From IMG/VR virus record IMGVR_UViG_3300020182_000025: a stretch of DNA of 64,000 nt. The stretch is one strand, 5' to 3'. Position 1 is the stretch's first letter. Each line of letters starts with the position of its first letter. The position numbers were made by a program, and so were the translations under genes. Below the pieces are notes generated by a model that did no database searches, had not been told where the DNA came from, and saw only the letters and a list, made by a program, of their open reading frames with translations. Below, one piece after another: positions 1-64,000 of this stretch. The DNA is from a virus.

Positions 1-137
1 GCGATGCTGCCCCACTTCAATCCTGCTATGTGGCGAACCTTAACTTCCTTTGCTGGTACCTTAGTGATACTGCCACCATTCTTTAGGAACTCTTGGAGTA
101 GTTGGTCTGCCATTGCTCTTTGGTTTGCTTTAGTCAT
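1..137 (-). CDS. Small early hypothetical protein, 3' end outside window (MTKANQRAMADQLLQEFLKNGGSITKV...)
   Basis: Manual translation; ATG at 137 follows the conserved early promoter/leader cassette. Confidence 0.7.
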   Translation of the reverse strand, partial: MTKANQRAMADQLLQEFLKNGGSITKVPAKEVKVRHIAGLKWGSI

Positions 138-142
138 GATTT

Positions 143-205
143 TCTCTCTTTTCTGATTTTGTAAGTACATTATACAGGGTTTATTGGAAAAGTCAAGCTT
201 TATTT
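143..205 (-). promoter_or_regulatory. Early sigma70-type promoter/leader cassette, copy 1 of 5
   Basis: Minus strand TTGACT (196-191), 16 bp spacer, TATAAT (174-169), then leader ...caaaatcagaaaagagag. Confidence 0.85.
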
Positions 206-214
206 CAATTTATT

Positions 215-916
215 TTAGATCCCTGCGTAGCCATCGATTACAAAGCCAGACGTATCCTTCTTGGCTGGGCCCTTAGCGGTTAGACCTACTACCACGTTGG
301 CTAGGTCAAGGAAGCGGAGGTCGTCCTTATCACCGTTGATCACCTTACGACCTAGGAAGAATTCTGGGAGCTCCTTGCGGAATACCACTGCTAGGTTGTG
401 CGGGGTACGTGCTGCCTTAGAAGCGTAGGCTAGGTTGGCCTCAGAATATGATACAGTGAGATGGTAATTGGCAGGGACTTTACGGCCAGGGAGCTTGGTG
501 TAATCATAGAATTGGGTATCAGGGAAGGTGTCCATGAGGTTTAGGCCATTTGATCCTTTCTGGTTCTCCCAAGCGATATCGGAAGTGCCGTTCAGACGGA
601 CTGCCAATTCTACACCGTTCTTGGTGGCCTTCTTAATACCCTTGCGGATATCATCTGCCAACTGGTCTACGAAAGCCACTTGGTCATCACGGAATGCGAT
701 TGTCTTATTCATTCGAGCCTTTTGGACATTCGAGAAGGAACCCATGCCAGCTTTATATAGGCAGGCATTCTTACAACCAGCCAGCTCGGCAGTAGGGCAT
801 ACGTTGATACCTTCTACCGTATCAGCTGGAGCCATGTACATGATAGCCGTGAGATATTCACCGCCTTTGTCCGACTTGATTGTTTTAGCGTTTGATCCGA
901 TGCTTAGGTATTTCAT
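215..916 (-). CDS. GP88-family phage protein
   Basis: Motifs CP...GC-x3-CL, AVRLNGTSDIAW, FYDYTK, NYHLTVSYSE and GDKDDLRFLD typical of the gene product 88 family. Confidence 0.75.
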   Translation of the reverse strand: MKYLSIGSNAKTIKSDKGGEYLTAIMYMAPADTVEGINVCPTAELAGCKNACLYKAGMGSFSNVQKARMNKTIAFRDDQVAFVDQLADDIRKGIKKATKNGVELAVRLNGTSDIAWENQKGSNGLNLMDTFPDTQFYDYTKLPGRKVPANYHLTVSYSEANLAYASKAARTPHNLAVVFRKELPEFFLGRKVINGDKDDLRFLDLANVVVGLTAKGPAKKDTSGFVIDGYAGI

Positions 917-923
917 GGTTTTG

Positions 924-986
924 CTCTCTTTTCTCTAGTTTGTAAGTACATTATACAGGGTTTATTCCAAAAGTCAAGCTTTATTT
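924..986 (-). promoter_or_regulatory. Early promoter/leader cassette, copy 2
   Basis: TTGACT (977-972), 16 bp, TATAAT (955-950); near-identical to copy 1. Confidence 0.85.
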
Positions 987-1038
987 CAAAAAAAGATCAA
1001 AAAAAGGTGTTTTTCGTTAAAAATCAAGGGTTTAAAGA

Positions 1039-1063
1039 CAAAAAAAGCCCCAATTAAGGGGCT
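1039..1063 (-). terminator. Intrinsic terminator
   Basis: Minus strand AGCCCC-ttaatt-GGGGCT followed by a T run, downstream of ORF 1146-1496. Confidence 0.75.
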
Positions 1064-1145
1064 AAGATGAGGGCAGGGTAAAAAAGAGAGAGAAAAACCT
1101 GCCCTCGGGTGAGGATAACCAATCCTCTGAGAGTAAACCTATAAT

Positions 1146-1496
1146 TTATGAAATATCGCCGTGATAATCAGTACCAATCTGGACAAACCTCTGGGTTCCT
1201 ATCTGGATTTCCTTCTGCTTACCATTAAAGCCAGCCTTCACCCGAGTGGATAGTTCCATCTTCTCGTACTTGACCACGTTCCGAGCGAGTAGGTCGAATT
1301 TAAGCATGCTATCGGTGGCTAGGATCTTGCCCAGTGTCGTTTCCTTAAAGTTTTCCACTTCCCGGAACACCTGGGTGAGTCTTTCCAGACGAGTATCACT
1401 ACATAGGGAGTGCCTGTCCATGCCCATGGCCTGCTCACGGGCAGATAAGTAGGAACCATTGATGGAGGTAACCGCATTTACTTGGTATATGCTCAT
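1146..1496 (-). CDS. Early hypothetical protein
   Basis: ORF track; TAATG overlap with the upstream small ORF. Confidence 0.6.
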   Translation of the reverse strand: MSIYQVNAVTSINGSYLSAREQAMGMDRHSLCSDTRLERLTQVFREVENFKETTLGKILATDSMLKFDLLARNVVKYEKMELSTRVKAGFNGKQKEIQIGTQRFVQIGTDYHGDIS

Positions 1497-1660
1497 TATT
1501 TGACATCCTTAATTGAGATTGAGTTAATGGTAATGCTATTACCATAAGCGCCATAGACTGCGGCTTCTGCCTCAGCCATGCTATCTGTAAGGACACGGCG
1601 AACGAGGTCCTCTCTGGAGTTATCGTCACCGAATACTGTGAAATTGATTGTGTAAAGCAT
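1496..1660 (-). CDS. Small early hypothetical protein, 54 aa (MLYTINFTVFGDDNSRE...)
   Basis: Manual translation; follows promoter cassette copy 3 with an AAGGA RBS. Confidence 0.7.
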   Translation of the reverse strand: MLYTINFTVFGDDNSREDLVRRVLTDSMAEAEAAVYGAYGNSITINSISIKDVK

Positions 1661-1669
1661 GGTTTTATT

Positions 1670-1730
1670 TCCTTCTCTCAGTTTGTAATTACATTATACA
1701 GGGTCTTTCGGCAAAAGTCAAGCTTTATTT
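1670..1730 (-). promoter_or_regulatory. Early promoter/leader cassette, copy 3
   Basis: TTGACT (1721-1716), 17 bp, TATAAT (1698-1693). Confidence 0.85.
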
Positions 1731-1850
1731 TAGAGCCAAGAATTCGGACTGTGCCGCAGCTTGATCGGCCTGACAGTCGCTACATATAGCATCAATTGGA
1801 GCTTCGACCTGTGTACCGCATTCAGGACATATTACAATTTCATTTTCCAT
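1725..1850 (-). CDS. Small CxxC...CxxC protein, 41 aa (MENEIVICPECGTQVEAPIDAICSDCQ...)
   Basis: Manual translation; two CxxC pairs; follows promoter cassette copy 4. Confidence 0.65.
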   Translation of the reverse strand: MENEIVICPECGTQVEAPIDAICSDCQADQAAAQSEFLALK

Positions 1851-1857
1851 TTTTCTT

Positions 1858-1920
1858 TCTCTCTTTTCTGATTGTGTAAGTACATTATACAGGGTTTATT
1901 CCAAAAGTCAAGCTTTATTT
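1858..1920 (-). promoter_or_regulatory. Early promoter/leader cassette, copy 4
   Basis: TTGACT (1911-1906), 16 bp, TATAAT (1889-1884). Confidence 0.85.
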
Positions 1921-2201
1921 TAACTATTTTGCAAATACTGGTCATTCTTTTTAAGGGACCATTTCTCCATCACTGGCTTGCCAAACTCATCCTCGTCCAC
2001 CGATATATAAGCCACTGTCTTTTTCACTATGGCATACCTATATCCCTGATCCCCACCATGGCCGTAAGAACCAACCCATACTATATGAGGAAACTCACTG
2101 GCAAATTCATGGGTATCAGGATTGACCGAATATTCGAAGTAATTACCATTAGAGTGGACAAAACATCCAATGGGGTTTTGAGTGTGGGTGTGATAAGCCA
2201 T
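1920..2201 (-). CDS. Early hypothetical protein (start revised to MAYHTHTQ)
   Basis: ORF 1920-2330; ATG at 2201 lies just downstream of cassette copy 5 and its RBS. Confidence 0.65.
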   Translation of the reverse strand: MAYHTHTQNPIGCFVHSNGNYFEYSVNPDTHEFASEFPHIVWVGSYGHGGDQGYRYAIVKKTVAYISVDEDEFGKPVMEKWSLKKNDQYLQNS

Positions 2202-2206
2202 ATTTG

Positions 2207-2260
2207 CTCTCTTTTCTGATTGTGTAAGTACATTATACGGGGTGTTTTGGCAAAAGTACA
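2207..2260 (-). promoter_or_regulatory. Early promoter/leader cassette, copy 5 (degenerate -35)
   Basis: TGTACT (2260-2255), 17 bp, TATAAT (2237-2232); same leader as copies 1 and 4. Confidence 0.7.
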
Positions 2261-2317
2261 GTGAATAAAATCGATGATAACACCAACCTTCATCGAAAAA
2301 AACAATGATAAAAAGAC

Positions 2318-2346
2318 TTGACTTCCTCATCTGCCCATGAGATACT
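2318..2346 (+). promoter_or_regulatory. Plus-strand sigma70-like promoter facing the non-coding repeat block
   Basis: TTGACT, 17 bp, GATACT. Confidence 0.5.
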
Positions 2347-2378
2347 ATCCGTCTGCTTTGAGAAAATCAAGCGTTCCT

Positions 2379-2492
2379 AGGTGCTTGATTTCATTAGAGT
2401 TTTTAAGTGCTTGATATGTAAGAGGTTTCTGGCTGCAGCCAAGTCATTGATTCTCTTAGAGTTTTTAAGTGCTTGATTTCATTAGAGTTTGC
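2379..2492. repeat. Four imperfect 26-bp direct repeats, consensus AAGTGCTTGATTTCATTAGAGTTTTT
   Basis: Copies at 2379, 2405, 2441 and 2467; an inverted half-copy AAATCAAGC lies just before copy 1. Confidence 0.85.
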
Positions 2493-2738
2493 CAGGAGCT
2501 CCAGGGCGGAGTCCAGGGCGGAACTTCTGGCGGGTGCCGTTCGGATCAGGCCCTGCCCGGAATCTCTTTTAATGCCTCCAAATTTCGTTTCAACGGTTCT
2601 ATGGTAGACCCCGTGGAACACCCTGGACCCTTGGTCTGTTTACAGTCCATATAGGGCCATTATGGCTTATCTATAGTCCACATAGGGCCATGGACACGGG
2701 TACTGCCTACACGCTACCTATGGGCACCCCTATGCCTA

Positions 2739-2771
2739 GGGTATCCACTGGGTATCCACTGGGTATCCACT
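2739..2771. repeat. Exact tandem repeat (GGGTATCCACT)x3
   Basis: Read directly from the sequence. Confidence 0.9.
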
Positions 2772-2918
2772 GCACCTCAGCGTAGCCTCTATCTGCACCT
2801 GTACATGACCTATTTTTGCATCTGGGGTTGACATTTGGCTGCACATGTGCTACAATATAAATCTGCATCTCGAATAGCTATGGAATCTGCATCTCAACCA
2901 GCATTTCCGTTCGCATCT
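2771..2918. repeat. Phased heptamer array, consensus TGCA(T/C)CT, 7 copies at 23-24 bp spacing
   Basis: Copies start at 2771, 2794, 2817, 2840 (TGCACAT), 2864, 2888 and 2912 (CGCATCT); an off-phase copy at 2949. Confidence 0.8.
2828..2856 (+). promoter_or_regulatory. Near-consensus plus-strand sigma70 promoter with no credible downstream ORF
   Basis: TTGACA, 17 bp, TACAAT, embedded in the heptamer array. Confidence 0.7.
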
Positions 2919-3081
2919 GAGCTTGCCAGGGAAGCCCGGCTGTGGATTTGCATCTGTGGAATTTCGGTGGTATCACTGGTAGTGTGGTTCATGTATAGAA
3001 AGGTGAAATATTGTTTCTCTTTTGCTCTATTATGCGAAATATTGTTTCACTTATAGTACATAAGGCGTATTAATGTTTCGT

Positions 3082-3954
3082 TTATAGATCAGTACCGTTG
3101 AGCACTTTTATCAAGTCAGTGTCAACCTCATCATAGTATATTTTCATTAACAAATCTATTGTTTTTATTCTAGCTAGTTTACATATAATGCGTGGATCTA
3201 TTCCTCTATCTACTAGGTTTTTCACGAACGAGGTACGGAAATTGACCCTAGACAGACCAGCAGAACTCAAGAGATGGGTAATCTTATGCAGTATAGTCTT
3301 TGAGTTAAAAGGACTTCCTTTCTGTGATATAAAAACATAAGACTCTCTGTTGTGTAAAGGGAGTTTACTTCCAAAGAATCTATTAATTTCTTCCTTTAAT
3401 ATTTTTGAGATATAAAGAGGCATTTTGTTTCCTTCGAATTCTATTATATCTTTTGCTTGTCCTTTTTCGTCTAATACATCTCTTACTTTAATTTTCCACA
3501 AGTCTACATAGTTAATGCCAGAGTAATACAAAAAGCATAGTATTAGTCTATTGTTAGACAAGTTTCTTTTCCTTGAAGTGTTTTCTACATGTTCTAATAA
3601 GAGAGCGAATTCTTCCTTTGATATAGTTTTCTTTGGCGGATTAGCTATTACCTTTTTTTGTTTCTTGTTGTAATAGACACCTCCTTTGTGTAGATTATAG
3701 TAAGACTCCCATTTTTCTGGGGTTTTACTGAGTTTACTCAATAGTCTGGCTTCAGTTTCATTGACTTCTTTTTTAGAGCCTTTAAATATTATACGCCTTT
3801 TCATATACGGAGGAACGGAGTCCATATTAAAGGACTCCATTACTTTAGACGAGTGAGCGTAATTATCCTCAACGGATCCTATGTGTTTTCCTAGATATTT
3901 TTTCTTTGTTATTGTGTTAATCCACATATAACAAAACCCTTCATAATTCTTCAT
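3082..3954 (-). CDS. Seg-type GIY-YIG nuclease fused to a degenerate tyrosine-recombinase domain
   Basis: N-term GFCY..YLGKH..Y..SS..E..YYN; C-term NRLILCFLYYSG.N..DL..IKVRDV, YVFISQKG, FRTSF, DPRIICKLA follows the integrase catalytic-domain layout. Confidence 0.7.
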   Translation of the reverse strand: MKNYEGFCYMWINTITKKKYLGKHIGSVEDNYAHSSKVMESFNMDSVPPYMKRRIIFKGSKKEVNETEARLLSKLSKTPEKWESYYNLHKGGVYYNKKQKKVIANPPKKTISKEEFALLLEHVENTSRKRNLSNNRLILCFLYYSGINYVDLWKIKVRDVLDEKGQAKDIIEFEGNKMPLYISKILKEEINRFFGSKLPLHNRESYVFISQKGSPFNSKTILHKITHLLSSAGLSRVNFRTSFVKNLVDRGIDPRIICKLARIKTIDLLMKIYYDEVDTDLIKVLNGTDL

Positions 3955-4274
3955 ACTGTAAAACTCACTCCACAGCCACAGGTGCCTACTGCGTTTGGGT
4001 TCTTTAGTTGGAAGGTTGATCCCATTATATCTTCTACATAATCTAACGTGCTTCCTACTACATAAGAATAGGATAGGCTATCTACTAGGACTAGGTTGTC
4101 TATTACGGTATCATCGTCTGTTTTTTCTTCTATTGAGAATCCGTATTGGAAGCCTGAGCAGCCTCCTCCATGTACATAGACTCTTAATAGTTTGTCGCCT
4201 TCCTTGAGTGTTGTTGCTTTACTCTTGGCTGATTCTGTTAGGATTAATGCTTGTGGTGTCCATGATTCTATCAT
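3951..4274 (-). CDS. erpA: A-type Fe-S carrier (ErpA/IscA, HesB family)
   Basis: LRVYVHGGGCSGFQYGF and NPNAVGTCGCGVSF signatures. Confidence 0.9.
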   Translation of the reverse strand: MIESWTPQALILTESAKSKATTLKEGDKLLRVYVHGGGCSGFQYGFSIEEKTDDDTVIDNLVLVDSLSYSYVVGSTLDYVEDIMGSTFQLKNPNAVGTCGCGVSFTV

Positions 4275-4306
4275 AAAATTCCTCTGCTATTACTGAGCAG
4301 TGTATG

Positions 4307-4987
4307 CTATTTCCAGTTGACTGTATCTATTATCTCTTGGTAATTTAACATGTATTTATCTGCCCGATGTGAGCTTATTGTAGATGTGTCAAGTTTTTTG
4401 TTTGGTAGTTCGATGCCTATTTTTTCTTCTAGTATTTCCCATGTATCTTCTACGAATATTGTTTTAGGTACATCTCCTGTGAGTTTTATTACTCTTTCAA
4501 TAAAAAGATTTTCTAATATGTGTGTATGTTTGAGGAGCGTTTTCACTACGTCTATGTCTGCATTGAATGCTTTGAAGGAAGGATCTACTGGGTGTGAAGG
4601 ATCAAATGATTTTGTTTTCCATCCCATGATAATAGAGAAAGCAATGTCTATCTTCTTTCTTCTTGTTGAGAGGATAAAAGTCCAGTCATTGCTGTCTGTC
4701 GGTAATAAAGTCGGGTTGTGACTGTGACATACAATAGGTGTCTTCCATGTATCCATCAAAGTTATGGCATCATCGTCCGTGTAGCCTTTTGATTGTGATC
4801 CTTTACCTTTTACTTCGGTTATAACTTGGAAGCCGTCTAGTAAATTTCTACTTGGACTTGGAGTAAGGTCAGACTTGATAGGATGTATATACATTTTCTG
4901 GTTGCTTGATGCCTGGGCGTCTTGTATACCATTCATTATTCTTTTGCTGCCTGTCCTGCCCATAGGTGAGCAAACATAATATTTCAT
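4307..4987 (-). CDS. Sulfotransferase-like protein (start revised to MKYYVCSPMGRTGS)
   Basis: N-terminal GRTGS PAPS-binding-loop-like motif, R-R-K..D...S, C-terminal NYQEI; paralog of 32559-33227. Confidence 0.55.
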   Translation of the reverse strand: MKYYVCSPMGRTGSKRIMNGIQDAQASSNQKMYIHPIKSDLTPSPSRNLLDGFQVITEVKGKGSQSKGYTDDDAITLMDTWKTPIVCHSHNPTLLPTDSNDWTFILSTRRKKIDIAFSIIMGWKTKSFDPSHPVDPSFKAFNADIDVVKTLLKHTHILENLFIERVIKLTGDVPKTIFVEDTWEILEEKIGIELPNKKLDTSTISSHRADKYMLNYQEIIDTVNWK

Positions 4988-5364
4988 TGCTGCTTGTCTT
5001 GATAGTCCTTTACTGCTGCCTTGATAGCGTCTTCTGCTAATACTGAACAATGTATCTTTACTGGAGGTAGTGCTAGTTCTTCTGCTAGGTCTACGTTCTT
5101 TATGTCCTTTGCTTCGTCTAGTGATAGTCCTTTGACCCATTCCGTGAGAAGGCTTGATGATGCGATTGCTGACCCACACCCGTAGGTTTTGAACTTAGCG
5201 TCCGTGATGATATTGTTCTCGTCTACTTCAATTTGTAAACGCATGACATCACCACAAGCGGGTGCTCCTACCATGCCTGTGCCGATGTTCTTTTGTTTAG
5301 GATCGAATATACCTACATTGCGTGGATTTTCATAATGATCGAGTACTTTGTCTGAGTATGCCAT
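4984..5364 (-). CDS. iscU: Fe-S scaffold protein IscU
   Basis: YSDKVLDHYENPRNVG, GAPACGDVM, FKTYGCGSAIASSS, LPPVKIHCSVLAEDAI. Confidence 0.95.
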   Translation of the reverse strand: MAYSDKVLDHYENPRNVGIFDPKQKNIGTGMVGAPACGDVMRLQIEVDENNIITDAKFKTYGCGSAIASSSLLTEWVKGLSLDEAKDIKNVDLAEELALPPVKIHCSVLAEDAIKAAVKDYQDKQQ

Positions 5365-5368
5365 TGTG

Positions 5369-5572
5369 TTAGTCCTCTACAACGAGTGTGCGTGAAATTT
5401 CGCCTTTGAACAGGCAGTATTTGTATTTCTTGTTGCCTTTCTTTGTGATGAGAAGCCAGCCGTTGAAGTCGATGACCTTCTCTTCGCCCTTTCTTTCTAT
5501 GTCTACTTTTAACTGCTTGAGGGTACTGTAACAGACAAAGAAATATTTACTACCGATGTATGTTTTTTTCAT
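5369..5572 (-). CDS. Hypothetical protein
   Basis: ORF track; tightly packed in operon. Confidence 0.6.
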   Translation of the reverse strand: MKKTYIGSKYFFVCYSTLKQLKVDIERKGEEKVIDFNGWLLITKKGNKKYKYCLFKGEISRTLVVED

Positions 5573-5979
5573 AGTTTACCTTCTTTTCTTAACTGTTCTC
5601 TAATCTGTGTTGCACTAATATTATGTATCTCTTCACCTAAGTCATGCTGCGTAAACGTATATCCCACACCACGACCATAACTGATGTCTACAATGTTTGG
5701 AACTTCCATTATAATATAGTCTTCGTTATATGTAAAGCCTTCTTTTGCCAAACCCCTAATAATATTTTCTTTTGCTGTTAGGAAGTCAAAAGGATTGTCA
5801 TCTTGTGCAACTGTACGTCCACCGCCTGCATCTTGTCCAACAATACCTCCAACGTCACGTACCATAATAGCAACTTGCCCGGTTTCGGCAAATACTTTTT
5901 TAAACAGTGCAGTGTGGCCATCGTGCCAAGGTTGCCAACGGCCTAACATCTGTGTAGTAGGCTTTTGATAATCAAACAT
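5569..5979 (-). CDS. Small HxGH-family nucleotidyltransferase (start revised to MFDYQKP)
   Basis: LGRWQPWHDGH motif; YGRGVGY. Confidence 0.7.
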   Translation of the reverse strand: MFDYQKPTTQMLGRWQPWHDGHTALFKKVFAETGQVAIMVRDVGGIVGQDAGGGRTVAQDDNPFDFLTAKENIIRGLAKEGFTYNEDYIIMEVPNIVDISYGRGVGYTFTQHDLGEEIHNISATQIREQLRKEGKL

Positions 5980-6187
5980 TTTTAACTCCGTATCGAATAT
6001 ATTTGTACCATAGCCGTTCGTGTCCGTAGTATAATACAAATTTAATAATTAAGTCGGCAACAAACACTGCGCCAACAGCTTTAGGCGGAAGCCCAAAGTA
6101 CCAAGCAATTAATGCAGTAACAATACTTGCTACAATTCGCCAAGTAACTGCTTTTGCTAAATGGCGTTTTTTACTTACTGTTTCCAT
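5972..6187 (-). CDS. DUF2061-like membrane protein
   Basis: RHLAKAVTWRI...LYYGHERLW pattern. Confidence 0.75.
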   Translation of the reverse strand: METVSKKRHLAKAVTWRIVASIVTALIAWYFGLPPKAVGAVFVADLIIKFVLYYGHERLWYKYIRYGVKNV

Positions 6188-6602
6188 TGCGTTTCGTATA
6201 AGAAGTTACAACTTTTAAAAGTTGTGTATGTGTATCGTTAAACCACTGTGCAACATGATAGTCGTACTTAGTAGGCGCTTGGAAAATTTTGTTAGTATCA
6301 TCAAAACGTCCCTCTTTAATAGTATCCATCCAGACTGTAAAATCTGGATCAAATTCTAAACGTGCGGCTTCTGTAGGACAAACAAAGTCTGCTACTGCAA
6401 TTTTGCCTGCCATAACAACACCGTCACTTAGATGACGCATGCGTTGTGCTTGACGTATACGTCCTTCAGGTGTAAAATCCCAGTCATCATATTCTTTGCG
6501 AACTGCGTCAGCATTAATATGCACTCCACCTAGTAACTCTGCAAACGGTTTTGCTAGAGTAGTTTTACCACTACCTGGTAAACCAAATATTAAAATTTTC
6601 AC
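6171..6602 (-). CDS. Adenylylsulfate (APS) kinase-like P-loop kinase
   Basis: GLPGSGKTTLA, NADAVR, DFTPEGRIRQAQRM, ADFVCP. Confidence 0.8.
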   Translation of the reverse strand: MKILIFGLPGSGKTTLAKPFAELLGGVHINADAVRKEYDDWDFTPEGRIRQAQRMRHLSDGVVMAGKIAVADFVCPTEAARLEFDPDFTVWMDTIKEGRFDDTNKIFQAPTKYDYHVAQWFNDTHTQLLKVVTSYTKRNGNSK

Positions 6603-6605
6603 AAT

Positions 6606-7406
6606 TTACTTTCCTTTACTACTCTCTATCCCATAAATGTATTGATGCTCTATAATCTTATTTATGTCTGGGTCGATGATTTTACCTAAAGGTATGTGAC
6701 CCAGTGCGAGTCTTTTGTCTCCTATAGGATAGGGCAGTTTATGTTCTATCTGCTTCAGCCAATTGTCGATGTAGAATTTTAATTGAGGTTCTTTACCTGC
6801 CCATCTGTCTTCGTCTAAATGAAACAGCAAATCTGGCCTTACAATGCTTGTAGGAAGAATGTGATGTTCAGGAACTTCTGTGTCGTTGTCTTGCACAATT
6901 TCTGTAATGTTTTTACCCACATGAGGATAATTCATGTACACAGTGTTTTCTCTTTTGCCAAGAGTAAACAGGTCGTAGTCTTCGTCTTGTAGAGGTTCTG
7001 CTTGAATGTTGCTACAGAATAGAAACTGTCTCTTACCACCATCCCGCATTCTCTCTAGGTGGTGCAAGTGATAATTAAACATCGCTAGCCAGTGTTTTGT
7101 TTCTGAATCCGTTTCTATGTGTACTAGATCAGGAAAGTTCTCATGTAACCGATTTAGATCAAAATCGTGCTTAAATGTCTCAGGTTTTAATCTTTTTAGA
7201 TGATTTATGGCGGTATTTAAATCGTTTTCGACATCTTTTTGACTCTCCCCAAATTCATAAAACTCTGTGCGTGATACAAAGTCTATATCGTCAGCATCTC
7301 GTATCATTTCCCATATACGATTTGCTACTCTGTTGTCAAAGAGTTCTATAGTAAGAGAATAATCTTTATTGTGTCCTAAGTGTACTACTATTTCTCTCTT
7401 GTCCAT
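6606..7406 (-). CDS. Hypothetical protein
   Basis: ORF track, 266 aa. Confidence 0.6.
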   Translation of the reverse strand: MDKREIVVHLGHNKDYSLTIELFDNRVANRIWEMIRDADDIDFVSRTEFYEFGESQKDVENDLNTAINHLKRLKPETFKHDFDLNRLHENFPDLVHIETDSETKHWLAMFNYHLHHLERMRDGGKRQFLFCSNIQAEPLQDEDYDLFTLGKRENTVYMNYPHVGKNITEIVQDNDTEVPEHHILPTSIVRPDLLFHLDEDRWAGKEPQLKFYIDNWLKQIEHKLPYPIGDKRLALGHIPLGKIIDPDINKIIEHQYIYGIESSKGK

Positions 7407-7939
7407 ATACTAAGTTCACCTATTTCAACATCTTGTGGCATTTCTAGTGTCCAGATAACCGCATCTGCTATAGCTTCTGTTGTAAGCATAACTTTATCTA
7501 AGTTTTTTGTTAGGTTGGTATCAACAAAGCCAGGATTTATTGTAATAAGTCTACACTTTTTGTTTGAATAGAATTGAAATCCTTTAATAATCTCGTCCAT
7601 TATTCTTTTGTCTAGTGTGTACTGCACCATGTTTGGTGTTAATTGCGACTGGCCTGTTGGGAAATACTTTGCTTTGCTTCCTATTGTTACAATCGTCTTT
7701 GTTGGATCTTCTGCCCATTCTGCAAACATTTTTTGTAACAAAGTTGTCTGTGCGGCAGGAGCATATGCATTGTTGATAAACACATCTGCTAGTTTTGCTT
7801 GTTCTACGATTATATCTGGATCATTTATATCGTCACCAGTTTCTATGTCAAAGCCCATTACAGTGTGGCCTTTTTCAGAAGCTGCATTCGTTATCGCTTC
7901 GCCAATTCCGTTTGCATGGCCTGTAATTGCTATTAACAT
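7388..7939 (-). CDS. Short-chain dehydrogenase/reductase
   Basis: ITGHANGIG, FINNA, Y-x3-K (YTLDK), INPGFVDT. Confidence 0.8.
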   Translation of the reverse strand: MLIAITGHANGIGEAITNAASEKGHTVMGFDIETGDDINDPDIIVEQAKLADVFINNAYAPAAQTTLLQKMFAEWAEDPTKTIVTIGSKAKYFPTGQSQLTPNMVQYTLDKRIMDEIIKGFQFYSNKKCRLITINPGFVDTNLTKNLDKVMLTTEAIADAVIWTLEMPQDVEIGELSIWTREK

Positions 7940-8550
7940 AAGTTGTCCAATCTTCTGTTGAGTTCTTCCCACGAAATATGAGGAAAGAATGTTGCTGATA
8001 ATGTCAAGCGTTCTTCTGTTGCTTTTGTCATATCAACTGAGTGAGGAATGTCTGTTCTAACAAACGCTGACTTCATATTTATATCTCTTGAGTATACTTT
8101 ATGCTGTGTATCTATCACCGAATATCCCGCAGGTGTGTTCTTTTCTTTTGAACGATTGTTATCAAGTTCAAGTTTAACATGAGTCAACACAGGTCCCACA
8201 CGCCACCAGTTCAGTGTGCTGTTATCACCGCTTGCATAATAAGCTAGTCGCCACGAGTAGGTTGTGTCTGGCTCGCCGTCAATGTGAGGTCGACACTGAG
8301 TACCTGCTTCTCCTGTGAATGCCGTGATTGATGCTACTTCCAAATCAAGTAGCTTGGCGAGACGTATCATGTTTTTAGTGAAATCAGTTCGGAGGATTCT
8401 TTTGTCCTTTATCGCATGATGCGTCAAAGGAGCATTTTTTGTATGCTCGACAGATTCACTGAAAACTTTAATATCTTTTTCAGTGAGAGGATATAAAAAA
8501 TTTTCTCGTATATAGTTATTCACTTTTTTTCCAGCAGCTCCATGCCACAT
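7933..8550 (-). CDS. Cupin/2OG-Fe(II)-like protein (likely GTG start at 8523)
   Basis: PHIDG...PHSV H-x-D...H triad, C-terminal RLTLS. Confidence 0.45.
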   Translation of the reverse strand: MWHGAAGKKVNNYIRENFLYPLTEKDIKVFSESVEHTKNAPLTHHAIKDKRILRTDFTKNMIRLAKLLDLEVASITAFTGEAGTQCRPHIDGEPDTTYSWRLAYYASGDNSTLNWWRVGPVLTHVKLELDNNRSKEKNTPAGYSVIDTQHKVYSRDINMKSAFVRTDIPHSVDMTKATEERLTLSATFFPHISWEELNRRLDNLC

Positions 8551-9100
8551 TTAAAAATTGCTGTGACCAATAAGATGCAGGTACAATATCGTTCTCGAAT
8601 GCTTCAAGGTCTGCTGCTACATTTTCACACCACTCCCATATCTGATCACGCATAAAAATACTGTGATATTCACGGTCAGGAGCATAGTCGTGTGTCATTA
8701 TGAAATCGTTTTCTTTCAAAAAAGGTGCATACAAGTTAAACTCTTTAATCTTGTCGCCGCCATCTACTAACAAGAGAGTCTTGCCGCCGTTAGCAATGCC
8801 TTCTACAATCTCATCATACCCCTCGCCATCCCATGCTGATTTGTTTCTGAAATCGAACGGAGGTTCCTTGCGTAGTTTGTTCTCAACGTCATATGTCCAG
8901 AATCTAAATCCATGTAGTTGAGACAGGTCATATATGTAGTGAGAGAAGCCGCCCTCGCTGGTTCCTATTTCTATTACTGTGTCAAAAGTTTGTGCTTGAA
9001 AGAAAGGAGGGAAGTAATCAAAAATATTGATGTTCTGTTGAGCAGGCCATCCATGGTAAATAAAACGGCCATGCCTGGAACAAGTGTATTCAAAACTCAC
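8516..9100 (-). CDS. Class I SAM methyltransferase (CmcI/Methyltransf_24-like)
   Basis: VIEIGTSEGGF, LLVDGG, IMTHDY. Confidence 0.7.
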   Translation of the reverse strand: MSFEYTCSRHGRFIYHGWPAQQNINIFDYFPPFFQAQTFDTVIEIGTSEGGFSHYIYDLSQLHGFRFWTYDVENKLRKEPPFDFRNKSAWDGEGYDEIVEGIANGGKTLLLVDGGDKIKEFNLYAPFLKENDFIMTHDYAPDREYHSIFMRDQIWEWCENVAADLEAFENDIVPASYWSQQFLNVAWSCWKKSE

Positions 9101-9101
9101 A

Positions 9102-9362
9102 TTATTCTCCTAGAATAATTTGAATATGCTCTTCTTCAATAGCAAGTAGATTGTTGCCAATGTCTTGCGCTTTAGTCCAATCTGCGACAATACGATTATC
9201 AATTTCAACATCTTTCACATCAGGACCAATGCCCATGACTATACCAATCGCTGAATCTAGTTTAGTAGAGTCTTGTAGAATGATGCCGCCTTCGGTGACA
9301 CTATCTCGCTTCTCAAATCCAAATACTACCACACCACGGGTAGGTCGCATCATTGTACTCAT
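9102..9362 (-). CDS. groES: GroES-like co-chaperonin
   Basis: RP...TEGGIIL...GIVMGIGPDV pattern. Confidence 0.75.
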   Translation of the reverse strand: MSTMMRPTRGVVVFGFEKRDSVTEGGIILQDSTKLDSAIGIVMGIGPDVKDVEIDNRIVADWTKAQDIGNNLLAIEEEHIQIILGE

Positions 9363-9364
9363 AT

Positions 9365-9571
9365 TTAGTCCTGTTTTAATATTTCAAATTGAGTTTCAGT
9401 TATCTTTATTTTCAATACACCTTTACTGTTGGCGTTTTCTTCTAAGTATGATAAGAAATGCATGACCCCATCTCTTTTACCAATGGAATGTGACATATAA
9501 CCACAACCAATCATTAGAAAAAGTGAAACAGCGTAATAAATTTCTTTATGATATATAGATACCATATCCAT
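9365..9571 (-). CDS. Small membrane protein
   Basis: ORF track; one hydrophobic segment. Confidence 0.55.
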   Translation of the reverse strand: MDMVSIYHKEIYYAVSLFLMIGCGYMSHSIGKRDGVMHFLSYLEENANSKGVLKIKITETQFEILKQD

Positions 9572-9681
9572 TATTTTTCTTCCTTCTTATTAGTTTCTTT
9601 ACATTTGCCGCAATTTGTGCCAATAAGATGATAGCGATCCTTGTCGCTTTCTTTGACAGCGTTGCATATACACAGGTACAT
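9571..9681 (-). CDS. Minimal Bfd-like [2Fe-2S] protein, 36 aa (MYLCICNAVKESDKDRYHLIGTNCGKCKETNKKEEK)
   Basis: Manual translation, below the ORF-track cutoff; C-x-C...C-G-K-C like Bfd; TAATG coupling at both ends. Confidence 0.7.
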   Translation of the reverse strand: MYLCICNAVKESDKDRYHLIGTNCGKCKETNKKEEK

Positions 9682-9971
9682 TATTCTTCCTTAATGAATA
9701 TTCCGTCTACCATCTTGCCTTTGCGATCTGCAATATCGCTGTATGCTTGTTGTAGGCATTCTGTGAGGCTCAATTTATTTCGTTCTGCGATATTGATCAG
9801 CACCACTACAATGTCACCGATATCGTCACTGACATCTTTGCCCTTACACACATTGTCAGAAAGTTCGCCTACTTCTTGAATGAGCTTGCACACCTGATCT
9901 TTGTCATTAGCGCCGTCAATCAGATTTCGATCATAATGCCACTGTTTGATCTTCTCAACAAGGGTGACCAT
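9681..9971 (-). CDS. mazG: MazG-like NTP pyrophosphohydrolase
   Basis: KLIQEVGEL...DDIGDIVVVLINIA. Confidence 0.85.
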   Translation of the reverse strand: MVTLVEKIKQWHYDRNLIDGANDKDQVCKLIQEVGELSDNVCKGKDVSDDIGDIVVVLINIAERNKLSLTECLQQAYSDIADRKGKMVDGIFIKEE

Positions 9972-9981
9972 ATATGTGGTT

Positions 9982-10098
9982 TCAATCGTTTGCCGCTGCA
10001 TTTGCTTTATCCTGTATTTGTTGTATCAATTTCACCAAATCTCTTAACTCTTCGGCGTCTCGTTCTGTGTCAATTTCTATCTGAATATTTATTAGCAT
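9982..10098 (-). CDS. Small hypothetical protein, 38 aa (MLINIQIEIDTERDAEE...)
   Basis: Manual translation; fills the gap between flanking genes, AGGA RBS. Confidence 0.5.
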   Translation of the reverse strand: MLINIQIEIDTERDAEELRDLVKLIQQIQDKANAAAND

Positions 10099-10105
10099 AT
10101 TATTC

Positions 10106-10711
10106 CTATGGCCAGACAGGCTTGCCTCGTAGTATTAACCCATAAAGTTCTTCCCAGTTCTTTACTTTTCTTGCTTTACCCTTGTACTTCATGTTATGAG
10201 CATGTTCCATTAAATATGTATCAAAGCCTAGACTTGCACCCATATCTGCATTTTCAATCTTATCTTCAATCCAGACCGCACTAGGATACTTCACTGATGC
10301 AAAGGCCAGCGCCTCGGCTTTGTCTGCGCCACACTCCAAACAGATAACTTCCTTGAATGTGTTTGGTCCAAATATCTTATTCAGGTTTCGTTCACGAAGG
10401 AGTTTAGCATAAGGATCTAAACTTAGGCTAGTAATCGCCACGAAACAATACTGCTTCTTTTCGTGGAGCTTCTTGATGTAGTACTGAGCATCACGCAACG
10501 GCGGCAAGAAACCAATCGCTGCTGATTCGTTGAAGGTCTTGATTAACCGCTTCACTGTGTCGGGTGCTATTTGATAAGCGATTGCCATTGAGTAGACATC
10601 TTTCGAGTCTATGTAATGTCCCTGCATCTCCATCCACTGATGAAATGCAAATTCCCAATCCAAGCAGACACCGTCAATGTCAGTTAGGATTATGTTTTCT
10701 TTAAACATCAT
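10106..10711 (-). CDS. HAD-family 5'-nucleotidase-like protein (T4 gp30.2-like)
   Basis: ILTDIDGVCLDW, WIEDK, HAHN. Confidence 0.75.
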   Translation of the reverse strand: MMFKENIILTDIDGVCLDWEFAFHQWMEMQGHYIDSKDVYSMAIAYQIAPDTVKRLIKTFNESAAIGFLPPLRDAQYYIKKLHEKKQYCFVAITSLSLDPYAKLLRERNLNKIFGPNTFKEVICLECGADKAEALAFASVKYPSAVWIEDKIENADMGASLGFDTYLMEHAHNMKYKGKARKVKNWEELYGLILRGKPVWP

Positions 10712-11274
10712 TTTCTTTTTTTCTCCTTCTTTATTTGAGCTTCACACACTTTGTTTAGAAACAATACTTCTGCGTTCCAGTCCATTTGTTTCATTGTTCT
10801 TGGACTCAGGTCTTTTGCTTGTTTAAGTGTGAAGCCCATTTCGTTTTTAATAAAATCTTTTGCTAATTCGTGTTGACCATTCCATGCCTCAATTTCCCAT
10901 GGCTGCTTTCTGTATGCCACATCAGTAAAGTCCTCGCCGTGCCACAGGTCTTTTCTATTAACAGTCTTTAGTTCACCAGTAACAAACTGTTTCATGTGAA
11001 TTGATTCGTGAGCTAGAAAACTGATATAATCATAAAGAGTGCCACGACTGTGAGATTCAATGAGAACCTCATTGCGGCCCATGTGTTCACACAAACCAGC
11101 AACATCGTCTTTGATAAGATTTTTTATCTGCAAGTCAATGCTGAGACTGCGCTTGCGAGGCATCAACACCTTGACGAAATATCGAAGGGCGCCTTCACCT
11201 AAGTCACGTTGCTTTGCTGTACCACCTTCAATACTAATTTTAATCATTCTAGTTCCTTTTCTCATTTTATACAT
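10708..11274 (-). CDS. HExxH zincin-like protein
   Basis: AHESIHMKQ...QPWEIEA. Confidence 0.6.
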   Translation of the reverse strand: MYKMRKGTRMIKISIEGGTAKQRDLGEGALRYFVKVLMPRKRSLSIDLQIKNLIKDDVAGLCEHMGRNEVLIESHSRGTLYDYISFLAHESIHMKQFVTGELKTVNRKDLWHGEDFTDVAYRKQPWEIEAWNGQHELAKDFIKNEMGFTLKQAKDLSPRTMKQMDWNAEVLFLNKVCEAQIKKEKKRK

Positions 11275-11276
11275 AT

Positions 11277-11305
11277 ATTATACTACAGGAAGCAGCAAAT
11301 GTCAA
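11277..11305 (-). promoter_or_regulatory. Early sigma70-type promoter
   Basis: TTGACA, 17 bp, TATAAT, followed by AAAATGAGAAAA leader. Confidence 0.8.
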
Positions 11306-11358
11306 ATTCGTAAGTCTTTGATTTAATTCAGGATTTAAAATTAGTTTTGTCAATGATA

Positions 11359-11505
11359 TCAGTCACTTACAGAGACGAGCTGTCTCTCTAGGTCGGCACA
11401 GTAGCGTTCGGTCGCTTCAATATCCCAGTCGCTACCAGTTGTGTAGTAGTTCTCCAGCTCATTTTCGGCTGAATTGAGCAGTTCCATCAGTGTTTCTTTG
11501 TTCAT
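11359..11505 (-). CDS. Small acidic early protein, 48 aa (MNKETLMELLNSAENE...)
   Basis: Manual translation; AAGGAG RBS; promoter TTGACA-17-CATAAT at 11564-11536. Confidence 0.65.
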   Translation of the reverse strand: MNKETLMELLNSAENELENYYTTGSDWDIEATERYCADLERQLVSVSD

Positions 11506-11566
11506 TTACTTGACTCCTTTATTAATTTATAGTACATTATGACATGTATTAAGGTAATTGTCAAGT

Positions 11567-11574
11567 TATAAATA
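11567..11574 (+). promoter_or_regulatory. T4-type late promoter TATAAATA
   Basis: Exact match 26 bp upstream of the plus-strand gene at 11601. Confidence 0.75.
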
Positions 11575-11600
11575 GTAAAATACTTTACCGGAGAGACACA

Positions 11601-12422
11601 ATGGGTGCCAATACCAAAGCATTCGATGACGAAAATAGAGCTTTCAAGTTGTTACAAGCACGACTGGGAAAAACTCACGCTGCATTTGCCAAGCCAATGG
11701 GAGCAGATGCTGGCTTTCCAGACTTTGGTTTCACGATAAACCTCGATAACAAAACTGCGATAGATGTCCATATAGAGTACAAAAATTCACATACCGCTCA
11801 AATGGGTAGTATGAGGGACTGGCGGTTTGATGGCAGCAAATTTTACACACCAGACAAAAAATCTGAAGCCAAGCAAGAACTTATATCTTTGATGAACGAC
11901 ACAGCCGAAGCTGGTCAGAATGGTAAAAGATTACTAAAAGATTTCAAAAAATATTTTCACCCTAAAATATCTGAAATATACAGTGGAATGTTGAGCATTG
12001 TTCCAGACAAGTTTGCCAGAAGACCATTGACAGAAAATTTTGCAAATAACACAAAAAATTATAGCATAGCAAACATATCTAGCAATACATTGGGCAATAA
12101 AATATTGACACACTATAAAAACAAGTTTACAAAAAATCTAAGAACTGGTGTGAGAAAAAATGTTCTAGCTATGATGATAGGTAAAGAAATGTGGATAGTA
12201 GACTCTAAAGGTGTGACTAAAGACGAGCTTAAAAAGATTGCTACAATTTTTGGATCAAGCAGAGAATTTAATAAGTTAAGCAATCTCACTGCTAAGTTAG
12301 AAGTTAGAATACAGCCAAGAGGTCTAAACTCTCCTGGATCTAATCCTAAGCCTACTACAATTGATGTCATGGCCAGTTATAGGCTGCAAGGAAAACCAAA
12401 TCAAGGCACAGTTATAATATAA
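11601..12422 (+). CDS. Putative PD-(D/E)xK nuclease-fold protein
   Basis: GADAGFPDF...DVHIEYKN motif. Confidence 0.5.
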   Translation: MGANTKAFDDENRAFKLLQARLGKTHAAFAKPMGADAGFPDFGFTINLDNKTAIDVHIEYKNSHTAQMGSMRDWRFDGSKFYTPDKKSEAKQELISLMNDTAEAGQNGKRLLKDFKKYFHPKISEIYSGMLSIVPDKFARRPLTENFANNTKNYSIANISSNTLGNKILTHYKNKFTKNLRTGVRKNVLAMMIGKEMWIVDSKGVTKDELKKIATIFGSSREFNKLSNLTAKLEVRIQPRGLNSPGSNPKPTTIDVMASYRLQGKPNQGTVII

Positions 12423-12940
12423 TGACTTCATTATTTTTTCTTTTCCAACACAAAAATACTCTGTATATCGTAGACGAGAAAAAGATACAGGATGTACCAA
12501 AGCCTCGTGAGCTGATTAGGAGATTATCTACCATTGAGCAGATTCGAGAGATAGCTGATTCTATGAATATGGAAATAGCTGGCGACTTTGCTCGTGCTAG
12601 AACTCGTAAGCACACAGAAGAAGGTCGTCAGCGTATCGCCGAAGCTAAAATGGGTGACAAACACCCTGCTGTACAGAATGGTAGATCACAAGACTTCCGT
12701 GACAAAGTATCTAAGACTATGACAGGTACTAGGCGTGGCGAAAACAATCCTATGCACGGTCACAAGCATCGAAACTCTACACGGCAGAAGATATCAGAGG
12801 CAAGACGCAAGCGTGGCAAATACAAATGGATATGTGGGCCTGAAGGAGCTACTACTATACCAGAGTATGAACCTATTCCTGAAGGCTGGGTCGCTGGTAA
12901 GATATATGATCCCTACAAGCCCACCGATTTAAACGACTGA
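12422..12940 (+). CDS. NUMOD3-repeat DNA-binding protein with no evident nuclease domain
   Basis: KHTEEGRQRIAEAKMG, ENNPMHGHKHRNSTRQKISE, C-terminal W..PEGW..GK. Confidence 0.65.
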   Translation: MTSLFFLFQHKNTLYIVDEKKIQDVPKPRELIRRLSTIEQIREIADSMNMEIAGDFARARTRKHTEEGRQRIAEAKMGDKHPAVQNGRSQDFRDKVSKTMTGTRRGENNPMHGHKHRNSTRQKISEARRKRGKYKWICGPEGATTIPEYEPIPEGWVAGKIYDPYKPTDLND

Positions 12941-13381
12941 ATATTCAAAATTATCCGTCTCAGCGTTATTCGCTATCCTAACAGCGCCGTTGCTAATGTG
13001 AAACTTTGTAGCCATCTCTGTCTTGGGTGACAGAGTAACAATTCTAGGCCAATAACTTTTAGCAATCTCTGCGTGTTCTTGTTGAACAAATCTTAGCAAA
13101 CACTCAATGATCTGCCTGCCTGCTCCCTTCTTGTAGGACCAAACAGTGTAAGGTGTCACTACCATTTCATTTCCATCCAAAATATCTAGGTCTGCCTCAG
13201 TTTCTGGCACAATACTAGTGTAAGCACAGCAAATTACAGCTAAGACTTCAGAGCCTTCAACTAATGCGAAAGCCTTTTTGCGTCCAGTAGTTCTGTATTC
13301 TGCTGAAAGGTGTGGACGAACAGGATCATCTTTGATATAAGGAGTGATTTGCTCAGTGTTGAGATGTACAAAGTTTCTCAT
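12929..13381 (-). CDS. GNAT-like phage protein
   Basis: DDPVRPHL, YTVWSYKKGAGRQII, VTLSPKTEMATKFH. Confidence 0.55.
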   Translation of the reverse strand: MRNFVHLNTEQITPYIKDDPVRPHLSAEYRTTGRKKAFALVEGSEVLAVICCAYTSIVPETEADLDILDGNEMVVTPYTVWSYKKGAGRQIIECLLRFVQQEHAEIAKSYWPRIVTLSPKTEMATKFHISNGAVRIANNAETDNFEYSVV

Positions 13382-13391
13382 TATAAAATTC

Positions 13392-13910
13392 CTAAGATTT
13401 TTTTGAAGCCGGCTTTGATTTCGGTGAAGCCTTCTTTCTTGATTTCTTTGGGACGGGTTTATTATACTCCTCTATACCTAGCAAGGGCAAGCACTTCTCT
13501 AGTTTAGGATATATCTTCAACAGTGTACCATCTTTCACTGCGGTTAGAATCTTAGACTCTACCACATGAATGCCTTCTAGTATATTTACCCATTGCTGTT
13601 CACGCTTCCAGTCTGGCAAGTTGTTCATGTTGCTATTAGGATCAATAAACTGCTTAACTCTACGCCATTCGAGTGTAAGTGTAGTCTCACCCATGCCTTC
13701 TGGTACATCAGCTTCAATCTTAGTAAGCTTTGGCAATCCTTCTGGCAATCCCCAATCGTGCTGTTCAGCACCCACACCCATACGAACGATAGGCACTACT
13801 GCTTGATTCTTAGCTGCCCATTCTTTGAGTCTACTTACTTGTTCTCGAGGTTCTTTGGCTTCAAAAACATATTTGAATCCGTCATCAATTTGTCTAAAGC
13901 TTCTAATCAT
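13392..13910 (-). CDS. Conserved T4-like hypothetical protein
   Basis: LPEG.P...REQQWVNILEGIH..E..IL..VKDG pattern, immediately downstream of RNase H. Confidence 0.65.
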   Translation of the reverse strand: MIRSFRQIDDGFKYVFEAKEPREQVSRLKEWAAKNQAVVPIVRMGVGAEQHDWGLPEGLPKLTKIEADVPEGMGETTLTLEWRRVKQFIDPNSNMNNLPDWKREQQWVNILEGIHVVESKILTAVKDGTLLKIYPKLEKCLPLLGIEEYNKPVPKKSRKKASPKSKPASKKS

Positions 13911-13912
13911 TT

Positions 13913-14809
13913 TTAAAAATCCTGTATTACTTCAATCATATTTTTCATGCGGTTCTTGATAAAGTAATTCATCAACTGTGATCTATCGCCGCCCTGCTGT
14001 CTTTCGTAACTATTTATGACTTCTATTTTGATGTCTTCGGGAGTCTTGCTCAAATCTACCAACATCTGGTTACGATTGTATCCGTGTGACATCTCAGAAG
14101 TAATCCATTGTTCAGGTGGTGTTACTTTCCATTCTTCTAGCAACTTCTTTCGAATAGACTTCTGTCGAGTGCCTTCTACAAAGCAGTTGTCAGGTGACAA
14201 CATGTTAGGAACACCGTCACCCTTGTCGCCTGTGATGATATGTTCCATCAGAACAGCCGATGCAGGCTCTTTGATCTTAATCCACTTCTTTTGTGCAGGA
14301 GCGTATTGCTTCACATTGCTCCACTTCTGAAGTTGATTGAAGTCATGATCTCCTGACAAAACAAGAAAAGGGATCTGGGATCCTTCATCGAACAATCCAT
14401 TAGCTTCTCCTGCTGTTTGTGAGTATTCAGCGAGTACACCAATCACATCGTCAGCTTCTGCGCCCTCAACATCAATCACAGGATAAGGAAAGAATTCATC
14501 TAGTTCTGCTCGTATAGTATGAAGAGCATCAAAGATAGCTGACCAGTCTAGGTCACTATCAGATCGAGTTTTCTTTCTGCCAGCCTTATACTGAGGAAAC
14601 ACATCTCGTCTCCAGTATCGTCGGTTATCACATGCAATAATTAATTCTTCGCCGAACTCTTGCGAGAATTTGTTTTTGTATGAACGGATTGTGTTAAGAA
14701 TCATATGACGAAGAAGTGGAAGATCGACATCTATATTAGAGCCGCCTCTGTGTCCCACTTCTCCCATAAAGGTAGCAATTGCTACCTGATTAAAGTCTAC
14801 TACCATCAT
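13913..14809 (-). CDS. rnh: T4-type RNase H / 5'-3' exonuclease
   Basis: VVDFNQ, YWRRDVFPQYKA.R, EADDVIG, SGDHDFNQL, GDKGDGVPNMLS. Confidence 0.9.
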   Translation of the reverse strand: MMVVDFNQVAIATFMGEVGHRGGSNIDVDLPLLRHMILNTIRSYKNKFSQEFGEELIIACDNRRYWRRDVFPQYKAGRKKTRSDSDLDWSAIFDALHTIRAELDEFFPYPVIDVEGAEADDVIGVLAEYSQTAGEANGLFDEGSQIPFLVLSGDHDFNQLQKWSNVKQYAPAQKKWIKIKEPASAVLMEHIITGDKGDGVPNMLSPDNCFVEGTRQKSIRKKLLEEWKVTPPEQWITSEMSHGYNRNQMLVDLSKTPEDIKIEVINSYERQQGGDRSQLMNYFIKNRMKNMIEVIQDF

Positions 14810-14810
14810 C

Positions 14811-15905
14811 TTATATAATCCTCACAATAACCATATCGGGCAGTAAGCGTTTTCGTGCTGCCAACTTCTTGCCTCTTACAGAGTCTACAAATTTGTGCAA
14901 ACCATTCTTTCTTGCTGCCATAAACTCTGGCATCTGTACTTCTGGCTTGCGTAGTGTCTTCTCAAAAGACTTTGCGTCTGAATAGTTATCTATACTCGTA
15001 CCTTTGACACCCAGTGTGCCTTCGTAGTCAGATGCATAGACACCTAGTTTCTTTCGCTTTACATCATACACCCAAACTTCTGATGCACCAATGATGTCAA
15101 CAGGATTCAAACTCTTGAGATTGAGTTCGGCAAACTCTGACAAATACTTTAGCTTGCGAACAAGTTTAGTTTTGTCAGTAGGTCGCTTGCGCTTGATACG
15201 AACAATCTTTTTTGACTGTTTTGTTTCAAGCAATCCTGTCTGTAGATCATTGAAGTAAGCAAGAATATTTCGCAGCGTTGACTTTTTGAGGTGTGAGTAA
15301 CCTTCGATAAGATCACTGTCACCATCTTCACTGCTTCTTGCTATGTCCAACTCTCTGAACTCTGTAGCGAGAACATCAAGCTCGGTGTATGCCTTAGACA
15401 GTTCGGCAGCATTCAACTTGGCATTGTCTATTAAGGTAGTGACATTCACATTACCGTTTCGAATAATAACATCCAGTGTGTCATCTGCCATGTTGATAAA
15501 GTCAACGAGGTTGCTGCGAATAGGAACGACAGGTGCTTTTGACGCCTCTTCTTTCTCTACAACAATTTCTTTTGCCTTCTGTATCAAATCATCTTTGATG
15601 CTGTTAAAATAAGCCACATGCGCTTCTGTCATGTAACCTAGCTTTGACCAAATATAACCATACTTGCCAAACATTACTAAGCGAGAGTCTGGCAGCTTAC
15701 TGATATATTGCATATCTTCGGCTGACCAGTTCTCTTTCATCCACTTCTTTAGAGGTGCTACACCAGATTTCTCTTGCACTTCATAGTGGACGAAATACTC
15801 ACAATCACTGAACGCTTTAACACGGTCAGCTTCGTCAGTATATTCTTTGAACTTCTTCCAATCTGGTACTGGAAGAACATATGTGCTGCGTTGTCGTTTT
15901 GCCAT
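14811..15905 (-). CDS. Conserved T4-like hypothetical protein
   Basis: 364-aa ORF with its own early promoter; C-terminal VWVYDVKRKKLG...KTLRKPE. Confidence 0.7.
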   Translation of the reverse strand: MAKRQRSTYVLPVPDWKKFKEYTDEADRVKAFSDCEYFVHYEVQEKSGVAPLKKWMKENWSAEDMQYISKLPDSRLVMFGKYGYIWSKLGYMTEAHVAYFNSIKDDLIQKAKEIVVEKEEASKAPVVPIRSNLVDFINMADDTLDVIIRNGNVNVTTLIDNAKLNAAELSKAYTELDVLATEFRELDIARSSEDGDSDLIEGYSHLKKSTLRNILAYFNDLQTGLLETKQSKKIVRIKRKRPTDKTKLVRKLKYLSEFAELNLKSLNPVDIIGASEVWVYDVKRKKLGVYASDYEGTLGVKGTSIDNYSDAKSFEKTLRKPEVQMPEFMAARKNGLHKFVDSVRGKKLAARKRLLPDMVIVRII

Positions 15906-15932
15906 GAAAGGACTCCTTTAATTGTTATAGTA

Positions 15933-15961
15933 ATTATAACACCAGGAAGTCGCTTTGTCAA
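15933..15961 (-). promoter_or_regulatory. Early sigma70-type promoter
   Basis: TTGACA, 17 bp, TATAAT. Confidence 0.75.
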
Positions 15962-17031
15962 GCATTATGTACTATTATTTGACTTCTAGACAGTTGTTCA
16001 TTGAATCCACTAGCATTTTTACAGGAAATACTGCATGGTTTCATCGGATTTCTCTCATTTATGGTCGTTTCTAGCTTTGTCCAGAATTCATGAGACAGTA
16101 TGTCGGACAGAGTATTTTCGACAGTAATTTTATTAAAATGAATAGGAACTTTCAATGTCTCACATACACTATCCCACAATTGATGGCGGCCAAGCCAGCA
16201 ACACGGATAAACTTTACCTTCAGCCGTTATGTACACACTTGAATGAACTTTGGACCAACAAGTAACTGTACCCGAGGATTGGCTGGCATCAACATTTCTG
16301 ATGGTAATTGATTTATTGTCTGCCATTTTTTCAAACAATTGCTTTATTTCAGCCTCTCTGATACTAGTATTGAAACTCCAATCAGCCCCGGTAGAAGGCC
16401 AAATCCATTCTCTAGTTGAAAAATCATCATTGAGTATTGGTGTCGGTTTTCCGTTATTGAACCGTGTACTTGGTCTGGCTGTAAATTTCTCAAACCCCAT
16501 CTTAGCACTTAATTCTCTTGCCTCGTCTACTTCATCTTTGTTGTGATGAAATACCGTCATTGCCCATTGTGCATGTCCTCCGGCTTCAATGAAACTTTTG
16601 GCGTTTTCAAATATTCTTTTCAACACTGTCTTCTGTCTATAAATTTGGTGAACTTCTTGAGTTAGTCCATCTATGCCAAACTCTACTGACACACCTAATT
16701 TACCTAAAGCAGCCCACTCTCGTTTATTCAACGCAGATCCGTTAGTGTTTATCTGAATTTTGGCAGAAGGAAATTTCTCAATCAAAGGATTAACTAATGC
16801 TAATGCTCCACCGGGATACATTACAATATCACCGTAATTACCATTTATTAAAACTTCATCTAAAGAATCAATATCAAATGCATCCAATAAACTTATATCA
16901 AAATGTGCCAATTTAAATTTAGTTGGTGAGTGGTTGCTCCCATAAACATTCCTAGGACATTGAGGACAAGCAGCATTGCAATGCGTAGTAGGCTCTAAAT
17001 GTATATTAGTAATGTTTTTGGGATAACTCAT
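15958..17031 (-). CDS. Radical SAM protein with SPASM/twitch extension
   Basis: CNAACPQC (CxxxCxxC), NTNGS, GIDG, C...SVYITAEGKVYPCC. Confidence 0.85.
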   Translation of the reverse strand: MSYPKNITNIHLEPTTHCNAACPQCPRNVYGSNHSPTKFKLAHFDISLLDAFDIDSLDEVLINGNYGDIVMYPGGALALVNPLIEKFPSAKIQINTNGSALNKREWAALGKLGVSVEFGIDGLTQEVHQIYRQKTVLKRIFENAKSFIEAGGHAQWAMTVFHHNKDEVDEARELSAKMGFEKFTARPSTRFNNGKPTPILNDDFSTREWIWPSTGADWSFNTSIREAEIKQLFEKMADNKSITIRNVDASQSSGTVTCWSKVHSSVYITAEGKVYPCCWLGRHQLWDSVCETLKVPIHFNKITVENTLSDILSHEFWTKLETTINERNPMKPCSISCKNASGFNEQLSRSQIIVHNA

Positions 17032-17660
17032 TTGTATTTGTCTTCATAATAATCTGTATAGTTTTCTGGTAGTTCTAACTTATCAGATAAAATACAATGT
17101 TCGCTATATTTTTCATAACTTTTAGATAGCAACTCAGAATACATTTCATCGCCATCTTCTGGCTCCCATGGTGCACCCACAGCTAATGTATATTTAATCT
17201 TTTCAGAATTATTCTTCATCCAATGTGGCCAAGATCCATCCATTAGAAATGGTCTATCAATCTGGGGAACTCGCACTTCACGGTCACTTGCTGTAAATAC
17301 CAGATCGTCAACATTGCCTCTATACACATATCTTATTTTGTGTTGCAGATTATTGAATGCTTCGGGACTACAGTCAATGTGCAATGGATTAGTTTCCCCC
17401 ACTGGAGTACAGATTATAACAACTCTAGTGAGACCTGTCAGTGGCCAAACCGTATTGACTAACCATTTATTTAGATTAGGAAAATGATCTGTAAAAGACC
17501 ATTTTCCGTCTAAGTAGTAATGTATAGGCAGATGCCTGCAGTTTCTATAATTGTCTACACGGAAGCGATCTTCGGAAAGAGAGTCAATGTAATCACAATC
17601 TATTACAGGCGGTGGTTCTATATCGACCGGAATGAATAATAGGTCACTCTTATCAAACAT
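17028..17660 (-). CDS. Cupin/2OG-Fe(II)-like protein
   Basis: PLHIDC...DGSWPHWMKN. Confidence 0.45.
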   Translation of the reverse strand: MFDKSDLLFIPVDIEPPPVIDCDYIDSLSEDRFRVDNYRNCRHLPIHYYLDGKWSFTDHFPNLNKWLVNTVWPLTGLTRVVIICTPVGETNPLHIDCSPEAFNNLQHKIRYVYRGNVDDLVFTASDREVRVPQIDRPFLMDGSWPHWMKNNSEKIKYTLAVGAPWEPEDGDEMYSELLSKSYEKYSEHCILSDKLELPENYTDYYEDKYK

Positions 17661-17666
17661 AACGAA

Positions 17667-17954
17667 CTAGTTTGGTGACCTGACATACTCATTCTGCACG
17701 GTAAAATCAATAACTTTATCGAACTTGATTGTTCGCCAGCCTTGCTTTTCCGTATCAAACACAGTAAGAACACTAGCAGCTTTGGGCTTATTGGTGCCCT
17801 TTGTAGCAGGTACTACAGACTCTTGTAGAGTACACTGCATGTCACGGATTGTGCCGTCAGCCTTTTCAAACTGAACTTCACATTCGTATCGTTTTAGGTA
17901 GTCTACTAATTTGCCTTGCCATTTTACATCGTTACGTTCTGGGTGGTAGTTCAT
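17667..17954 (-). CDS. WYL_2/Sm-like SH3-barrel protein
   Basis: FEKADGTIRDMQCTL...VFDTEKQGWRTIKFD. Confidence 0.7.
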   Translation of the reverse strand: MNYHPERNDVKWQGKLVDYLKRYECEVQFEKADGTIRDMQCTLQESVVPATKGTNKPKAASVLTVFDTEKQGWRTIKFDKVIDFTVQNEYVRSPN

Positions 17955-18937
17955 ACTTTAGTTCCTTTCTTGTCAATTAACCATTCAAGTTTTTTGCGAA
18001 CTCGTCTATCAAGCCGCTGTACATGTTGCATATCATCTTCGGTGATGTCCATATTACTATTATGTTTCTCATCCTGTACATTCTCTTCTGTTTGTACATT
18101 TTCAGAAACATTTTCGATACCAAAATCTTCTGATTCAGGTTCGAGGTCTTTCTCGGATATAAAAGTAATACTTTCACCTCTTCTTTCTTTCATACTCATA
18201 TTAGCCGCTACAACAAGCAAGATAGCTAACGGATCAAATACTAGTATCAACAATATTATCACAAACCTTACAGTCTTGTCAAGCGTTTCTTTATCAGTAT
18301 TACCATAAATCATTTCGGCTACATACAACAATGGACCGACTTCAACTTCAATCAGGAGCTGTTCTGTGTCTAGAATCAGCTTTTCTTCCGACAATATGTC
18401 AATGGAAGCGATGGCTTCGTCAATGGAGGTGTTTAGTTGAGTTCTCTCTGCTGCTTGATTCTCTCTGGTGGCTATGGCACCATCGTCACCACGAATTCTA
18501 TCGTAGTCTATGAGTGTTTGTACTGTGTTGTCTAACTGCGCCAGTACCGTCTCTGCGTCTGCTATGCGTCTCTGCTCAGTTTCTATACGCCTGTCAAGCC
18601 TAGCGACTTGTAATGTGTTATCGCCCGTAGATACGCTGTGTTCAAGGTGTGCTTTACTAAGAAAGCCAAAGATACCCATCGATGTGATGACGGACAGAAT
18701 GACAACCGCTATGGCGAAGTAGGACTTCATGAAAAACGCTGTCTTGTTCCAGTATCGATATAGCCAAGACGCTGTGACTAGTTTAGCCACTTCTAATACA
18801 ACACCCATTGCGAGAATAGGTGCCGCCGCTGCCGGAAAGATTGCCATGAGACCGACAATCGAAAAATAACCTGCTACTGTAGATACTGCCAATGCCGAAA
18901 ATAAAAGTAATATTATGAAGAACATTTTGGTGTCCAC
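17951..18937 (-). CDS. Multi-pass membrane coiled-coil protein
   Basis: Three N-terminal hydrophobic helices, coiled coil, one more TM segment before FDPLAI. Confidence 0.65.
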   Translation of the reverse strand: MDTKMFFIILLLFSALAVSTVAGYFSIVGLMAIFPAAAAPILAMGVVLEVAKLVTASWLYRYWNKTAFFMKSYFAIAVVILSVITSMGIFGFLSKAHLEHSVSTGDNTLQVARLDRRIETEQRRIADAETVLAQLDNTVQTLIDYDRIRGDDGAIATRENQAAERTQLNTSIDEAIASIDILSEEKLILDTEQLLIEVEVGPLLYVAEMIYGNTDKETLDKTVRFVIILLILVFDPLAILLVVAANMSMKERRGESITFISEKDLEPESEDFGIENVSENVQTEENVQDEKHNSNMDITEDDMQHVQRLDRRVRKKLEWLIDKKGTKV

Positions 18938-19257
18938 TCTATTGGTTCGAAATCAGCCAACGGTTCTTTATTTAGGCGAATGTTGAGCATGGAATTTAAA
19001 CACTTAGGATCCTGTCGTTGCTGCCACTGTAGGAGAAACTCTTGCATCTTAGCCCATGACTTCTTATCATACTCGGCAATAGTTTCCTTCTCAAGTTGTC
19101 CTTCGTACTCTAGGACATACTTGGAAGAACCATAATATTTTTCATACAGTCGTTGTGTTTTGCCTGAGTAACCTATGTAGTATGTTCCGTCTGGAAAATA
19201 GGTACAATAAACTCTATGTACCTGTTTCTCCTTCGGCTTCTTTTTCTTCACTGCCAT
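18913..19257 (-). CDS. Minimal GIY-YIG-like protein
   Basis: VYCTYF..YYIGYSG...YYGSS...E; late promoter TATAAATA at 19292-19285. Confidence 0.6.
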   Translation of the reverse strand: MAVKKKKPKEKQVHRVYCTYFPDGTYYIGYSGKTQRLYEKYYGSSKYVLEYEGQLEKETIAEYDKKSWAKMQEFLLQWQQRQDPKCLNSMLNIRLNKEPLADFEPIEWTPKCSS

Positions 19258-19423
19258 CTAGTGTTCCTTCATCATCAGAAACACTATTTATAAAGTCCTC
19301 AGCAGTCGTAAACTTCAGGTCAGTATCGTTCTTCTTACCGAAGATTTTGTCCCAGTTATCGCTGTACTTTTTCTTGTCTACTTTGCGTTGGGAGCTGCCT
19401 TTCCCACCATGCCACTGTGCCAT
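19214..19423 (-). CDS. Small conserved phage protein
   Basis: WHGGKGS..R......Y.DNWDKIFGKK pattern. Confidence 0.65.
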   Translation of the reverse strand: MAQWHGGKGSSQRKVDKKKYSDNWDKIFGKKNDTDLKFTTAEDFINSVSDDEGTLDGSEEKEAEGETGT

Positions 19424-19427
19424 TGTA

Positions 19428-19571
19428 TTATCCTACTTTTAGTTTAGTCTTGCCGGTCTTTGCTATAGAAGCAAGTCCACCTGGCGCACCATAGAACTCA
19501 CCAAAAATTCTTGCGCCATCATTGACATCCCAAAATCTCAATGCTACTCCACCTCCACCATGCTTATGCCA
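19428..19571 (-). pseudogene. Start-less C-terminal fragment of an interrupted gene (WHKHGGGGVALRFWDVNDG...KLKVG*)
   Basis: 48-codon open frame preceded by TAG and ending 4 nt before the next ATG. Confidence 0.6.
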
Positions 19572-19603
19572 CTAAAAGCTCTAAACTTAATTTCACGACT
19601 CAT
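19544..19603 (-). pseudogene. YopX N-terminal stub (MSREIKFRAF...) that stops after 19 aa
   Basis: Matches the N-terminus of the YopX gene at 20099-20434; has an RBS. Confidence 0.6.
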
Positions 19604-19635
19604 ATCTCTATTCCTCTATAGGGCTGAAGGGGTGG

Positions 19636-19815
19636 CTAGCCTAGCTCCATTAATTCCATAGGGCTTTTCGGCTCTGGCGGCGCTACATAGCCATGCTTTG
19701 CGGCATATAACAATGCGCTATCTCTAGCAGATTGCCGAATTGCCTTTACTGTCTCTAGTAGCTTTTTGTCATCAATTCCATGCTGTCTAAATAACATATC
19801 TAATTCATCTTCCAT
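19636..19815 (-). CDS. Small hypothetical protein in the insert, 59 aa (MEDELDMLFRQHG...)
   Basis: Manual translation; GGAG RBS. Confidence 0.6.
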   Translation of the reverse strand: MEDELDMLFRQHGIDDKKLLETVKAIRQSARDSALLYAAKHGYVAPPEPKSPMELMELG

Positions 19816-19867
19816 TCTAACTCTCCATATAATCAGTAATAGGTAAAGTCGGTATTAAGCTGCATTG

Positions 19868-20056
19868 CTAATCGACGGAAATGCTGTCGTCAGATAGAAC
19901 TCGCTTTGCTTGCTCTAGCGTGAACAAAGGCACTGTCTCACCTTTATCTGCGCTCCCGACTGGCAGTGAGTAAGCTATACGATAGGTTTCTTTTTCGCTC
20001 ATTTCTCCCAAATCGCATGGGAACATGTGTACGCACGATAAATCTTCAGCTTTCAT
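19868..20056 (-). CDS. Small hypothetical protein in the insert
   Basis: ORF track; GGAG RBS. Confidence 0.6.
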   Translation of the reverse strand: MKAEDLSCVHMFPCDLGEMSEKETYRIAYSLPVGSADKGETVPLFTLEQAKRVLSDDSISVD

Positions 20057-20098
20057 AATTTTATCTCCAGTATTAGGTATAATCAGTAATGTGATGGG

Positions 20099-20434
20099 CT
20101 AGGGTTTAAGTAGTTCTGGGTTCTCGTGAATGTTGCCGATTACTTCCATATCAATTCCTCGGTTCCATTCGGGATATTGAATTCTTTTTGGTGGGTGTTG
20201 AATCTTGAACTTCGCCCACTTTTCATCCCAAACAACAGAGAAGCACGAATCCCCGTTCTCCTGAAGAATATCCCCCTCAAATATCTCCACCCCGTTCTTA
20301 TCTTTGAGGCCGGTGTATTGCATTATTATCTTTTCGCCATTATCTCCGAACTCCTGAATCAAGTCCTTTAAGCCATCCCATTGCCACATATGCTTGCAGT
20401 TTGGCCCCCAAGCCCTAAACTTAATCTCACTCAT
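20099..20434 (-). CDS. YopX-family protein
   Basis: EIKFRAW, MQYTGLKDKNGVEIFEGDI, EVIGNIHENPELL. Confidence 0.9.
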   Translation of the reverse strand: MSEIKFRAWGPNCKHMWQWDGLKDLIQEFGDNGEKIIMQYTGLKDKNGVEIFEGDILQENGDSCFSVVWDEKWAKFKIQHPPKRIQYPEWNRGIDMEVIGNIHENPELLKP

Positions 20435-20700
20435 TCGCTGTCACTCCTTTCTAGCAATTCTGGGTTCTCGTAGATGTTGCCGATTACTTCAATCTCACAG
20501 CCGGTAGAAGGGTAGAAGTGCGGCAAGTCTTTTGGATTGATATTCCATTTGCCTGCCAATTGACAAGCGCCGCCGCCAAAACTAAATCCTGTAAAACTTT
20601 TTTTGAATTTTACAGATTTGCCTTGTCCTACGAGTTTAACTTCTAATCCGCTCCAGACAAATCCTCCGAAGCCTAGTGATCCTGTTTGTGCATATGCCAT
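20431..20700 (-). CDS. Chimeric ORF: N-terminal part of gene X fused in frame to a YopX C-terminal tail
   Basis: Gly-rich N-term followed by CEIEVIGNIYENPELL; ATG at 20700 overlaps the upstream stop. Confidence 0.6.
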   Translation of the reverse strand: MAYAQTGSLGFGGFVWSGLEVKLVGQGKSVKFKKSFTGFSFGGGACQLAGKWNINPKDLPHFYPSTGCEIEVIGNIYENPELLERSDSE

Positions 20701-20888
20701 TACCAATCTTCCTCTATATCGTTTTCATCTATGAAGTCATCAAGCGATGCTTCGATTTCTAGTTCTGCACCACAAAAAGAACAAAAACTTACTACATAAT
20801 GCCTATCTGACATGTCGTGCTTTACTTTGTATTCAGCTTCACACTCTTCGCATTCTACAGTTTTTTTGATTATGATACTATCTGACAT
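20700..20888 (-). CDS. Small Zn-ribbon protein
   Basis: CEEC...CSFCG. Confidence 0.7.
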   Translation of the reverse strand: MSDSIIIKKTVECEECEAEYKVKHDMSDRHYVVSFCSFCGAELEIEASLDDFIDENDIEEDW

Positions 20889-21322
20889 TCGATTCCCGCC
20901 TTTTCTAAAAACTCCTGTCCACAACCTTTTGTTGCGTTATACTCATTTATATAGTACACCTGTGAGATGCCTGCTTGATAGATAAGTTTAGCACACTCGA
21001 TACACGGCATATGAGTGACAAACAGTGTAGCACTTTGACTCGACTCCGTTGACTGACACAATTTCATCAATGCGTTGGCTTCTGCGTGTAAAACTTCTGG
21101 TTTGGTTTCATAATAAATATTTGTTCCTGTGTCTATAGTATGTTCACATTCATTGTCCCAACCAGAGGGTGTGCCATTGTATCCGATCGACAGTATCCTG
21201 TTGTCTCTTACAATAACACACCCTACTTGCAGTTTCTTTGCTCTGGATAACAGTGCTGTTTCTTTAGCTATCTTAACATAATACTGTATCCATCTTTCTT
21301 TCAGTTCTTTCCATGCGCTCAT
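20870..21322 (-). CDS. cd: dCMP deaminase
   Basis: SIGYNGTPSG, HAEANAL, PCIECAKLI. Confidence 0.9.
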   Translation of the reverse strand: MSAWKELKERWIQYYVKIAKETALLSRAKKLQVGCVIVRDNRILSIGYNGTPSGWDNECEHTIDTGTNIYYETKPEVLHAEANALMKLCQSTESSQSATLFVTHMPCIECAKLIYQAGISQVYYINEYNATKGCGQEFLEKAGIECQIVS

Positions 21323-22296
21323 GCCCAAACGTCTCCCCAATCACCAGACAATGCGCCTCGTGCGTAATCTGTGCTGCGATTCTCAAAAAAGTTAGTGTGA
21401 GTAGGAGCATTGATCATTTCTTCAACCCACGGCAGAGGATTCTTCTTCACTTTGAAAATGCCCTTGAGTCCAAGACTAATCAATCTACGATCACAGATGT
21501 AACGAATGTACTTCTTTACTTCTTCAGGTGTTAGATTGTCCATGTCACCCATCGCAAACGCTAGGTCAATAAACTGATCTTCAAGCTCTACCATCTTCTC
21601 AGCTATAGCGTAAATCTTGCCCTTGAGATCATCGTTCCACAATTCAAGGTTTTCGTTTATATACTCACGGAACAACTTAATCATGTTCTCGGCATGCAGA
21701 GTTTCGTCTACGATTGACCAAGTAACAATCTGTCCCATGCCTTTCATCTTACCATGGCGTGGGAAGTTCAGTAGCATGATGAATGAAGAGAACAACTGCA
21801 TGCCTTCAGTGAATGCCGAGAAGGCTGCAATGTTTGTAGCAATAGTAGTCTTGTCTTGTGTCTCTACCGAAAGTTCTTGCAAGTAATCGTGCTTCTCTTT
21901 CATTGCCTCATACTCAAGAAATTCATTGTATGTAGACTCAGGCATGCCTAATGTCTCAATGAGGTGTGAGTATGCGGCAACATGAAGTGCTTCACGAGCA
22001 GCGAAACCTACAAGCATCATTCGTACTTCGGGCTGTGGAAAATTTGGTAGGTAGTTGTTTACATAACCACCTGCAACATCAATATCGCCCTGTGTAAAGA
22101 ATCGAAAGATGTTTGTAAGAAATCCTTTCTCAGAATCAGAAAGTTTTGATTTCCAATCCTTAACATCTTCATTCATTGGCACTTCGGTGTGTAACCAATG
22201 TGACTGCTCATGCTTCAACCACGCATCATATGCCCAGGCGTAGTTGAATGGCTTGAAATAACTTCTTTCATCTGTCAATTTTAATTTTGTAGCCAT
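21319..22296 (-). CDS. nrdB: Ribonucleotide reductase class I beta subunit
   Basis: FFTQGDIDV, REALHVAAY, FTEGMQLFSSF, SIVDETLH, NFFENR. Confidence 0.95.
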   Translation of the reverse strand: MATKLKLTDERSYFKPFNYAWAYDAWLKHEQSHWLHTEVPMNEDVKDWKSKLSDSEKGFLTNIFRFFTQGDIDVAGGYVNNYLPNFPQPEVRMMLVGFAAREALHVAAYSHLIETLGMPESTYNEFLEYEAMKEKHDYLQELSVETQDKTTIATNIAAFSAFTEGMQLFSSFIMLLNFPRHGKMKGMGQIVTWSIVDETLHAENMIKLFREYINENLELWNDDLKGKIYAIAEKMVELEDQFIDLAFAMGDMDNLTPEEVKKYIRYICDRRLISLGLKGIFKVKKNPLPWVEEMINAPTHTNFFENRSTDYARGALSGDWGDVWA

Positions 22297-22965
22297 TTAT
22301 TCTGCTCTTATGTTGTCTAATTTTTTAAAAAGTTCATCTCTATACGAATCATCAAACAAATGATATAAAACTATTTGTTTTGTTTGTTTTATATTGCAAA
22401 TGCCATATTTTGACATTGGCTGAGTTCTTAGATCGAGTTGCTTGTAGTGTCTTACTTTACATGCTCTGCCGTTAATTATGTCTGTATCATAGTAATAGTT
22501 AGGATATCTTTCAGGATTGGTGATTCGAACAATCTTATCTGCTAATGGAGAATTGTATGTTTCAAGCGTGATTATGCCGCCAAGATATCCTTGTGTCAAG
22601 GCAACATCTGCAATATGTGATCCTAACATATTAGATGTTGTCGTGTTTTTACTTAAACTTTTTTTGTGTGAAGGTATGCTATAAAGTCTAGACTGTACAT
22701 ATATATTGGGATCTTCATCAAACGGATAATACCCGTGTCCTGATAGGATCACACCGTTTTCTCTATAGATGTAATATCCTGCCCTGTCATCATATCTCTT
22801 ATCTTTATATAAGCAATATAATAAAGTATTAGGATTATTCTCCCAATTATCAGGTCTTATATTTATAGCTGCCGGTCTTTCATCATGCTTCGCAGCTTCA
22901 CAAAAATCCATCAATTTTTCTATAGGGTATTTACTCGTTACCCTTTCAACAGTTCTTTCTAACAT
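22297..22965 (-). CDS. Hypothetical protein between nrdA and nrdB
   Basis: ORF track, 222 aa, AT-rich. Confidence 0.6.
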   Translation of the reverse strand: MLERTVERVTSKYPIEKLMDFCEAAKHDERPAAINIRPDNWENNPNTLLYCLYKDKRYDDRAGYYIYRENGVILSGHGYYPFDEDPNIYVQSRLYSIPSHKKSLSKNTTTSNMLGSHIADVALTQGYLGGIITLETYNSPLADKIVRITNPERYPNYYYDTDIINGRACKVRHYKQLDLRTQPMSKYGICNIKQTKQIVLYHLFDDSYRDELFKKLDNIRAE

Positions 22966-24767
22966 TATCCCTCACAAGCCAAACAAGTATCATCATTTAC
23001 GAGTGCTGTCATATCAATCTCTTTGATGATTTGGCGTTCAATACGATTAGATACTTTGTCTGCCTTGCCTAGCTTTTCTGAGCGGCAGTAGTAAAGTGTC
23101 TTCAAGCCTTGCTTCCATGCCATGTAGTGAATTGCATGTAGATACTTGATGTTAGAGTCAGGACGGAAGAATGTATTGAGTGACTGTGCTTGGTCAATAA
23201 ACTGCTGCCTGTCTGCTGCGTGTTCAATAACCCATCGCTGATCTATTTCCATAGAAGTCTTGAATACATCTTTCTCCCACTCATCTAAGAAGTTTAGATG
23301 TTGGACTGATCCGTCGTTTGAGATGACTGATGACCAGATTTCGTCTTCTGCCTGTTTTGTTTCGCCAGCTTCAATCTTACTCTGAATGAGTTGTACCAGA
23401 TACTTATTTTTGTTGAGAAAAGCTCCAGAAAGAGTGTCTTGCCTGTAAGCATTCGCCCTAAAAGGCTCAATAGAAGGTGAAGTGTTTCCCATAATAATAC
23501 TACTACTAGCATTGGGAGCAATAGCCATAACATGACTAAATCTAAGACCTCGTCCAGCAGCGTCAGGGGCTTCACCTCTGGCAGCCCCCAGTTCTTTGTT
23601 TGCGTCATCAAGTTTTCCTCTAATATGTTTAAACATTCTCAGATTAGTACCTTTAGCCATTGCGCTTTCCCACGGCAGATTCTTCTGCTGCAAGTAAGCG
23701 TGAAAGCCTAATGCGCCTACACCAATACTTCTTTCACGGCTTGCTGAGAACTTAGCTCGTGCGACTTGATCGGGTGCGTTGTCGATAAAGAATTGTAATA
23801 CATTGTCTAGCATCTCTGCAATGTCTTTGAGGAACAAACCGTTCTTGCTCCAAGCATCGTAATGCTCAAGATTTACAGATGACAAACAACATACTGCTGT
23901 TCTGTCTTTGTTTGTAGGCAGAATGATTTCTGAACAAAGATTTGATTGATGTACCTTGAGTCCTAATTCTTTCTGCCACTCAGGTAGATGTCGGTTACTT
24001 GTGTCAATGAAGTGAACATACGGCTCACCTGTTTCCATTCGAAGCTCAAGAATCTTCTGCCACAAATGCTTTGCTGACACAGTATCTCTGATTTCTCCTG
24101 AGTGAGGATCAATAAGATTCCAACCATCGTCAGCATCAGGATCAGTCATTGATCGTTCAACGAGTTCCATGAAACGGTCTGAGATGTTGATGCCGTGATG
24201 CAGGTTCAAACAGCGAACATTCGGATCACCTGTCGGCTTTCGCATCTCAAGGTACATCATCACATCGGGATGAGAAATGTCAAGATAAGTAGCGTAAGAG
24301 CCCCTGCGAGTGCGTCCCTGGCGATATGCGAGGCACGATGCATCGTAAGTCTTGAGATGAGGCATAACACCAACAGACTTATCATCAGAGGAACGGATGC
24401 CAAAACCAATGCCAACGCCACCCCCAAGCATAGATAACCAATTTGTTTCAGAAAGATTTTCAACGAGACCCTCTGCTGTATCATCAATAAAGTTTAGAAA
24501 GCATGAGATAGGCATGCCTTTATTTGAGCGACCATAAGAAAGAATAGGGGTCGAATAAGATAACCAGTGCTTACTGCTGTACTCATACAATCGTTGTGCG
24601 TGTTCTGGATTACTGCCAAAAGTAGCACTCACATGTGCAAATCTTTCTTGAGGAGACTCTTCGTCTTCTCGCATGTACGATTCTTTGAGTCTTGCGAGTC
24701 CTAACTTATCAAACAGACTATCTCTTCCGTAGTCTATCTGTAGACCCATATATTCTTTCTTCGCCAT
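22965..24767 (-). CDS. nrdA: Ribonucleotide reductase class I alpha subunit (short form, no ATP cone evident)
   Basis: STPILS, SCF, SNLCSEI, CCLSS, AIAPNASSS, LKTLYYCR. Confidence 0.95.
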   Translation of the reverse strand: MAKKEYMGLQIDYGRDSLFDKLGLARLKESYMREDEESPQERFAHVSATFGSNPEHAQRLYEYSSKHWLSYSTPILSYGRSNKGMPISCFLNFIDDTAEGLVENLSETNWLSMLGGGVGIGFGIRSSDDKSVGVMPHLKTYDASCLAYRQGRTRRGSYATYLDISHPDVMMYLEMRKPTGDPNVRCLNLHHGINISDRFMELVERSMTDPDADDGWNLIDPHSGEIRDTVSAKHLWQKILELRMETGEPYVHFIDTSNRHLPEWQKELGLKVHQSNLCSEIILPTNKDRTAVCCLSSVNLEHYDAWSKNGLFLKDIAEMLDNVLQFFIDNAPDQVARAKFSASRERSIGVGALGFHAYLQQKNLPWESAMAKGTNLRMFKHIRGKLDDANKELGAARGEAPDAAGRGLRFSHVMAIAPNASSSIIMGNTSPSIEPFRANAYRQDTLSGAFLNKNKYLVQLIQSKIEAGETKQAEDEIWSSVISNDGSVQHLNFLDEWEKDVFKTSMEIDQRWVIEHAADRQQFIDQAQSLNTFFRPDSNIKYLHAIHYMAWKQGLKTLYYCRSEKLGKADKVSNRIERQIIKEIDMTALVNDDTCLACEG

Positions 24768-25438
24768 TATAGTTCCTCTACCGCTTTTGCCACATCAGGG
24801 AAGTGTTGGCTTAACACATCCCAACATTGGTCAGCTATTATCATATGCTCTTTCTGAGTTCCGTTAGACATTCTTAGTTTGCAGTAATGTATCCACGATC
24901 TAAGAGTGCCTGACATGTATAGTGTTGTTTCAGTATTACCTTCTGGCAGTACTGCCCTTGCTTGTTCTTTTGCTATTCCGTTTTCGAGCGCCCATTCATA
25001 CGCATCATTGGCTGCGTTGATGACTCGTTTTTGGGCCATGTTCCAATTTTCTGCCAATTCCGTGTCTTCGGTTTCGATGCTGTTTTGACGATTCTTCTCG
25101 TCTTGTAGTCTACATTCCCTCGTCTCGAAGTTTGTTGATTTTGCATATCTCTGTGAAAATTCCTGAAAGCTAAAGCTACGATGCCTTATGATTTGCCTAG
25201 AGATGTCACGAGTAGTGGTAATCTCCAGTGTAACGGAAACCATCTCAAATGGGCTCCAATGTTCATGTTTTATTAGATATCCTAGTAGTTTTGATGCGGT
25301 GTTGGGACTATTTTGATTGCCAGGGTTACTTACCCTAGCTGTGTATGCAATCAGTTCATTGGCCGTATTGCATCCAGTCATAGCAGATGGATGAGTCATT
25401 CCCACTAAAGCTGCTTTACTCATTAACATTTTCTCCAT
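24767..25438 (-). CDS. thyX: Flavin-dependent thymidylate synthase
   Basis: HWSPFE, RQIIRHRSFSFQEFSQRY, AKEQARAVLP. Confidence 0.95.
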   Translation of the reverse strand: MEKMLMSKAALVGMTHPSAMTGCNTANELIAYTARVSNPGNQNSPNTASKLLGYLIKHEHWSPFEMVSVTLEITTTRDISRQIIRHRSFSFQEFSQRYAKSTNFETRECRLQDEKNRQNSIETEDTELAENWNMAQKRVINAANDAYEWALENGIAKEQARAVLPEGNTETTLYMSGTLRSWIHYCKLRMSNGTQKEHMIIADQCWDVLSQHFPDVAKAVEEL

Positions 25439-26445
25439 GCTGTAAATTCAAGTTCTGCTTCAAGTCCTTCATAAGTATTACTATCTATAATATACTTAAT
25501 GTCTTCTTTTGTCAACCCAGAAATTATCATATCGTTAATATCTTTCTCTTCAATGTCACTTGGCCATAAGCAAACTTTGTTGCCTGCTTTTATCTGTTTC
25601 TGTATGAGAGCGCAGATTTCTTTGTTTCTAGGCTGATTATCGAATATTACTGTAAAATATGTAAGTCCAATTGAATCAATTTTATGAAACGATGATCCCG
25701 CTGCTGCGATTGAGTTATCGAGAAACAGACTATCAATGGGGCCTTCTACAATATAAACTTCCTTAGTCTTATCTATAACATCTAGACCAAAGATTGTAGG
25801 TACATCTTCCTTTATTTTAAGATTGATATATCTAAGATTTTCGCCTCGAATACCTCTCAATGCCATACCAGAAATTTGTCCACTCTCTTCAATGAACGGC
25901 AGAGAAATTCTGGGCTGTTTTATATTTAGTGCTTTTGAGTATTTAGAATTTAGCTGAGACAGATTACGAATATCATCAACATAATACAGTCGATGAAACT
26001 GGCTTTCGGGTATCATTCGTTTTTTGACATACTGAACTGCCTCATGATCAGACGGCAGAGTGTCCATTCTGTCCATAAGTCCGTCAATGATACTAAGTGG
26101 CTTGTCAAATTGAGGCTTGAAGTCAAACGCAAAATCTATGTTTTCTTTTTTCTTGACTACTGGTTCGTCTTTCTTGACAAACTTTTCTAGTACATATTCT
26201 TTATATAATAGGGGATCAAGTGTCTCTAAGAATTTGCCAATAGTTGTGCCATAATCACAATTGTGGCAGCGATAAAACATGTTAGCTTCTTTCTTATAGA
26301 AGTAGCCACGAGCTTTATTTTGTTTGCCCGAAGAGTCTCCACAGATAATACACCGACAATTGAATAGGTAATCGTCTTTGCGTTTGAACAAAGGAAGCCG
26401 ATTAGATATCATGTTGATGTATTTGAGATCAATATAAAGAGACAT
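25423..26445 (-). CDS. 61: DNA primase (gp61-like)
   Basis: Zn finger CIICGDS..C.NC; TOPRIM YIVEGPIDSLF, IFDNQPRN, KDINDM. Confidence 0.92.
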   Translation of the reverse strand: MSLYIDLKYINMISNRLPLFKRKDDYLFNCRCIICGDSSGKQNKARGYFYKKEANMFYRCHNCDYGTTIGKFLETLDPLLYKEYVLEKFVKKDEPVVKKKENIDFAFDFKPQFDKPLSIIDGLMDRMDTLPSDHEAVQYVKKRMIPESQFHRLYYVDDIRNLSQLNSKYSKALNIKQPRISLPFIEESGQISGMALRGIRGENLRYINLKIKEDVPTIFGLDVIDKTKEVYIVEGPIDSLFLDNSIAAAGSSFHKIDSIGLTYFTVIFDNQPRNKEICALIQKQIKAGNKVCLWPSDIEEKDINDMIISGLTKEDIKYIIDSNTYEGLEAELEFTAWRKC

Positions 26446-26448
26446 AAA

Positions 26449-26504
26449 AAAAACCTATATGTTTAGTATAGGTTTATTATAGTACATTAGTGATGTGTTG
26501 TCAA
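26449..26504 (-). promoter_or_regulatory. Primase promoter overlapping a palindrome/terminator-like hairpin
   Basis: TTGACA (26504-26499), 17 bp, TATAAT (26481-26476), then AAACCTATA-7-TATAGGTTT plus T run directly before the ATG. Confidence 0.7.
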
Positions 26505-26507
26505 GTA

Positions 26508-26984
26508 CTATTGCAATAGAAATGACCCGAGATTCACGCCGTTTCCTAGAATGACTCCACCGGCAATTACTATACCGAGTAGAATCCAGCGCCATCTTTC
26601 TAGTGCTGTGAGTCTGTCTTCTAATTTTGACTGCTTGTCGCCGAGGTGCAATTTTAGGTCTTTGATGGCCTCTAATACTTTATCGATTTCGTTTGACATT
26701 TTCTGTTCTATCTCTCTCGTATTCGTAGTGAGTCTGGAATGGAGGTCTTTAACTTCATCGTCAAACTTATCTTCTGCCTGTTCCATTTCCTTTTTCAGCT
26801 CATCAAAATGAATTTCGCCGTCTTTCAGGCGTTGTTCATGTACTGCTAGTATCTGCCCGATGTTGTTTGATACATCAGTTATTTTGTCTAGAGCGGTTTC
26901 TAATTTTGAAAACAGTTGACCTATCTGATTCACATCATTTTTAACTAATGCCACTTCTGTTTCTAGAGTTTTAACTGTCGCCAT
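26508..26984 (-). CDS. Coiled-coil protein with C-terminal TM segment
   Basis: ORF track; LERWRWILLGIVIAGG. Confidence 0.65.
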   Translation of the reverse strand: MATVKTLETEVALVKNDVNQIGQLFSKLETALDKITDVSNNIGQILAVHEQRLKDGEIHFDELKKEMEQAEDKFDDEVKDLHSRLTTNTREIEQKMSNEIDKVLEAIKDLKLHLGDKQSKLEDRLTALERWRWILLGIVIAGGVILGNGVNLGSFLLQ

Positions 26985-27501
26985 TTTTCTTCTTCTTTTT
27001 TCTGCGTATCATTGGCATCATTACAGGATCACGACCAGGTTCACCCTTTGGCCCAATTCCTATTCCGTCAATCCCACCGGCACCTGCTGCATTGGCTGCC
27101 ACTTCTTCATCCAAAAAGGATTTGAATGACATGGTGTTATGCTCTAAAAGTTTTGATTCTGCGATTACTTTCTCATCCGTCTCGTAGATAGTGAGTAGAA
27201 TATCAAGCTCGGAATCAGTGTAATCTTTTACTTTCTCTTCTCTTAGTATACTAATTGCTGCTGCAAGTGTCAAGAGTCTTTTAGAATTTCTGTCAGGTGA
27301 TTTTATCAAAGCAGCTTGTACTTTAAATACAAACCGTTGAAGCATTGAGTATGCGTCTTTTTCTGTGGACGTCTCAGGTTTCTTGATTCGCTTGCCGTTA
27401 GCATCAATAATACCAAGTTCATACGCCTTAGATTTCTCGACAGGTGTGGTTAACATCTTGAGAATTCTGAGTGTTATATATCCATCTGCCAATCTAGACA
27501 T
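26971..27501 (-). CDS. Conserved T4-like late hypothetical protein
   Basis: LTTP.....AYELGIID.NG pattern. Confidence 0.65.
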   Translation of the reverse strand: MSRLADGYITLRILKMLTTPVEKSKAYELGIIDANGKRIKKPETSTEKDAYSMLQRFVFKVQAALIKSPDRNSKRLLTLAAAISILREEKVKDYTDSELDILLTIYETDEKVIAESKLLEHNTMSFKSFLDEEVAANAAGAGGIDGIGIGPKGEPGRDPVMMPMIRRKKKKKNGDS

Positions 27502-27878
27502 TAAAGAGCCCTTAGTACTTTTATCAACTCGTCATTGAGAGGTATATCTGTTTCTTTTATGCCAGGTGAAACTACAGTTTCTAATGGCATTCTGTGTAAA
27601 TACACTAAATATGTTTTTAATTCTGGCCAAAGTTGTTTTTCCAGTTTATAAAACAACATATCAGTCGTAGCTTCACCAAATACATTGTATAGAATTACCA
27701 GATGATTCAACACAAGTCTTTCACTACTTTCGCCTGTGCTTTTATATCGATTCAAAAGACGCTTGACGTATTTAAATTTTTTCAAATCGTCTTCTAAATC
27801 TTTCATTCCCATTGAACCGGGAGTGTAATAATTTTTCACAGCATACACCAAAAAATTATCTTCATTCAATTCTACCAT
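27501..27878 (-). CDS. Conserved T4-like hypothetical protein
   Basis: ELNEDNFLVYA..Y....EDDLK.FKYVKRLL...ERLVLNHL. Confidence 0.7.
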   Translation of the reverse strand: MVELNEDNFLVYAVKNYYTPGSMGMKDLEDDLKKFKYVKRLLNRYKSTGESSERLVLNHLVILYNVFGEATTDMLFYKLEKQLWPELKTYLVYLHRMPLETVVSPGIKETDIPLNDELIKVLRAL

Positions 27879-27887
27879 TATTTAATC

Positions 27888-28328
27888 CTATCCTACTGTA
27901 GCGGTACCTCCAATGAAATACCATTTGCTATTAGTATATAGCAGGGTTGCAGTCTCGCCGACCGCATCAAAAGATATGTCGTTAGCGATAGTAGAATCTT
28001 GTAGTGTTACTGTGTGACCACCTGTATTGGCTGTCATGATAACAATTTTAATCTGACCATCAACACCCGCAGCCAAAGTACAGTTACCGCTAGTTGAAAA
28101 ATTCGACAGATATGTAATGTTAGTTGTTAATATTATTGCGCCCGGTGCAGTTTGCGTATTAGTATCAGTAATAGCAATCGTATCGCTGAAACTAACAGGC
28201 GTGGCAACATTAGCAAACAAAGTAGCGACAGTCGTTTTCTTACTGTCACTACCTCTTACTGTATATAGTATATCAGTTGCAGCGGCCGTAGTGACCGCTG
28301 TGAGTTCTGATAGTTTCGCATCTGCCAT
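27888..28328 (-). CDS. Probable virion structural protein
   Basis: ADAKLSEL.A N-terminus, Thr-rich, GQIKII..G.TATLLY..KWY. Confidence 0.6.
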   Translation of the reverse strand: MADAKLSELTAVTTAAATDILYTVRGSDSKKTTVATLFANVATPVSFSDTIAITDTNTQTAPGAIILTTNITYLSNFSTSGNCTLAAGVDGQIKIVIMTANTGGHTVTLQDSTIANDISFDAVGETATLLYTNSKWYFIGGTATVG

Positions 28329-28359
28329 ATTAAATACTCCCTAAAATAAAAAGTATTTA

Positions 28360-28761
28360 TTAAGCGTCTGGGAATTCAGTATCATCATCGTCTGCTGTAG
28401 CGACAACTGTACCAGTACCTGCACCAACGCCTGTAGCGGTGAATACTGTGCCTGGATTTGAATCTGCTGCACCAACTAATGTGAAGTCTGTGTCACCTGT
28501 AGTAAGAATCTTATACTCTGTGCCGATAACAAGTGCGCCACCAGCTAAACCAACTGCTGCTTCATATACAGCATCAGTAGCTGCTGCGCCCATTGCTACG
28601 AGAGTTTCGTATTTCTTTCTAGCACCAACAACAGTACGGCGAACCCAACCTGGTTGAGTAATGCCCGGAGTTGCTGCTACTTCTGCTTCGTCTACCATAA
28701 AGATTTCTGAGGCGGGTACACCAGTAATTACTGGCTTAACTGATTTTGACCATGCGGACAT
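28360..28761 (-). CDS. Probable virion structural protein
   Basis: YKILTTGDTDFTLVGA..N.GTVFTATG.G.G motif seen in T4-like structural proteins. Confidence 0.6.
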   Translation of the reverse strand: MSAWSKSVKPVITGVPASEIFMVDEAEVAATPGITQPGWVRRTVVGARKKYETLVAMGAAATDAVYEAAVGLAGGALVIGTEYKILTTGDTDFTLVGAADSNPGTVFTATGVGAGTGTVVATADDDDTEFPDA

Positions 28762-30080
28762 TAGAGTTCTCCTGTCGTTTTGTATTGTTCTATGATTGTA
28801 TTGAGTTCTTTGTAGGCTTCAATTTTTTCTTTAGTTGAGCCTTCTTTAATTACTTTTCTAATAGCTGCGACTTGCTCTTTTACATCTTTCTTTGTAGGAG
28901 CCATGCCCTTTTGAGCACCTTTCTGCTTCATGTCTGCTTTAGCTCGCTTCTCAGCGTCTTTAGCAGCTTGTCCGCTTTGAACTCTGTCAGCAGCTCGTCT
29001 AATCATAGCGAGTCTGTCAGGAGTAGCCGCTGGGTTGCCGTATTCGTCAAGTCTTTCAGTCTCTTCTTCTACTTCTACTTCTTCTTTCTTCATCAAAGCC
29101 GCTCTGGCTGCTGAATTGCTCATGTTGCCTTTAGCAGCGTCTGGGCCAAAGCCTTTGAGTTTAACAACTTTACGACTACCATCTTTGTTGTATTTACCGT
29201 CAGCCATATCAGCACGGGCTTTCTCTCTGCGCTTCTCGTTATCTTCAAAACTTTCTTTCTTCATATCTTGTCTTGCTTGTGCTTTTTTGTCGAGTGAATC
29301 TAATGCGTTTGCTCTAGCTTGTTTGCTATCCCAAGACGGTTTAGTAGCTTTCTTGATAGCTTTGTCACGAGAACCCATGTACTCTGCTGTAGAAGTCTCA
29401 ACCTTGCCGTCACCATCATGATCTTTCTTAGCCATCTTAGCTTCTTCAAGTGCTGCGTCTACTAGCTTAAAAAATTCTGCTTTACTTTCTTCTGGAAGAT
29501 CACGAATGTTATCAATACCGTAGTACTCTAGGCCAGCCTCGAACTGTTCTTTGTACATAGAGTTGAGATCGATAACTTCTTCATCGAGGCCAGCTTTCTC
29601 TTTTTCTTTACGAATTTCTTTTGGAAGCATTCTGAACTTAGAGCGGCTCTTGACAGAAAGTCTGCGAGCTTTATTTTCTGCCCCTTTTCGCAGTCTTTCT
29701 TCTTCTTCAGGATCCATTGCTTCTTTCATGTCCTTCTCTTTCTCTTTCTTCATAGCTTTTGTTTTCTTCCCTTGTTCTTCTGGGCCGTCTACTATTTCAA
29801 CGCCATCAACCATTTTTTCATCTAAGTCCACGGTAGTTTCCTCCGTTTGATATCTAGTTTTTTGTGTATGTAATTTGGCACGATTGAATGCAGTGTCATC
29901 TTTCAACATAATGTCAGTCATGTTGAACATATACTTTGATAACACATCTCTTTCAGTAGGCGTGAGTTGCTTGCCCATGTGAAGGCTGCTCATGGCAGTC
30001 ATGAGAATAGGAAGTTTGCGACTTGGTACAATACCTTGACGCACTAGTTGCTCTAATCGTTGTTTGTTTTTGTTGTCCAT
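28761..30080 (-). CDS. Highly charged late protein, possible head core/internal protein
   Basis: E/K-rich; late promoter TATAAATA at 30093-30086. Confidence 0.6.
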   Translation of the reverse strand: MDNKNKQRLEQLVRQGIVPSRKLPILMTAMSSLHMGKQLTPTERDVLSKYMFNMTDIMLKDDTAFNRAKLHTQKTRYQTEETTVDLDEKMVDGVEIVDGPEEQGKKTKAMKKEKEKDMKEAMDPEEEERLRKGAENKARRLSVKSRSKFRMLPKEIRKEKEKAGLDEEVIDLNSMYKEQFEAGLEYYGIDNIRDLPEESKAEFFKLVDAALEEAKMAKKDHDGDGKVETSTAEYMGSRDKAIKKATKPSWDSKQARANALDSLDKKAQARQDMKKESFEDNEKRREKARADMADGKYNKDGSRKVVKLKGFGPDAAKGNMSNSAARAALMKKEEVEVEEETERLDEYGNPAATPDRLAMIRRAADRVQSGQAAKDAEKRAKADMKQKGAQKGMAPTKKDVKEQVAAIRKVIKEGSTKEKIEAYKELNTIIEQYKTTGEL

Positions 30081-30113
30081 ACAAGTATTTATAACAAAAC
30101 AAACTTCAAGAAA

Positions 30114-31568
30114 CTACTTTCTTTTGATTTTAAATTTCTTAGCTGTTTGCTTCTTCGCCATTGGCTTTGCTGCTTTATACTTCTTAGCTTTCTGGCCGCC
30201 GCCTTTTCTGGACTTCATACGATTGATTTCCATCTTACGCATTCCAGGAAGCATTCTAACAGCAAGTCTTGAAACTAACGGTGCATACATGCCTATGAGT
30301 TTTTCTAGGCGACCTTTCTCTGCTGGTGGGAGTTGTGATTTGTCTCTGCCTTTCAGAAGGCGCTTGTAGACTGCGCCTCTAGCACCACGAGTTGCTCTTT
30401 TCTTCAGACGATCAGGTGATGATCCTCGTCTAAGTGCAATGCCACGAGCCACTTTGAGTTTCTGTCTGTTCTTTCTAGCAGAAAACTTACGCTTGAGTCT
30501 ACCTTGAACGGACAGAACCTCAGTGATATTTACTTCTGGCTCATCGTCTTCATCATCATCATCAAAAGCACCATATTCTAGTGCCATATCGTATGTAATG
30601 TTGTCGGCTTCGTGTTCTAGTTCTGCAATGTCTTGCTTTGTGAGTGCGTAATCACCAAGTACAGGTGCATCTTCTTCGTTGTCTTTTCTATATTCTGCTT
30701 TAGTTTCGTGTGCAGGACCAGACTCTTTTACATATTTGTCTTGCACATTCAAACGCTTTAGAGTCGATTGTTCTAATGTCTTGATGGGATCTTCTTTTGG
30801 ATTCTTCTGACCAGGCGTGTTGTCTTTCATATATTCTGTGCCAGCAGGAGTTCCCCAATCCATAGCACCCATATCTGAGTTATACTTGATCGATTCGCCC
30901 ATTGCTCGTTCGCCGCTTCTACGCTTAGATTTTAGATAAGCAGCGACTGCCATTGCTCTACGCTTGGATCTATCTGCACCCTTAAACTGGGGTGCGTCAG
31001 ACTTCTTGAAATCGTCTACATATGTGCCGATGCTGTCTTTGTCAGCGTTGAGCTTTTCGTCAATAGTATTTGAAACTTTCTTTCTGACTTCGGGTGACAG
31101 TTCTTTGTAGTGATATAGGTCTTGGCTATCAGCGGTGTGCTTTTCGCCTGTCATTACTTGTCCGTTGTGAGCGTGTTGAGGACCTTTCCACTCTTTACCG
31201 TCTTTAGTGTAGTGACCTTCAGACTTCCAAGAATGTTCTTTGCCTTCTTTGTTCATTGCAAACATAGAACCAGTAGGACCACTCATAGGCTGAACACTGG
31301 CTACATCTTCCATAGGCACACAGTTATCGACAGTCTTGCCGCCCTTCTTCTTGGTACCCATGCGCTTGTAGCCTTTCCAGCATGCTTTGCCGTCAACGCC
31401 TTTTTCTTTCTCTTCGTTTTGAGAGTCTCTGAAGTCTTGTGCAGAAGGTGCGCCCTTAGAACCAGGCTTACGCATACGCTCCTTTGAGCCACCTTTAATG
31501 CGCTTTCTCTTTGCGTGGATATTATCCCAAAGTCCACCTTCTTCTAACTTATCTTTAAAGCTCTTCAT
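30114..31568 (-). CDS. Mosaic charged late protein with capsid-targeting-like N-terminus
   Basis: MKSFKDKLEE; modules GLWDNIHAKR, KACWKGYK. Confidence 0.6.
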   Translation of the reverse strand: MKSFKDKLEEGGLWDNIHAKRKRIKGGSKERMRKPGSKGAPSAQDFRDSQNEEKEKGVDGKACWKGYKRMGTKKKGGKTVDNCVPMEDVASVQPMSGPTGSMFAMNKEGKEHSWKSEGHYTKDGKEWKGPQHAHNGQVMTGEKHTADSQDLYHYKELSPEVRKKVSNTIDEKLNADKDSIGTYVDDFKKSDAPQFKGADRSKRRAMAVAAYLKSKRRSGERAMGESIKYNSDMGAMDWGTPAGTEYMKDNTPGQKNPKEDPIKTLEQSTLKRLNVQDKYVKESGPAHETKAEYRKDNEEDAPVLGDYALTKQDIAELEHEADNITYDMALEYGAFDDDDEDDEPEVNITEVLSVQGRLKRKFSARKNRQKLKVARGIALRRGSSPDRLKKRATRGARGAVYKRLLKGRDKSQLPPAEKGRLEKLIGMYAPLVSRLAVRMLPGMRKMEINRMKSRKGGGQKAKKYKAAKPMAKKQTAKKFKIKRK

Positions 31569-31965
31569 CAGTCTCTTCTACCTTTTTAGGGTTTGCGTTC
31601 TCTTCGTAGTACAATATTACTGCGCTTTGTGATTCAATGAATCTTCTTAGTTCGCCCATGTTCAGTGCTATGTTCTCGTAATCAGGCACACTGATAGCAA
31701 AGAATACTAAACTACCTTCTGCCTTTTCAAATCTTTCTATAAATTCGTCTATATTCTCTTTTGTAACAGCATAAAACTCTATGTCATACAGAGTGACAGG
31801 CTTAGGTCTTGGCTGAATAGGAATCGTCCTTTCAACATACTCTACTTGTGTTACTACTACTTCCTCGGGTTTGAATATGCTACATGCAGTAAAACTACTC
31901 AGCAGTAACAGGAACAGGCTTGCCCGTAAGTATTTCCATTTCGTCAAATAGTTTTGCTGTTGCAT
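31555..31965 (-). CDS. Putative o-spanin (Rz1-like lipoprotein)
   Basis: Lipobox-like LLLLSSFTA-C; overlaps the 3' end of the upstream TM/coiled-coil gene. Confidence 0.65.
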   Translation of the reverse strand: MQQQNYLTKWKYLRASLFLLLLSSFTACSIFKPEEVVVTQVEYVERTIPIQPRPKPVTLYDIEFYAVTKENIDEFIERFEKAEGSLVFFAISVPDYENIALNMGELRRFIESQSAVILYYEENANPKKVEETDEEL

Positions 31966-32290
31966 TATTTACTCTTCCTTCAATGAGTCCTGGCTTCTGT
32001 AGTGTCAGTACTGTTAAATTGTGTCTTCTTAGTTTTCCTGCTAAATCGTCCGAATATGCTTCAGCTTCATTTAGTTGAGATTGCAATTCTTGATTTGTCT
32101 TCTCAAATTGTGCAGCGTCTTGTTGCAATCTACCTATAGTTTCTCTACTGGTCTCTGCTGCGACTGCAAGTTTTGCATTGTTGCTTCTCAAAGTTCCTAT
32201 TGTAGCTTGAGTATCGTTATAATACCAATAACCAATACCACCAAAAGTAAGCAACATAACAAATAGTATCTTAGCCATTAGCAGTTCCAC
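31895..32290 (-). CDS. Putative i-spanin (Rz-like)
   Basis: N-terminal TM helix followed by a coiled coil. Confidence 0.65.
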   Translation of the reverse strand: MELLMAKILFVMLLTFGGIGYWYYNDTQATIGTLRSNNAKLAVAAETSRETIGRLQQDAAQFEKTNQELQSQLNEAEAYSDDLAGKLRRHNLTVLTLQKPGLIEGRVNNATAKLFDEMEILTGKPVPVTAE

Positions 32291-32559
32291 CTACGCAATG
32301 ACATTGCTTTACGAGTAGGACGACCTTTCTCATCTTTCATGGGACCTTTCATGCCTCCCATTCTAGCACAAAAAGACTTTCTTCTTTTTGCCGCTTTACC
32401 TTTTGGATCTAGCTTGCTTGGAGAAGTAGTTACAGCAGTTTTCACACCGGCAGCTTTTGCTCCCTTGCGAGTCATGCCTGCGCCGTCTTCTGTGGCTCTG
32501 TAATGTCCCTTAGAATCTGCGCCTCTTTTTTCTTCTAGAAACTCTTTAAAACTTTTCAT
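32278..32559 (-). CDS. DUF6321-like basic protein with capsid-targeting-like N-terminus
   Basis: MKSFKEFLEE; RRKSFCARMGGMKGPMKDEKGRPTRK..SLRRWNC. Confidence 0.7.
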   Translation of the reverse strand: MKSFKEFLEEKRGADSKGHYRATEDGAGMTRKGAKAAGVKTAVTTSPSKLDPKGKAAKRRKSFCARMGGMKGPMKDEKGRPTRKAMSLRRWNC

Positions 32560-33227
32560 TATTCAGTGTCCGAAAAAAATCTTGATTGATAATCTGCTAA
32601 ATTAGCATCATATGCTGCTTGGATTTCAGTGTAGTTGGTAACGTAGTCTATTGCTGTTAGGTTGCTCCTCGTGTTAGTGTCATAAACTTCTGCGTCATCG
32701 TTGAAAGACTTGCCCAATTTTGTCTGAACAACATCAAAAGAATCTTCCATGTAAATGACAACAGGTGTGCCTCCCAGTGCAGTTACCTTTTCTACAAATG
32801 CAGCTTCTCCTGCAATATGTTCTTCTATTAAAGCATCAACTTCTGATTGTGAAGCTTCAAAAGCAGAGAATTCTTCTCTTGGAGTTTTTGCTGGATGATT
32901 CACACCGCTTTTCAGTGCAACCAATTTACTGAGTGCTGCATCTACTTTTCTTCTTCTAGAGGAAAGAACAAATGTCCAATCCGAGGAAGAATTAGGCATA
33001 CACTCGTGACTATGACTATGAACTGCAATTGAATTTTCCCAAGTATCCAAAGTACTAGAATTCTGTTCTCTTCTAGTTTCGGTGCCTAGTAAGTCACATG
33101 TAGTAGAGCCTGAATTCACGCTAAAATGAGCATTGGTCATAACTTCATCTGCTATTGCCACACACAGAGGAACAAAAATTCTTTTACTTCCTGTTCTGCC
33201 GATTGGTGAATAAATGTAATATTTCAT
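32559..33227 (-). CDS. Sulfotransferase-like protein (second paralog)
   Basis: MKYYIYSPIGRTGSKRI, HSH, W.FVLS.RR.K.DA, NYTEI. Confidence 0.55.
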   Translation of the reverse strand: MKYYIYSPIGRTGSKRIFVPLCVAIADEVMTNAHFSVNSGSTTCDLLGTETRREQNSSTLDTWENSIAVHSHSHECMPNSSSDWTFVLSSRRRKVDAALSKLVALKSGVNHPAKTPREEFSAFEASQSEVDALIEEHIAGEAAFVEKVTALGGTPVVIYMEDSFDVVQTKLGKSFNDDAEVYDTNTRSNLTAIDYVTNYTEIQAAYDANLADYQSRFFSDTE

Positions 33228-33385
33228 TGCTCCCCCTTAAATGAAGTGAACAGTCCGTAAGCAAGTCCTGCCCACGCTACTGTGGTTACTATGCCACCTA
33301 GAACTATAACACTACCACAGATAATAATAAGAGCAACTCCATCCAGTGTAGTTCTTTCTTTTAGTCTGTCTTTAAGCCAGTTCAT
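33224..33385 (-). CDS. Small two-TM protein, 53 aa; holin candidate
   Basis: Manual translation MNWLKDRLKERTTLDGVALIIICGSVIVLGGIVTTVAWAGLAYGLFTSFKGEQ. Confidence 0.6.
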   Translation of the reverse strand: MNWLKDRLKERTTLDGVALIIICGSVIVLGGIVTTVAWAGLAYGLFTSFKGEQ

Positions 33386-33732
33386 TTACTTTTCCTTTTT
33401 GTAGGAGTTTTCTTAGGCTTTAGCTTGTCTACCTCTACTTGCAGTGCTTTAATTTCTGACATAATTTCAGTAGTACCACCAGCAACAACAGGAGGATGTG
33501 AGAATTCTTCTAGTCGTTTAATCCTTTCTGCTAATAGTGGATACTGCTGAAGCCATTTCTCTTCTCGTTCTGCTATCTTGATGTCATATTTATCAGCAAG
33601 ATAACTCATAAAAACATCTACTTTAACTTGTACCCACACACCAACTTTGGTGTTCTTGAACCAAGCATAAAAACTAGAGCCTATGATAGCCCCTAATATA
33701 GATTTAAGCGTAAGTACAACTATCCAAGGCAT
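33382..33732 (-). CDS. Membrane-anchored hypothetical protein
   Basis: N-terminal hydrophobic segment. Confidence 0.6.
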   Translation of the reverse strand: MPWIVVLTLKSILGAIIGSSFYAWFKNTKVGVWVQVKVDVFMSYLADKYDIKIAEREEKWLQQYPLLAERIKRLEEFSHPPVVAGGTTEIMSEIKALQVEVDKLKPKKTPTKRKSK

Positions 33733-34448
33733 TAGTCATTGTCCTCTAGATATCTACAATACTCATCCATTCTGTGGTCACGAACACCGTCAAATACTGT
33801 GCCGTTCTTCCAAGCTGCTCTACGACCACGCCAACCGTCTTTGAATCTCTGCCACCAAGTCATCTTACGGACATTACCGTAGAAGTTGATGTAGCGAAGT
33901 TCACCGTGATGCTTGTACCAAAGTAAGGCAGGAGGCATAGAAGGAACGATATCATTGTTGTTTACGCAGCGATAGTGTGGCACTTTAAGTTCTTTACACT
34001 TAGAAGGCGTAGCGTTTCGTGGACAACCGTATGTATAGAGTGCTTCTGCTGTTGGGTAATGAAAACAGAAGATAGAAGCAATCGCTGCTCCTAAACTATG
34101 ACCTGTTACAAACACTGGACGCTTCTTGCGTCCCATGAGTTTCGCTACTTCACCATGCACTTTGAGTTCTAGCTTTTCGTACTCTTCATAAAAACCTTCG
34201 TGAAAGCCTCGTTCGTGAGTTGCTTCCAAGTCAGCAAAGATATCGCTCTTTTCTTTTGGCTCAGTGCCGCGGAATGCTACTGTGATTCGTTCTTTGTTAC
34301 CAACGACATACGCTTGTGCGCCTTCGGTGTCAAAAAACTTAACACTAGTAAAGCCAAGTGCTTTCCATTCTTTGCGTACTTCTTTGTCTAGGTCTTTGTA
34401 TGCTAGTCTTGCGATGCATGCGTGATGATGAAACTCAGTTGATACCAT
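33732..34448 (-). CDS. Lipase class 3 (alpha/beta hydrolase)
   Basis: VAFRGTE, HEGF, VTGHSLGAA, YTYGCPR, NNNDIVP, DHRMDEY. Confidence 0.88.
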   Translation of the reverse strand: MVSTEFHHHACIARLAYKDLDKEVRKEWKALGFTSVKFFDTEGAQAYVVGNKERITVAFRGTEPKEKSDIFADLEATHERGFHEGFYEEYEKLELKVHGEVAKLMGRKKRPVFVTGHSLGAAIASIFCFHYPTAEALYTYGCPRNATPSKCKELKVPHYRCVNNNDIVPSMPPALLWYKHHGELRYINFYGNVRKMTWWQRFKDGWRGRRAAWKNGTVFDGVRDHRMDEYCRYLEDND

Positions 34449-34465
34449 TATTATTCTCCGTTTTA

Positions 34466-34927
34466 TTATCTATCTAAACTTGCCAAGTTCTCAAGCCTTA
34501 CCATTAATCTTTCAGCACGATTAGATACCTGATTATACCATCGTGAATCTCTACCTTCTTTTGCTGCTTCTGTCCAATCACCTGCTTCTATTGCAGCATT
34601 GAACTTCTTGAATCCACTGAGACGAGGACGTCCCATGTTGAACATCATGTTAACCAGGATCTGCTGGACCTCGTCTGGGAAATTTCTAAATTGCCCTTCT
34701 CCGTATAGAGTGCTACACTCTCCGATGGCAATATCAAGGTCTCTTTCAAAACAGTCCCTGACTCTTTCCTCACTAACTGGAGTTCCAACCGGCCTTCCAT
34801 ATTCCTCGTCACTTTCGAGGATAAGATGACCGACTCCGAAGGTAGGATAGCCGAGGTGATCTTCATATATGACATATTCTACCCCTTCGTCTATTTTTAA
34901 TTGATTAAATACTGCTTCTCTGTTCAT
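34466..34927 (-). CDS. T4-type lysozyme (GH24), probable endolysin
   Basis: DEG....Y.DHLGYPTFGVGHL, NMMFNMG, DSRWYNQV..RA.R. Confidence 0.9.
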   Translation of the reverse strand: MNREAVFNQLKIDEGVEYVIYEDHLGYPTFGVGHLILESDEEYGRPVGTPVSEERVRDCFERDLDIAIGECSTLYGEGQFRNFPDEVQQILVNMMFNMGRPRLSGFKKFNAAIEAGDWTEAAKEGRDSRWYNQVSNRAERLMVRLENLASLDR

Positions 34928-35531
34928 TTAAAAATGCTCCAAAAGATAATCTAGTCTGGTCTTCTTGTAGTCCCATGCCACTACGAGTAGCTTGAAATAA
35001 TTTTTTAGCGTGTTCGTCAGATGCATTAGGATGCAAACCTGACTTGAATGATTTATAATCGTTGTTAGATGCATGCGCCCGCATCTTTGTACCACTAACA
35101 CCTGTTGTGCCTTCTGCATCTGGATCTCTGTGACCTGCAGAGACTACTTTGAGATGTTTGAAGTGATACTGACCGTTAGGGCCATTGTATTTATCAGCGA
35201 GTTTTTGAAACTCTTCTACTCTATCTGAACCCGCAACCATTGTAGCGTGTGTGTATCCATCTTTATGTAGTTTGGCTAAATGAGCCATGAAATGAGGATG
35301 TTCTTTTGTTGATGCTTCCACGTTTGCGTCTGGATGAACATGCTTCACATAGTCAACTTTGTGCTGACCTGATAAAGGATTCTTGTGCTTGTCCTGTGAG
35401 TGACTGACAATCACCTTGTGGTCAGCACCGTGCGTTTCAGCAGTTTTCATAACGTGGTCAACAACTTTACTGTGACCAGCAGTGGGTGGGTTGAACCTCC
35501 CGAAACTGAATACCATATGCTTATCAGCCAT
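34905..35531 (-). CDS. HIGH-family nucleotidyltransferase (cytidyltransferase/NMNAT-like)
   Basis: FSFGRFNPPTAGH, AGSDRV, SGTKMR. Confidence 0.8.
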   Translation of the reverse strand: MADKHMVFSFGRFNPPTAGHSKVVDHVMKTAETHGADHKVIVSHSQDKHKNPLSGQHKVDYVKHVHPDANVEASTKEHPHFMAHLAKLHKDGYTHATMVAGSDRVEEFQKLADKYNGPNGQYHFKHLKVVSAGHRDPDAEGTTGVSGTKMRAHASNNDYKSFKSGLHPNASDEHAKKLFQATRSGMGLQEDQTRLSFGAFLNEQRSSI

Positions 35532-36712
35532 TAGTCACCTGCCCTCGCAAAGTTTGCGGCACTGAATTCGTGTCTGTGTACAAGTTTAGAAGGTTTGCCG
35601 TTGTGATGTATTACATAACCTTCAGGGTTTGTAGGTGCGCCTGCTATCTCGTGTCCAATTGTATTGTGTGAATTGAGTGCGTCTGTTAGCACTCCTTTCG
35701 CTTTCTGTAAATGTTGCTGCATCGCAATAACATTTTCAATGTGTTCTTTATTCTTGTTTACATGGCTCATCGAGTCATCGTGAGTCTTAGTATGTCTTGC
35801 TTTTGCTGCGTCTGACTTGACACCAGCGACTTTCTTTTTCATTGCGGTAGAGTAGTGTTTGGCAAAACCATCATGTGATGGTGTAGAGCCGTCTCTCACA
35901 GTAGCGTTCATGTAAGTTTTGATTGGGTGATCGCCTCGGGGTTGAAGTGGTTGTATCTTGGACACAGCCTCATGTGCTGCCGAGGGTGTCTTCTTATACG
36001 CTTCTACTGCTGCATCCAAATGTTTTTTGTATTCTGATTGATCTGCCTGCGTGTAGTTTACTTTTGATAGGTCGTGATGTATAGGTAGCTGATGAACATC
36101 CGCATGATCTTGTAGTTCAGGGACATGTCCTTGCTTGACTTTCATATCCTCAAACTTTTTGCCCTCATATGCCGTATGAACAGCTACGCCTATGTGTGAG
36201 TTTACCGCTTTCTGTGCGTGTTCTGAATCAGCAGGATGATGATAAGTGATAGTGTTTGTCTTATATGACACACGATGCCCCTCGTGCTTAACATCGCCAG
36301 CATGCATGATGTCTGCTTGATAAACACCCTTGCCGTCATGTATTTTGGGCAGATGCGTCAGTGCTGCTGTAAGCTTTGATACTAGACCAGGAGCATGTCC
36401 GTGATTCTTTTCAATGTCTTCTGGTGTGTAGTTTAGCTTAGGATTCTTATTGAATACAGATTTAGAACCGACAAAGAATTTGCCATTCTCTGGGTGTGTA
36501 CCAAATACAACAGAAGGACTACCATCGTATTTCATGGTCACTTTAGTATTGTTGTCAGCGCCCTTTATTTTGTCATGCACACCGTTTAGTGTATGAAACG
36601 CATGAGCAAACCCCTCCGAACCACCGTGAACAACATGATCTTCCACATGTTCTAGGTGCTTCAGTTTCTCATCAGACGCTTCTTCAGCTAAAAATTTTGT
36701 AAATTTCATCAT
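35531..36712 (-). CDS. DUF6267-like protein with ligase-type nucleotidyltransferase motifs
   Basis: HLEHVED, TMKYDGSP (KxDG), YQADIM, PEGYVI, KLV. Confidence 0.65.
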   Translation of the reverse strand: MMKFTKFLAEEASDEKLKHLEHVEDHVVHGGSEGFAHAFHTLNGVHDKIKGADNNTKVTMKYDGSPSVVFGTHPENGKFFVGSKSVFNKNPKLNYTPEDIEKNHGHAPGLVSKLTAALTHLPKIHDGKGVYQADIMHAGDVKHEGHRVSYKTNTITYHHPADSEHAQKAVNSHIGVAVHTAYEGKKFEDMKVKQGHVPELQDHADVHQLPIHHDLSKVNYTQADQSEYKKHLDAAVEAYKKTPSAAHEAVSKIQPLQPRGDHPIKTYMNATVRDGSTPSHDGFAKHYSTAMKKKVAGVKSDAAKARHTKTHDDSMSHVNKNKEHIENVIAMQQHLQKAKGVLTDALNSHNTIGHEIAGAPTNPEGYVIHHNGKPSKLVHRHEFSAANFARAGD

Positions 36713-36717
36713 GCTTA

Positions 36718-36725
36718 TATTTATA
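36718..36725 (-). promoter_or_regulatory. T4-type late promoter TATAAATA heading the 36.7-30.1 kb late block
   Basis: Exact match just upstream of the DUF6267 start; further exact minus-strand matches at 19285, 30086, 41743, 50663, 51876 and 55473. Confidence 0.8.
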
Positions 36726-37440
36726 ATAATTGAGAATACGAGAAGTTAATTTTTTCTTTTACTGTCCCAGCAAGGTTAGCAGGCATTCTTCTTGGTATTT
36801 TTATAACCATTGTTTCATTATCATATGTTATTTTATCTACTGAAGTATCTACATAAGTTTTTCTTGCACCACGAACTACAGTAAATCCTAAATGTTCTGA
36901 TATTTTTGACAGAGTAACCACTTTTTCCAAAAGGTCAATAAACTCACGGTCACCATAATGCCAGCCAGTAAATGATTCGTCATATCCGCCTGCTTCCCAG
37001 AATTTATATCTGTCAACTATGAATACGTTTGGATGACTTGGCCAAGGAAAATACTTGAAAGATTCAGTTACATACATACAAAATTTGTAAATTCTATCTG
37101 TATTGAAAGATACTGTTTTGAGAAATGCGATTACTTCTGGTGCAAACTGACAATCGATGTCAGAAAATAATATAAAGTCGCAGGAAGCAACTTTTGAAAT
37201 CAGGTTTCTACACCCGTGACTATTGAACCCCAAATCTTCGTCTACTACATAAAGATGAAAATATGGCAATTCAAGGTCTTTTACGATGTCATATGCTGGA
37301 TATTTTTGAGAGCCGTCATCTACTAAAATAATTTCTACTTCGTGAGGATATTTTTTCCAAAGCGATATTTGTTCAAGTAGTAGTTCAGGTTCATCGTAAT
37401 AGGTATAACCTATTGTAAATCTACAGTCCTTTGATGCCAT
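36721..37440 (-). CDS. GT-A glycosyltransferase (GT2/GT7-like)
   Basis: IILVDDGS, GFNSHGCRN, FSDID, GGYDESFTGWHYGD. Confidence 0.8.
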   Translation of the reverse strand: MASKDCRFTIGYTYYDEPELLLEQISLWKKYPHEVEIILVDDGSQKYPAYDIVKDLELPYFHLYVVDEDLGFNSHGCRNLISKVASCDFILFSDIDCQFAPEVIAFLKTVSFNTDRIYKFCMYVTESFKYFPWPSHPNVFIVDRYKFWEAGGYDESFTGWHYGDREFIDLLEKVVTLSKISEHLGFTVVRGARKTYVDTSVDKITYDNETMVIKIPRRMPANLAGTVKEKINFSYSQLL

Positions 37441-37768
37441 CCATTGCGTCCGTTACATCAATCTTAGTGACATCTTCTGCTGGAAAGTCAATTGTTCCGC
37501 CCTCTTGAAGCTGAAAATTTTCTCCGTGTGTCAGTGAATTGTTATCATACAGTTCAAAACCAGCATATATTTCTTTTACATCTACTTCTAACTTACCTTC
37601 GAGGATATGTTGAAACTTTGTTACTGCTGACCCAACGTCTTTCCATTTAGGTTCTTTCTTAAATCGTTCGATGATATATTCATTACCATCTACACATCGC
37701 CACATAGGGACTTCCATGTTGCCAATATTTTTAAAGATTTTAGTGCATGCGACTAATTTCAACTTCAT
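37421..37768 (-). CDS. Hypothetical protein
   Basis: ORF track. Confidence 0.6.
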   Translation of the reverse strand: MKLKLVACTKIFKNIGNMEVPMWRCVDGNEYIIERFKKEPKWKDVGSAVTKFQHILEGKLEVDVKEIYAGFELYDNNSLTHGENFQLQEGGTIDFPAEDVTKIDVTDAMDGIKGL

Positions 37769-37931
37769 TATAAAACTCCGGACATTGCTTAATTTCAGAT
37801 AAGTTCACATTATATTTAGTCGCTAATTTCTGTGCCTTATCATTCCAAAAAGATTTGAAGCTAGGATCTAATGCTCGTTGTCCTGCAACAACAACCTTAG
37901 CAATCTTTCGTTTTACATCATCATCGTTCAT
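37740..37931 (-). CDS. Small hypothetical protein (start revised to MNDDDVK)
   Basis: GGAG RBS before ATG 37931. Confidence 0.55.
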   Translation of the reverse strand: MNDDDVKRKIAKVVVAGQRALDPSFKSFWNDKAQKLATKYNVNLSEIKQCPEFYNEVEISRMH

Positions 37932-37947
37932 ATTAAACTCCCAATCT

Positions 37948-38418
37948 TCAAGGTACAGTTCTAGTACTTGTTTGTTTAGCATTGTAGATTCGCTCCCTTA
38001 GTTCAGTGGTAGAGAAGTTGTGTTCTCTTTTGTTGTAATGAATTTCAATACCACGAGCCTCGCAAATTTCCTTGCCTGTGAAATTGCAATTACGATATTC
38101 TTCACCAAGAATACGAATCTGAACATTCATGACCCGAAGCAAATCTTCTAAATCTTTTTCGGTTTGATAGACTACAATCTCATCGACATACTTTACCGCT
38201 TCAAGTTGAATGTATCTCTCTACCAAAGATTGAATAGGCTTGTTTTTACTTGTAGGCCTGTCGATTGTAGGATCAGTTTGAAGCGCACATATAAGATAGC
38301 CGCACTGATTGTGCGCCTCTTTGAGCATAGTGATATGACCTGCATGTAGTAGATCAAAAGTAGACGCTGTTATACCTCTAGTGTACTCAAAATTATCTCT
38401 ACTCTGCTGCATTTTCAC
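37948..38418 (-). CDS. Glycerol-3-phosphate cytidylyltransferase-like protein (TagD family)
   Basis: TASTFDLLHAGH, LQTDPTIDRP..KN.PIQS, REHNFSTT. Confidence 0.85.
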   Translation of the reverse strand: MKMQQSRDNFEYTRGITASTFDLLHAGHITMLKEAHNQCGYLICALQTDPTIDRPTSKNKPIQSLVERYIQLEAVKYVDEIVVYQTEKDLEDLLRVMNVQIRILGEEYRNCNFTGKEICEARGIEIHYNKREHNFSTTELRERIYNAKQTSTRTVP

Positions 38419-38953
38419 AAGACTCCAATAGATCGACTTCTATCACATGAACTCGATCATTAACAAAGTCATGCCAACCGTCATCTTCCCATGGATCATA
38501 CTCATCAGAATCTTCTGGCACTTCTTCTCCGTTGGCAGAAAGATATGACATACGAGCTTCGACCAAATCTTCGTAGTACTCTTCGTCTGCTATGATGTAG
38601 CCGTCATGATATAAAGCTGAGCCAACAAAGTTGTAACCTTCATCTGTAAATTGACAAGTAATTCGAACCTTCTCGTCAATTTCTAATAAATGGTCACCTA
38701 ACAACTCAACAAAAGGTAATACAGCAGACCATGCTGAGGTAACGCAAGCATAATCATCGGCAGCATCTTCGACAAATGCCCATTTTGCGCCTACTGAATC
38801 TATGTCTACCTTACCATCTTCGTTTCTTGGAAGAAACTCGGCATCAAACAATGACTTGTCATCAGCAATAAGTCCTCCAAAGATTCGCTCAAATTCGGCT
38901 TCTGCTTCTGCACTGCCTTGAACTTGAATGTAGTTATCAACATGATTTGCCAT
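38399..38953 (-). CDS. Acidic hypothetical protein (DUF1281/YubB-like)
   Basis: MANHV.N.I, GAKW, SAWS pattern. Confidence 0.5.
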   Translation of the reverse strand: MANHVDNYIQVQGSAEAEAEFERIFGGLIADDKSLFDAEFLPRNEDGKVDIDSVGAKWAFVEDAADDYACVTSAWSAVLPFVELLGDHLLEIDEKVRITCQFTDEGYNFVGSALYHDGYIIADEEYYEDLVEARMSYLSANGEEVPEDSDEYDPWEDDGWHDFVNDRVHVIEVDLLESCENAAE

Positions 38954-39010
38954 ATTACCTCCTAATGAATTTGAGTGGGCAGTTTCGCATCATGCCCAGG
39001 ATATTAGTTC

Positions 39011-39298
39011 TTAGCCGAAGACTGAAGAACCCGCTGCTGCATAAGCTGCTGCAATCATCGCACGGCTAGGACGGCCTAGACGATAAGCAGTTTTGCCAGC
39101 CTTGTTTACATTAGCGTAAACAGGGTAGCCTGCTGCACGGAGTTCCTGAACACGGGCGCTTACACGCTTAACACCGAACATAGAAGCCGCTTGTGCTTCA
39201 GTCAAAGATTGACCTGAACGGAGGAACTTGAGGATCTTCTCGTTCTGGTTCTTAGCAGGAGCTGCCTTAGCAGTTTTAGTTGTAGTAGTTGTAGCCAT
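39011..39298 (-). CDS. Winged-helix DNA-binding protein
   Basis: KILKFL..G.SLT...A...FGV.RVSARVQELR..GY. Confidence 0.7.
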   Translation of the reverse strand: MATTTTTKTAKAAPAKNQNEKILKFLRSGQSLTEAQAASMFGVKRVSARVQELRAAGYPVYANVNKAGKTAYRLGRPSRAMIAAAYAAAGSSVFG

Positions 39299-39387
39299 AA
39301 TTAAATCACCTTTACATTTACATTAAAAATTAAACGACTTTACGGTCGCTATTTGAGATCACTCTCAAATTCTTTAAACATGCTGAC

Positions 39388-39416
39388 ATTATACACAATA
39401 GGAGGTACAATGTCAA
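39388..39416 (-). promoter_or_regulatory. Early sigma70-type promoter
   Basis: TTGACA, 17 bp, TATAAT. Confidence 0.8.
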
Positions 39417-39419
39417 GCA

Positions 39420-39629
39420 TTAAAATTTCTCAATTTCGTTAGTGGCAAGATTACGCATCTCAAGGACGACATACGAAACCTTAGGACTTTGAGTCACCGA
39501 ACCTGCCCATGTACAAGCATCATTCCAGGTTAGAAATCCCATTTGCTCACATGTGTGCATGCCTTCTTTCATACCATCTAGATGATACTTGACCATTTCG
39601 ACCTGACAAGGATAGTTAGATGTTTTCAT
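39420..39629 (-). CDS. Early hypothetical protein
   Basis: TAATG-coupled start at 39629. Confidence 0.6.
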   Translation of the reverse strand: MKTSNYPCQVEMVKYHLDGMKEGMHTCEQMGFLTWNDACTWAGSVTQSPKVSYVVLEMRNLATNEIEKF

Positions 39630-39886
39630 TACACAAACTCCTTTGCCCATCGTTGGGCTGTCTCAAAATCAGGAGCGTACTCTAGCATTACGCCTAGAGC
39701 TTCCTCCATCTCAATACGATCCCTGTGGATCTCGTACTCAATCTGAGCATTGAGGCTATCACACTCTGCCTCAAGCTCCTCGGTGCTCCACTCGTCCCAA
39801 TTAAAGCGAGGGCGAATGCCATTCAGCTCCTTAAATCTGTCTGAAATGTAGCTAACTAAATCGTCACGGTTCCAAGTATTGTTCAT
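39629..39886 (-). CDS. Early hypothetical protein
   Basis: Start after the GTGAGGG leader; promoter TTGACA-17-TATAAT at 39956-39928. Confidence 0.65.
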   Translation of the reverse strand: MNNTWNRDDLVSYISDRFKELNGIRPRFNWDEWSTEELEAECDSLNAQIEYEIHRDRIEMEEALGVMLEYAPDFETAQRWAKEFV

Positions 39887-39963
39887 AATATAAGCCCTCA
39901 CAGCTTGTTTTTTCATTCTATGCGTACATTATAGCAACTATTAGGGCAAATGTCAAGCATTAT

Positions 39964-40161
39964 TTAAACTAATTTAGCTATCCACGCCTGCTTGAATTCC
40001 TCAAGTAGGTATTCATTCTCAGCGGCTTGGAGCAAAGTGTCGCCATTACATATGACAACCTCAGATGAATCAGCGTTATCCATGATGTATTCTTGGTATT
40101 CATTAAATATGTCATTAACATCATTTTCCATATTGTTTTCAAACAGTCTTTCTTTATTCAT
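39964..40161 (-). CDS. Acidic early hypothetical protein
   Basis: GAGG RBS before ATG 40161. Confidence 0.6.
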   Translation of the reverse strand: MNKERLFENNMENDVNDIFNEYQEYIMDNADSSEVVICNGDTLLQAAENEYLLEEFKQAWIAKLV

Positions 40162-40177
40162 TATTTCATCCTCTTTT

Positions 40178-40435
40178 TTACATGCTCCAATAAGTTTCTG
40201 ATCTTGGTGAGCAATAGTATGGAGTGTCATAGCGTTCCTGAAACTCCTTGTCTCCCATAAAACTTTTGCGTGTCACATAGGTCTCGTGAATCTCATACCG
40301 CTCGTTGGCAGCAAGATGATCCTTGATTGACTTCTCCAAAATGCTCTTATTGTCTGTGTCATAATCCTTTTTAAGTACTAGACGCTCGCCTTCTTTGGTA
40401 CGACGGTCCGTTTTGTAAATTTCTACAGTGTACAT
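40178..40435 (-). CDS. Early hypothetical protein
   Basis: YKTDRRTKEGER...YYCSPRSETYWSM; follows tandem promoters. Confidence 0.65.
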   Translation of the reverse strand: MYTVEIYKTDRRTKEGERLVLKKDYDTDNKSILEKSIKDHLAANERYEIHETYVTRKSFMGDKEFQERYDTPYYCSPRSETYWSM

Positions 40436-40476
40436 AATATAAGCCCTCACAGCTTGTTTTCTCAGTTTATAAGTAC

Positions 40477-40585
40477 ATTATACAGACTATTTGGGTAGAT
40501 GTCAAGCTTTATTTTAACTTATTTGCCCTAGATAGATCAATGACTTACAACTAACTATTATAGCTGCTTTGGTATGAAGTGTCAA
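40477..40585 (-). promoter_or_regulatory. Two tandem early promoters
   Basis: TTGACA-17-TATAAT at 40505-40477 and at 40585-40557. Confidence 0.85.
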
Positions 40586-40677
40586 GCATTAAATTATCAT
40601 TAGAATCAATGACTTAAAAATCGCACCAGGCGCTCTGTGAGGCTCTCTGTGACATGGTATTTTTGTCTATAGTCTAG

Positions 40678-41382
40678 CTATATGATGAGAAAAGAAGCGT
40701 AGCTGCCTCGAGGACGAACGATTTCTGATGCAAATCCTTCAGTCGCTAAACGCTTTACTAACCACTCAGGATTGTATATTGTGAGCATATTAGAACAATT
40801 GTATTCAGCTTGAGTAAGAGTGTTTTCAACAATGAAATTATTGTCAAATAAGGTAAAAGTAGACTTACATTCGGCGATGTTAGACCTGAAGTCCACACAA
40901 GATCCGTATTCTTGGACTCTTCTCTGCCAAAACCATTTTGTGAGGACTTTATCTTCGGTAGATACAATGCTGAGGGCGATCTTCTTTGGACTTAAAGTTT
41001 TCATCCACTGAATTGTCAGTAGCAAGTCTAGAAAATCGGAGTGACTGAAAACGCTGTACGAGAAAATATAGTCAACGCTTCCATTTTTTAGGGTAGGATA
41101 GTCGGCGTGGTAGCTGCCGTTGTGATTGTATACCCAATTATATTTGTTGTACTTTAGAAATTCTGCTTTTGGAAAATCTTTCTTACCAATAGACAGTGCT
41201 TCGTTTTCCATATCAATGCAGGTATAGTTCTCTTCTTTTATTTCACCCTCTGAGAAGTATAGGAGATTTGCAGTATTGCCACCATAGTCTAGTACTGTCG
41301 AATCTCCTACTTCAACAAACATATCCTTGAACATAGGATATCTGTTGTGTTGTTCTTCTCTCGTATATAAGTTGTTCCACAT
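40678..41382 (-). CDS. Class I SAM methyltransferase
   Basis: VLDYGGNTANL, YTCID, DYIFSYSVFSH. Confidence 0.75.
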   Translation of the reverse strand: MWNNLYTREEQHNRYPMFKDMFVEVGDSTVLDYGGNTANLLYFSEGEIKEENYTCIDMENEALSIGKKDFPKAEFLKYNKYNWVYNHNGSYHADYPTLKNGSVDYIFSYSVFSHSDFLDLLLTIQWMKTLSPKKIALSIVSTEDKVLTKWFWQRRVQEYGSCVDFRSNIAECKSTFTLFDNNFIVENTLTQAEYNCSNMLTIYNPEWLVKRLATEGFASEIVRPRGSYASFLII

Positions 41383-41397
41383 AGTATAATTCTAACT

Positions 41398-41721
41398 TTA
41401 TTGTTTTTTAGTAAAAGCTTGCGCTCCGAAGAATGCTGCAACAATACCAGCAACAGCAACAAAATAAGTAGGTGCCATATCACCCAGTGTGTCTTGTGCC
41501 TGGTCTAACCCCACTAGTGATGCAACTACAACTGCAAAGGGATACAGTAGCATACCTCCAAGTGCAAACCAAGCCATCTTGCGTTGTGCGTCTCGCATTG
41601 CATCTTGGTCTTCAAGTTCTTTACGCCTGAACTCCATGTACATCGCCTGTTCTTTTTCGCTTACTTTACCATCACCGTTAGTGTCTGCGGGATGAAATTC
41701 TTTCTTAGTTTCTTCTGCCAT
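41398..41721 (-). CDS. EF-hand-like plus two-TM membrane protein
   Basis: DTNGDGKVSEKE loop and two hydrophobic helices; late promoter at 41750-41743. Confidence 0.65.
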   Translation of the reverse strand: MAEETKKEFHPADTNGDGKVSEKEQAMYMEFRRKELEDQDAMRDAQRKMAWFALGGMLLYPFAVVVASLVGLDQAQDTLGDMAPTYFVAVAGIVAAFFGAQAFTKKQ

Positions 41722-41753
41722 AGTGAGTACTCCTTTTCTCACTATTTATAGAA

Positions 41754-43145
41754 TTAAAATTTTATGCTACCATAGTCTTTTTCAACATTCAGATTCTTTC
41801 TGTCAAATACTGGAGTTTCATCATACTTAGAAGCACCCGAATCAGTCAGTCCTGCTTGTGGGTCTTCTAAGTCAAAGAGTTTCATTCTAGCTCTGTCTAC
41901 ACCAATCATAAATCGTTTGTTACTTGTAGGATCAGCATAACGATTCTTCAACTGCTTGACCATAATTACGCCTTGCTCTTCTAGCTCTTCAGTATTTATC
42001 AACGCTATCATAATATCTGCTGTAGCAGGAAGACCAAACGATTCTGAAGTATCTGTCAACTCAACATCGCTGTTACCGTAACCACCTCGGGTAGTCTGTG
42101 TAGCTGTAAATATGGGTAAGTTGAATTCACCCGCCAACCCTCGTAGCTCTTCTGCAATGCTTTTGATGATTGTGTAAGAATTTGCAGATGAACCAGCTTT
42201 GAATCTACTACTTGCACAAATATTTAGATAGTCAATAAAAATGATATCAGGAGAGAAGTCTTTCTTCAAAGTCAACTCGTTCAACAAAGACTTAAAGTGT
42301 CCTGCATGTGCAGATGCTGTAGGATATTCTTTGATGATAAGACGACCTTGAATCTTAGAATTAATCTTAGCAATTCTGTCATCAAACATCTGTTTAGACA
42401 AATCTTTCAACTGTCCAATAGGCAGATTCATTAAATTAGCATCGATTCGTTCAGCGATTCGCTCTTCTGACATTTCTAGTGTGATGTACAGAACATTTCT
42501 GCCCTGTGAAATATGAGCTGCTGCCATGTGACACATGAACAGAGATTTACCAACACCAGTACCAGCAAGAGCAACATTCAACGTCTTGTTTGACAACCCA
42601 CCTTCAGTAATTTTGTTGAACATTTCTAAATCGAACGGCAACTTCTCTTCTAACCTGTGATAGAACTCGTATCTATCTGAAGCATTGTCAATGTAATCAT
42701 GACCGACAGTGTTATCAAAACCGACGGCGAGTGCTTCTGATAGAATGCTAGGCAATGCATCTTTGCCCATGTCTTTGTTTCTACCGTCAATGATTTGAAT
42801 GCCTTCCATAATTGCATTGTACAGTGCTTTATCTTTACAAAACTTTTCAGTCTCATCTAGTAGCCACTGTTGCTTGCTATCACCTTGCTCAATATCGTTT
42901 ACGATCTCTTGAATCTCAATATACTGAGTTTCTGATACCGATTTATCATCAGTAGTAGAAATTATAATAGCTTGCTTTGACGGAGGTGCATTGTATTCAT
43001 TTACATATTGATTAATCTTATTAAATATTACTCGTTCTGATGCATTCGAAAAATATTCTGGCTTTAGAAAAGGTATAACCTTTCGAAGATAATCTTCATT
43101 GTAACATAGACCAGCTAGAATAATTCTTTCAATATTTTGTTGCAC
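41754..43145 (-). CDS. 41: Replicative DNA helicase (gp41-like)
   Basis: AGTGVGKS, YITLEMSEE, IFIDYLNI, ATQTTR, KNRY. Confidence 0.95.
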   Translation of the reverse strand: MQQNIERIILAGLCYNEDYLRKVIPFLKPEYFSNASERVIFNKINQYVNEYNAPPSKQAIIISTTDDKSVSETQYIEIQEIVNDIEQGDSKQQWLLDETEKFCKDKALYNAIMEGIQIIDGRNKDMGKDALPSILSEALAVGFDNTVGHDYIDNASDRYEFYHRLEEKLPFDLEMFNKITEGGLSNKTLNVALAGTGVGKSLFMCHMAAAHISQGRNVLYITLEMSEERIAERIDANLMNLPIGQLKDLSKQMFDDRIAKINSKIQGRLIIKEYPTASAHAGHFKSLLNELTLKKDFSPDIIFIDYLNICASSRFKAGSSANSYTIIKSIAEELRGLAGEFNLPIFTATQTTRGGYGNSDVELTDTSESFGLPATADIMIALINTEELEEQGVIMVKQLKNRYADPTSNKRFMIGVDRARMKLFDLEDPQAGLTDSGASKYDETPVFDRKNLNVEKDYGSIKF

Positions 43146-43351
43146 TAAATGTTTTCCTTAATAGTTTCTTTCACGAATTCTTCACGAATAGCTTCGACAC
43201 ATGCCTCACACAGATAAAGTTCTTCCTCATCTGTGTGAAAGCATACAGCGGTGTCAGATTCGTATATTGTAATTTGACATCGGTCACAAGCACCTTTAGT
43301 CTTCGATTGCTTCGTAGACATCTGCAATATCCTCTTCAGTAATTTCTTCAC
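43145..43351 (-). CDS. Small CxxC...CxxC protein (likely start 43321)
   Basis: CDRC...CEAC. Confidence 0.55.
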   Translation of the reverse strand: MKKLLKRILQMSTKQSKTKGACDRCQITIYESDTAVCFHTDEEELYLCEACVEAIREEFVKETIKENI

Positions 43352-44375
43352 GCATTATACCATCTGAACTTGAGATTGTATATCGTTTTGTAATCCAATC
43401 GATGAAAGTTTGATCGGAGAGAATAGGCAACCAGAAGTCTTTCTTGTATGTATCTGCTTTTCTATACTTAGGATCAATCGCTTCGCCCGTAGTAGTATCG
43501 ACTCTCTGATACCAACCATTAGATGGCTTGACAACATGTCCAGATTCCATTGCCATGTCTAGCAGCCCTGACCACTTGCTGATACCACCATCGAATGATA
43601 CTTCAAGAGGAATCTTAGACTTCTCACGCACGAAGCGAGACTTTTCAACATTGATAATGAAGTTGTAGCCAGTGACATCTGTGCCAGTCTTTTCTTGTTG
43701 CCGTCCAATGATAAAGATATTAGACGCTGAGTAGTAGATGCCTGTGCCACCTGATACGACTGCCTTGCTGAACATTTCTTGCGTCTGATAGGTGTGATTC
43801 ACAACAACCATCGGGATATCTTTGATAGTCAAGTGAGGCGTTACCATTCTGAACAGTGACTTCAATTGCTTTGCACGGGTCATATCAGCGACAGACTTAC
43901 CTTCAAGCGCATCGTCCACTTCTTTCTTAGATGCTAAGTTGCCAACAGAGTCAATAATAATCATAACACGGTCATTGCGTTCGAACGTATTGACCTGAGC
44001 CATAATATCATGTTTCAACTGCTCGATGTCAGTGATGGGCGTGTGAAGTACACGAGTAGTATCGATTTCAAAAGTATCGAAGTATGCTTGCGGCGTACCA
44101 AACTCTGAATCGTAGAACAAAACAACTGCTTCGGGATACTTGTCAAGATACGACTTCGCCATCAACAGCGAGAAGGCAGTCTTGAAGTGCTTAGAAGGAC
44201 CCGCAAAGATTGTAAGACCAGGAGCAAGGCCGCCGTCTAGTTTACCTGACAATGCTACGTTAAGAGCAGGAACAGAGGTTTGTACTAAATCTTTTGTTGT
44301 GAAAAATTTAGATTCGGTTAGAATAGCAGTGTCTTTGATAGTGCTATTCTTTTTTAGTTTTTCAAGTAAGCTCAT
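43296..44375 (-). CDS. uvsX: RecA-like recombinase UvsX
   Basis: AGPSKHFKT, FYDSEFG, IDSVGNLASKKE, SGGTG. Confidence 0.95.
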   Translation of the reverse strand: MSLLEKLKKNSTIKDTAILTESKFFTTKDLVQTSVPALNVALSGKLDGGLAPGLTIFAGPSKHFKTAFSLLMAKSYLDKYPEAVVLFYDSEFGTPQAYFDTFEIDTTRVLHTPITDIEQLKHDIMAQVNTFERNDRVMIIIDSVGNLASKKEVDDALEGKSVADMTRAKQLKSLFRMVTPHLTIKDIPMVVVNHTYQTQEMFSKAVVSGGTGIYYSASNIFIIGRQQEKTGTDVTGYNFIINVEKSRFVREKSKIPLEVSFDGGISKWSGLLDMAMESGHVVKPSNGWYQRVDTTTGEAIDPKYRKADTYKKDFWLPILSDQTFIDWITKRYTISSSDGIMREEITEEDIADVYEAIED

Positions 44376-45103
44376 TTATTTCTCCGTTCATCATTAATTT
44401 TTAAAGCTGTGTCAAAAATATTAAGATCATTATAACACAATGTTTTCATGTGTGTCAAGTCTTTTGGAAAGCAACTGCCACCAAAGCCAGTTTTACCGTC
44501 CGGACCAGGAACATTCCAATGAGTGCCTCCTGTCCAAGCATCGGCTGATAGTAAAACAGAAACATAATCATAATTTACATTTTCTCTTTTACATATTTCA
44601 TAAAACTCATTTGCTACTGCCACTCTCATCGCCAATGCTGCGTTACGCATGAGTTTGAACATGCTTGCCTCTTTGGGCCTGCACACACTTACTGGTTTGT
44701 TCAAACCTTCAAACAGTTCTAACAACTCGTCATCAATTTCGTCCATGCCCATAATGAGAGGCAAATTAGGATCGTCTACATCAACTTTCCAACAGCGTTC
44801 ACGAAGAAACTCTGGCATGATGTGTGCTTGAGGAAATTCCTTTACTTGTTCTGGTCCAATAGTACTGCGAATAACGAGCTGACAAACATCTTTATATTTC
44901 TCATAAACTTCTTTCAGAGTACTAATATCAAGTTCGCCACCAGTAGTAGGTGTAGGAACACAGACAAACGCATACTCTACTGTTTCAAAGTCACATAACA
45001 AATATTTTGATGGATCGTGAAGCTGTATAGTGCAGTTTGTTTTTTTTAGTAGGTATTCTGTAGCTTTGCCAACAAAGCCATAACCAATAATTGCTACGTT
45101 CAT
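44372..45103 (-). CDS. UDP-glucose/GDP-mannose dehydrogenase family protein (short phage form)
   Basis: IIGYGFVG, CVPTP, IRSTI, PEFLRE, GFGGSCFPKD. Confidence 0.85.
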   Translation of the reverse strand: MNVAIIGYGFVGKATEYLLKKTNCTIQLHDPSKYLLCDFETVEYAFVCVPTPTTGGELDISTLKEVYEKYKDVCQLVIRSTIGPEQVKEFPQAHIMPEFLRERCWKVDVDDPNLPLIMGMDEIDDELLELFEGLNKPVSVCRPKEASMFKLMRNAALAMRVAVANEFYEICKRENVNYDYVSVLLSADAWTGGTHWNVPGPDGKTGFGGSCFPKDLTHMKTLCYNDLNIFDTALKINDERRNK

Positions 45104-47586
45104 GAAAATAAATCCTCAAGTGTATTCTTCTCTTCTGTTTCCCATTTCAGTGATTTTACAATCGTATCCATTGGGTCTAAGAAAGCTTTTTGAAACATTA
45201 ACTCGTAATCGACATATCTATGTACATTGAACTCTTCTGGCAGTTTGCCATTGAATGATATGCAATTTTCTCCTAGTGTATTAGGTTCTTTGAGATACAA
45301 GAACTTAATTTTGTCACCTTCTTGAATTTGTTCGTATCGGTGAGTAAGATTATTCTTTTTGAGATAATAATTATATAGCAAGCTGCCACGAACATGTATA
45401 GGACATCCCTTCGAATAGATATCTTCTTTGCTAGAGTATTTTCCCATGTTGTTGCAGCCTCTAGGAAAAGCAATCGCTTCAGCGGCCATATTCTTAAATT
45501 TCTCTCTAGTATCTTGAATAAAATTCTGCAAAGTCTTCTCATCAGTAGTCAAAGTCAACCTCACGGCTTCTCTCAGAAACTCTCGCACAGGCGCAGGCGT
45601 AGACGAACGAACAATCTCTAGCCCCATTACTTTTAGTTTAGGTTCTTTGTAGCGGGTACCTTCGTTATCATAAACATTCATCGCATATCGTTTCTTAGCG
45701 ATCCAGATAGCCTTGTCTGCAATTGCTTCTCGCTTAAAGAATATTTTCTTCTCATATGCGTGAGAATACTCTGACAATGCATCCATCGCTATTGATATAC
45801 ATGGCTCAATTTGATCTGTGCCAATCTGATCTAGAATATCAACTATCTTAGCAACATCTTTGTCTGCAAAATATTTGTCAACAACTGCTTTCAAAGTAAT
45901 GTAGCACGAATCTGTATCAGAATAGAAACTGTACGTCTCACCAGTTGTACCTACGATTTTATTCACGAATGTATCGAGAGCAGATGCAGTAGCACGAATA
46001 ATATACTGACCAGAAAGCGTAATGCCTTCTGCGATTCGGTCATCGTAGAATCTAAAGTACTCGTTAGCCATCGCACCATAGAGAGAGTTGAGCTGAATCT
46101 TTCTGGCCATCTGAAAGTTATTATACTTTGCGATATCATTCTTGTGCTTAGGATCTTTTGTGTCTTCAAGAAGTTGTTCTGATTGCTTCATCAGCTTCTT
46201 GTATTTCTGACGGTCATCGAAGAACTTTTGTACAATTTCTGGCATATATCCTAGCTTGTTTCTTGAGAAGCATTGTCCGTTTGCAGCGACTGCATACTTA
46301 CCATCAAATTCATATTTTCTCTCTAACATTCCGTCAACTGTAACATCATACACTTCGCCCGGCACAAGAGTTTCTGGTGACATATTGTATTGCATAATGA
46401 TAGAAGGATAAAGTGAAGTTGCATCAAAGCTTTCTACCCACTCATACTGACCAGGAACAGGTTCTTGGACATATGCACCTGCAATTTGTCTGCCTTGTTT
46501 TGGACTTTTCTGACCAAAAACAACATTCTGTTCCCATAGATGATTGTATAGCAAACAGTCCCACGTTTTTACAGGAGATGCAACATCAGAATAGTTCATC
46601 TTACCATCGTAAGCCATTGTTAGACAAAGTTCAATCAGCTTGAGTTTATCTTCTAGTTGATCTACCAGCACAGTATCGATGATATTATATTCTACAAAAA
46701 GATTCCAGTCTTTCTCATAAAAGTCTTTGAACGAATCATGAGGATTCTCTAGCTTTTTATGTCCAAGTTCTACTTCTGTGATAAAGTCTAACTTGTAAGA
46801 CTCACGGGTAACATAGGTGAACTTTTTATATAAGTCAAGATAGTCTAACTGTGCTACACCCCAAATATCATACTTGAGAAAATCACGGTTGCCCATTGTC
46901 AGAGTTTTTGCTTTGACTAAGTTGAAAGGACTAAAACCTTTCTTCATGTCTTCGCCAAACAATTTGTCTGTGCGGGCGACAATATATGGAATATCGAACA
47001 GTGCCAGATTCCAGCCAGTCACAACATCAGGCGGATCTTGCGCCCACCAATTAATAAATTTAGTGAATAGATCCTTCTCATCTTCACACCATCTATAATC
47101 AACATTCAGGTGTGCAGTATGTTCAGTGGGAGTATATTCACCGCAGCCCCATGTGATAATCTTTTTAGTGTAAGCATCTTGTATCGTAATCAGAGTGACT
47201 TGCTCTAAAGGATTGAATACATCAGGAAACCCGTTGTCAACGGTAGTCTCGATATCTATAGAAACAACTTTGATTTTACTTTGATCCCACTGAACTTCTT
47301 CTGGGAATTTTTGAGTAAGGTATTGATAACACCAATCTGATTGTCCGTATATTGGAAAGTTAGAAACATCAGAATAAGTTTTTATAAACTCGGCAGCTTC
47401 TTTATTTGTATCGAATTGGATGGGAGAAACGCTTTCTCCAAACATGGATTTGTACTTGCTAGGTTTATCAGATTTGACAAACAAAGTAGGCTGAAATGTG
47501 TCATTGCCAACTTGGCGATTGCCTTTTTCGCTGATACCCCGGTAGAGGATTTTGTTGCCGTAGTGTTTAGCGTAAGTGTAGAACAT
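45100..47586 (-). CDS. 43: Family B DNA polymerase (gp43-like)
   Basis: SIDIET, FDATSLYPS, KIQLNSLYG, YSDTDS, KKRY. Confidence 0.97.
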   Translation of the reverse strand: MFYTYAKHYGNKILYRGISEKGNRQVGNDTFQPTLFVKSDKPSKYKSMFGESVSPIQFDTNKEAAEFIKTYSDVSNFPIYGQSDWCYQYLTQKFPEEVQWDQSKIKVVSIDIETTVDNGFPDVFNPLEQVTLITIQDAYTKKIITWGCGEYTPTEHTAHLNVDYRWCEDEKDLFTKFINWWAQDPPDVVTGWNLALFDIPYIVARTDKLFGEDMKKGFSPFNLVKAKTLTMGNRDFLKYDIWGVAQLDYLDLYKKFTYVTRESYKLDFITEVELGHKKLENPHDSFKDFYEKDWNLFVEYNIIDTVLVDQLEDKLKLIELCLTMAYDGKMNYSDVASPVKTWDCLLYNHLWEQNVVFGQKSPKQGRQIAGAYVQEPVPGQYEWVESFDATSLYPSIIMQYNMSPETLVPGEVYDVTVDGMLERKYEFDGKYAVAANGQCFSRNKLGYMPEIVQKFFDDRQKYKKLMKQSEQLLEDTKDPKHKNDIAKYNNFQMARKIQLNSLYGAMANEYFRFYDDRIAEGITLSGQYIIRATASALDTFVNKIVGTTGETYSFYSDTDSCYITLKAVVDKYFADKDVAKIVDILDQIGTDQIEPCISIAMDALSEYSHAYEKKIFFKREAIADKAIWIAKKRYAMNVYDNEGTRYKEPKLKVMGLEIVRSSTPAPVREFLREAVRLTLTTDEKTLQNFIQDTREKFKNMAAEAIAFPRGCNNMGKYSSKEDIYSKGCPIHVRGSLLYNYYLKKNNLTHRYEQIQEGDKIKFLYLKEPNTLGENCISFNGKLPEEFNVHRYVDYELMFQKAFLDPMDTIVKSLKWETEEKNTLEDLFS

Positions 47587-47643
47587 AGTAACTCCCTATC
47601 ATTTTATCTATGATACATGAGAGAGAGCTACTTGTCAAGTCTT

Positions 47644-49176
47644 TTATTGCCCATTAAAATTTCTATCTAGGATCATTCCATAAGTATTTGTAGATTTAGG
47701 CAAGTTTAGCCCGTCTTTCAATACCAGCTTGTTTTTCTTGAAAGGATTGTAGTTTACATGATGATGCCATCTGCCATATCTCCATACTACTCTGGCGACA
47801 TCTGGATGCATGTCAGCAAGCATTTGAGACTTGTTGATAGTGCCGTCTGTGTTGTATCCCTTATCATTCATGGCTTCTGTGTTTTCAGCATGGTAAAACT
47901 CTGCTGTGTTGCCACCTGCTACAGTCTGTGTTGCCATTTTGCCTTGCATAAAAGCATTAAACTGCAAACAAACATCACCATCTTTCATTACACGAAGGCA
48001 AATATCTGTGTCTTCATTATATCTGCCACGCCATTTATGCTTACAATCATTGCGAATCAACAGACAAGAGTATATTCGTGTATTGGCAACGAACGGCGGA
48101 TACGATTGATTTGGCGCAATGAAGAATCTGTATTGTGGACCAGCAATGTAAACATTCTCGTATCTATCGCAGAAATCTTCCATGACACGAAAGCCAGTAG
48201 AACTCTCGAAACGAATTCTTTCGTTTTCGTGAAGTCGATAGAAATCTGCTAGATTGTCATCTAGAACCCAGTGCCATGAAGCACCTATACTAATTGAGTG
48301 ATCCCATGCCCAGTTTCTTGCACGACCAGGTCCATCGCCATGATTTGAGAATGGTGCAACTAAAAGAGTCACATAGTCACGAATACCAAAAGTGTCAAGA
48401 GCAGCATCGTAGGACTTTTCGTCTTGCGGCTCTATTACAATATAATGTGGTATCTTCATACGAGACAATGATCTAGATGTGATCATTGTGTCTGCTCTAC
48501 CTTTAGATACAATGTACATTGGGTGTCGAAGTGGCTTAGCTTCTTCTTCGTCAACCCAACGCAGCAACATGTTCTTTGTCACATAAAGTTTTGGATACCA
48601 GATAGAGTTAGTTTTTTCTGTGATCTCTTGCCCAATCTTCTTTGCAAACTCTTCATAAAACTCTTTATTTTCAAAATGCATGTGAATAGTTCTAAAGGAT
48701 GCTGCTTCTTTCTGCTCATATTCTGGCATGTCAACCCAGTGTTCTCGCCACTTTGAATTCACATCAACTACAACTTCGGCAACTTCAATGTCAAGTTTGC
48801 TATCGATTGCAGTTTTCTTTTTACGGGGGATAAGAAGTGATTTGTCGATTTTAACATTGTCTTCTTCGTCATCAAATAAAGAGTTTTCTGCTACCACTTT
48901 TGGATAATTGACAACATTGGTATTATAGTCAATCATCTGTCCAATGTCTGTGCAGAAATCTGCCATGTCATCAACATTGCGAAAATGAACATACAGAACT
49001 TTATATACACCTGCCCTCTCTTCTCTCGATAATACTTTTGGAGGAAGAGGAACTGGTATTTCATCACCAAATAATTTTTCCAGTGACATAGTATATTCAT
49101 CATTTAGACGAACATCTTTTTCTAAAAAGTTGTCATAATCGGCTGATTCTTTCACATCAACTTTGTTTGTCATCAT
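47644..49176 (-). CDS. TAGT/GREB1-type glycosyltransferase with a duplicated N-terminal module
   Basis: YIVSKGRAD, ARNWAWD, WVLDDN, NTRIYSC, WRGRYNEDTD; two copies of VHF..(D/E)..(D/E)F...IGQ.I...T....YPK. Confidence 0.7.
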   Translation of the reverse strand: MMTNKVDVKESADYDNFLEKDVRLNDEYTMSLEKLFGDEIPVPLPPKVLSREERAGVYKVLYVHFRNVDDMADFCTDIGQMIDYNTNVVNYPKVVAENSLFDDEEDNVKIDKSLLIPRKKKTAIDSKLDIEVAEVVVDVNSKWREHWVDMPEYEQKEAASFRTIHMHFENKEFYEEFAKKIGQEITEKTNSIWYPKLYVTKNMLLRWVDEEEAKPLRHPMYIVSKGRADTMITSRSLSRMKIPHYIVIEPQDEKSYDAALDTFGIRDYVTLLVAPFSNHGDGPGRARNWAWDHSISIGASWHWVLDDNLADFYRLHENERIRFESSTGFRVMEDFCDRYENVYIAGPQYRFFIAPNQSYPPFVANTRIYSCLLIRNDCKHKWRGRYNEDTDICLRVMKDGDVCLQFNAFMQGKMATQTVAGGNTAEFYHAENTEAMNDKGYNTDGTINKSQMLADMHPDVARVVWRYGRWHHHVNYNPFKKNKLVLKDGLNLPKSTNTYGMILDRNFNGQ

Positions 49177-49286
49177 ATATACCTCACAATAATAAATTTA
49201 TAACCATAATATAATAAAATCAACACAATGTCAAGTAGATAATATATAATAATCGTTCAAAAACTCTATACGCATGTAGAGAAGAT

Positions 49287-49730
49287 TTAGACGGATACTA
49301 CACCTTCGGCAATAAGTCGTTGGCGATTCGCCAAGTGTTGAGCTTGCACATCGTCCTTAGACTGACCTTCGTACAGTACAGCGTGGCCTTCTTTGATCAG
49401 AATCTGACCTGCTAGGCAGTATCTGTCCTCTGCTGCATAGTACACTTCAAAGTCACCTAGAATACGACCGAACTTGCCTTTCATATCCTCGCCGTCTTTG
49501 GCTACACGAGTCTTCAGTACCGCAGTCTTACCGAGCAGAGATTTCAATCTAGCACCGGCTGCTTTACCAAACTTCTTTTCAACCTTATCTCTGGTGCGAG
49601 ACTCAGGTGTGTCGATACCCATGATACGGACACGCTCATCCTTTAACCAGATGCCAAATCCGAGATCGATGTCAACGTCTACGGTATCCCCGTCCACTAC
49701 TCTGCGGATTGTTGCTCTGTATTCGTACAT
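49287..49730 (-). CDS. Staphylococcal nuclease-like (SNase) protein
   Basis: RVVDGDTVD, RIMGIDTPESR, GKFGRILG. Confidence 0.85.
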   Translation of the reverse strand: MYEYRATIRRVVDGDTVDVDIDLGFGIWLKDERVRIMGIDTPESRTRDKVEKKFGKAAGARLKSLLGKTAVLKTRVAKDGEDMKGKFGRILGDFEVYYAAEDRYCLAGQILIKEGHAVLYEGQSKDDVQAQHLANRQRLIAEGVVSV

Positions 49731-49733
49731 GAT

Positions 49734-50075
49734 TTATCCTGTAATGATTTGTTTAGGTGCTGGTGCTGCAACTTTGTCATCAGGGACAACAATGCCACTA
49801 CCGTACCGGCGATTGTATTCGTTGAGTAAATCGGTGTTTGGTGCAAACACCGAGATAACATGCATTGGCATGATTGGCACTACGTTATTTTTTGCATACG
49901 GTGCGTAAGGAGTAAGGCCGAGTACAAATTCATACTCATTCTCAGGCTTGGGTCGCATCATAATATAACAGGGCTTTTCAATTTGAATCATCTTGCCGCC
50001 TTCGAGGTTTACCTCAGTGACTGCGCCAATGATATCTTCTCCTGAGGAGAGCTTTAGAATTTGTACTTCGGCCAT
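49734..50075 (-). CDS. Conserved T4-like Sm-like small protein
   Basis: ILKLSSGEDII pattern. Confidence 0.6.
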   Translation of the reverse strand: MAEVQILKLSSGEDIIGAVTEVNLEGGKMIQIEKPCYIMMRPKPENEYEFVLGLTPYAPYAKNNVVPIMPMHVISVFAPNTDLLNEYNRRYGSGIVVPDDKVAAPAPKQIITG

Positions 50076-50089
50076 AATAATATCCTATT

Positions 50090-50533
50090 TTATTTCACTT
50101 TGATTTCTTTAGGTTTCTTCTCTTCAGGAATGATTCTGATTAGAGAAATACATAACATACCATTTTCGAAATCTGCGTCTAGGACTTCTACATCTTCTGA
50201 CAAAGCAAAAGTGCGTGTGAAGTTTCTAGCTGCGATTCCTTTATGGTAATATTCATTCTTATCTTCACCACGATCTTGTACGCCTTGAACAACAAGCTTG
50301 TTGCCTTCTGGCACTACATGAATATTGAATTCATCTTTCTTGAATCCAGCCGCAGCGATTTCAATAACGAAACGCTCTTCGTCTTGTTTGATAATGTTAT
50401 AGGGAGGATAGTTATTCGACAACTCAGATACATTCTCTAAGTTATGAAACATCTTATCAAAGCCCACTGTGAATGGACGAACATTATCTAAAATTTCAGC
50501 CATGTCGGCTACGTTAAACTTTCGTGTTACCAT
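50090..50533 (-). CDS. hsp20: Small heat shock protein (Hsp20/IbpA-like)
   Basis: NYPPYNI, IEIAAAGF, HKGIAARNF.RTF.L, NGMLCI.L. Confidence 0.92.
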   Translation of the reverse strand: MVTRKFNVADMAEILDNVRPFTVGFDKMFHNLENVSELSNNYPPYNIIKQDEERFVIEIAAAGFKKDEFNIHVVPEGNKLVVQGVQDRGEDKNEYYHKGIAARNFTRTFALSEDVEVLDADFENGMLCISLIRIIPEEKKPKEIKVK

Positions 50534-50670
50534 CTTTCTTCTCCAATTAAGCGAGGTTTTATTATGAGACCCTTGCGGCGTCTCGGGTTGGTGCTGATAA
50601 CAAGCCCGCTGTTCCTTCTAAAAAAAAGTCGGACTACGCTGACGACTTGCCACCAGCAAAGTTATTTATA
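50534..50670 (-). promoter_or_regulatory. Structured hsp20 5' leader (ROSE-like) downstream of a late promoter
   Basis: Three hairpins plus a UCGCU motif 5' of the GGAG SD; TATAAATA at 50670-50663. Confidence 0.5.
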
Positions 50671-50676
50671 CAAGCT

Positions 50677-51405
50677 TTAACCAGTATAACTAACTTTTTT
50701 TGTTTTGTCAATAGCTTCTATTAGAATGCCACCGACATCAAACTTGTGCCATCTATGTATGGCTGCTTTCTCATGATGAAGTTTATGAAAACCTTCACCG
50801 AATGTGAGTAGACCTAGCCATGTATCGTCATTTGCCTGTCTGTTTCTATGTGAGTAGCTAAAGACAAAGCTACCAATCAGCTTACTGAAGCCTGCAGGTG
50901 CTAAGTACGCATAGATGACAGCAAATGGGTCTATCAAAAAGAGTGCGGCAGCATATAACACAATGCTGTGCCAGTAATATTTTGTTTGGTTCTTATATGA
51001 ATCTTGCTTCAACAAATCTCTGACATACTTAAATTCGATAGACGCTAATACTTGTAAGAAGTGGCATCTGAACCAGCCTTTGTAGTGTGGGCTATGAGGA
51101 TCTTTTTCGGTGTCAGTAAATCTGTGATGTTCACGATGATTAGCTACCCAAACTATAGCTGGACCATAAAACGGGATACCAGCAAAGAATAATAGAAGGG
51201 ATCGTATCCAATTAGGACATGCGAATGCTTTGTGGGATGCGAGGCGGTGATAACCGACTGTGACACTTATCATTATACAACAATAGACAAACAGTGTAAT
51301 GGCCCATTGCCAAGCATTAGCGTTGACCATTAACACTGTCGAAAGCATTGCCACAATTTGTCCAATAAGTAACAAACATGGAAATACTTTTTTGTTATTC
51401 ATCAT
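50677..51405 (-). CDS. Membrane fatty-acid desaturase (delta-9 type)
   Basis: His boxes GYHRLASH, NHREHHRFTD..KDPHSP, GEGFHKLHH. Confidence 0.9.
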   Translation of the reverse strand: MMNNKKVFPCLLLIGQIVAMLSTVLMVNANAWQWAITLFVYCCIMISVTVGYHRLASHKAFACPNWIRSLLLFFAGIPFYGPAIVWVANHREHHRFTDTEKDPHSPHYKGWFRCHFLQVLASIEFKYVRDLLKQDSYKNQTKYYWHSIVLYAAALFLIDPFAVIYAYLAPAGFSKLIGSFVFSYSHRNRQANDDTWLGLLTFGEGFHKLHHEKAAIHRWHKFDVGGILIEAIDKTKKVSYTG

Positions 51406-51409
51406 TATA

Positions 51410-51829
51410 CTATCGCTTCTTGCCTATGTTGTATTTAGCTACTAGATTCCAATCACTTTTTTCTTTATATGAAATAATTTTTACTTGACTCATTGGACAC
51501 ATATTCAATTCACCTTCATACAATACTTTTATCAAGCCCCATTCTTGTAATAGGTTACCAATAGTATTTCTTCTCTGTAAATCATTTTCACTAAAATCTG
51601 CTGGTTTGCCATCTAAAGCAAATAGCTCCTTAAAGTGTGTAATGAAGTATCTGCCTTGCTTATGTAGAATATGACAAGATTGATACAAAGTCTTATCTTT
51701 TTTAGAAGATACCCCGATTCTAGAAAGTGTCTCCTTTACTTTTAAAAAATTTTCTGAATCTTCAAGTTTAATTTCTAGTGGATGATATCCTGGGTAATCA
51801 ATATTAAAGAGATCATTTTGGTCATTCAT
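51410..51829 (-). CDS. regA: Translational repressor RegA
   Basis: FLKVKETLSRIGVSS..DKTLYQSCHILHKQGRYFITHFKELF. Confidence 0.95.
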   Translation of the reverse strand: MNDQNDLFNIDYPGYHPLEIKLEDSENFLKVKETLSRIGVSSKKDKTLYQSCHILHKQGRYFITHFKELFALDGKPADFSENDLQRRNTIGNLLQEWGLIKVLYEGELNMCPMSQVKIISYKEKSDWNLVAKYNIGKKR

Positions 51830-51886
51830 TTCAATCTGCCTGTTTTTTTATATTTATTATAAAATGTTACAGGAGTATTTATACTA

Positions 51887-52342
51887 TTAGTTTCTTCCAC
51901 CCTCTCGTGTGGCCAGTTTATGTTTTATTGTACTTATGTTATCACTAGATAATAATTTTAATGCTTCTTTTGCTTTGATAAAACTATAGCCAAAGTACTT
52001 CTGAATAGCTTCTATGTCAGACTCTTCAGCTTTTATCCATTTGTTGTATCGTTTGCCTTTTCGAATAACAGAACGCAGAAACTCATATTGCATTTTACTG
52101 TCAATATGAGGTCTGCTGTTCATTTCGTTTGCAGCAATTGCTGTGTCAGATGCAAAGCCCAATGCACGATTTATCATGAATGCATTGTACTGTGACTCGG
52201 TAGCTTCATCAACTATCAAATCTTCTTTTGTGTCATTAATACTACTTGCAAAATCAAACGGACTGATTTTAGTTAATTTCTCCACATAATCTTTTTCAGA
52301 AATTTCAACTACAGGTGGTCCTAGTTCTTCAAGAAAACTCAT
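51887..52342 (-). CDS. 62: Clamp loader small subunit (gp62-like)
   Basis: YNAFMINRAL, NEMN, QYEFL..IRK.KRY.KW. Confidence 0.9.
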   Translation of the reverse strand: MSFLEELGPPVVEISEKDYVEKLTKISPFDFASSINDTKEDLIVDEATESQYNAFMINRALGFASDTAIAANEMNSRPHIDSKMQYEFLRSVIRKGKRYNKWIKAEESDIEAIQKYFGYSFIKAKEALKLLSSDNISTIKHKLATREGGRN

Positions 52343-52566
52343 AATTTAATCGCCAACAGTAAAAGTATTGATATTAACAATACATTAGTCATAAAAATAC
52401 CTATAGCTAAAATTGTATGATACCATATCCATCTTGTTTTGTATGCATTCTCTACCGTTACCTCAGTAGGATCAACATCATCTTGCATCATGTCAATGAC
52501 AATTGTTTCTTTTTTAATCTCAATTGATTCTGGCTTCTTCCAGAATTTAATTAACCAGTCTTTCAT
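52339..52566 (-). CDS. Small protein with C-terminal TM segment
   Basis: ORF track; WIWYHTILAI. Confidence 0.6.
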   Translation of the reverse strand: MKDWLIKFWKKPESIEIKKETIVIDMMQDDVDPTEVTVENAYKTRWIWYHTILAIGIFMTNVLLISILLLLAIKL

Positions 52567-52578
52567 TATAATCTGTAT

Positions 52579-52794
52579 CTATTCCCAAACAGTCCTTTTT
52601 CTGCTGCCAATTCTAAGTATGCAGCATATGTCATCAGGTGAAAACTCTAACAATGAGTTATCGTCATCGCAATGTTCCCATTCGATATGTCCATCTGGTG
52701 ATTTCTGTAAATCTTTAACCCACATCTCATGTTCGTGCCCACTTCTGAATACAAGTTTAAGTTTTATATGTGTTTCGTTTTTTGGCCATTTCAT
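52579..52794 (-). CDS. Hypothetical protein
   Basis: ORF track. Confidence 0.55.
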   Translation of the reverse strand: MKWPKNETHIKLKLVFRSGHEHEMWVKDLQKSPDGHIEWEHCDDDNSLLEFSPDDICCILRIGSRKRTVWE

Positions 52795-53729
52795 TTAAAT
52801 TGGATACTCGCCATTATTTCCGTTAAACAAGCAGTGAGATTTATTTCCTGATCAGCTACGAATGCTGCCTTATATTGGTAGTCTGCTATTAACAAGACCA
52901 TTTGAGGCACTGTAGTAATTTCTGGTAATAAACTATCAAATATAAATCTAAATATACCCTGAGGATCACTGTCAACATTGTTTGCAACCCACTGACGCAT
53001 CTTCTTCCAATCCTTATCTTTCAAAGAATTGATAAGTTCTTTAGTATTTATATCTGAAATATTGCTAAGAATGCCTTCATCGATGATGCCTGCAGAACTA
53101 TATCTCTGAAGCTCATTAATAACTCGGCGATAGTCTGGAAAGTATTTCATCAAAAGTTCTGCTAGAACAGGGTCTTTGTATGTAACACCTTCGGTATCTA
53201 GAATGCCTTGCATACGCTTCATAAATTTTGTAGCAAGGGCTGCTTTGTCTTTCTTATCAGACTTAAACTCGATGACAGTAGTTCTACTGTGTAGAGGAGA
53301 GATGATACGATTCTTGTAATTACATGTGAAGATGAACCGACAATTTTCTGAGAAGTTTTCAATGAAAGCACGAAGCGCAGGCTGTACACTGTCTTTGTTT
53401 AGATAGTCAGCCTCGTCAATGATGACAACTTTTGTTTTGTTCTCGAAACTAAACGCACTCGCAAACTGTTTAATCTTAGTTCGCAGTGTATCTATTTGAC
53501 GACCTTCATCAGAGCCATTGATCACGATGTAGTCGCAGCCTAACTCTTCGCATAAGGCTCGTGCAACTGTAGTCTTGCCTGTACCAGCAGTGCCACAAAG
53601 GAGAAGATTGGGAACTTCTCCTTGTTTCAAAAACTTTTTGAATGTGGCCTTCGTAGCTTCAGGTAGAACACAGTCATCGATTGTTTTAGGGCGATACTTT
53701 TCTACCCAGAGAAAATGATCTTGACTCAT
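52791..53729 (-). CDS. 44: Clamp loader large subunit (gp44-like)
   Basis: LWVEKYRP, GTAGTGKTT, IIDEAD, RFIFTCN, SPLHSR. Confidence 0.95.
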   Translation of the reverse strand: MSQDHFLWVEKYRPKTIDDCVLPEATKATFKKFLKQGEVPNLLLCGTAGTGKTTVARALCEELGCDYIVINGSDEGRQIDTLRTKIKQFASAFSFENKTKVVIIDEADYLNKDSVQPALRAFIENFSENCRFIFTCNYKNRIISPLHSRTTVIEFKSDKKDKAALATKFMKRMQGILDTEGVTYKDPVLAELLMKYFPDYRRVINELQRYSSAGIIDEGILSNISDINTKELINSLKDKDWKKMRQWVANNVDSDPQGIFRFIFDSLLPEITTVPQMVLLIADYQYKAAFVADQEINLTACLTEIMASIQFK

Positions 53730-53758
53730 ACTTCACACCTTTCATAATATAATTTAAA

Positions 53759-53941
53759 CTAAGTTCCGAACTGTTCTTTCGTTTTAGTGTTATCACTAAA
53801 ATTTACTTCAATATGCCTGCCCGACTGACTGTTCGGAACAAAAACTGGATCACAAGTACAGTGAGATGTGAACCCGCCCTTACGAAGCATAGTAGTTGTG
53901 TTTCCGCATGATGGACATGTGAACACAGTTTCTTTACTCAT
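53759..53941 (-). CDS. Small Cys-containing protein
   Basis: CPSCG...CTCD. Confidence 0.55.
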   Translation of the reverse strand: MSKETVFTCPSCGNTTTMLRKGGFTSHCTCDPVFVPNSQSGRHIEVNFSDNTKTKEQFGT

Positions 53942-54110
53942 TGTTTTCTCCAAAAATAGATATGTCACCTGTCATGACTTTCTTTACAAAACTAATAGCA
54001 GGGCCAGGACGAGCGTAGATATACTCTATCGTCTCGCCAAACTTATTAAACTCTACTACCCATCCATTAGTGGCTTCACGAATTTGAATCTCTAATCGAT
54101 CTTCATTCAT
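53934..54110 (-). CDS. Small hypothetical protein, 58 aa (MNEDRLEIQIREATNGWVVEF...)
   Basis: Manual translation; TAATG-coupled to gp45. Confidence 0.6.
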   Translation of the reverse strand: MNEDRLEIQIREATNGWVVEFNKFGETIEYIYARPGPAISFVKKVMTGDISIFGENNE

Positions 54111-54769
54111 TACAAAATCTCCGATGTCTTATCAAGGGCCAACCAATACTTAACATCAGTTTTGGTATTTACCAAATGCATGAACTTCTTCGCTGAGATA
54201 GTTACCTTATAATCACCAGGCAAGACTTTAAGATTCTCTATCTGAAGATGAGCCTTGAAGACCTTGTCGGTATCAGTGACCATTTGCTTGAAGCTATTGC
54301 TCTTTGGCGTTGCAGGATCACCTACTGTCAATGTAACATTTGTTCCGTCACCAATAACGCTCAACATGGGAGCTGCATTTATTCCAGCTGCCTTCTGAAT
54401 CATGTTCAAGTCATCAGCTAACAAATCAAAAGTAAAAAACTCATCGACTTCAATTTGCTTATCAGGTGCACCAACAATAATCTCAGGATCAGCGTAGTAG
54501 TATTCAAACGTGCTACGACCTTTAGTCATTGTGATAGACTCTGCACCAAAATCTACCTCAGTATCTTCGAGTAACGTCAATAGACCAAGTAGACTATTGA
54601 GGTCGTAGATTGCAAATTCACGGTCAAAGTTTTCTTCGACAGTTGCACGAGCAAAAATGTTCTTGCCTGCGCTGATGGTAGAGAGCGTGTTGCCTTGGCG
54701 AACAAGAAGATTCGTGTTCACCGAAGCAAAGTTTTTAAGAACTTGTAGTGTATCGGTACTAATTTTCAT
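54110..54769 (-). CDS. 45: Sliding clamp (gp45-like)
   Basis: MKIS..T..VLKNFASVN, FAIYDLN..LG; promoter TTGACT-17-TATACT at 54830-54802. Confidence 0.92.
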   Translation of the reverse strand: MKISTDTLQVLKNFASVNTNLLVRQGNTLSTISAGKNIFARATVEENFDREFAIYDLNSLLGLLTLLEDTEVDFGAESITMTKGRSTFEYYYADPEIIVGAPDKQIEVDEFFTFDLLADDLNMIQKAAGINAAPMLSVIGDGTNVTLTVGDPATPKSNSFKQMVTDTDKVFKAHLQIENLKVLPGDYKVTISAKKFMHLVNTKTDVKYWLALDKTSEIL

Positions 54770-54834
54770 TATAAATTACCTCAATTGTTTATTGTCTGTA
54801 CAGTATACAGACTTCATAGTATAAAGTCAAGCGT

Positions 54835-55131
54835 TTATGTGTTTTCAGTGACAACCATGTCAACCTGAATACTTCGGTCTGCTGCTGTATCCGTAATCTT
54901 AGCTTCTTCCCAAATTGGCTGACCTTTCTTATAAAAGGCAGTATATTCTTCGGTACTTACTGCCGATTGTATCCTCTTCCATGTTAATTCATCATCCGAA
55001 ATAATATCATGTGACGAGATGGAATGAGCCTCTCGCAAAGCTTCTAATCTTGCATCTTTTTCAGCACCGAAAGCAGGCCATTCAACTTCAGTGTTTGGTC
55101 TAACAAAAGTATATTCAACAACAAATGCCAT
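54835..55131 (-). CDS. Late hypothetical protein (paralog B)
   Basis: MAFVVEYTFVRPNTEVEWP. Confidence 0.65.
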   Translation of the reverse strand: MAFVVEYTFVRPNTEVEWPAFGAEKDARLEALREAHSISSHDIISDDELTWKRIQSAVSTEEYTAFYKKGQPIWEEAKITDTAADRSIQVDMVVTENT

Positions 55132-55433
55132 TATGTATCCTCAAGTACTGTATGATTAATTACTACATTATTATTTGTAGCACTAGTGAACAAGCCGCCT
55201 GCTGCCCATATTGCATGTGCATCAGTGAAATACCCAGAGTATTCGTCGGCTGATGCACATGAGTCAGTGTATGTTGCAATCAATCCATCTTCTGAAATAG
55301 AATTTTGCATAGTAATATTGTTGTTGGAGCGCAAAGCTTCTAGCTCGGCACGTTTGTCAACAGGAAATTCATCCCAAGGCCAAGGAGTCGTAACGTCTGG
55401 TCGAGTAAATGTTTTTTCTACAATAAATGCCAT
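55131..55433 (-). CDS. Late hypothetical protein (paralog A)
   Basis: MAFIVEKTFTRPDVTTPWP; late promoter at 55480-55473. Confidence 0.65.
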   Translation of the reverse strand: MAFIVEKTFTRPDVTTPWPWDEFPVDKRAELEALRSNNNITMQNSISEDGLIATYTDSCASADEYSGYFTDAHAIWAAGGLFTSATNNNVVINHTVLEDT

Positions 55434-55481
55434 TTTATTTCTCCTAAAATGTTTGAAACTATTCGAGTCTACTATTTATAA

Positions 55482-55772
55482 CTATTTATCAGTAGAATGT
55501 ATTCTATCGTGTTCGTACAGTGCTAGAAAGGCATAGTGAATAACTTTCATAACATCCTTGCGGTGATCAGACCGTGAACCTTTCTTTCCGTATCGAGCAT
55601 TGTACTTGTCAACATTACCCAGAAAGAATCCTAGACCGTGTCCTCTATCTACGATGACCTCAGCGGACTGAAGTCCGCCTTGACCGTAGTGACCTTTGTA
55701 TGTGGAATCGATGTAGTCACTAAACTCCTTGATGAGTTCATCTTCACGGAACTTGTAAACTTTCTTGCTCAT
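55482..55772 (-). CDS. DUF3310/SaV-like protein
   Basis: YIDSTYKGHY, GFFLGNVDKY.ARYGKK...D..K.IHYA. Confidence 0.7.
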   Translation of the reverse strand: MSKKVYKFREDELIKEFSDYIDSTYKGHYGQGGLQSAEVIVDRGHGLGFFLGNVDKYNARYGKKGSRSDHRKDVMKVIHYAFLALYEHDRIHSTDK

Positions 55773-56920
55773 TAAAAAGTCTCCTCAATGGCTTGTTCTA
55801 CAGTCTCTTCTTCTACATTACTTGGATCAACTTTAGAATAGAGACTTAGAAAAGCGTCTTTAGTATCTTCATCGAAGCGATTAACACAGAGTTCAATTGC
55901 CTTCTGCTTGTCACCAAACACTGCATACGCATTTACAATATGTTCTAGACGGCGAGTAGAGATAAGCTCGTCCACTGCACCTTCGAAGAAAGTCTTACGA
56001 ATTACTTCGGACCAAGTAACTAGATGTGTAGCGAAGTCTTCATCTACACAGTCTACTTTAGCCATTTTATTGAGAACAATCTTCTTCTCAACAGCGGGTT
56101 TAGGATACTCCTGCTCAACGGTGATGGCAAATCTCTCCAAGAAAGCCTCGTCAAGTAACTGGGCGCTAATAAACTTACCATCATCAGAGCCACGACCTTT
56201 TGTATTAGCCGTAGCGATAATTGTAAACCCGTTAGCAGGAGTAATGGTATCGCCAGTCTTTTTATTGAAGTAGGATTTACCTTCGCAGATAGCTTGGAGA
56301 CACATCAGCTTATTCGATCCACGATCTACTTCATCTAAAATGAGAACTGCGCCCCGCTTCATAGCGGTGAGGACGGGCCCTTCTCGATAGACTACGTTAC
56401 CATCAACTAGAGTATTGCCACCAATTAAATCGTCCTCGTCGGTTTCAATACTGATATTTACACGAATTGCTTCACGCTTTAGGTTAGCGCAAACTTGTTC
56501 TACCATAGTAGTCTTGCCGTTACCAGACAGACCGCTGATAAAGACAGGGTAGAACATATTAGTGGTCAAAACCTTCTTGAGGTCTTGATAGAATCCGAAA
56601 GGAACAAACGTGTCGTCCTTTGACGGAATAAGATTTTGGATATCCATAGTTAGTTTTGCCTGTGTGACAACCTTTGCTACAGGTTCTGGCTCAACCGTTG
56701 CTACAGGACGCATGGGTGTTACATTAGTACCAGAATACATTGATGTCAGATCAAGCATACCACGACCAACTTTCAATTCTTTGCGGTTAAGTATCCAAGA
56801 AGGATATGTCATGTTGAATCCATCAGATATTTCTAGGATTTGCTTGCGGCTGACTTTGCCTGTGCCATGATTGGCTTTGATAGTTTCTAGCAGAAGCTCA
56901 CGATTTTTAAAGTTTTTCAT
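55772..56920 (-). CDS. MoxR/CobS-like AAA+ ATPase
   Basis: GLSGNGKT, LILDEVD, TANTKG, LDEAFLERF. Confidence 0.9.
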   Translation of the reverse strand: MKNFKNRELLLETIKANHGTGKVSRKQILEISDGFNMTYPSWILNRKELKVGRGMLDLTSMYSGTNVTPMRPVATVEPEPVAKVVTQAKLTMDIQNLIPSKDDTFVPFGFYQDLKKVLTTNMFYPVFISGLSGNGKTTMVEQVCANLKREAIRVNISIETDEDDLIGGNTLVDGNVVYREGPVLTAMKRGAVLILDEVDRGSNKLMCLQAICEGKSYFNKKTGDTITPANGFTIIATANTKGRGSDDGKFISAQLLDEAFLERFAITVEQEYPKPAVEKKIVLNKMAKVDCVDEDFATHLVTWSEVIRKTFFEGAVDELISTRRLEHIVNAYAVFGDKQKAIELCVNRFDEDTKDAFLSLYSKVDPSNVEEETVEQAIEETF

Positions 56921-56974
56921 AATATTTGTCCCTCACAGACATGATTAAAGTTTGTTTTCTCAGTTTACATATAC

Positions 56975-57003
56975 ATTATAGCGCATTGGTGGGCACTTGT
57001 CAA
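56975..57003 (-). promoter_or_regulatory. Early sigma70-type promoter
   Basis: TTGACA, 17 bp, TATAAT, AAACTGAGAAAA leader. Confidence 0.8.
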
Positions 57004-57010
57004 GCATTAT

Positions 57011-59209
57011 TTACGCTACTAAGTCCATGAATTTGTTGATAAAAATACGTTGGGTACGCTTATTTCCAGCAAATTTCTTGAATCCACGTAGTAAATCACC
57101 CTTTTTGTTCGATTTTACTGACAATTCCTGCTCATCAATCTTGATCTTGGAACTTCTCATGATAAACCGTGTATCGAACCCTGCTTTGTCTACCGCTACA
57201 ATCATGCCAGTTCCCCTGGCACTCGACCATGCGTCCCAAGCTTCTTGATAATCAAAGCTAGGATTATTTACCTTGTAGTAGTCCATGAAATCTGATTCTA
57301 CTTCCCGCTGTGTCCATTTGTTCACTAGGTGATAGTTCACCAGAGTAGAGCCAGTAATTTGCTTGTACAATTCTAACAAAGAGGTCGTTATTACAGCATG
57401 GCGGCTTACAGAACCACGAGAGTCGAAACCAATGCTAACTGATCCATATTTAAAAATTACATTTTCATCATAGTCGGGACGAGAGATTCGGTATTTATCG
57501 TCCCAGTTCGACATTTCATCTGTAACATAGTCAATATAATCAGTAGCGCCGCCATCTGTTAAGATGATTGTATTTAAGATTTCTACTTTATAGTCTTTGC
57601 GAAACTGTTTAGCAATCTCAATACCAACCATCAAGGCAGAGTTGAGAGGAGTAGTGCCTAAACCATAATTTCTATTTCTTATTGCTAAAGTTGAATTGTA
57701 ATCCCATGTATGTGAGTATATCAATAGATGCTTGAATGCTTCTACCGTTTGCATTTTGTTAAACTTGCTAGAAAACAAATGTGGCATTCTTAAATCAGAA
57801 ATACGAGCGTCACCAGGAACTCGGATCAAGTCATGATTGTCATACTGGTTGCTAGTAAATCCATACACATCAAAAGGAACATTGATTTTTTTGCAGAACA
57901 TAACTAGCGTGAGCATCTGCTCGATAGTACTAGCTATCTGAGGACGCATTGAGCCTGACATATCAAGGTACATAATCATACCGTGATTCTTGCCTTTAGG
58001 TAAGATGGTAGACTGTTTGAATATGTCTTCGCTGATTTTATATGCCCAGAGACGATCTTCGTTTAGATCACCAGTCTTAGCAACCCGAGCTTTTAGGTTC
58101 TCACTAGCCTTACGCTTCATTTCAAATTGCTGTATCATATTGTTCACGATGCTAGTATTCTTGCGGCGAAACTCTGTGTACAATACAGTAGCAGTCTCGT
58201 CTAGGCTCGCATTTTTATAGTCATGAAAACAATCATCTAGGCCACAGTACATCTCGCTAGACGAAATTACATAATTTGCAGGATCAAACTTAGGAACATT
58301 GATATAACGAGAGCTTCTTTTTTCAGAGTCTAATAGTTGATTTTCGTTGTTACGAAATGCTTCATCTGTGATTGAGCGAGGCTCGTTGTCTTCTTCAGAA
58401 TCTGACCAATCTTCGTAATCATCGTAATCATCGTTAGGAGAAAAGAGGCTATCAAAATCATCCATCTCTTGGTCATCATAATCACCATCGGCAGCATCTG
58501 ATTCTGACATAGGAGAATCAGATTGAACATCATCTTGTTCGGCTTCTTCTTCTGAATCTTCTGAGAATGACATGTCACCACCTTGACCTTCTTCGCCATC
58601 ATCAGAGTCCTCACCAAACTGTTCTTCTTCATCGCCGGCAGATTGCTGATTTTCTTTTTCTTCTTTGGCATTGCCATATAATTCTTCAGCGAGAGTAGCA
58701 ATCTCGTCCCAAGTGTCTGCATTTTCTAGACGAGCCAATACTAGCTGCTCGTCATCGGAGAAATTTACATTTAGGAAAGAGCCAACCTTGTAGTGAAGAT
58801 TGATACGGTCAATAAAAGACAAAGAAGTAATGTCGGCGCCTTCAGTGCCGAAGAAGTTTCTGTTAAACAACTCACGATAGCCAGTATAGAAAGATTTTAT
58901 AAGACCTGGATATTCTTTCTTGATGAATCGCTCGATGCGGACATCTTCTAGGACATTGTAGAAGCCTTTCTTGGCTTGCGAGTCACGGACTACATCATGC
59001 CAGCCTTGGGGAGGAGTGAATCGAGCATGACCAACTTCGTGACCTAGAAGAAGGTCGTATAGAGAGTCGGACATGTCTGTCCATTCTGGCAGCATAAGCT
59101 TACGATTTTGAACATCGAATGCTGCGGTAGGGATATTATGATGCTCGACCGAGATGTTCTCGGTAGCAAGTAATTTTGCTAGTATTGACTTAGACTCGAT
59201 AACTTTCAT
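57011..59209 (-). CDS. CobT-like protein: HExxH peptidase-like domain, acidic linker, VWA domain
   Basis: GHEVGHA, NVLEDVRIE, acidic tract, YLDMSGSM, GTTPL, ILTDG. Confidence 0.85.
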   Translation of the reverse strand: MKVIESKSILAKLLATENISVEHHNIPTAAFDVQNRKLMLPEWTDMSDSLYDLLLGHEVGHARFTPPQGWHDVVRDSQAKKGFYNVLEDVRIERFIKKEYPGLIKSFYTGYRELFNRNFFGTEGADITSLSFIDRINLHYKVGSFLNVNFSDDEQLVLARLENADTWDEIATLAEELYGNAKEEKENQQSAGDEEEQFGEDSDDGEEGQGGDMSFSEDSEEEAEQDDVQSDSPMSESDAADGDYDDQEMDDFDSLFSPNDDYDDYEDWSDSEEDNEPRSITDEAFRNNENQLLDSEKRSSRYINVPKFDPANYVISSSEMYCGLDDCFHDYKNASLDETATVLYTEFRRKNTSIVNNMIQQFEMKRKASENLKARVAKTGDLNEDRLWAYKISEDIFKQSTILPKGKNHGMIMYLDMSGSMRPQIASTIEQMLTLVMFCKKINVPFDVYGFTSNQYDNHDLIRVPGDARISDLRMPHLFSSKFNKMQTVEAFKHLLIYSHTWDYNSTLAIRNRNYGLGTTPLNSALMVGIEIAKQFRKDYKVEILNTIILTDGGATDYIDYVTDEMSNWDDKYRISRPDYDENVIFKYGSVSIGFDSRGSVSRHAVITTSLLELYKQITGSTLVNYHLVNKWTQREVESDFMDYYKVNNPSFDYQEAWDAWSSARGTGMIVAVDKAGFDTRFIMRSSKIKIDEQELSVKSNKKGDLLRGFKKFAGNKRTQRIFINKFMDLVA

Positions 59210-59246
59210 GCTTGGTCCTCACAACCTTTTCTCATTTTGTACAACT

Positions 59247-59275
59247 ATTATAGCAAAAAGGTGTGAGGATGTCAA
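59247..59275 (-). promoter_or_regulatory. Early sigma70-type promoter
   Basis: TTGACA, 17 bp, TATAAT, AAAATGAGAAAA leader. Confidence 0.8.
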
Positions 59276-59304
59276 GCACTCATTTTATGAACTAAATCAA
59301 TGAC

Positions 59305-59967
59305 TTATGCTTTAGTTCGCTTCTTCCTCGTTACTTTAGCTGGCATTTCCTTGGTATTTTCTAGCTTTTCGGCAGCGGCCTGTAGCTTCCCAAGGATATC
59401 ATTGCGCTTGCTGAGTCTGTCGGTAACTTCATCAGGAGATAACCAATAGTCTTTACCTTCTAGTATACTATCAATTTCGTCCTGTGTAAAGAAGTCTTTG
59501 TAAATACTTTCCATCAAGCCTCTAGCCCACTTGTCATTGTGATGGACTTGTGCCATCATCTCATTTCCCTTGCCGATAGTACCGCCTGAGAAATTGTGGA
59601 ACATAAAGATACTGTGATCTGAAATCTCACAAACATCTGCCATCAAGAATAAGAAGGTTGCTGCTGACATACAAGCACCTTCAACTGATGCTACAACTGT
59701 TGCTCGTGATTCTGAAATTGCTCTCATCAATTGTACAGCAGTGAGTGCTTGGCCGCCATAGCAGTTGATATGCAAGTAAACTACATCCTGTTCACCTGAA
59801 GAGCGAAGAATTTGATTCCATTCTGCGTAATCTTCTGGGCTGCCGATCGTGCTATTCAAATAGAAGTCCAATATTTGTCCTGTTGGACGATTGAATACTC
59901 CTCGAACTAGTGGTGCTACTTCAAACTCTCGTTCTTTTGCCATTCTAGCCATTATCAGCTCCATCAT
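59305..59967 (-). CDS. clpP: ClpP-like protease
   Basis: LHINCYGG, GACMSAAT, FMFHN, KDYWLSPDE. Confidence 0.8.
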   Translation of the reverse strand: MMELIMARMAKEREFEVAPLVRGVFNRPTGQILDFYLNSTIGSPEDYAEWNQILRSSGEQDVVYLHINCYGGQALTAVQLMRAISESRATVVASVEGACMSAATFLFLMADVCEISDHSIFMFHNFSGGTIGKGNEMMAQVHHNDKWARGLMESIYKDFFTQDEIDSILEGKDYWLSPDEVTDRLSKRNDILGKLQAAAEKLENTKEMPAKVTRKKRTKA

Positions 59968-59991
59968 TTAAATTAATCGTTCAAAAACTTA

Positions 59992-60360
59992 TTATATGTT
60001 ATCGTAATATCTCGTAACAGCCTTGATTTTTTCAACTTGCTTATCAATAATAGCTGTTCTATTTGGCCAGTGAATGTAATCTTTCTCTGGATTTTTTTGA
60101 AGGTTGAATAGTAGAGGTAAGATAAGATCCTCTACTTGCTTCAATTTTGTAACAACATCTTGCTGCACAAGTTGCCGGTGTTCATTAATCATTTCGGTAT
60201 CATCAGCACTTATAATGAGAGACTCTATTCTTTCCATTTTGTCCATCAGTGCTTGTAATTGCTCGTCATCTACCTGTGCTACTACAGGCTGAGTGGGCTC
60301 AGTTGCAGATACAGGTATATCATCTACTGCTGTGAAACCAAAATCCCATTCGTCTGACAT
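59992..60360 (-). CDS. Conserved T4-like hypothetical protein
   Basis: DFGFTAVD...ILPLLFNLQKNPEKDYIHWPNR. Confidence 0.7.
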   Translation of the reverse strand: MSDEWDFGFTAVDDIPVSATEPTQPVVAQVDDEQLQALMDKMERIESLIISADDTEMINEHRQLVQQDVVTKLKQVEDLILPLLFNLQKNPEKDYIHWPNRTAIIDKQVEKIKAVTRYYDNI

Positions 60361-60884
60361 TACGCAGTTCTCCGTTTAAACTTTTTTACTTTTTTGTCTA
60401 ACTGTTTTAGCGCCCTATCTATCTTGAGACCGGAAGCTCTCATTGTAAAGTTTTGACCTACCATGTGATCAAATTCGTGTAACACAACACGAGCATACAC
60501 GCCACCAAATTCTTCTATAGTTTCTACCCCGTTCTCGTCATGATATTTTATTGTACAACTATCGGGTCGTGTTAGATTTAACCAAAGACCAGGATATGAT
60601 AAACATCCTTCTCGCATAGTCACACCAGTATTAGAAACTTTTAATAGTTCTGGATTAAAAATTGATTTCTCATCTAATCCTGATCCGCCAACAACGAATA
60701 CTTTCTTATTTATTCCTATTTGATTCGCCGATAAACCTACCCCGCCAAACTTACGCATGCCTACAAATAATTTTTCACTCAATTCTTTTGCGTCTTCTGC
60801 ATCGAAGTCAAATCGATCAGGTTCTTGCTTGAGCATCGGATGACCAAAGGGTAACAGTTCTATTTCTTTTTCGTCTTCCATCAT
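60360..60884 (-). CDS. def: Peptide deformylase
   Basis: GVGLSANQIG, EGCLS, HEFDH. Confidence 0.92.
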   Translation of the reverse strand: MMEDEKEIELLPFGHPMLKQEPDRFDFDAEDAKELSEKLFVGMRKFGGVGLSANQIGINKKVFVVGGSGLDEKSIFNPELLKVSNTGVTMREGCLSYPGLWLNLTRPDSCTIKYHDENGVETIEEFGGVYARVVLHEFDHMVGQNFTMRASGLKIDRALKQLDKKVKKFKRRTA

Positions 60885-60894
60885 ATAATCCTAT

Positions 60895-62565
60895 TTATGA
60901 CATTACTGAATAGTTATTTTTCTTTTCAAATTTTATGATGCCTCTAAACTTGTCAAACAATTGATCGCCTTTATGTGAAATAACAAATACATTAGTTTCT
61001 GGGCCAATCGTGTTCAACAACTGCATCACATAGTCCGTACCATTGACATCTAGAGAACTATCAAATACTTCATCGAGCAACAGCAAGTTTGTACTGGCAC
61101 TGTTTTTCATCTTTGCTATTGTTCGCCAAGTAAATACGAGTGCAAGGTCAATGCGCTGCTTCTCACCTTCACTAAACGAAGCATAACTAAACTTATCTCG
61201 GTGTCGTGACTTGATTGTTTCTTTAAACGTCTCGTCTAAATCAAACTGTACAAAGAAGTCCATTGACTTTAGGTACTTGTTTACTAATTTATTTATGACA
61301 GGTAAATACTGACGAATAATTTTAGTCTTGATACCAGAATCTTTTAATAGAGATTCTGCAATAGAATTATACTCTTGTTCAGTCTTATATTCTGTTCTAA
61401 TTTCTGTCTTTGATATCAAATCTTTAGCAACAGTTTTTAGTTTGGCAGTTTCCTTTTCAATGTCGCCAACTTTGTTTTCTGTTTCTGTTTTTTCAATATT
61501 CATTCTTTGTAACAAAGTTTGTGATGACATAATACTATTGTTAGTATCAATTATCTTTTGTTGTATGCCTAGAAACTCTTCGTATGCTTTGTCTAACTCA
61601 TCCCATTCAGATGATAATGTAGTACTTGCTTTTTCTAGTTCAGAAATTTTAGTTTTCTTTTCTGATGCGATAGATTCTTTGAACTCATGTGGTATGCCTT
61701 GCTTGCAAGTAGGACAATCATCATGGTTTTCATAAAAAGTTAATTCTTTCTTTTGCTCTCGTATCTTACGATTGAATTCCGTCTTAAATCCATCAAGCCG
61801 TTTGCGCTTGTCTTCTATTTTACCGAACGACTCTTTAACCTCAGTGTCTAGCTTGACTTGTGATTGTAGAGATGCGATAGTAATTTCTATGTCAGAAATT
61901 TCTTTGAGGACTTTGTCTACCTTTTCTTTCTTATCGCTCTCAAGTGTTTGGATATAACTTTTTTGTAAGGACGCTTTTTCTTTTGTGACAGAAATTTCAC
62001 TCTCTAAAAATCTCAACTTCTCTTTCAGGTCATTCACTTTTGTTTTCAGTACTTCTTTCATTGTAGTAAAGATGCGAATGTCCAAAATGTCTTCGATGAT
62101 TTCTCTACGAATGTTAGGAGTCAATTGCATGAAAGGTGTAAACGATGCGCTACCAAGAATAACAATTTGCGTAAAAGACTTGTAGTTCAACTTGAGAATA
62201 TTTTCTTCTAGGTGTTTTTGATAATCACGCACACTTGCATTCTGATCTACCATTTCACCATCTATTACAATTTCAAAAATGCCAGGGTTACTACCTCTAC
62301 GAATAATATAGTCTTTCGTGCCTATAGTAAATTCGACTTCAACTATCATAGCTTTTCTGTTTATGCTATTGATTAGTTGAGGTTTAGAAATATTTCTAAA
62401 GGGTTTATTGAATAGAGCAAACGTAATAGCATCAAGTAAAGTAGATTTACCAGAGCCGTTTTCGCCTACTATTAGAGTGCTGTTGCTTCTGTCCAAATGA
62501 ATTTCGGTAAAAGCATTGCCAGTTGAAAGAAAATTCTTCCAACGAACCTTTTTGAAAACTATCAT
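60895..62565 (-). CDS. 46: Recombination exonuclease ATPase subunit (gp46/Rad50-like)
   Basis: KNFLSTGN, GENGSGKST, CPTC hook, FSEGEKQRIDLAL, LDEVFD. Confidence 0.95.
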   Translation of the reverse strand: MIVFKKVRWKNFLSTGNAFTEIHLDRSNSTLIVGENGSGKSTLLDAITFALFNKPFRNISKPQLINSINRKAMIVEVEFTIGTKDYIIRRGSNPGIFEIVIDGEMVDQNASVRDYQKHLEENILKLNYKSFTQIVILGSASFTPFMQLTPNIRREIIEDILDIRIFTTMKEVLKTKVNDLKEKLRFLESEISVTKEKASLQKSYIQTLESDKKEKVDKVLKEISDIEITIASLQSQVKLDTEVKESFGKIEDKRKRLDGFKTEFNRKIREQKKELTFYENHDDCPTCKQGIPHEFKESIASEKKTKISELEKASTTLSSEWDELDKAYEEFLGIQQKIIDTNNSIMSSQTLLQRMNIEKTETENKVGDIEKETAKLKTVAKDLISKTEIRTEYKTEQEYNSIAESLLKDSGIKTKIIRQYLPVINKLVNKYLKSMDFFVQFDLDETFKETIKSRHRDKFSYASFSEGEKQRIDLALVFTWRTIAKMKNSASTNLLLLDEVFDSSLDVNGTDYVMQLLNTIGPETNVFVISHKGDQLFDKFRGIIKFEKKNNYSVMS

Positions 62566-63623
62566 ACATGATCCTGTGCTTCAACATACAGCGTTTGAAG
62601 TAGTGATTTCAACTTTTCTTTATCAACACTTACTTCGATGCCGTCAACATAATCTTTTAACAGAGACATAGTATCTTCTAAGTCTACATCTTCACCAACT
62701 GCTTCATCTTCAAAGTCAGATAAGTCTTCGATGATTTTTAACTCAATCAAATTGCATTGATATAAGTTATCTATAAAGGCATCAAACTTGGCAAAGTCAG
62801 TCTTCTTTGATACAATTACTTTTACGCAACCGTCACGAACTGAGTCATAATCGTAAACAAAATTGCCATGAAAAGATCCGGTATCGGTGTCATCATAATA
62901 GATTTTGTGGAAAATTCTAACTGGGTTATTAACATATTCAAGTTCTTTTTTATGTGTGTCATAAATTGCAAAGCCTCGTGGGTCGTCATAGTCTGACCAA
63001 GTTATCTCGTAAGGATTACCCATGTATGTAATATTACCTTTAGTATGCCTGTGATGAAAGTGACCGCTAATAACCATAGGCAAATGCTTAAACATGCCAG
63101 GATCCATACCATGAGGATTAGGGGATCCACGATACATGTCATAGCCAGAGAACTCAAAGTGTCCCAGACAGATATCAGCTTTTGATTTAGAGATGATTTC
63201 GAATGACTCTTCATAGTTTTCATTACATATCCAAGGCACAAATAGTACTGTGCTTTCGCCCATCTTAATTTCTGTGACTTTTTCGTACAGAGATATATTG
63301 TCGTACTCTCTGAGCAAAAGTCCTGGGGAATTTACATCGTTTGTATTTTTAAAGTAAGTATCATGATTACCAGGGATCATATGCAAGTCTATATTCATTT
63401 CCTGCAAACGATCAAAGAAGTATTCTTTACAACTCTGTAGTGTATTGTAGTTGATATACTTTCTTCGATCAAATGTATCTCCTAAATCAAATACAGTTTT
63501 GATACCTTGACGCTCAAGCTCTGGAAAGAATGTTTCTTCATAGAACTTTTTAAAGTGTGCGTCAAATGCAATCGAATCACTTCTTGCGCCGAAGTGAAGG
63601 TCTGTTACCATTGCAAATTTCAA
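62562..63623 (-). CDS. 47: Recombination exonuclease nuclease subunit (gp47/Mre11-like), likely TTG start at 63623
   Basis: TDLHFG, LGDTFDRR, GNHD, GHFH, GNPYE..WSD. Confidence 0.93.
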   Translation of the reverse strand: MKFAMVTDLHFGARSDSIAFDAHFKKFYEETFFPELERQGIKTVFDLGDTFDRRKYINYNTLQSCKEYFFDRLQEMNIDLHMIPGNHDTYFKNTNDVNSPGLLLREYDNISLYEKVTEIKMGESTVLFVPWICNENYEESFEIISKSKADICLGHFEFSGYDMYRGSPNPHGMDPGMFKHLPMVISGHFHHRHTKGNITYMGNPYEITWSDYDDPRGFAIYDTHKKELEYVNNPVRIFHKIYYDDTDTGSFHGNFVYDYDSVRDGCVKVIVSKKTDFAKFDAFIDNLYQCNLIELKIIEDLSDFEDEAVGEDVDLEDTMSLLKDYVDGIEVSVDKEKLKSLLQTLYVEAQDHV

Positions 63624-63624
63624 A

Positions 63625-64000
63625 TTAAAACCACTCTGGGATTTGTCGTTTAGTCCACTTAGCAAAGTCTCGCTTGTAAATGCGATAGTAATTGCGATAC
63701 GCTTCTACTACATTAGATAGTTTAGCATCATCTGGCATTGCCTGTGGAAGTTCTGTAAGTACACCATTAGGTATATTTGATGGTGTATTACATAGTATAC
63801 TTTCTAATTTGCTTTGTGTCAAGTGAATTCTGCCGTAGCGGTGAGTATATTCCTGACACAAAGCAATCCACATACTATGCATATATTCATAGTTTGCTTT
63901 AGTAGCTCTTGTCCATACACCAGATGGATGATTAACGTGCGATGCCTTATACACATTTTTCTCTAAGACTTCATCCGACAAGCGCCAGCGTTTAATGTTG
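63625..64000 (-). CDS. Pyrimidine-dimer DNA glycosylase (DenV-like family), 5' end outside window
   Basis: Frame open to 64000; HVNHPS..W....NY, LCQEYTHRYG..H, QAMP, AYRNYY...K..FAKW..R..PEWF. Confidence 0.75.
   Translation of the reverse strand, partial: NIKRWRLSDEVLEKNVYKASHVNHPSGVWTRATKANYEYMHSMWIALCQEYTHRYGRIHLTQSKLESILCNTPSNIPNGVLTELPQAMPDDAKLSNVVEAYRNYYRIYKRDFAKWTKRQIPEWF

Follow-up and report, generated by a model that had tools for sequence, protein, structure and literature searches.

What could a phage protein be doing that joins a GIY-YIG nuclease to a tyrosine recombinase apparently deprived of its active site? This question is raised by a gene on the minus strand of a 64,000-nucleotide stretch of viral DNA (IMG/VR record IMGVR_UViG_3300020182_000025), the whole of which is called the window hereafter. 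We consider that its product is probably a homing endonuclease of the free-standing kind, with a SegE-type GIY-YIG nuclease and, for reading DNA, a catalytically dead tyrosine-recombinase domain exapted to this role. The nuclease activity, the binding of DNA by the C-terminal domain and the location of the target are points that we infer. The gene and its parts are as follows.

3082-3954, minus strand: the complete reading frame (290 aa and a stop codon), free-standing and located after an Fe-S carrier (HesB/ErpA-like) gene, with intact fused homologues in other assemblies
3951-3954, minus strand: upstream junction, an ATGA overlap (junction sequence)
3679-3954, minus strand: residues 1-92, SegE-type GIY-YIG nuclease domain (family-profile hhalign, Pfam, AF2 model)
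3625-3678, minus strand: residues 93-110, a Lys-rich linker, predicted to be flexible (low pLDDT)
3085-3624, minus strand: residues 111-290, tyrosine-recombinase catalytic fold with a degenerate active site (Pfam, PHROG, phmmer, Foldseek, ESM Atlas)
3082-3092, minus strand: downstream junction, the last two codons and stop, TGATCTATAA on the coding strand (blastn, junction sequences)

The gene consists of a single open reading frame, which contains no start codon upstream of its ATG. This ATG and the TGA stop of the Fe-S carrier gene before it overlap, so that a promoter of its own is unnecessary for the fusion gene. The same ATGA overlap exists in the related contig L004, while in L001 and L112 the two genes are separated instead by a spacer of 16-17 nt. 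A NifU/IscU gene is located further upstream, beyond the Fe-S carrier gene. On the other side, the original prediction had the gene ending beside a non-coding block, and about 750 bp without any credible gene (3081-2331) indeed adjoin its end; in related contigs, about 900-1100 bp without a called gene are found at the equivalent place after the fusion gene. The kilobase containing the fusion gene is, with 33% G+C, the minimum of the window, most of which is at 37-43%. The phage itself is T4-like, encoding a gp43-type DNA polymerase, a gp41-type helicase, a gp46-like SbcC protein and a ribonucleotide reductase. No Rfam family was found in positions 1-12000 and no tRNA gene in the window. Neither megablast of the 4 kb around the gene nor tblastn of the 290-aa protein gave a match in 50,697 deposited phage genomes.

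The union of the two halves had been predicted to be a true gene fusion, and it is not the product of a frameshift or of an assembly join, the same fused ORF being found in independent assemblies. Its own 90%-identity cluster includes 8 sequences and 16 contigs. Fused relatives from other samples share 74-88% identity with it, and additional clusters are found at 44%, 43% and 33%. Both domains are under purifying selection, both halves being maintained: dN/dS values, calculated according to Nei-Gojobori on three genomic copies, are 0.19-0.24 for the N-terminal domain and 0.29-0.35 for the C-terminal one. Selection on the latter fits a new, non-catalytic use.

The Seg-type GIY-YIG motif set that had been read in the N-terminal part (GFCY, YLG, Y.HSS, E68 and YYN) is present in full, and corresponds to conserved columns in a family of more than 100 cluster representatives. 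The domain is made of strands 6-13, 18-25 and 51-59 and helices 61-76 and 79-82, and its key residues are Y9, Y20, G22, H24, D30, Y32, H34, S35, S36, R53, E68 and N87. In the alignment of 100 relatives, Y9, Y20, G22, E68 and N87 are invariant in all sequences, R53 is kept in 98 of them, and H24, D30, Y32, S35 and S36 are nearly invariant. Y9 and Y20-L-G22 constitute the GIY/YIG strand signature, i.e. two Tyr 10-11 residues apart, the second one followed by x-Gly. E68 and N87 align to the E and YYN of SegE, their counterparts in I-TevI being E75 and N90.

Searched alone against Pfam, NCBIfam, PHROG and PDB sequences, the window protein gave no significant match for this domain, the best one in Pfam being SegE_GIY-YIG with a weak E-value of 0.49. 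Consequently, the assignment relies on the family profile and on the structural model. An exhaustive HMMER search collected 413 cluster representatives, most of which match residues 1-95 only and display varied C-termini. Pfam GIY-YIG (PF01541) is matched by 32 of 100 family members (best E 0.0013) and SegE_GIY-YIG by 27 of them (best E 5.8e-7). With hhalign, the family profile aligns to residues 3-88 of T4 SegE with a probability of 95.3% (E 2.3e-8, 84 columns); this SegE sequence was taken from the T4 record, whose annotation calls it a site-specific homing endonuclease. The same comparison with T4 SegG was weak and partial, and the family profile run against PDB sequences returned chance matches to sulfatases only.

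A separate AF2 model of residues 1-100 (pLDDT 90) displays the three-stranded sheet and flanking helices of the GIY-YIG fold. The catalytic domain of I-TevI is its top match, with modest scores, both in Foldseek (probability 0.93, E 0.11) and in VIA (Z 6.3 over 77 residues), and is followed in these two independent searches by PD-T4-3, UvrC-N, EndoII and Slx1. In the hhalign alignment to I-TevI, a 10-residue gap is situated where the Arg27 helix lies, and this helix is absent in the family. A layout without it is common to SegE, and R53 of the family aligns with an Arg of SegE. This suggests that activity of the domain would depend on R53 standing in for Arg27, in line with the sequence of SegE. 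The domain family is represented in 66 viral contigs with many different C-termini, and some of its members belong to PHROG 'homing endonuclease' families. Neither this family nor fused relatives were found in the scanned prokaryote (GTDB) species genomes.

The absence of the canonical Arg helix and the weak direct Pfam matches of the window protein, together with the stable position of the gene in its lineage, could also be understood if this were a decaying or repurposed homing gene, in which the nuclease is dead and whose product is kept only for binding DNA, for instance in repression or exclusion. We regard this as unlikely, since all residues of the SegE-type set are invariant or nearly invariant, the N-terminal domain exhibits the lowest dN/dS of the gene, and the recent horizontal spread described below fits an active element.

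For the C-terminal half, the tyrosine-recombinase fold that had been proposed from its layout is recovered by Pfam, phmmer and the AF2 model searched with Foldseek. Pfam Phage_integrase (PF00589) covers residues 110-274 (E 3.3e-10, profile positions 2-166 of 172), with a score of 40.4 bits for a gathering cut-off of 27.1. PHROG integrase families match this domain, and NCBIfam Xer models match it far below their equivalog cut-offs (53 bits vs 220). The archaeal XerA 4a8e was found by phmmer (E 1.4e-6), and XerA 5hxy by Foldseek against PDB (E 9e-8), along with XerH, the Tn1549 integrase and Cre. A 188-aa 'site-specific integrase' model of the ESM Atlas superimposes with a TM of 0.82 and an rmsd of 1.9 over 169 residues. 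The core-binding (SAM-like) domain is absent, the N-terminus being the GIY-YIG domain, and no SAM-like family matched. Short stand-alone relatives of the C-terminal domain are also devoid of it. The closest of them, about 190 aa long, are tyrosine recombinases whose active site is intact. One stand-alone relative, P0061 (L037-L039; gene at L037:2309-2893), is carried by plasmid-like contigs, between replication and NikA-like genes and an R.HinP1I-type restriction-modification pair.

The AF2 model of the whole protein, built with 75 sequences, has a mean pLDDT of 91.6. In spite of this value, its pTM is only 0.66 and the relative placement of the two domains is thus not fixed. Linker residues 93-110 have a pLDDT of 47-72, falling below 50 at residues 95-99. 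As modelled, low linker confidence and low pTM fit two domains held on a flexible tether.

Active tyrosine recombinases require the set R-K-H-R-(H/W)-Y. The state of these six positions was read from the XerA alignment and from an alignment with ten stand-alone relatives of about 190 aa.

Arg I: N148 in the window protein; N, K, G or T in fused relatives
Lys: E174 in the window protein; E, K, G or S in fused relatives
His II: V237 in the window protein; V, I or G in fused relatives, H in P0013
Arg II: R240 in the window protein; kept in all fused relatives
His III: I263 in the window protein; I, V, F or M in fused relatives, H in P0013
Tyr: Y273 in the window protein; kept in all fused relatives

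Four of the six positions are replaced, only Arg II and Tyr being left. The losses at Arg I, His II and His III and the surviving Tyr had all been read correctly in the original prediction, which moreover considered the Lys-bearing segment to be deleted. This last point was half right: compared with the stand-alone relatives, the beta2-beta3 hairpin is short by 6 residues, but it is not wholly deleted and E174 occupies the Lys position. A Lys, K177, is present two residues past the canonical position. Among the ten stand-alone relatives aligned, eight keep R, H-x-x-R, H and Y, whereas P0100 and P0156 are degenerate.

Active-site loss is common to all fused relatives, and the replacement residues differ between them. 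The most distant fused form, P0013 (33% identity), still retains H-x-x-R, His III and Tyr, i.e. four of the six residues, and the other fused forms retain two. Decay after fusion is therefore visible. Such a pattern would be expected if catalysis had been given up after the fusion, with the positions drifting afterwards.

The invariance of R240 and Y273 leaves some room for residual chemistry in the C-terminal domain. These residues could have been kept because the domain grips or attacks one scissile phosphate, in which case a double-strand break would result from two chemistries per monomer: one strand would be hydrolysed by the GIY-YIG domain, and the second would undergo a step that is tyrosine-mediated or phosphate-anchored. 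This would be a new solution to the single-active-site problem of monomeric GIY-YIG enzymes. With Arg I, Lys and both His lost, we give it very little credit.

The presence or absence of the gene is ORF-sized, and its history is discordant with that of its flanks. In seven close-relative contigs it is found at the same place, with the Fe-S carrier gene before it and about 0.9-1.1 kb of gene-free DNA after it. It is missing from four IMG/VR contigs in which the Fe-S carrier protein is 83-86% identical. One of these provides an empty site: in L012, as aligned by blastn, the equivalent of window position 3951 is joined directly to that of 3091, the insert being the size of the ORF. The L012 junction reads TGA/TCTATAAAC directly after the stop of the Fe-S carrier gene, which identifies the last two codons and the stop of the fusion gene as pre-existing flank. 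TGA is thus found on both sides of an insert of about 860 bp (six filled sites and one empty site were compared). The NifU and Fe-S carrier proteins of L012 are 94% and 85% identical to those of the window, so this phage is as close to it as gene-carrying relatives, or closer. In principle, the L012 site could be explained instead by a deletion between the two TGA triplets.

An insert exactly of the size of the ORF with TGA on both sides, added to R240 and Y273 being invariant in every fused form, brings to mind another possibility, namely that the C-terminal domain is still active as a non-canonical recombinase or nicking enzyme acting through these two residues, and that the gene inserts and excises at the TGA repeat. 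This is highly improbable in our view. Arg I, Lys, His II and His III are replaced, and differently in each relative, indicating relaxed constraint at these positions; the core-binding domain is missing; and the 3-bp repeat is, to our knowledge, far shorter than the crossover cores of tyrosine recombinases.

In L013, which has no fusion gene, the same spot is occupied by two unrelated genes, and in L010 and L011 by a NUMOD3 gene cassette on the other strand. The two L013 genes (L013:5297-6531) code for proteins of 254 aa and 152 aa, the former having at its N-terminus a GDS(F) motif that by eye is GDSL/SGNH-like.

The history of the gene was compared with that of its flanks in three genomes only. 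When the window is compared with L004, the fusion gene has a dS of 0.20 and the Fe-S carrier gene next to it one of 1.64. Nucleotide identity starts at 0.72-0.80 within the carrier gene, reaches about 0.92 within tens of bp of the start codon, and is 0.71-0.75 past the stop, then about 0.55 farther downstream. As the other genes shared by these two phages are 71-83% identical, the fusion gene, at about 92%, is the outlier. The situation is reversed between L004 and L001, where flanks are at about 0.9, the gene at 0.8-0.9 and its last 250 bp at 0.6-0.7. Likewise, between L001:8600-8870 and window 3085-3355, identity drops from about 0.85-0.9 to 0.6-0.7 over the last 250-270 bp, and the dS of L001 doubles in the 3' end of the gene, against both other copies. 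This divergent part corresponds to residues about 201-290, including the Arg II and Tyr helices. It suggests that the 3' end of the gene is mosaic in L001, where part of the candidate DNA-reading domain may have been exchanged.

Every copy of the close lineage is at the same locus, and no mobility between sites was seen there. More distant fused relatives are found elsewhere, P0010 (44%) beside a T4-type RNase H and a NUMOD3 gene, and P0013 beside a tail gene. The designation of 'homing nuclease' given in the original prediction is supported by the ORF-sized empty site and by the conflict between the histories of gene and flanks.

The same prediction pointed to the non-coding block as a natural target. 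These approximately 750 bp are full of short repeat families, but they are not inherited together with the gene. A window-type block is present in L013, which does not have the fusion gene; the 92%-identical gene copy of L004 is placed beside a block only about 55% identical; L012 is devoid of the gene and of most of the block; and P0010 and P0013, in their other contexts, have no such block. The block is therefore unlikely to be the dedicated target of the fusion protein, and the repeat elements belong to the host phage, untied to the fusion gene.

These observations also bear on whether the protein could be a domesticated nuclease or DNA-binding factor, beneficial to the phage and acting on the adjacent block, for instance as an origin, a packaging site or a regulatory region; this corresponds to the 'processing nuclease' of the original prediction. 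Several facts could be taken this way: the seven close contigs examined all have a long gene-free stretch next to the gene, two long contigs terminate in the gene region or close to it, and both domains are under purifying selection. I-TevI, too, is known to double as a repressor (PMC10448857). All the same, we find this explanation improbable, given a block without the gene in L013, nearly the same gene beside a very different block in L004, the loss of both gene and most of the block in L012, which is an equally close relative, and the distant fused forms without any such block.

Directly after the gene, in 3003-3078 (minus strand), we observed a GNGARAC-N4-TTTC motif at a spacing of 31 bp, with clear copies at 3003-3019 and 3034-3050 and a weaker third one, the copies being followed by CTAGACATGAA or TATACATGAA. 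This pair of 17-bp motifs (3003-3050) is unique in the window. It is also present at L012:5340-5410, at L013:6540-6590 and in L043, and is conserved at the start of the non-coding block whatever the upstream gene. Motif copies of one phage are more alike than copies across phages. The pair looks like a candidate paired binding site for a phage-specific protein. Its use as an immunity mark, differing between phages with and without the gene in the manner of a mutated target site, was also considered, the first five genomes fitting a division into gene-carrying and gene-less types. It was ruled out by L112 and L113, which carry the gene with the 'gene-less' motif type, and by the presence of the pair after an unrelated HIT-family gene in L043.

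Other variable genes and repeated elements were noticed in these genomes. A 165-aa NUMOD3 protein is 89% identical in two unrelated contexts (L010:5318-7095 and L005:6874-8291): in L010 it is encoded at the hot spot that follows the Fe-S carrier gene, and in L005-L007 beside the 44% fused relative. Its gene follows a different larger gene each time (426 or 307 aa), and the window itself contains a 44-46% homologue at 12434-12928 (plus strand). This gene set looks like a second mobile nuclease-associated cassette. Between the NifU and Fe-S carrier genes, the window contains another gene of 290 aa (4307-5179, minus strand), which is absent in L003 and L004, where NifU and Fe-S carrier genes abut. 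In L001 this slot is occupied by a different gene, of 189 aa, and a homologue of the 4307-5179 gene (about 74% nucleotide identity) is located about 2.5 kb upstream. The NifU/Fe-S carrier interval is hence a second variable slot in the same small operon. Finally, the window contains, at 2203-2257, 1852-1924, 1663-1731, 925-986 and 140-205, repeated copies of an intergenic element about 60-90 bp long. It precedes several small minus-strand genes, and copies about 80-87% identical are present in L001, L004, L007 and L013. On the coding strand it displays TATAAT, then a ribosome-binding-like AGAGAGAAA, and is probably a repeated early-promoter cassette.

How would a homing endonuclease of this kind work? 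In the mechanism that we propose, the SegE-type GIY-YIG domain would be the nuclease, and a flexible linker some 18 residues long would tether it to the non-catalytic recombinase domain. The latter would most likely serve as a sequence-reading anchor, in the role that NUMOD3 and helix-turn-helix modules have in I-TevI and other Seg proteins. During mixed infection, a related phage without the gene would have its allele cut by the protein close to where the Fe-S carrier gene meets the non-coding DNA, and repair from the gene-carrying genome would copy the gene in.

The fusion shares features with T4 SegE and the other free-standing Seg proteins: a homologous N-terminal nuclease domain with the same motif set, an intergenic gene present or absent among related T4-like phages, and a layout of nuclease, linker and binding module. 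It differs from them by its C-terminal module, a tyrosine-recombinase catalytic fold in place of the usual small DNA-binding modules, and its N-terminal domain family is only 29% identical to SegE. I-TevI (PDB 1ln0, 1mk0) is the best structural match and has the same design of catalytic domain, flexible linker and DNA-binding domain. On the other hand, I-TevI possesses the Arg27 helix missing in the fusion family, is intron-encoded, and binds DNA via a zinc finger, a minor-groove helix and a helix-turn-helix. As to XerA, XerH, XerD and the catalytic-domain-only integrases of about 190 aa, they have the same fold and recognisable sequence similarity, while the fusion protein has four of six catalytic positions replaced, no core-binding domain and a shorter beta2-beta3 hairpin.

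By language-model features, the nearest proteins are two ESM Atlas clusters (0.95 and 0.90) combining Pfam GIY-YIG and, in part, Phage_integrase. Their members are longer (368 aa, Actinomycetota, and 509 aa) and of the canonical PF01541 type, and the integrase family is found in only 21% and 57% of them. No sequence-level relation between these two clusters and the fusion family was detected, and we take them as a lead. In view of them, the combination of GIY-YIG and integrase domains is probably not unique as such. In the literature library that was searched, we found no description of a fusion between GIY-YIG and tyrosine-recombinase domains, nor of an inactive recombinase domain used for binding.

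Homing endonucleases are known to swap small DNA-binding modules. If the proposed reading is true, an enzyme fold for cutting and rejoining DNA would have been retained here for its grip on DNA alone, and intermediates in the decay of its active site would be extant, P0013 with four of six residues and the other forms with two. Designers of engineered nucleases would also gain in this domain a new and large scaffold for sequence reading. Moreover, uncultured T4-like phages would provide here a clean natural case in which a boundary of genetic exchange between them is marked by a nuclease gene.

What the first reader, a model, noticed from the sequence alone, without database searches (positions are those of the whole stretch)
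19428..20700. Native gene split by a ~0.95-kb insert whose ends are a permuted YopX gene
Seen, on the minus strand: a gene with a native TAATG start (MAYAQTGSLGFGG...NINPKDLP) runs in frame into a YopX C-terminal tail (CEIEVIGNIYENPELL). Then come an intact YopX, two small ORFs and a YopX N-stub (MSREIKFRAF). This runs straight into a start-less 47-aa frame (WHKHGGGGVALRFWD...KLKVG*) that stops 4 nt before the next native gene. An 8-bp tandem duplication (GGTAGAAG x2, 20503-20518) lies near the right junction. Inference: a YopX C-end at one border and a YopX N-end at the other is what crossover of a small circle into gene X would leave, with no integrase or transposase in the insert. The rejoined gene X is Gly-rich and loosely recalls VapA-type beta-barrels (weak).
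Basis: partly seen in the sequence, partly recalled or inferred. Interest (0 to 1): 0.75.

Follow-up and report, generated by a model that had tools for sequence, protein, structure and literature searches.

The report
Phage gene split by roaming YopX mini-cassette
A small accessory gene of an uncultured marine T4-like phage really is cut in two by a 960-bp cassette of YopX and two tiny genes. The same cassette sits, circularly permuted, in two unrelated phages next to verified empty sites, so it appears to move between phages without any integrase, by short sequence matches.

Summary
On the minus strand, gene X (116 aa when intact) is interrupted at 20521..19562 by 960 bp, which replace 38 nt of X. 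The insert holds a YopX C-terminal tail fused in frame to X-N, a whole YopX, orfA, orfB and the first 50 nt of another YopX (YopX').

Relatives show an allelic series at this site: empty (16 of 17 IMG/VR relatives), intact X, the window's form in many independent assemblies, and shorter deletion derivatives. It is therefore not an assembly artefact.

The right junction lies in a 9-nt match (ATGGTGGAG) between X and YopX'. The '8-bp tandem duplication' only encodes F-Y-P-S-T of the donor YopX. It is not a target-site duplication.

The same cassette is inserted in two unrelated phage backbones, each with an 11-nt repeat that occurs once in a verified empty site. The opening points differ, so the cassette is circularly permuted. 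That requires a circle or a head-to-tail multimer as intermediate.

The left junction in X does not fit a single crossover. The tail comes from a different YopX paralogue, so later remodelling or a double join is needed.

There is no integrase, transposase, terminal inverted repeat, intron or PeSL motif.

Intact X is predicted to fold like Rhodococcus equi Vap beta-barrels (Z 9-9.6). Earlier scan notes hold only loosely related YopX and orfB observations on other DNA.

The parts
20700..20888 (-). Left flank: conserved Zn-ribbon gene (62 aa). Its stop overlaps the start of X (TAATG).
   Evidence: Conserved in all relatives.
20522..20700 (-). X-N: nt 1-179 of accessory gene X (codons 1-60, beta strands 1-4 of the predicted barrel).
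   Evidence: 86-93% DNA identity to intact X in L004, L139 and L164. Intact proteins P0004 and P0007.
19562..20521 (-). The 960-bp insert, which replaces 38 nt of X.
   Evidence: Ends of X homology. Absent from intact-X alleles L139-L143 and L164-L167.
20431..20521 (-). C-terminal tail of a YopX paralogue (HFYPSTGCEIEVIGNIYENPELLERSDSE*), fused in frame to X-N to give the 89-aa ORF 20431..20700.
   Evidence: Pfam YopX model positions 94-128. Full-length YopX proteins with the same C-end: P0021-P0031.
20503..20518 (-). It encodes F-Y-P-S-T of the YopX tail and is not a target-site duplication.
20099..20434 (-). Complete YopX gene (111 aa), ATGA-coupled to the tail's stop.
   Evidence: Pfam PF09643, 95.5 bits. 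phrog_98.
20453..20497 (-). Direct repeat copy 1 (about 40-45 nt, 87-90% identical) in the tail. Recombination with copy 2 gives the 344-bp-shorter alleles.
   Evidence: Short alleles L144-L155.
20109..20153 (-). Direct repeat copy 2, at the C-end of the complete YopX.
19868..20056 (-). orfA (62 aa, no known family), flanked by 13-nt ATTACTGATTATA repeats at 20078-20090 and 19828-19840.
   Evidence: 100% identical copies in L011 and L013.
19636..19815 (-). orfB (59 aa, no known family), the most widespread module of the cassette.
   Evidence: 31 IMG/VR loci in many contexts.
19603..19635 (-). Conserved linker (CCACCCCTTCAGCCCTATAGAGGAATAGAGAT) between orfB and the YopX' start. It contains the 11-nt core GAGGAATAGAG used in the P-type phage.
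19553..19602 (-). YopX' N-stub, nt 1-50 of a 123-aa YopX paralogue. It contains GCTTTTAGTGG (nt 24-34), the core used in the T-type phage.
   Evidence: 100% identical to the start of full YopX' in L009, L011, L168 and L169.
19553..19561 (-). Right-junction microhomology ATGGTGGAG, shared by intact X and YopX'.
   Evidence: L164 against L009 against the window.
19428..19561 (-). X-C: the last 134 nt of X, including its stop. It has no start codon of its own and is 100% identical to intact X in L164.
19214..19423 (-). Right flank: conserved 69-aa gene (MAQWHGGKG...). In empty-site relatives it abuts the Zn-ribbon gene.

Best explanation
Gene X is a 116-aa accessory gene (predicted Vap-like eight-stranded beta-barrel) of an uncultured marine T4-like myovirus. 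It has been knocked out by a promiscuous mini-cassette of 0.65-0.95 kb that carries no integrase and consists of a YopX gene, optionally orfA, orfB and a conserved linker.

The cassette circulates among unrelated marine phages as a circularly permuted unit. A circular form, or a head-to-tail multimer, is opened at whatever 6-11-nt stretch happens to match the target. It is then joined by the recombination or replication machinery of the phage or host.

In X, the right-hand join used ATGGTGGAG, which is nt 42-50 of YopX'. The left side was either joined illegitimately in the same event or remodelled afterwards. It now fuses X-N in frame to the tail of another YopX paralogue, whose stop is ATGA-coupled to the complete YopX, so the cargo is read off X's own translation start.

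Later homologous deletions between repeats in the YopX ends (about 40-45 bp) and further illegitimate deletions produced the shorter alleles.

Shown: the split, the allelic series, the junction sequences, the permutation, and the empty sites in two other phages.
Inferred: the physical circle, the order of events on the left side, and which enzymes act.
For: Split gene:
- Intact X lies at the same locus in relatives.
- X homology stops at 20522 and resumes at 19561, with 38 nt missing.

Real, not chimeric:
- The identical arrangement occurs in many independent assemblies. P0018 is listed in 39 index blocks of the collection, and P0019 and P0020 were read on 21 and 10 contigs.

Ancestral state:
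- The site is empty in 16 of 17 IMG/VR relatives and in G001.

Microhomology:
- The 9-nt ATGGTGGAG is present in both parents at the right junction.

Permutation with verified empty sites:
- P-type phage: an 857-bp insert is bounded by GAGGAATAGAG, which occurs once in four empty-site contigs.
- T-type phage: the insert sits in a terminator hairpin loop and is bounded by GCTTTTAGTGG (YopX' nt 24-34), which occurs once in empty-site contig L191.
- A doubled P cassette aligns colinearly across its own ends with the T-type insert and with the window insert.

No mobility genes or other element types:
- No mobility genes.
- No terminal inverted repeats.
- No intron.

Secondary deletions:
- The D alleles equal the C allele minus 344 bp between repeats of about 40-45 bp, with two different crossover points (P0019 and P0020).
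- L006 carries a larger deletion.

Precedent:
- Mini-circles formed and apparently packaged by T4-type phages (PMC2839356).
Against: - No circle or multimer was observed directly.
- The left junction in X shows at most 1 nt of microhomology.
- The tail is not from YopX'.
- Stub plus tail fall far short of a whole YopX, and 38 nt of X are lost. The X allele alone is equally well explained by a one-step linear patch.
- The predicted primary integrant (X to nt 226 joined to YopX' nt 51 onward) was not found in the protein collections.
- No donor with a tail-YopX tandem, or with orfB followed by full YopX', was found.
- Permutation could also arise from tandem duplications in a donor genome rather than from free circles.
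Confidence: 0.6

Rival explanations
1. One-step linear patch. During co-infection, a linear piece of a donor genome or concatemer carrying an array YopX(c)-YopX-orfA-orfB-YopX' was pasted into X by two illegitimate joins or template switches. It replaced 38 nt of X, and no circle was involved.
For: - Two breakpoints and a 38-nt loss are what a patch leaves.
- The tail and the stub come from different paralogues.
- The tail's ATGA coupling to YopX looks like a native tandem-gene junction. An unchecked earlier scan note reports tandem YopX paralogues with shared junctions elsewhere.
- orfB followed by the YopX' start also occurs in the T-type phage.
Against: - No such donor array was found.
- It does not explain why the same cassette is circularly permuted in the P-type and T-type phages, with 11-nt cores and intact empty sites. 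That would need a tandem or multimeric donor, which is nearly the same model.
Confidence: 0.27
2. Assembly chimera: the assembler joined the T4-like phage to another phage through shared sequence.
For: Contigs L181-L184 do join the T4-like left flank to the T-type right flank through the shared cassette, which is identical over about 650 nt. They are probably chimeric.
Against: - Both X junctions are unique sequences with at most 9 nt of shared bases, too short for a k-mer assembler to cross.
- T4-like flanks lie on both sides.
- The same 1321 nt recur at 99-100% identity in assemblies from several studies and assemblers.
Confidence: 0.01
3. A classical mobile element (IS or transposon, homing-endonuclease gene, group I/II intron or intein). 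X would be either restored by splicing or cut by an element-encoded enzyme.
For: It is a discrete insert in a coding gene, and the left junction is in frame.
Against: - Nothing in Rfam at E below 0.1.
- No nuclease, transposase or integrase family in Pfam or PHROGs for any ORF.
- No terminal inverted repeats and no target-site duplication.
- 38 nt of X are deleted, so splicing could not restore X.
Confidence: 0.04

Closest known systems
PeSL mini-circles and PeSL-mediated modular shuffling in T4-type phages (Arbiol et al. 2010, PMC2839356; Comeau et al. 2014, PMC4122927)
   Same: - Small ORFan cassettes of 0.4-1.4 kb in variable regions of T4-like phages.
- They are gained and lost without any integrase.
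- Circular monomers and dimers were shown experimentally and proposed as vectors of horizontal transfer.
- Empty and filled alleles occur between close relatives.
   Different: - No sigma70-type promoter or stem-loop terminator flanks the modules here.
- The joins are 6-11-nt chance matches at arbitrary points, including inside coding sequence (X and YopX').
- The element crosses between unrelated phage types (T4-like, a DNA-polymerase-A phage, and an SNase/Terminase_2 phage).
- It interrupts a gene rather than lying between genes.
- The circle is inferred here, not observed.
Illegitimate or microhomology-mediated recombination that generates mosaic phage genomes (the Hendrix model; cited from general knowledge)
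   Same: Novel joints with a few nucleotides of identity, placed without regard to gene boundaries.
   Different: Here the same unit recurs in permuted form with precise single-copy cores in the empty sites. This points to a recurrent circular or multimeric intermediate rather than unrelated one-off joints.
YopX family (Pfam PF09643, TIGR01671; named after Bacillus subtilis SPbeta yopX)
   Same: The 111-aa gene is a clear member, and the tail and the stub are its conserved C- and N-ends.
   Different: The family has no established function. Nothing here shows that YopX catalyses the movement.
Rhodococcus equi Vap proteins (VapB, VapD, VapG; PDB 4cv7, 4csb, 5aeo)
   Same: The predicted eight-stranded beta-barrel of intact X superposes over 106-107 of 116 residues, Z 9.0-9.6, TM about 0.6.
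   Different: - No sequence-level relation and 12-19% identity in the structural alignments.
- X has no signal peptide or N-terminal disordered region.
- The context is a phage, and the function is unknown.

Membership tests
YopX (PF09643) | Match to the Pfam model above the gathering score (22.4 bits). | tested here: met
   20099..20434 scores 95.5 bits. The 89-aa fusion scores 30.3 bits over model positions 94-128 only.
PeSL cassette (Arbiol 2010) | Modules flanked by a composite sigma70-like early promoter plus a stem-loop terminator. | tested here: not met
   No promoter-like or terminator-like site on the gene strand in 19300-20900. The conserved linkers occur once per donor contig, not genome-wide.
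PeSL cassette (Arbiol 2010) | Circular (mini-circle) form of the cassette. | tested here: inconclusive
   Circular permutation between the P-type, T-type and X insertions, with verified empty sites, implies a circle or a multimer. No molecule was observed, and read mapping was unavailable.
IS element or transposon | Transposase gene, terminal inverted repeats and a target-site duplication. | tested here: not met
   - No transposase family.
- No terminal inverted repeats.
- The 8-bp tandem repeat is donor coding sequence.
- 38 nt of the target are lost rather than duplicated.
Integrase-driven site-specific element | A tyrosine or serine recombinase and a constant att core. | tested here: not met
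   No recombinase is present in the cassette. The cores differ at each site: GAGGAATAGAG, GCTTTTAGTGG and ATGGTGGAG.
Group I/II intron or intein | A ribozyme fold or intein motifs, and precise restoration of the host gene. | tested here: not met
   No Rfam intron match. 38 nt of X are missing, so excision could not restore X.
Vap / R_equi_Vir family | Sequence membership (Pfam or PDB profile match). | tested here: not met
   No Pfam family for any of 10 X-family members, and no Vap chain in a profile search of PDB sequences.
Vap / R_equi_Vir family | Eight-stranded antiparallel beta-barrel fold. | tested here: met
   AlphaFold2 model with pLDDT 78 and 8 strands. The top five Foldseek hits are VapB, VapG and VapD. 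VIA-align gives Z 9.0-9.6 over 106-107 residues, and the next fold scores Z 5.2. This rests on a predicted structure only.

The most novel reading that the evidence does not exclude
The YopX-orfB unit is a self-mobilising mini-element of a new kind. One of its tiny proteins (YopX or orfB) would promote excision as a circle and microhomology-guided integration into the genomes of co-infecting phages. That would make it a parasite of phages with no recognisable recombinase. It would also explain why YopX genes are so often multi-copy, truncated and fused in phage genomes.
Probability: 0.12. Interest if true: 0.85.

Novelty: new variant of a known kind. Interest (0 to 1): 0.6.

Why it matters
Horizontal spread of small ORFan genes among phages is usually inferred from mosaic genomes, and the intermediate is rarely seen. 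This locus offers a natural series in public metagenomes: empty site, filled site, interrupted gene and decay products. It also offers two further phage backbones in which the same cassette lies next to intact empty sites and is opened at different points.

This is sequence-level evidence, outside the laboratory coliphage pair where mini-circles were first described, that gene cassettes without an integrase travel between unrelated phages in a circular or multimeric form. They insert through 9-11-nt matches, even inside genes.

The locus gives precise primer sites for testing the mini-circle model in North Sea viromes. It also flags YopX and orfB as candidates for a role in their own spread.

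Separately, it reveals a phage-encoded protein family with a Vap-like barrel.

Tried and rejected
- GenBank phages: no DNA match to the locus and no tblastn match to either X half.
- IMG/VR scan with X-N: nothing. X-C is too short for that tool.
- Donor search: exact-pattern scans for the tail, the tail-YopX junction and orfB followed by full YopX' all found nothing. The YopX' 29-mer scan found only P-type and L009-type contexts and YopX' fragments.
- Empty site for the L009-type insertion (6-nt CCCTTC repeat): not found. That case stays inferred.
- Intron or ribozyme: nothing in Rfam.
- PeSL or promoter idea: no sigma70 promoter or terminator.
- I considered that the linkers (ACTGATTATATGGAGAG, CCCTATAGAGGAA) might be T7-type phage-polymerase promoters. 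I rejected this because each occurs once per donor contig.
- Circle by a single crossover into X: rejected as the sole event, because 38 nt of X and about 70-90 codons of YopX are missing and the tail comes from another paralogue.
- Target-site duplication reading of CTTCTACC x2: rejected.
- Other YopX copies in the nearest held virus record G001: none. The longer relatives' records are not held.
- Sequence-level link of X to Vap: none.
Full report
**1. What is in the window**

On the minus strand the conserved Zn-ribbon gene (20888..20700) ends in TAATG, and that ATG starts an 89-aa ORF (20700..20431). Its first 60 codons are Gly-rich. Its last 29 (HFYPSTGCEIEVIGNIYENPELLERSDSE) match the C-end of the Pfam YopX model (positions 94-128, 30.3 bits).

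The stop of that ORF overlaps, by ATGA, the start of a complete YopX gene (20434..20099; 95.5 bits). Two small ORFs without any Pfam or PHROG family follow: orfA (20056..19868) and orfB (19815..19636). A YopX-like start at 19602 then reads MSREIKFRAFSGISMVEVE*. In another frame, a start-less 47-codon frame runs to a stop at 19428, 4 nt before the next conserved gene (MAQWHGGKG..., 19423..19214).

The phage is an uncultured marine T4-like myovirus. Its gp43 DNA polymerase is only 48-49% identical to those of cyanomyoviruses. The neighbouring genes are nrdA, nrdB and dCMP deaminase.

**2. X is a real gene and it is split**

A search of the large protein collection with the first 62 residues found a 127-aa protein, P0002, that carries both halves contiguously. 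Its 90% cluster holds 30 members, among them 116-aa forms seen on dozens of contigs. P0004 and P0007 lie at exactly this locus, between the Zn-ribbon gene and the 69-aa gene, in relatives of the window's phage (L139-L143, L164, L165).

- At DNA level, homology to intact X covers 20700..20522 and 19561..19428.
- 38 nt of X (13 codons, KGNVG[FY]TFLAG[AS]Y) are missing.
- 960 bp (20521..19562) stand in their place.
- X-C and the downstream sequence are 100% identical to L164, so the event is recent.

X is itself accessory.
- 16 of 17 IMG/VR relatives, and the nearest virus record G001, have the Zn-ribbon gene abutting the 69-aa gene. G001's 64,612-bp record appears to be among the 17, as L131.
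- The X module is bounded by an AATGGCA repeat that occurs once in the empty site (TAATGGCACAGTGG).
- X also occurs in a different phage context (L004).

**3. Not an artefact: an allelic series**

The fusion protein P0018 (89 aa, identical to the window's) is listed in 39 index blocks of the collection. The whole 1321-nt arrangement recurs at 99-100% identity in assemblies from several studies and assemblers. Other alleles exist:
- **D alleles.** These are 85-aa fusions (P0019 and P0020) that end ..ENPELLKP* and are followed directly by orfA-orfB-stub-X-C (L144-L155).
  - They equal the window's form minus 344 bp lying between repeats of about 40-45 nt (87-90% identical) in the tail and in the C-end of the complete YopX.
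  - The two variants (..NIY.. and ..NIH..) are two different crossover points.
- **E allele (L006).** X-N is cut at codon 51 and joined to the orfA-orfB spacer.
- **F allele (L005).** It has the same X|tail junction, but a different gene follows the conserved ..GNIYENP stretch.

The locus is therefore a recombination hot spot, and the left side of the insert is decaying.

**4. The junctions**

*Right junction.*
- Intact X reads GCTT-ATGGTGGAG-GTGGAGTAGC.
- Full-length YopX' (123 aa; L009 and L011) reads AAGC-ATGGTGGAG-TCTGATGAG.
- The window reads AAGC-ATGGTGGAG-GTGGAGTAGC.

The crossover lies within a 9-nt identity.

*Left junction.* The window reads ..GACTTGCC(G)|CACTTCTACC.., with at most 1 nt of ambiguity.

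The tail is the normal C-end of a common YopX subfamily, for example P0029 (..PIDINHFYPSTGCEIEVIGNIYEN..). The tandem CTTCTACC CTTCTACC is therefore simply TTC TAC CCT TCT ACC (F-Y-P-S-T), not a scar.

YopX' ends ..DIQAVIGNIHENPELLKP and shares only 30 nt with the tail. The two ends therefore come from different paralogues as sampled.

**5. The cassette elsewhere, and the circular permutation**

orfB occurs in 31 IMG/VR loci in many contexts. Three contexts are informative.

*(a) P-type phage* (DNA polymerase A; L011 and L169).
- Gene order is 49-aa gene | YopX'-orfA-orfB-linker | 110-aa gene.
- Four contigs (L193-L196) have the empty site ..TGGGCT-GAGGAATAGAG-GTCATGACG...
- In L011 an 857-bp insert is bounded by that 11-mer on both sides.

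*(b) T-type phage* (SNase and Terminase_2; L185, L189, L013, L186).
- The empty-site relative L191 carries a terminator hairpin, AACCCC-GCTTTTAGT-GGGGTTTTTTTT.
- In L185 the left junction reads AACCCC-GCTTTTAGTGG-CATAAGCATGGTGGAGTC.., which is YopX' from nt 24 onward.
- The right junction reads ..orfB-linker-ATGAGTCGTGAAATTAAGTTTAGA-GCTTTTAGTGG-GGTTTTTTTT, which is YopX' nt 1-34.
- The flanks overlap by exactly these 11 nt in L191.

*(c) L009-type phage.* YopX'-orfB is bounded by a 6-nt CCCTTC repeat within the linker. No empty site was found.

A doubled copy of the P cassette aligns colinearly, across its own ends, with the T-type insert (P coordinates 27 to 857 and on to 37). It does the same with the window insert (153 to 857 and on to 53).

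The same unit has therefore been opened at different points: just upstream of the YopX' ATG, at YopX' nt 24-34, and in X at nt 42-50. This requires a circular or head-to-tail multimeric intermediate. Each join uses a chance match of 9-11 nt to the target.

The cassette encodes no recognisable recombinase. It has no terminal inverted repeats, no intron signature and no promoter/terminator (PeSL) motif.

**6. How the X insertion most likely arose**

A single crossover of a YopX'-bearing circle at ATGGTGGAG would give X(1-226) joined to YopX'(51 to its end), then the cargo, the YopX' stub and X-C.

The present left junction is different. It lies 38 nt further upstream in X and joins a tail from another YopX paralogue that is ATGA-coupled to a complete YopX. 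There are two possibilities:
- The circle was a composite formed between two YopX paralogues of a donor array, and a deletion of about 270 nt followed.
- Both ends were joined in one patch event.

The observed D and E alleles show that left-side deletions do occur here. The primary integrant and the donor array were not found.

My weights are:
- about 0.6 for movement as a permuted circle or multimer with microhomology joins, with the left side unresolved;
- about 0.27 for a purely linear patch;
- small weights for the remaining explanations.

**7. Consequence**

- X is inactivated. The predicted barrel is cut after strand 4, and X-C has no start codon.
- The in-frame fusion lets ribosomes that start at X's TAATG-coupled start run to the tail's stop and reinitiate at the ATGA of YopX. 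The cargo is thereby plugged into the host operon (inference).

**8. Gene X**

The family is tiny. There are a few homologues of 111-167 aa at 27-40% identity, plus low-complexity hits. An AlphaFold2 model built on a 10-sequence alignment (pLDDT 78, pTM 0.73) has eight strands.
- The five best Foldseek matches are R. equi VapB, VapG and VapD (probability 1.00, TM about 0.6).
- VIA-align gives Z 9.0-9.6 over 106-107 residues, against Z 5.2 for the next fold.
- No sequence-level relation was detected.

**9. Comparison with what is known, and novelty**

The nearest precedent is the PeSL mini-circle model for T4-type phages (PMC2839356; PMC4122927).

Shared features:
- small ORFan cassettes;
- no integrase;
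- circles shown by inverse PCR;
- empty and filled alleles.

Differences here:
- no PeSL motif;
- joins at arbitrary 6-11-nt matches, including inside coding sequence;
- spread across three unrelated phage types;
- a gene disrupted rather than an intergenic site used.

I rate this a new variant of a known kind.

Earlier notes of this scan mention tandem YopX paralogues with shared junctions and a frame-interrupted orfB relative on other DNA. They are unchecked, and no note describes this cassette's permutation.

Noticed in passing
window 19424-20700 boundary; L121-L138, L132, L138, L144, L163, L167: The Zn-ribbon|69-aa-gene junction and its surroundings are a general insertion hot spot. L132 carries a 248-aa FAD/NAD-binding oxidoreductase (PF00970 and PF00175) at the same site. 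L167 carries a 464-aa FG-GAP-like protein plus X. L138, L144 and L163 carry a methyltransferase between the deaminase and the Zn-ribbon gene. The X module itself is bounded by an AATGGCA repeat.
   Followed up: partly
L181-L184 (ERZ27295468, ERZ807169, ERZ23491062): These contigs join the T4-like left flank (deaminase, Zn-ribbon, X-N::tail, YopX, orfA) to the T-type phage's right flank (a 140-aa gene and Terminase_2). The join runs through the cassette, which is identical in both over about 650 nt. They are probably assembly chimeras. They show that both phages co-occur in the same samples. L187 is a T4-like allele carrying the T-type orfB SNPs.
   Followed up: partly
L185:3309-3971, L189, L170, L172; L188, L190: In T-type phages, YopX' (aa 9-88) is fused in frame to a DUF551 domain (221-230 aa). 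Other variants carry DUF551 alone before orfB. YopX genes are repeatedly truncated and fused at junctions.
   Followed up: partly
L009:3740-3810, L185:3415-3480 (YopX central motif MQYTGLKDKNGVEIYEGDI): About 62 nt of the YopX central motif are 80-87% identical at DNA level between these marine phages and more than 100 Staphylococcus, Streptococcus and Brevibacillus phages. This is unusually strong nucleotide conservation for a gene of unknown function.
   Followed up: no
window 20700..19428 joined; P0004, P0007: Intact X is a phage protein with a predicted Vap-like eight-stranded beta-barrel (Z 9-9.6 to R. equi VapB, VapD and VapG). It has only a handful of distant homologues among 1.8 billion representative proteins.
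   Followed up: yes
window 18913-19257 and 19214-19423: The 69-aa gene and the following 114-aa gene overlap by 44 nt in different frames. The overlap is kept in all relatives examined.
   Followed up: no
L012:3024-3536: orfB is embedded in frame in a 170-aa ORF in another phage, and in L007 it has much shorter conserved flanks. The orfB module also moves on its own.
   Followed up: no
L158:3310-3330: A scaffold gap (a run of N) is followed by a divergent central segment of YopX in an otherwise window-type allele. This is either a mosaic YopX variant or a scaffolding artefact.
   Followed up: no
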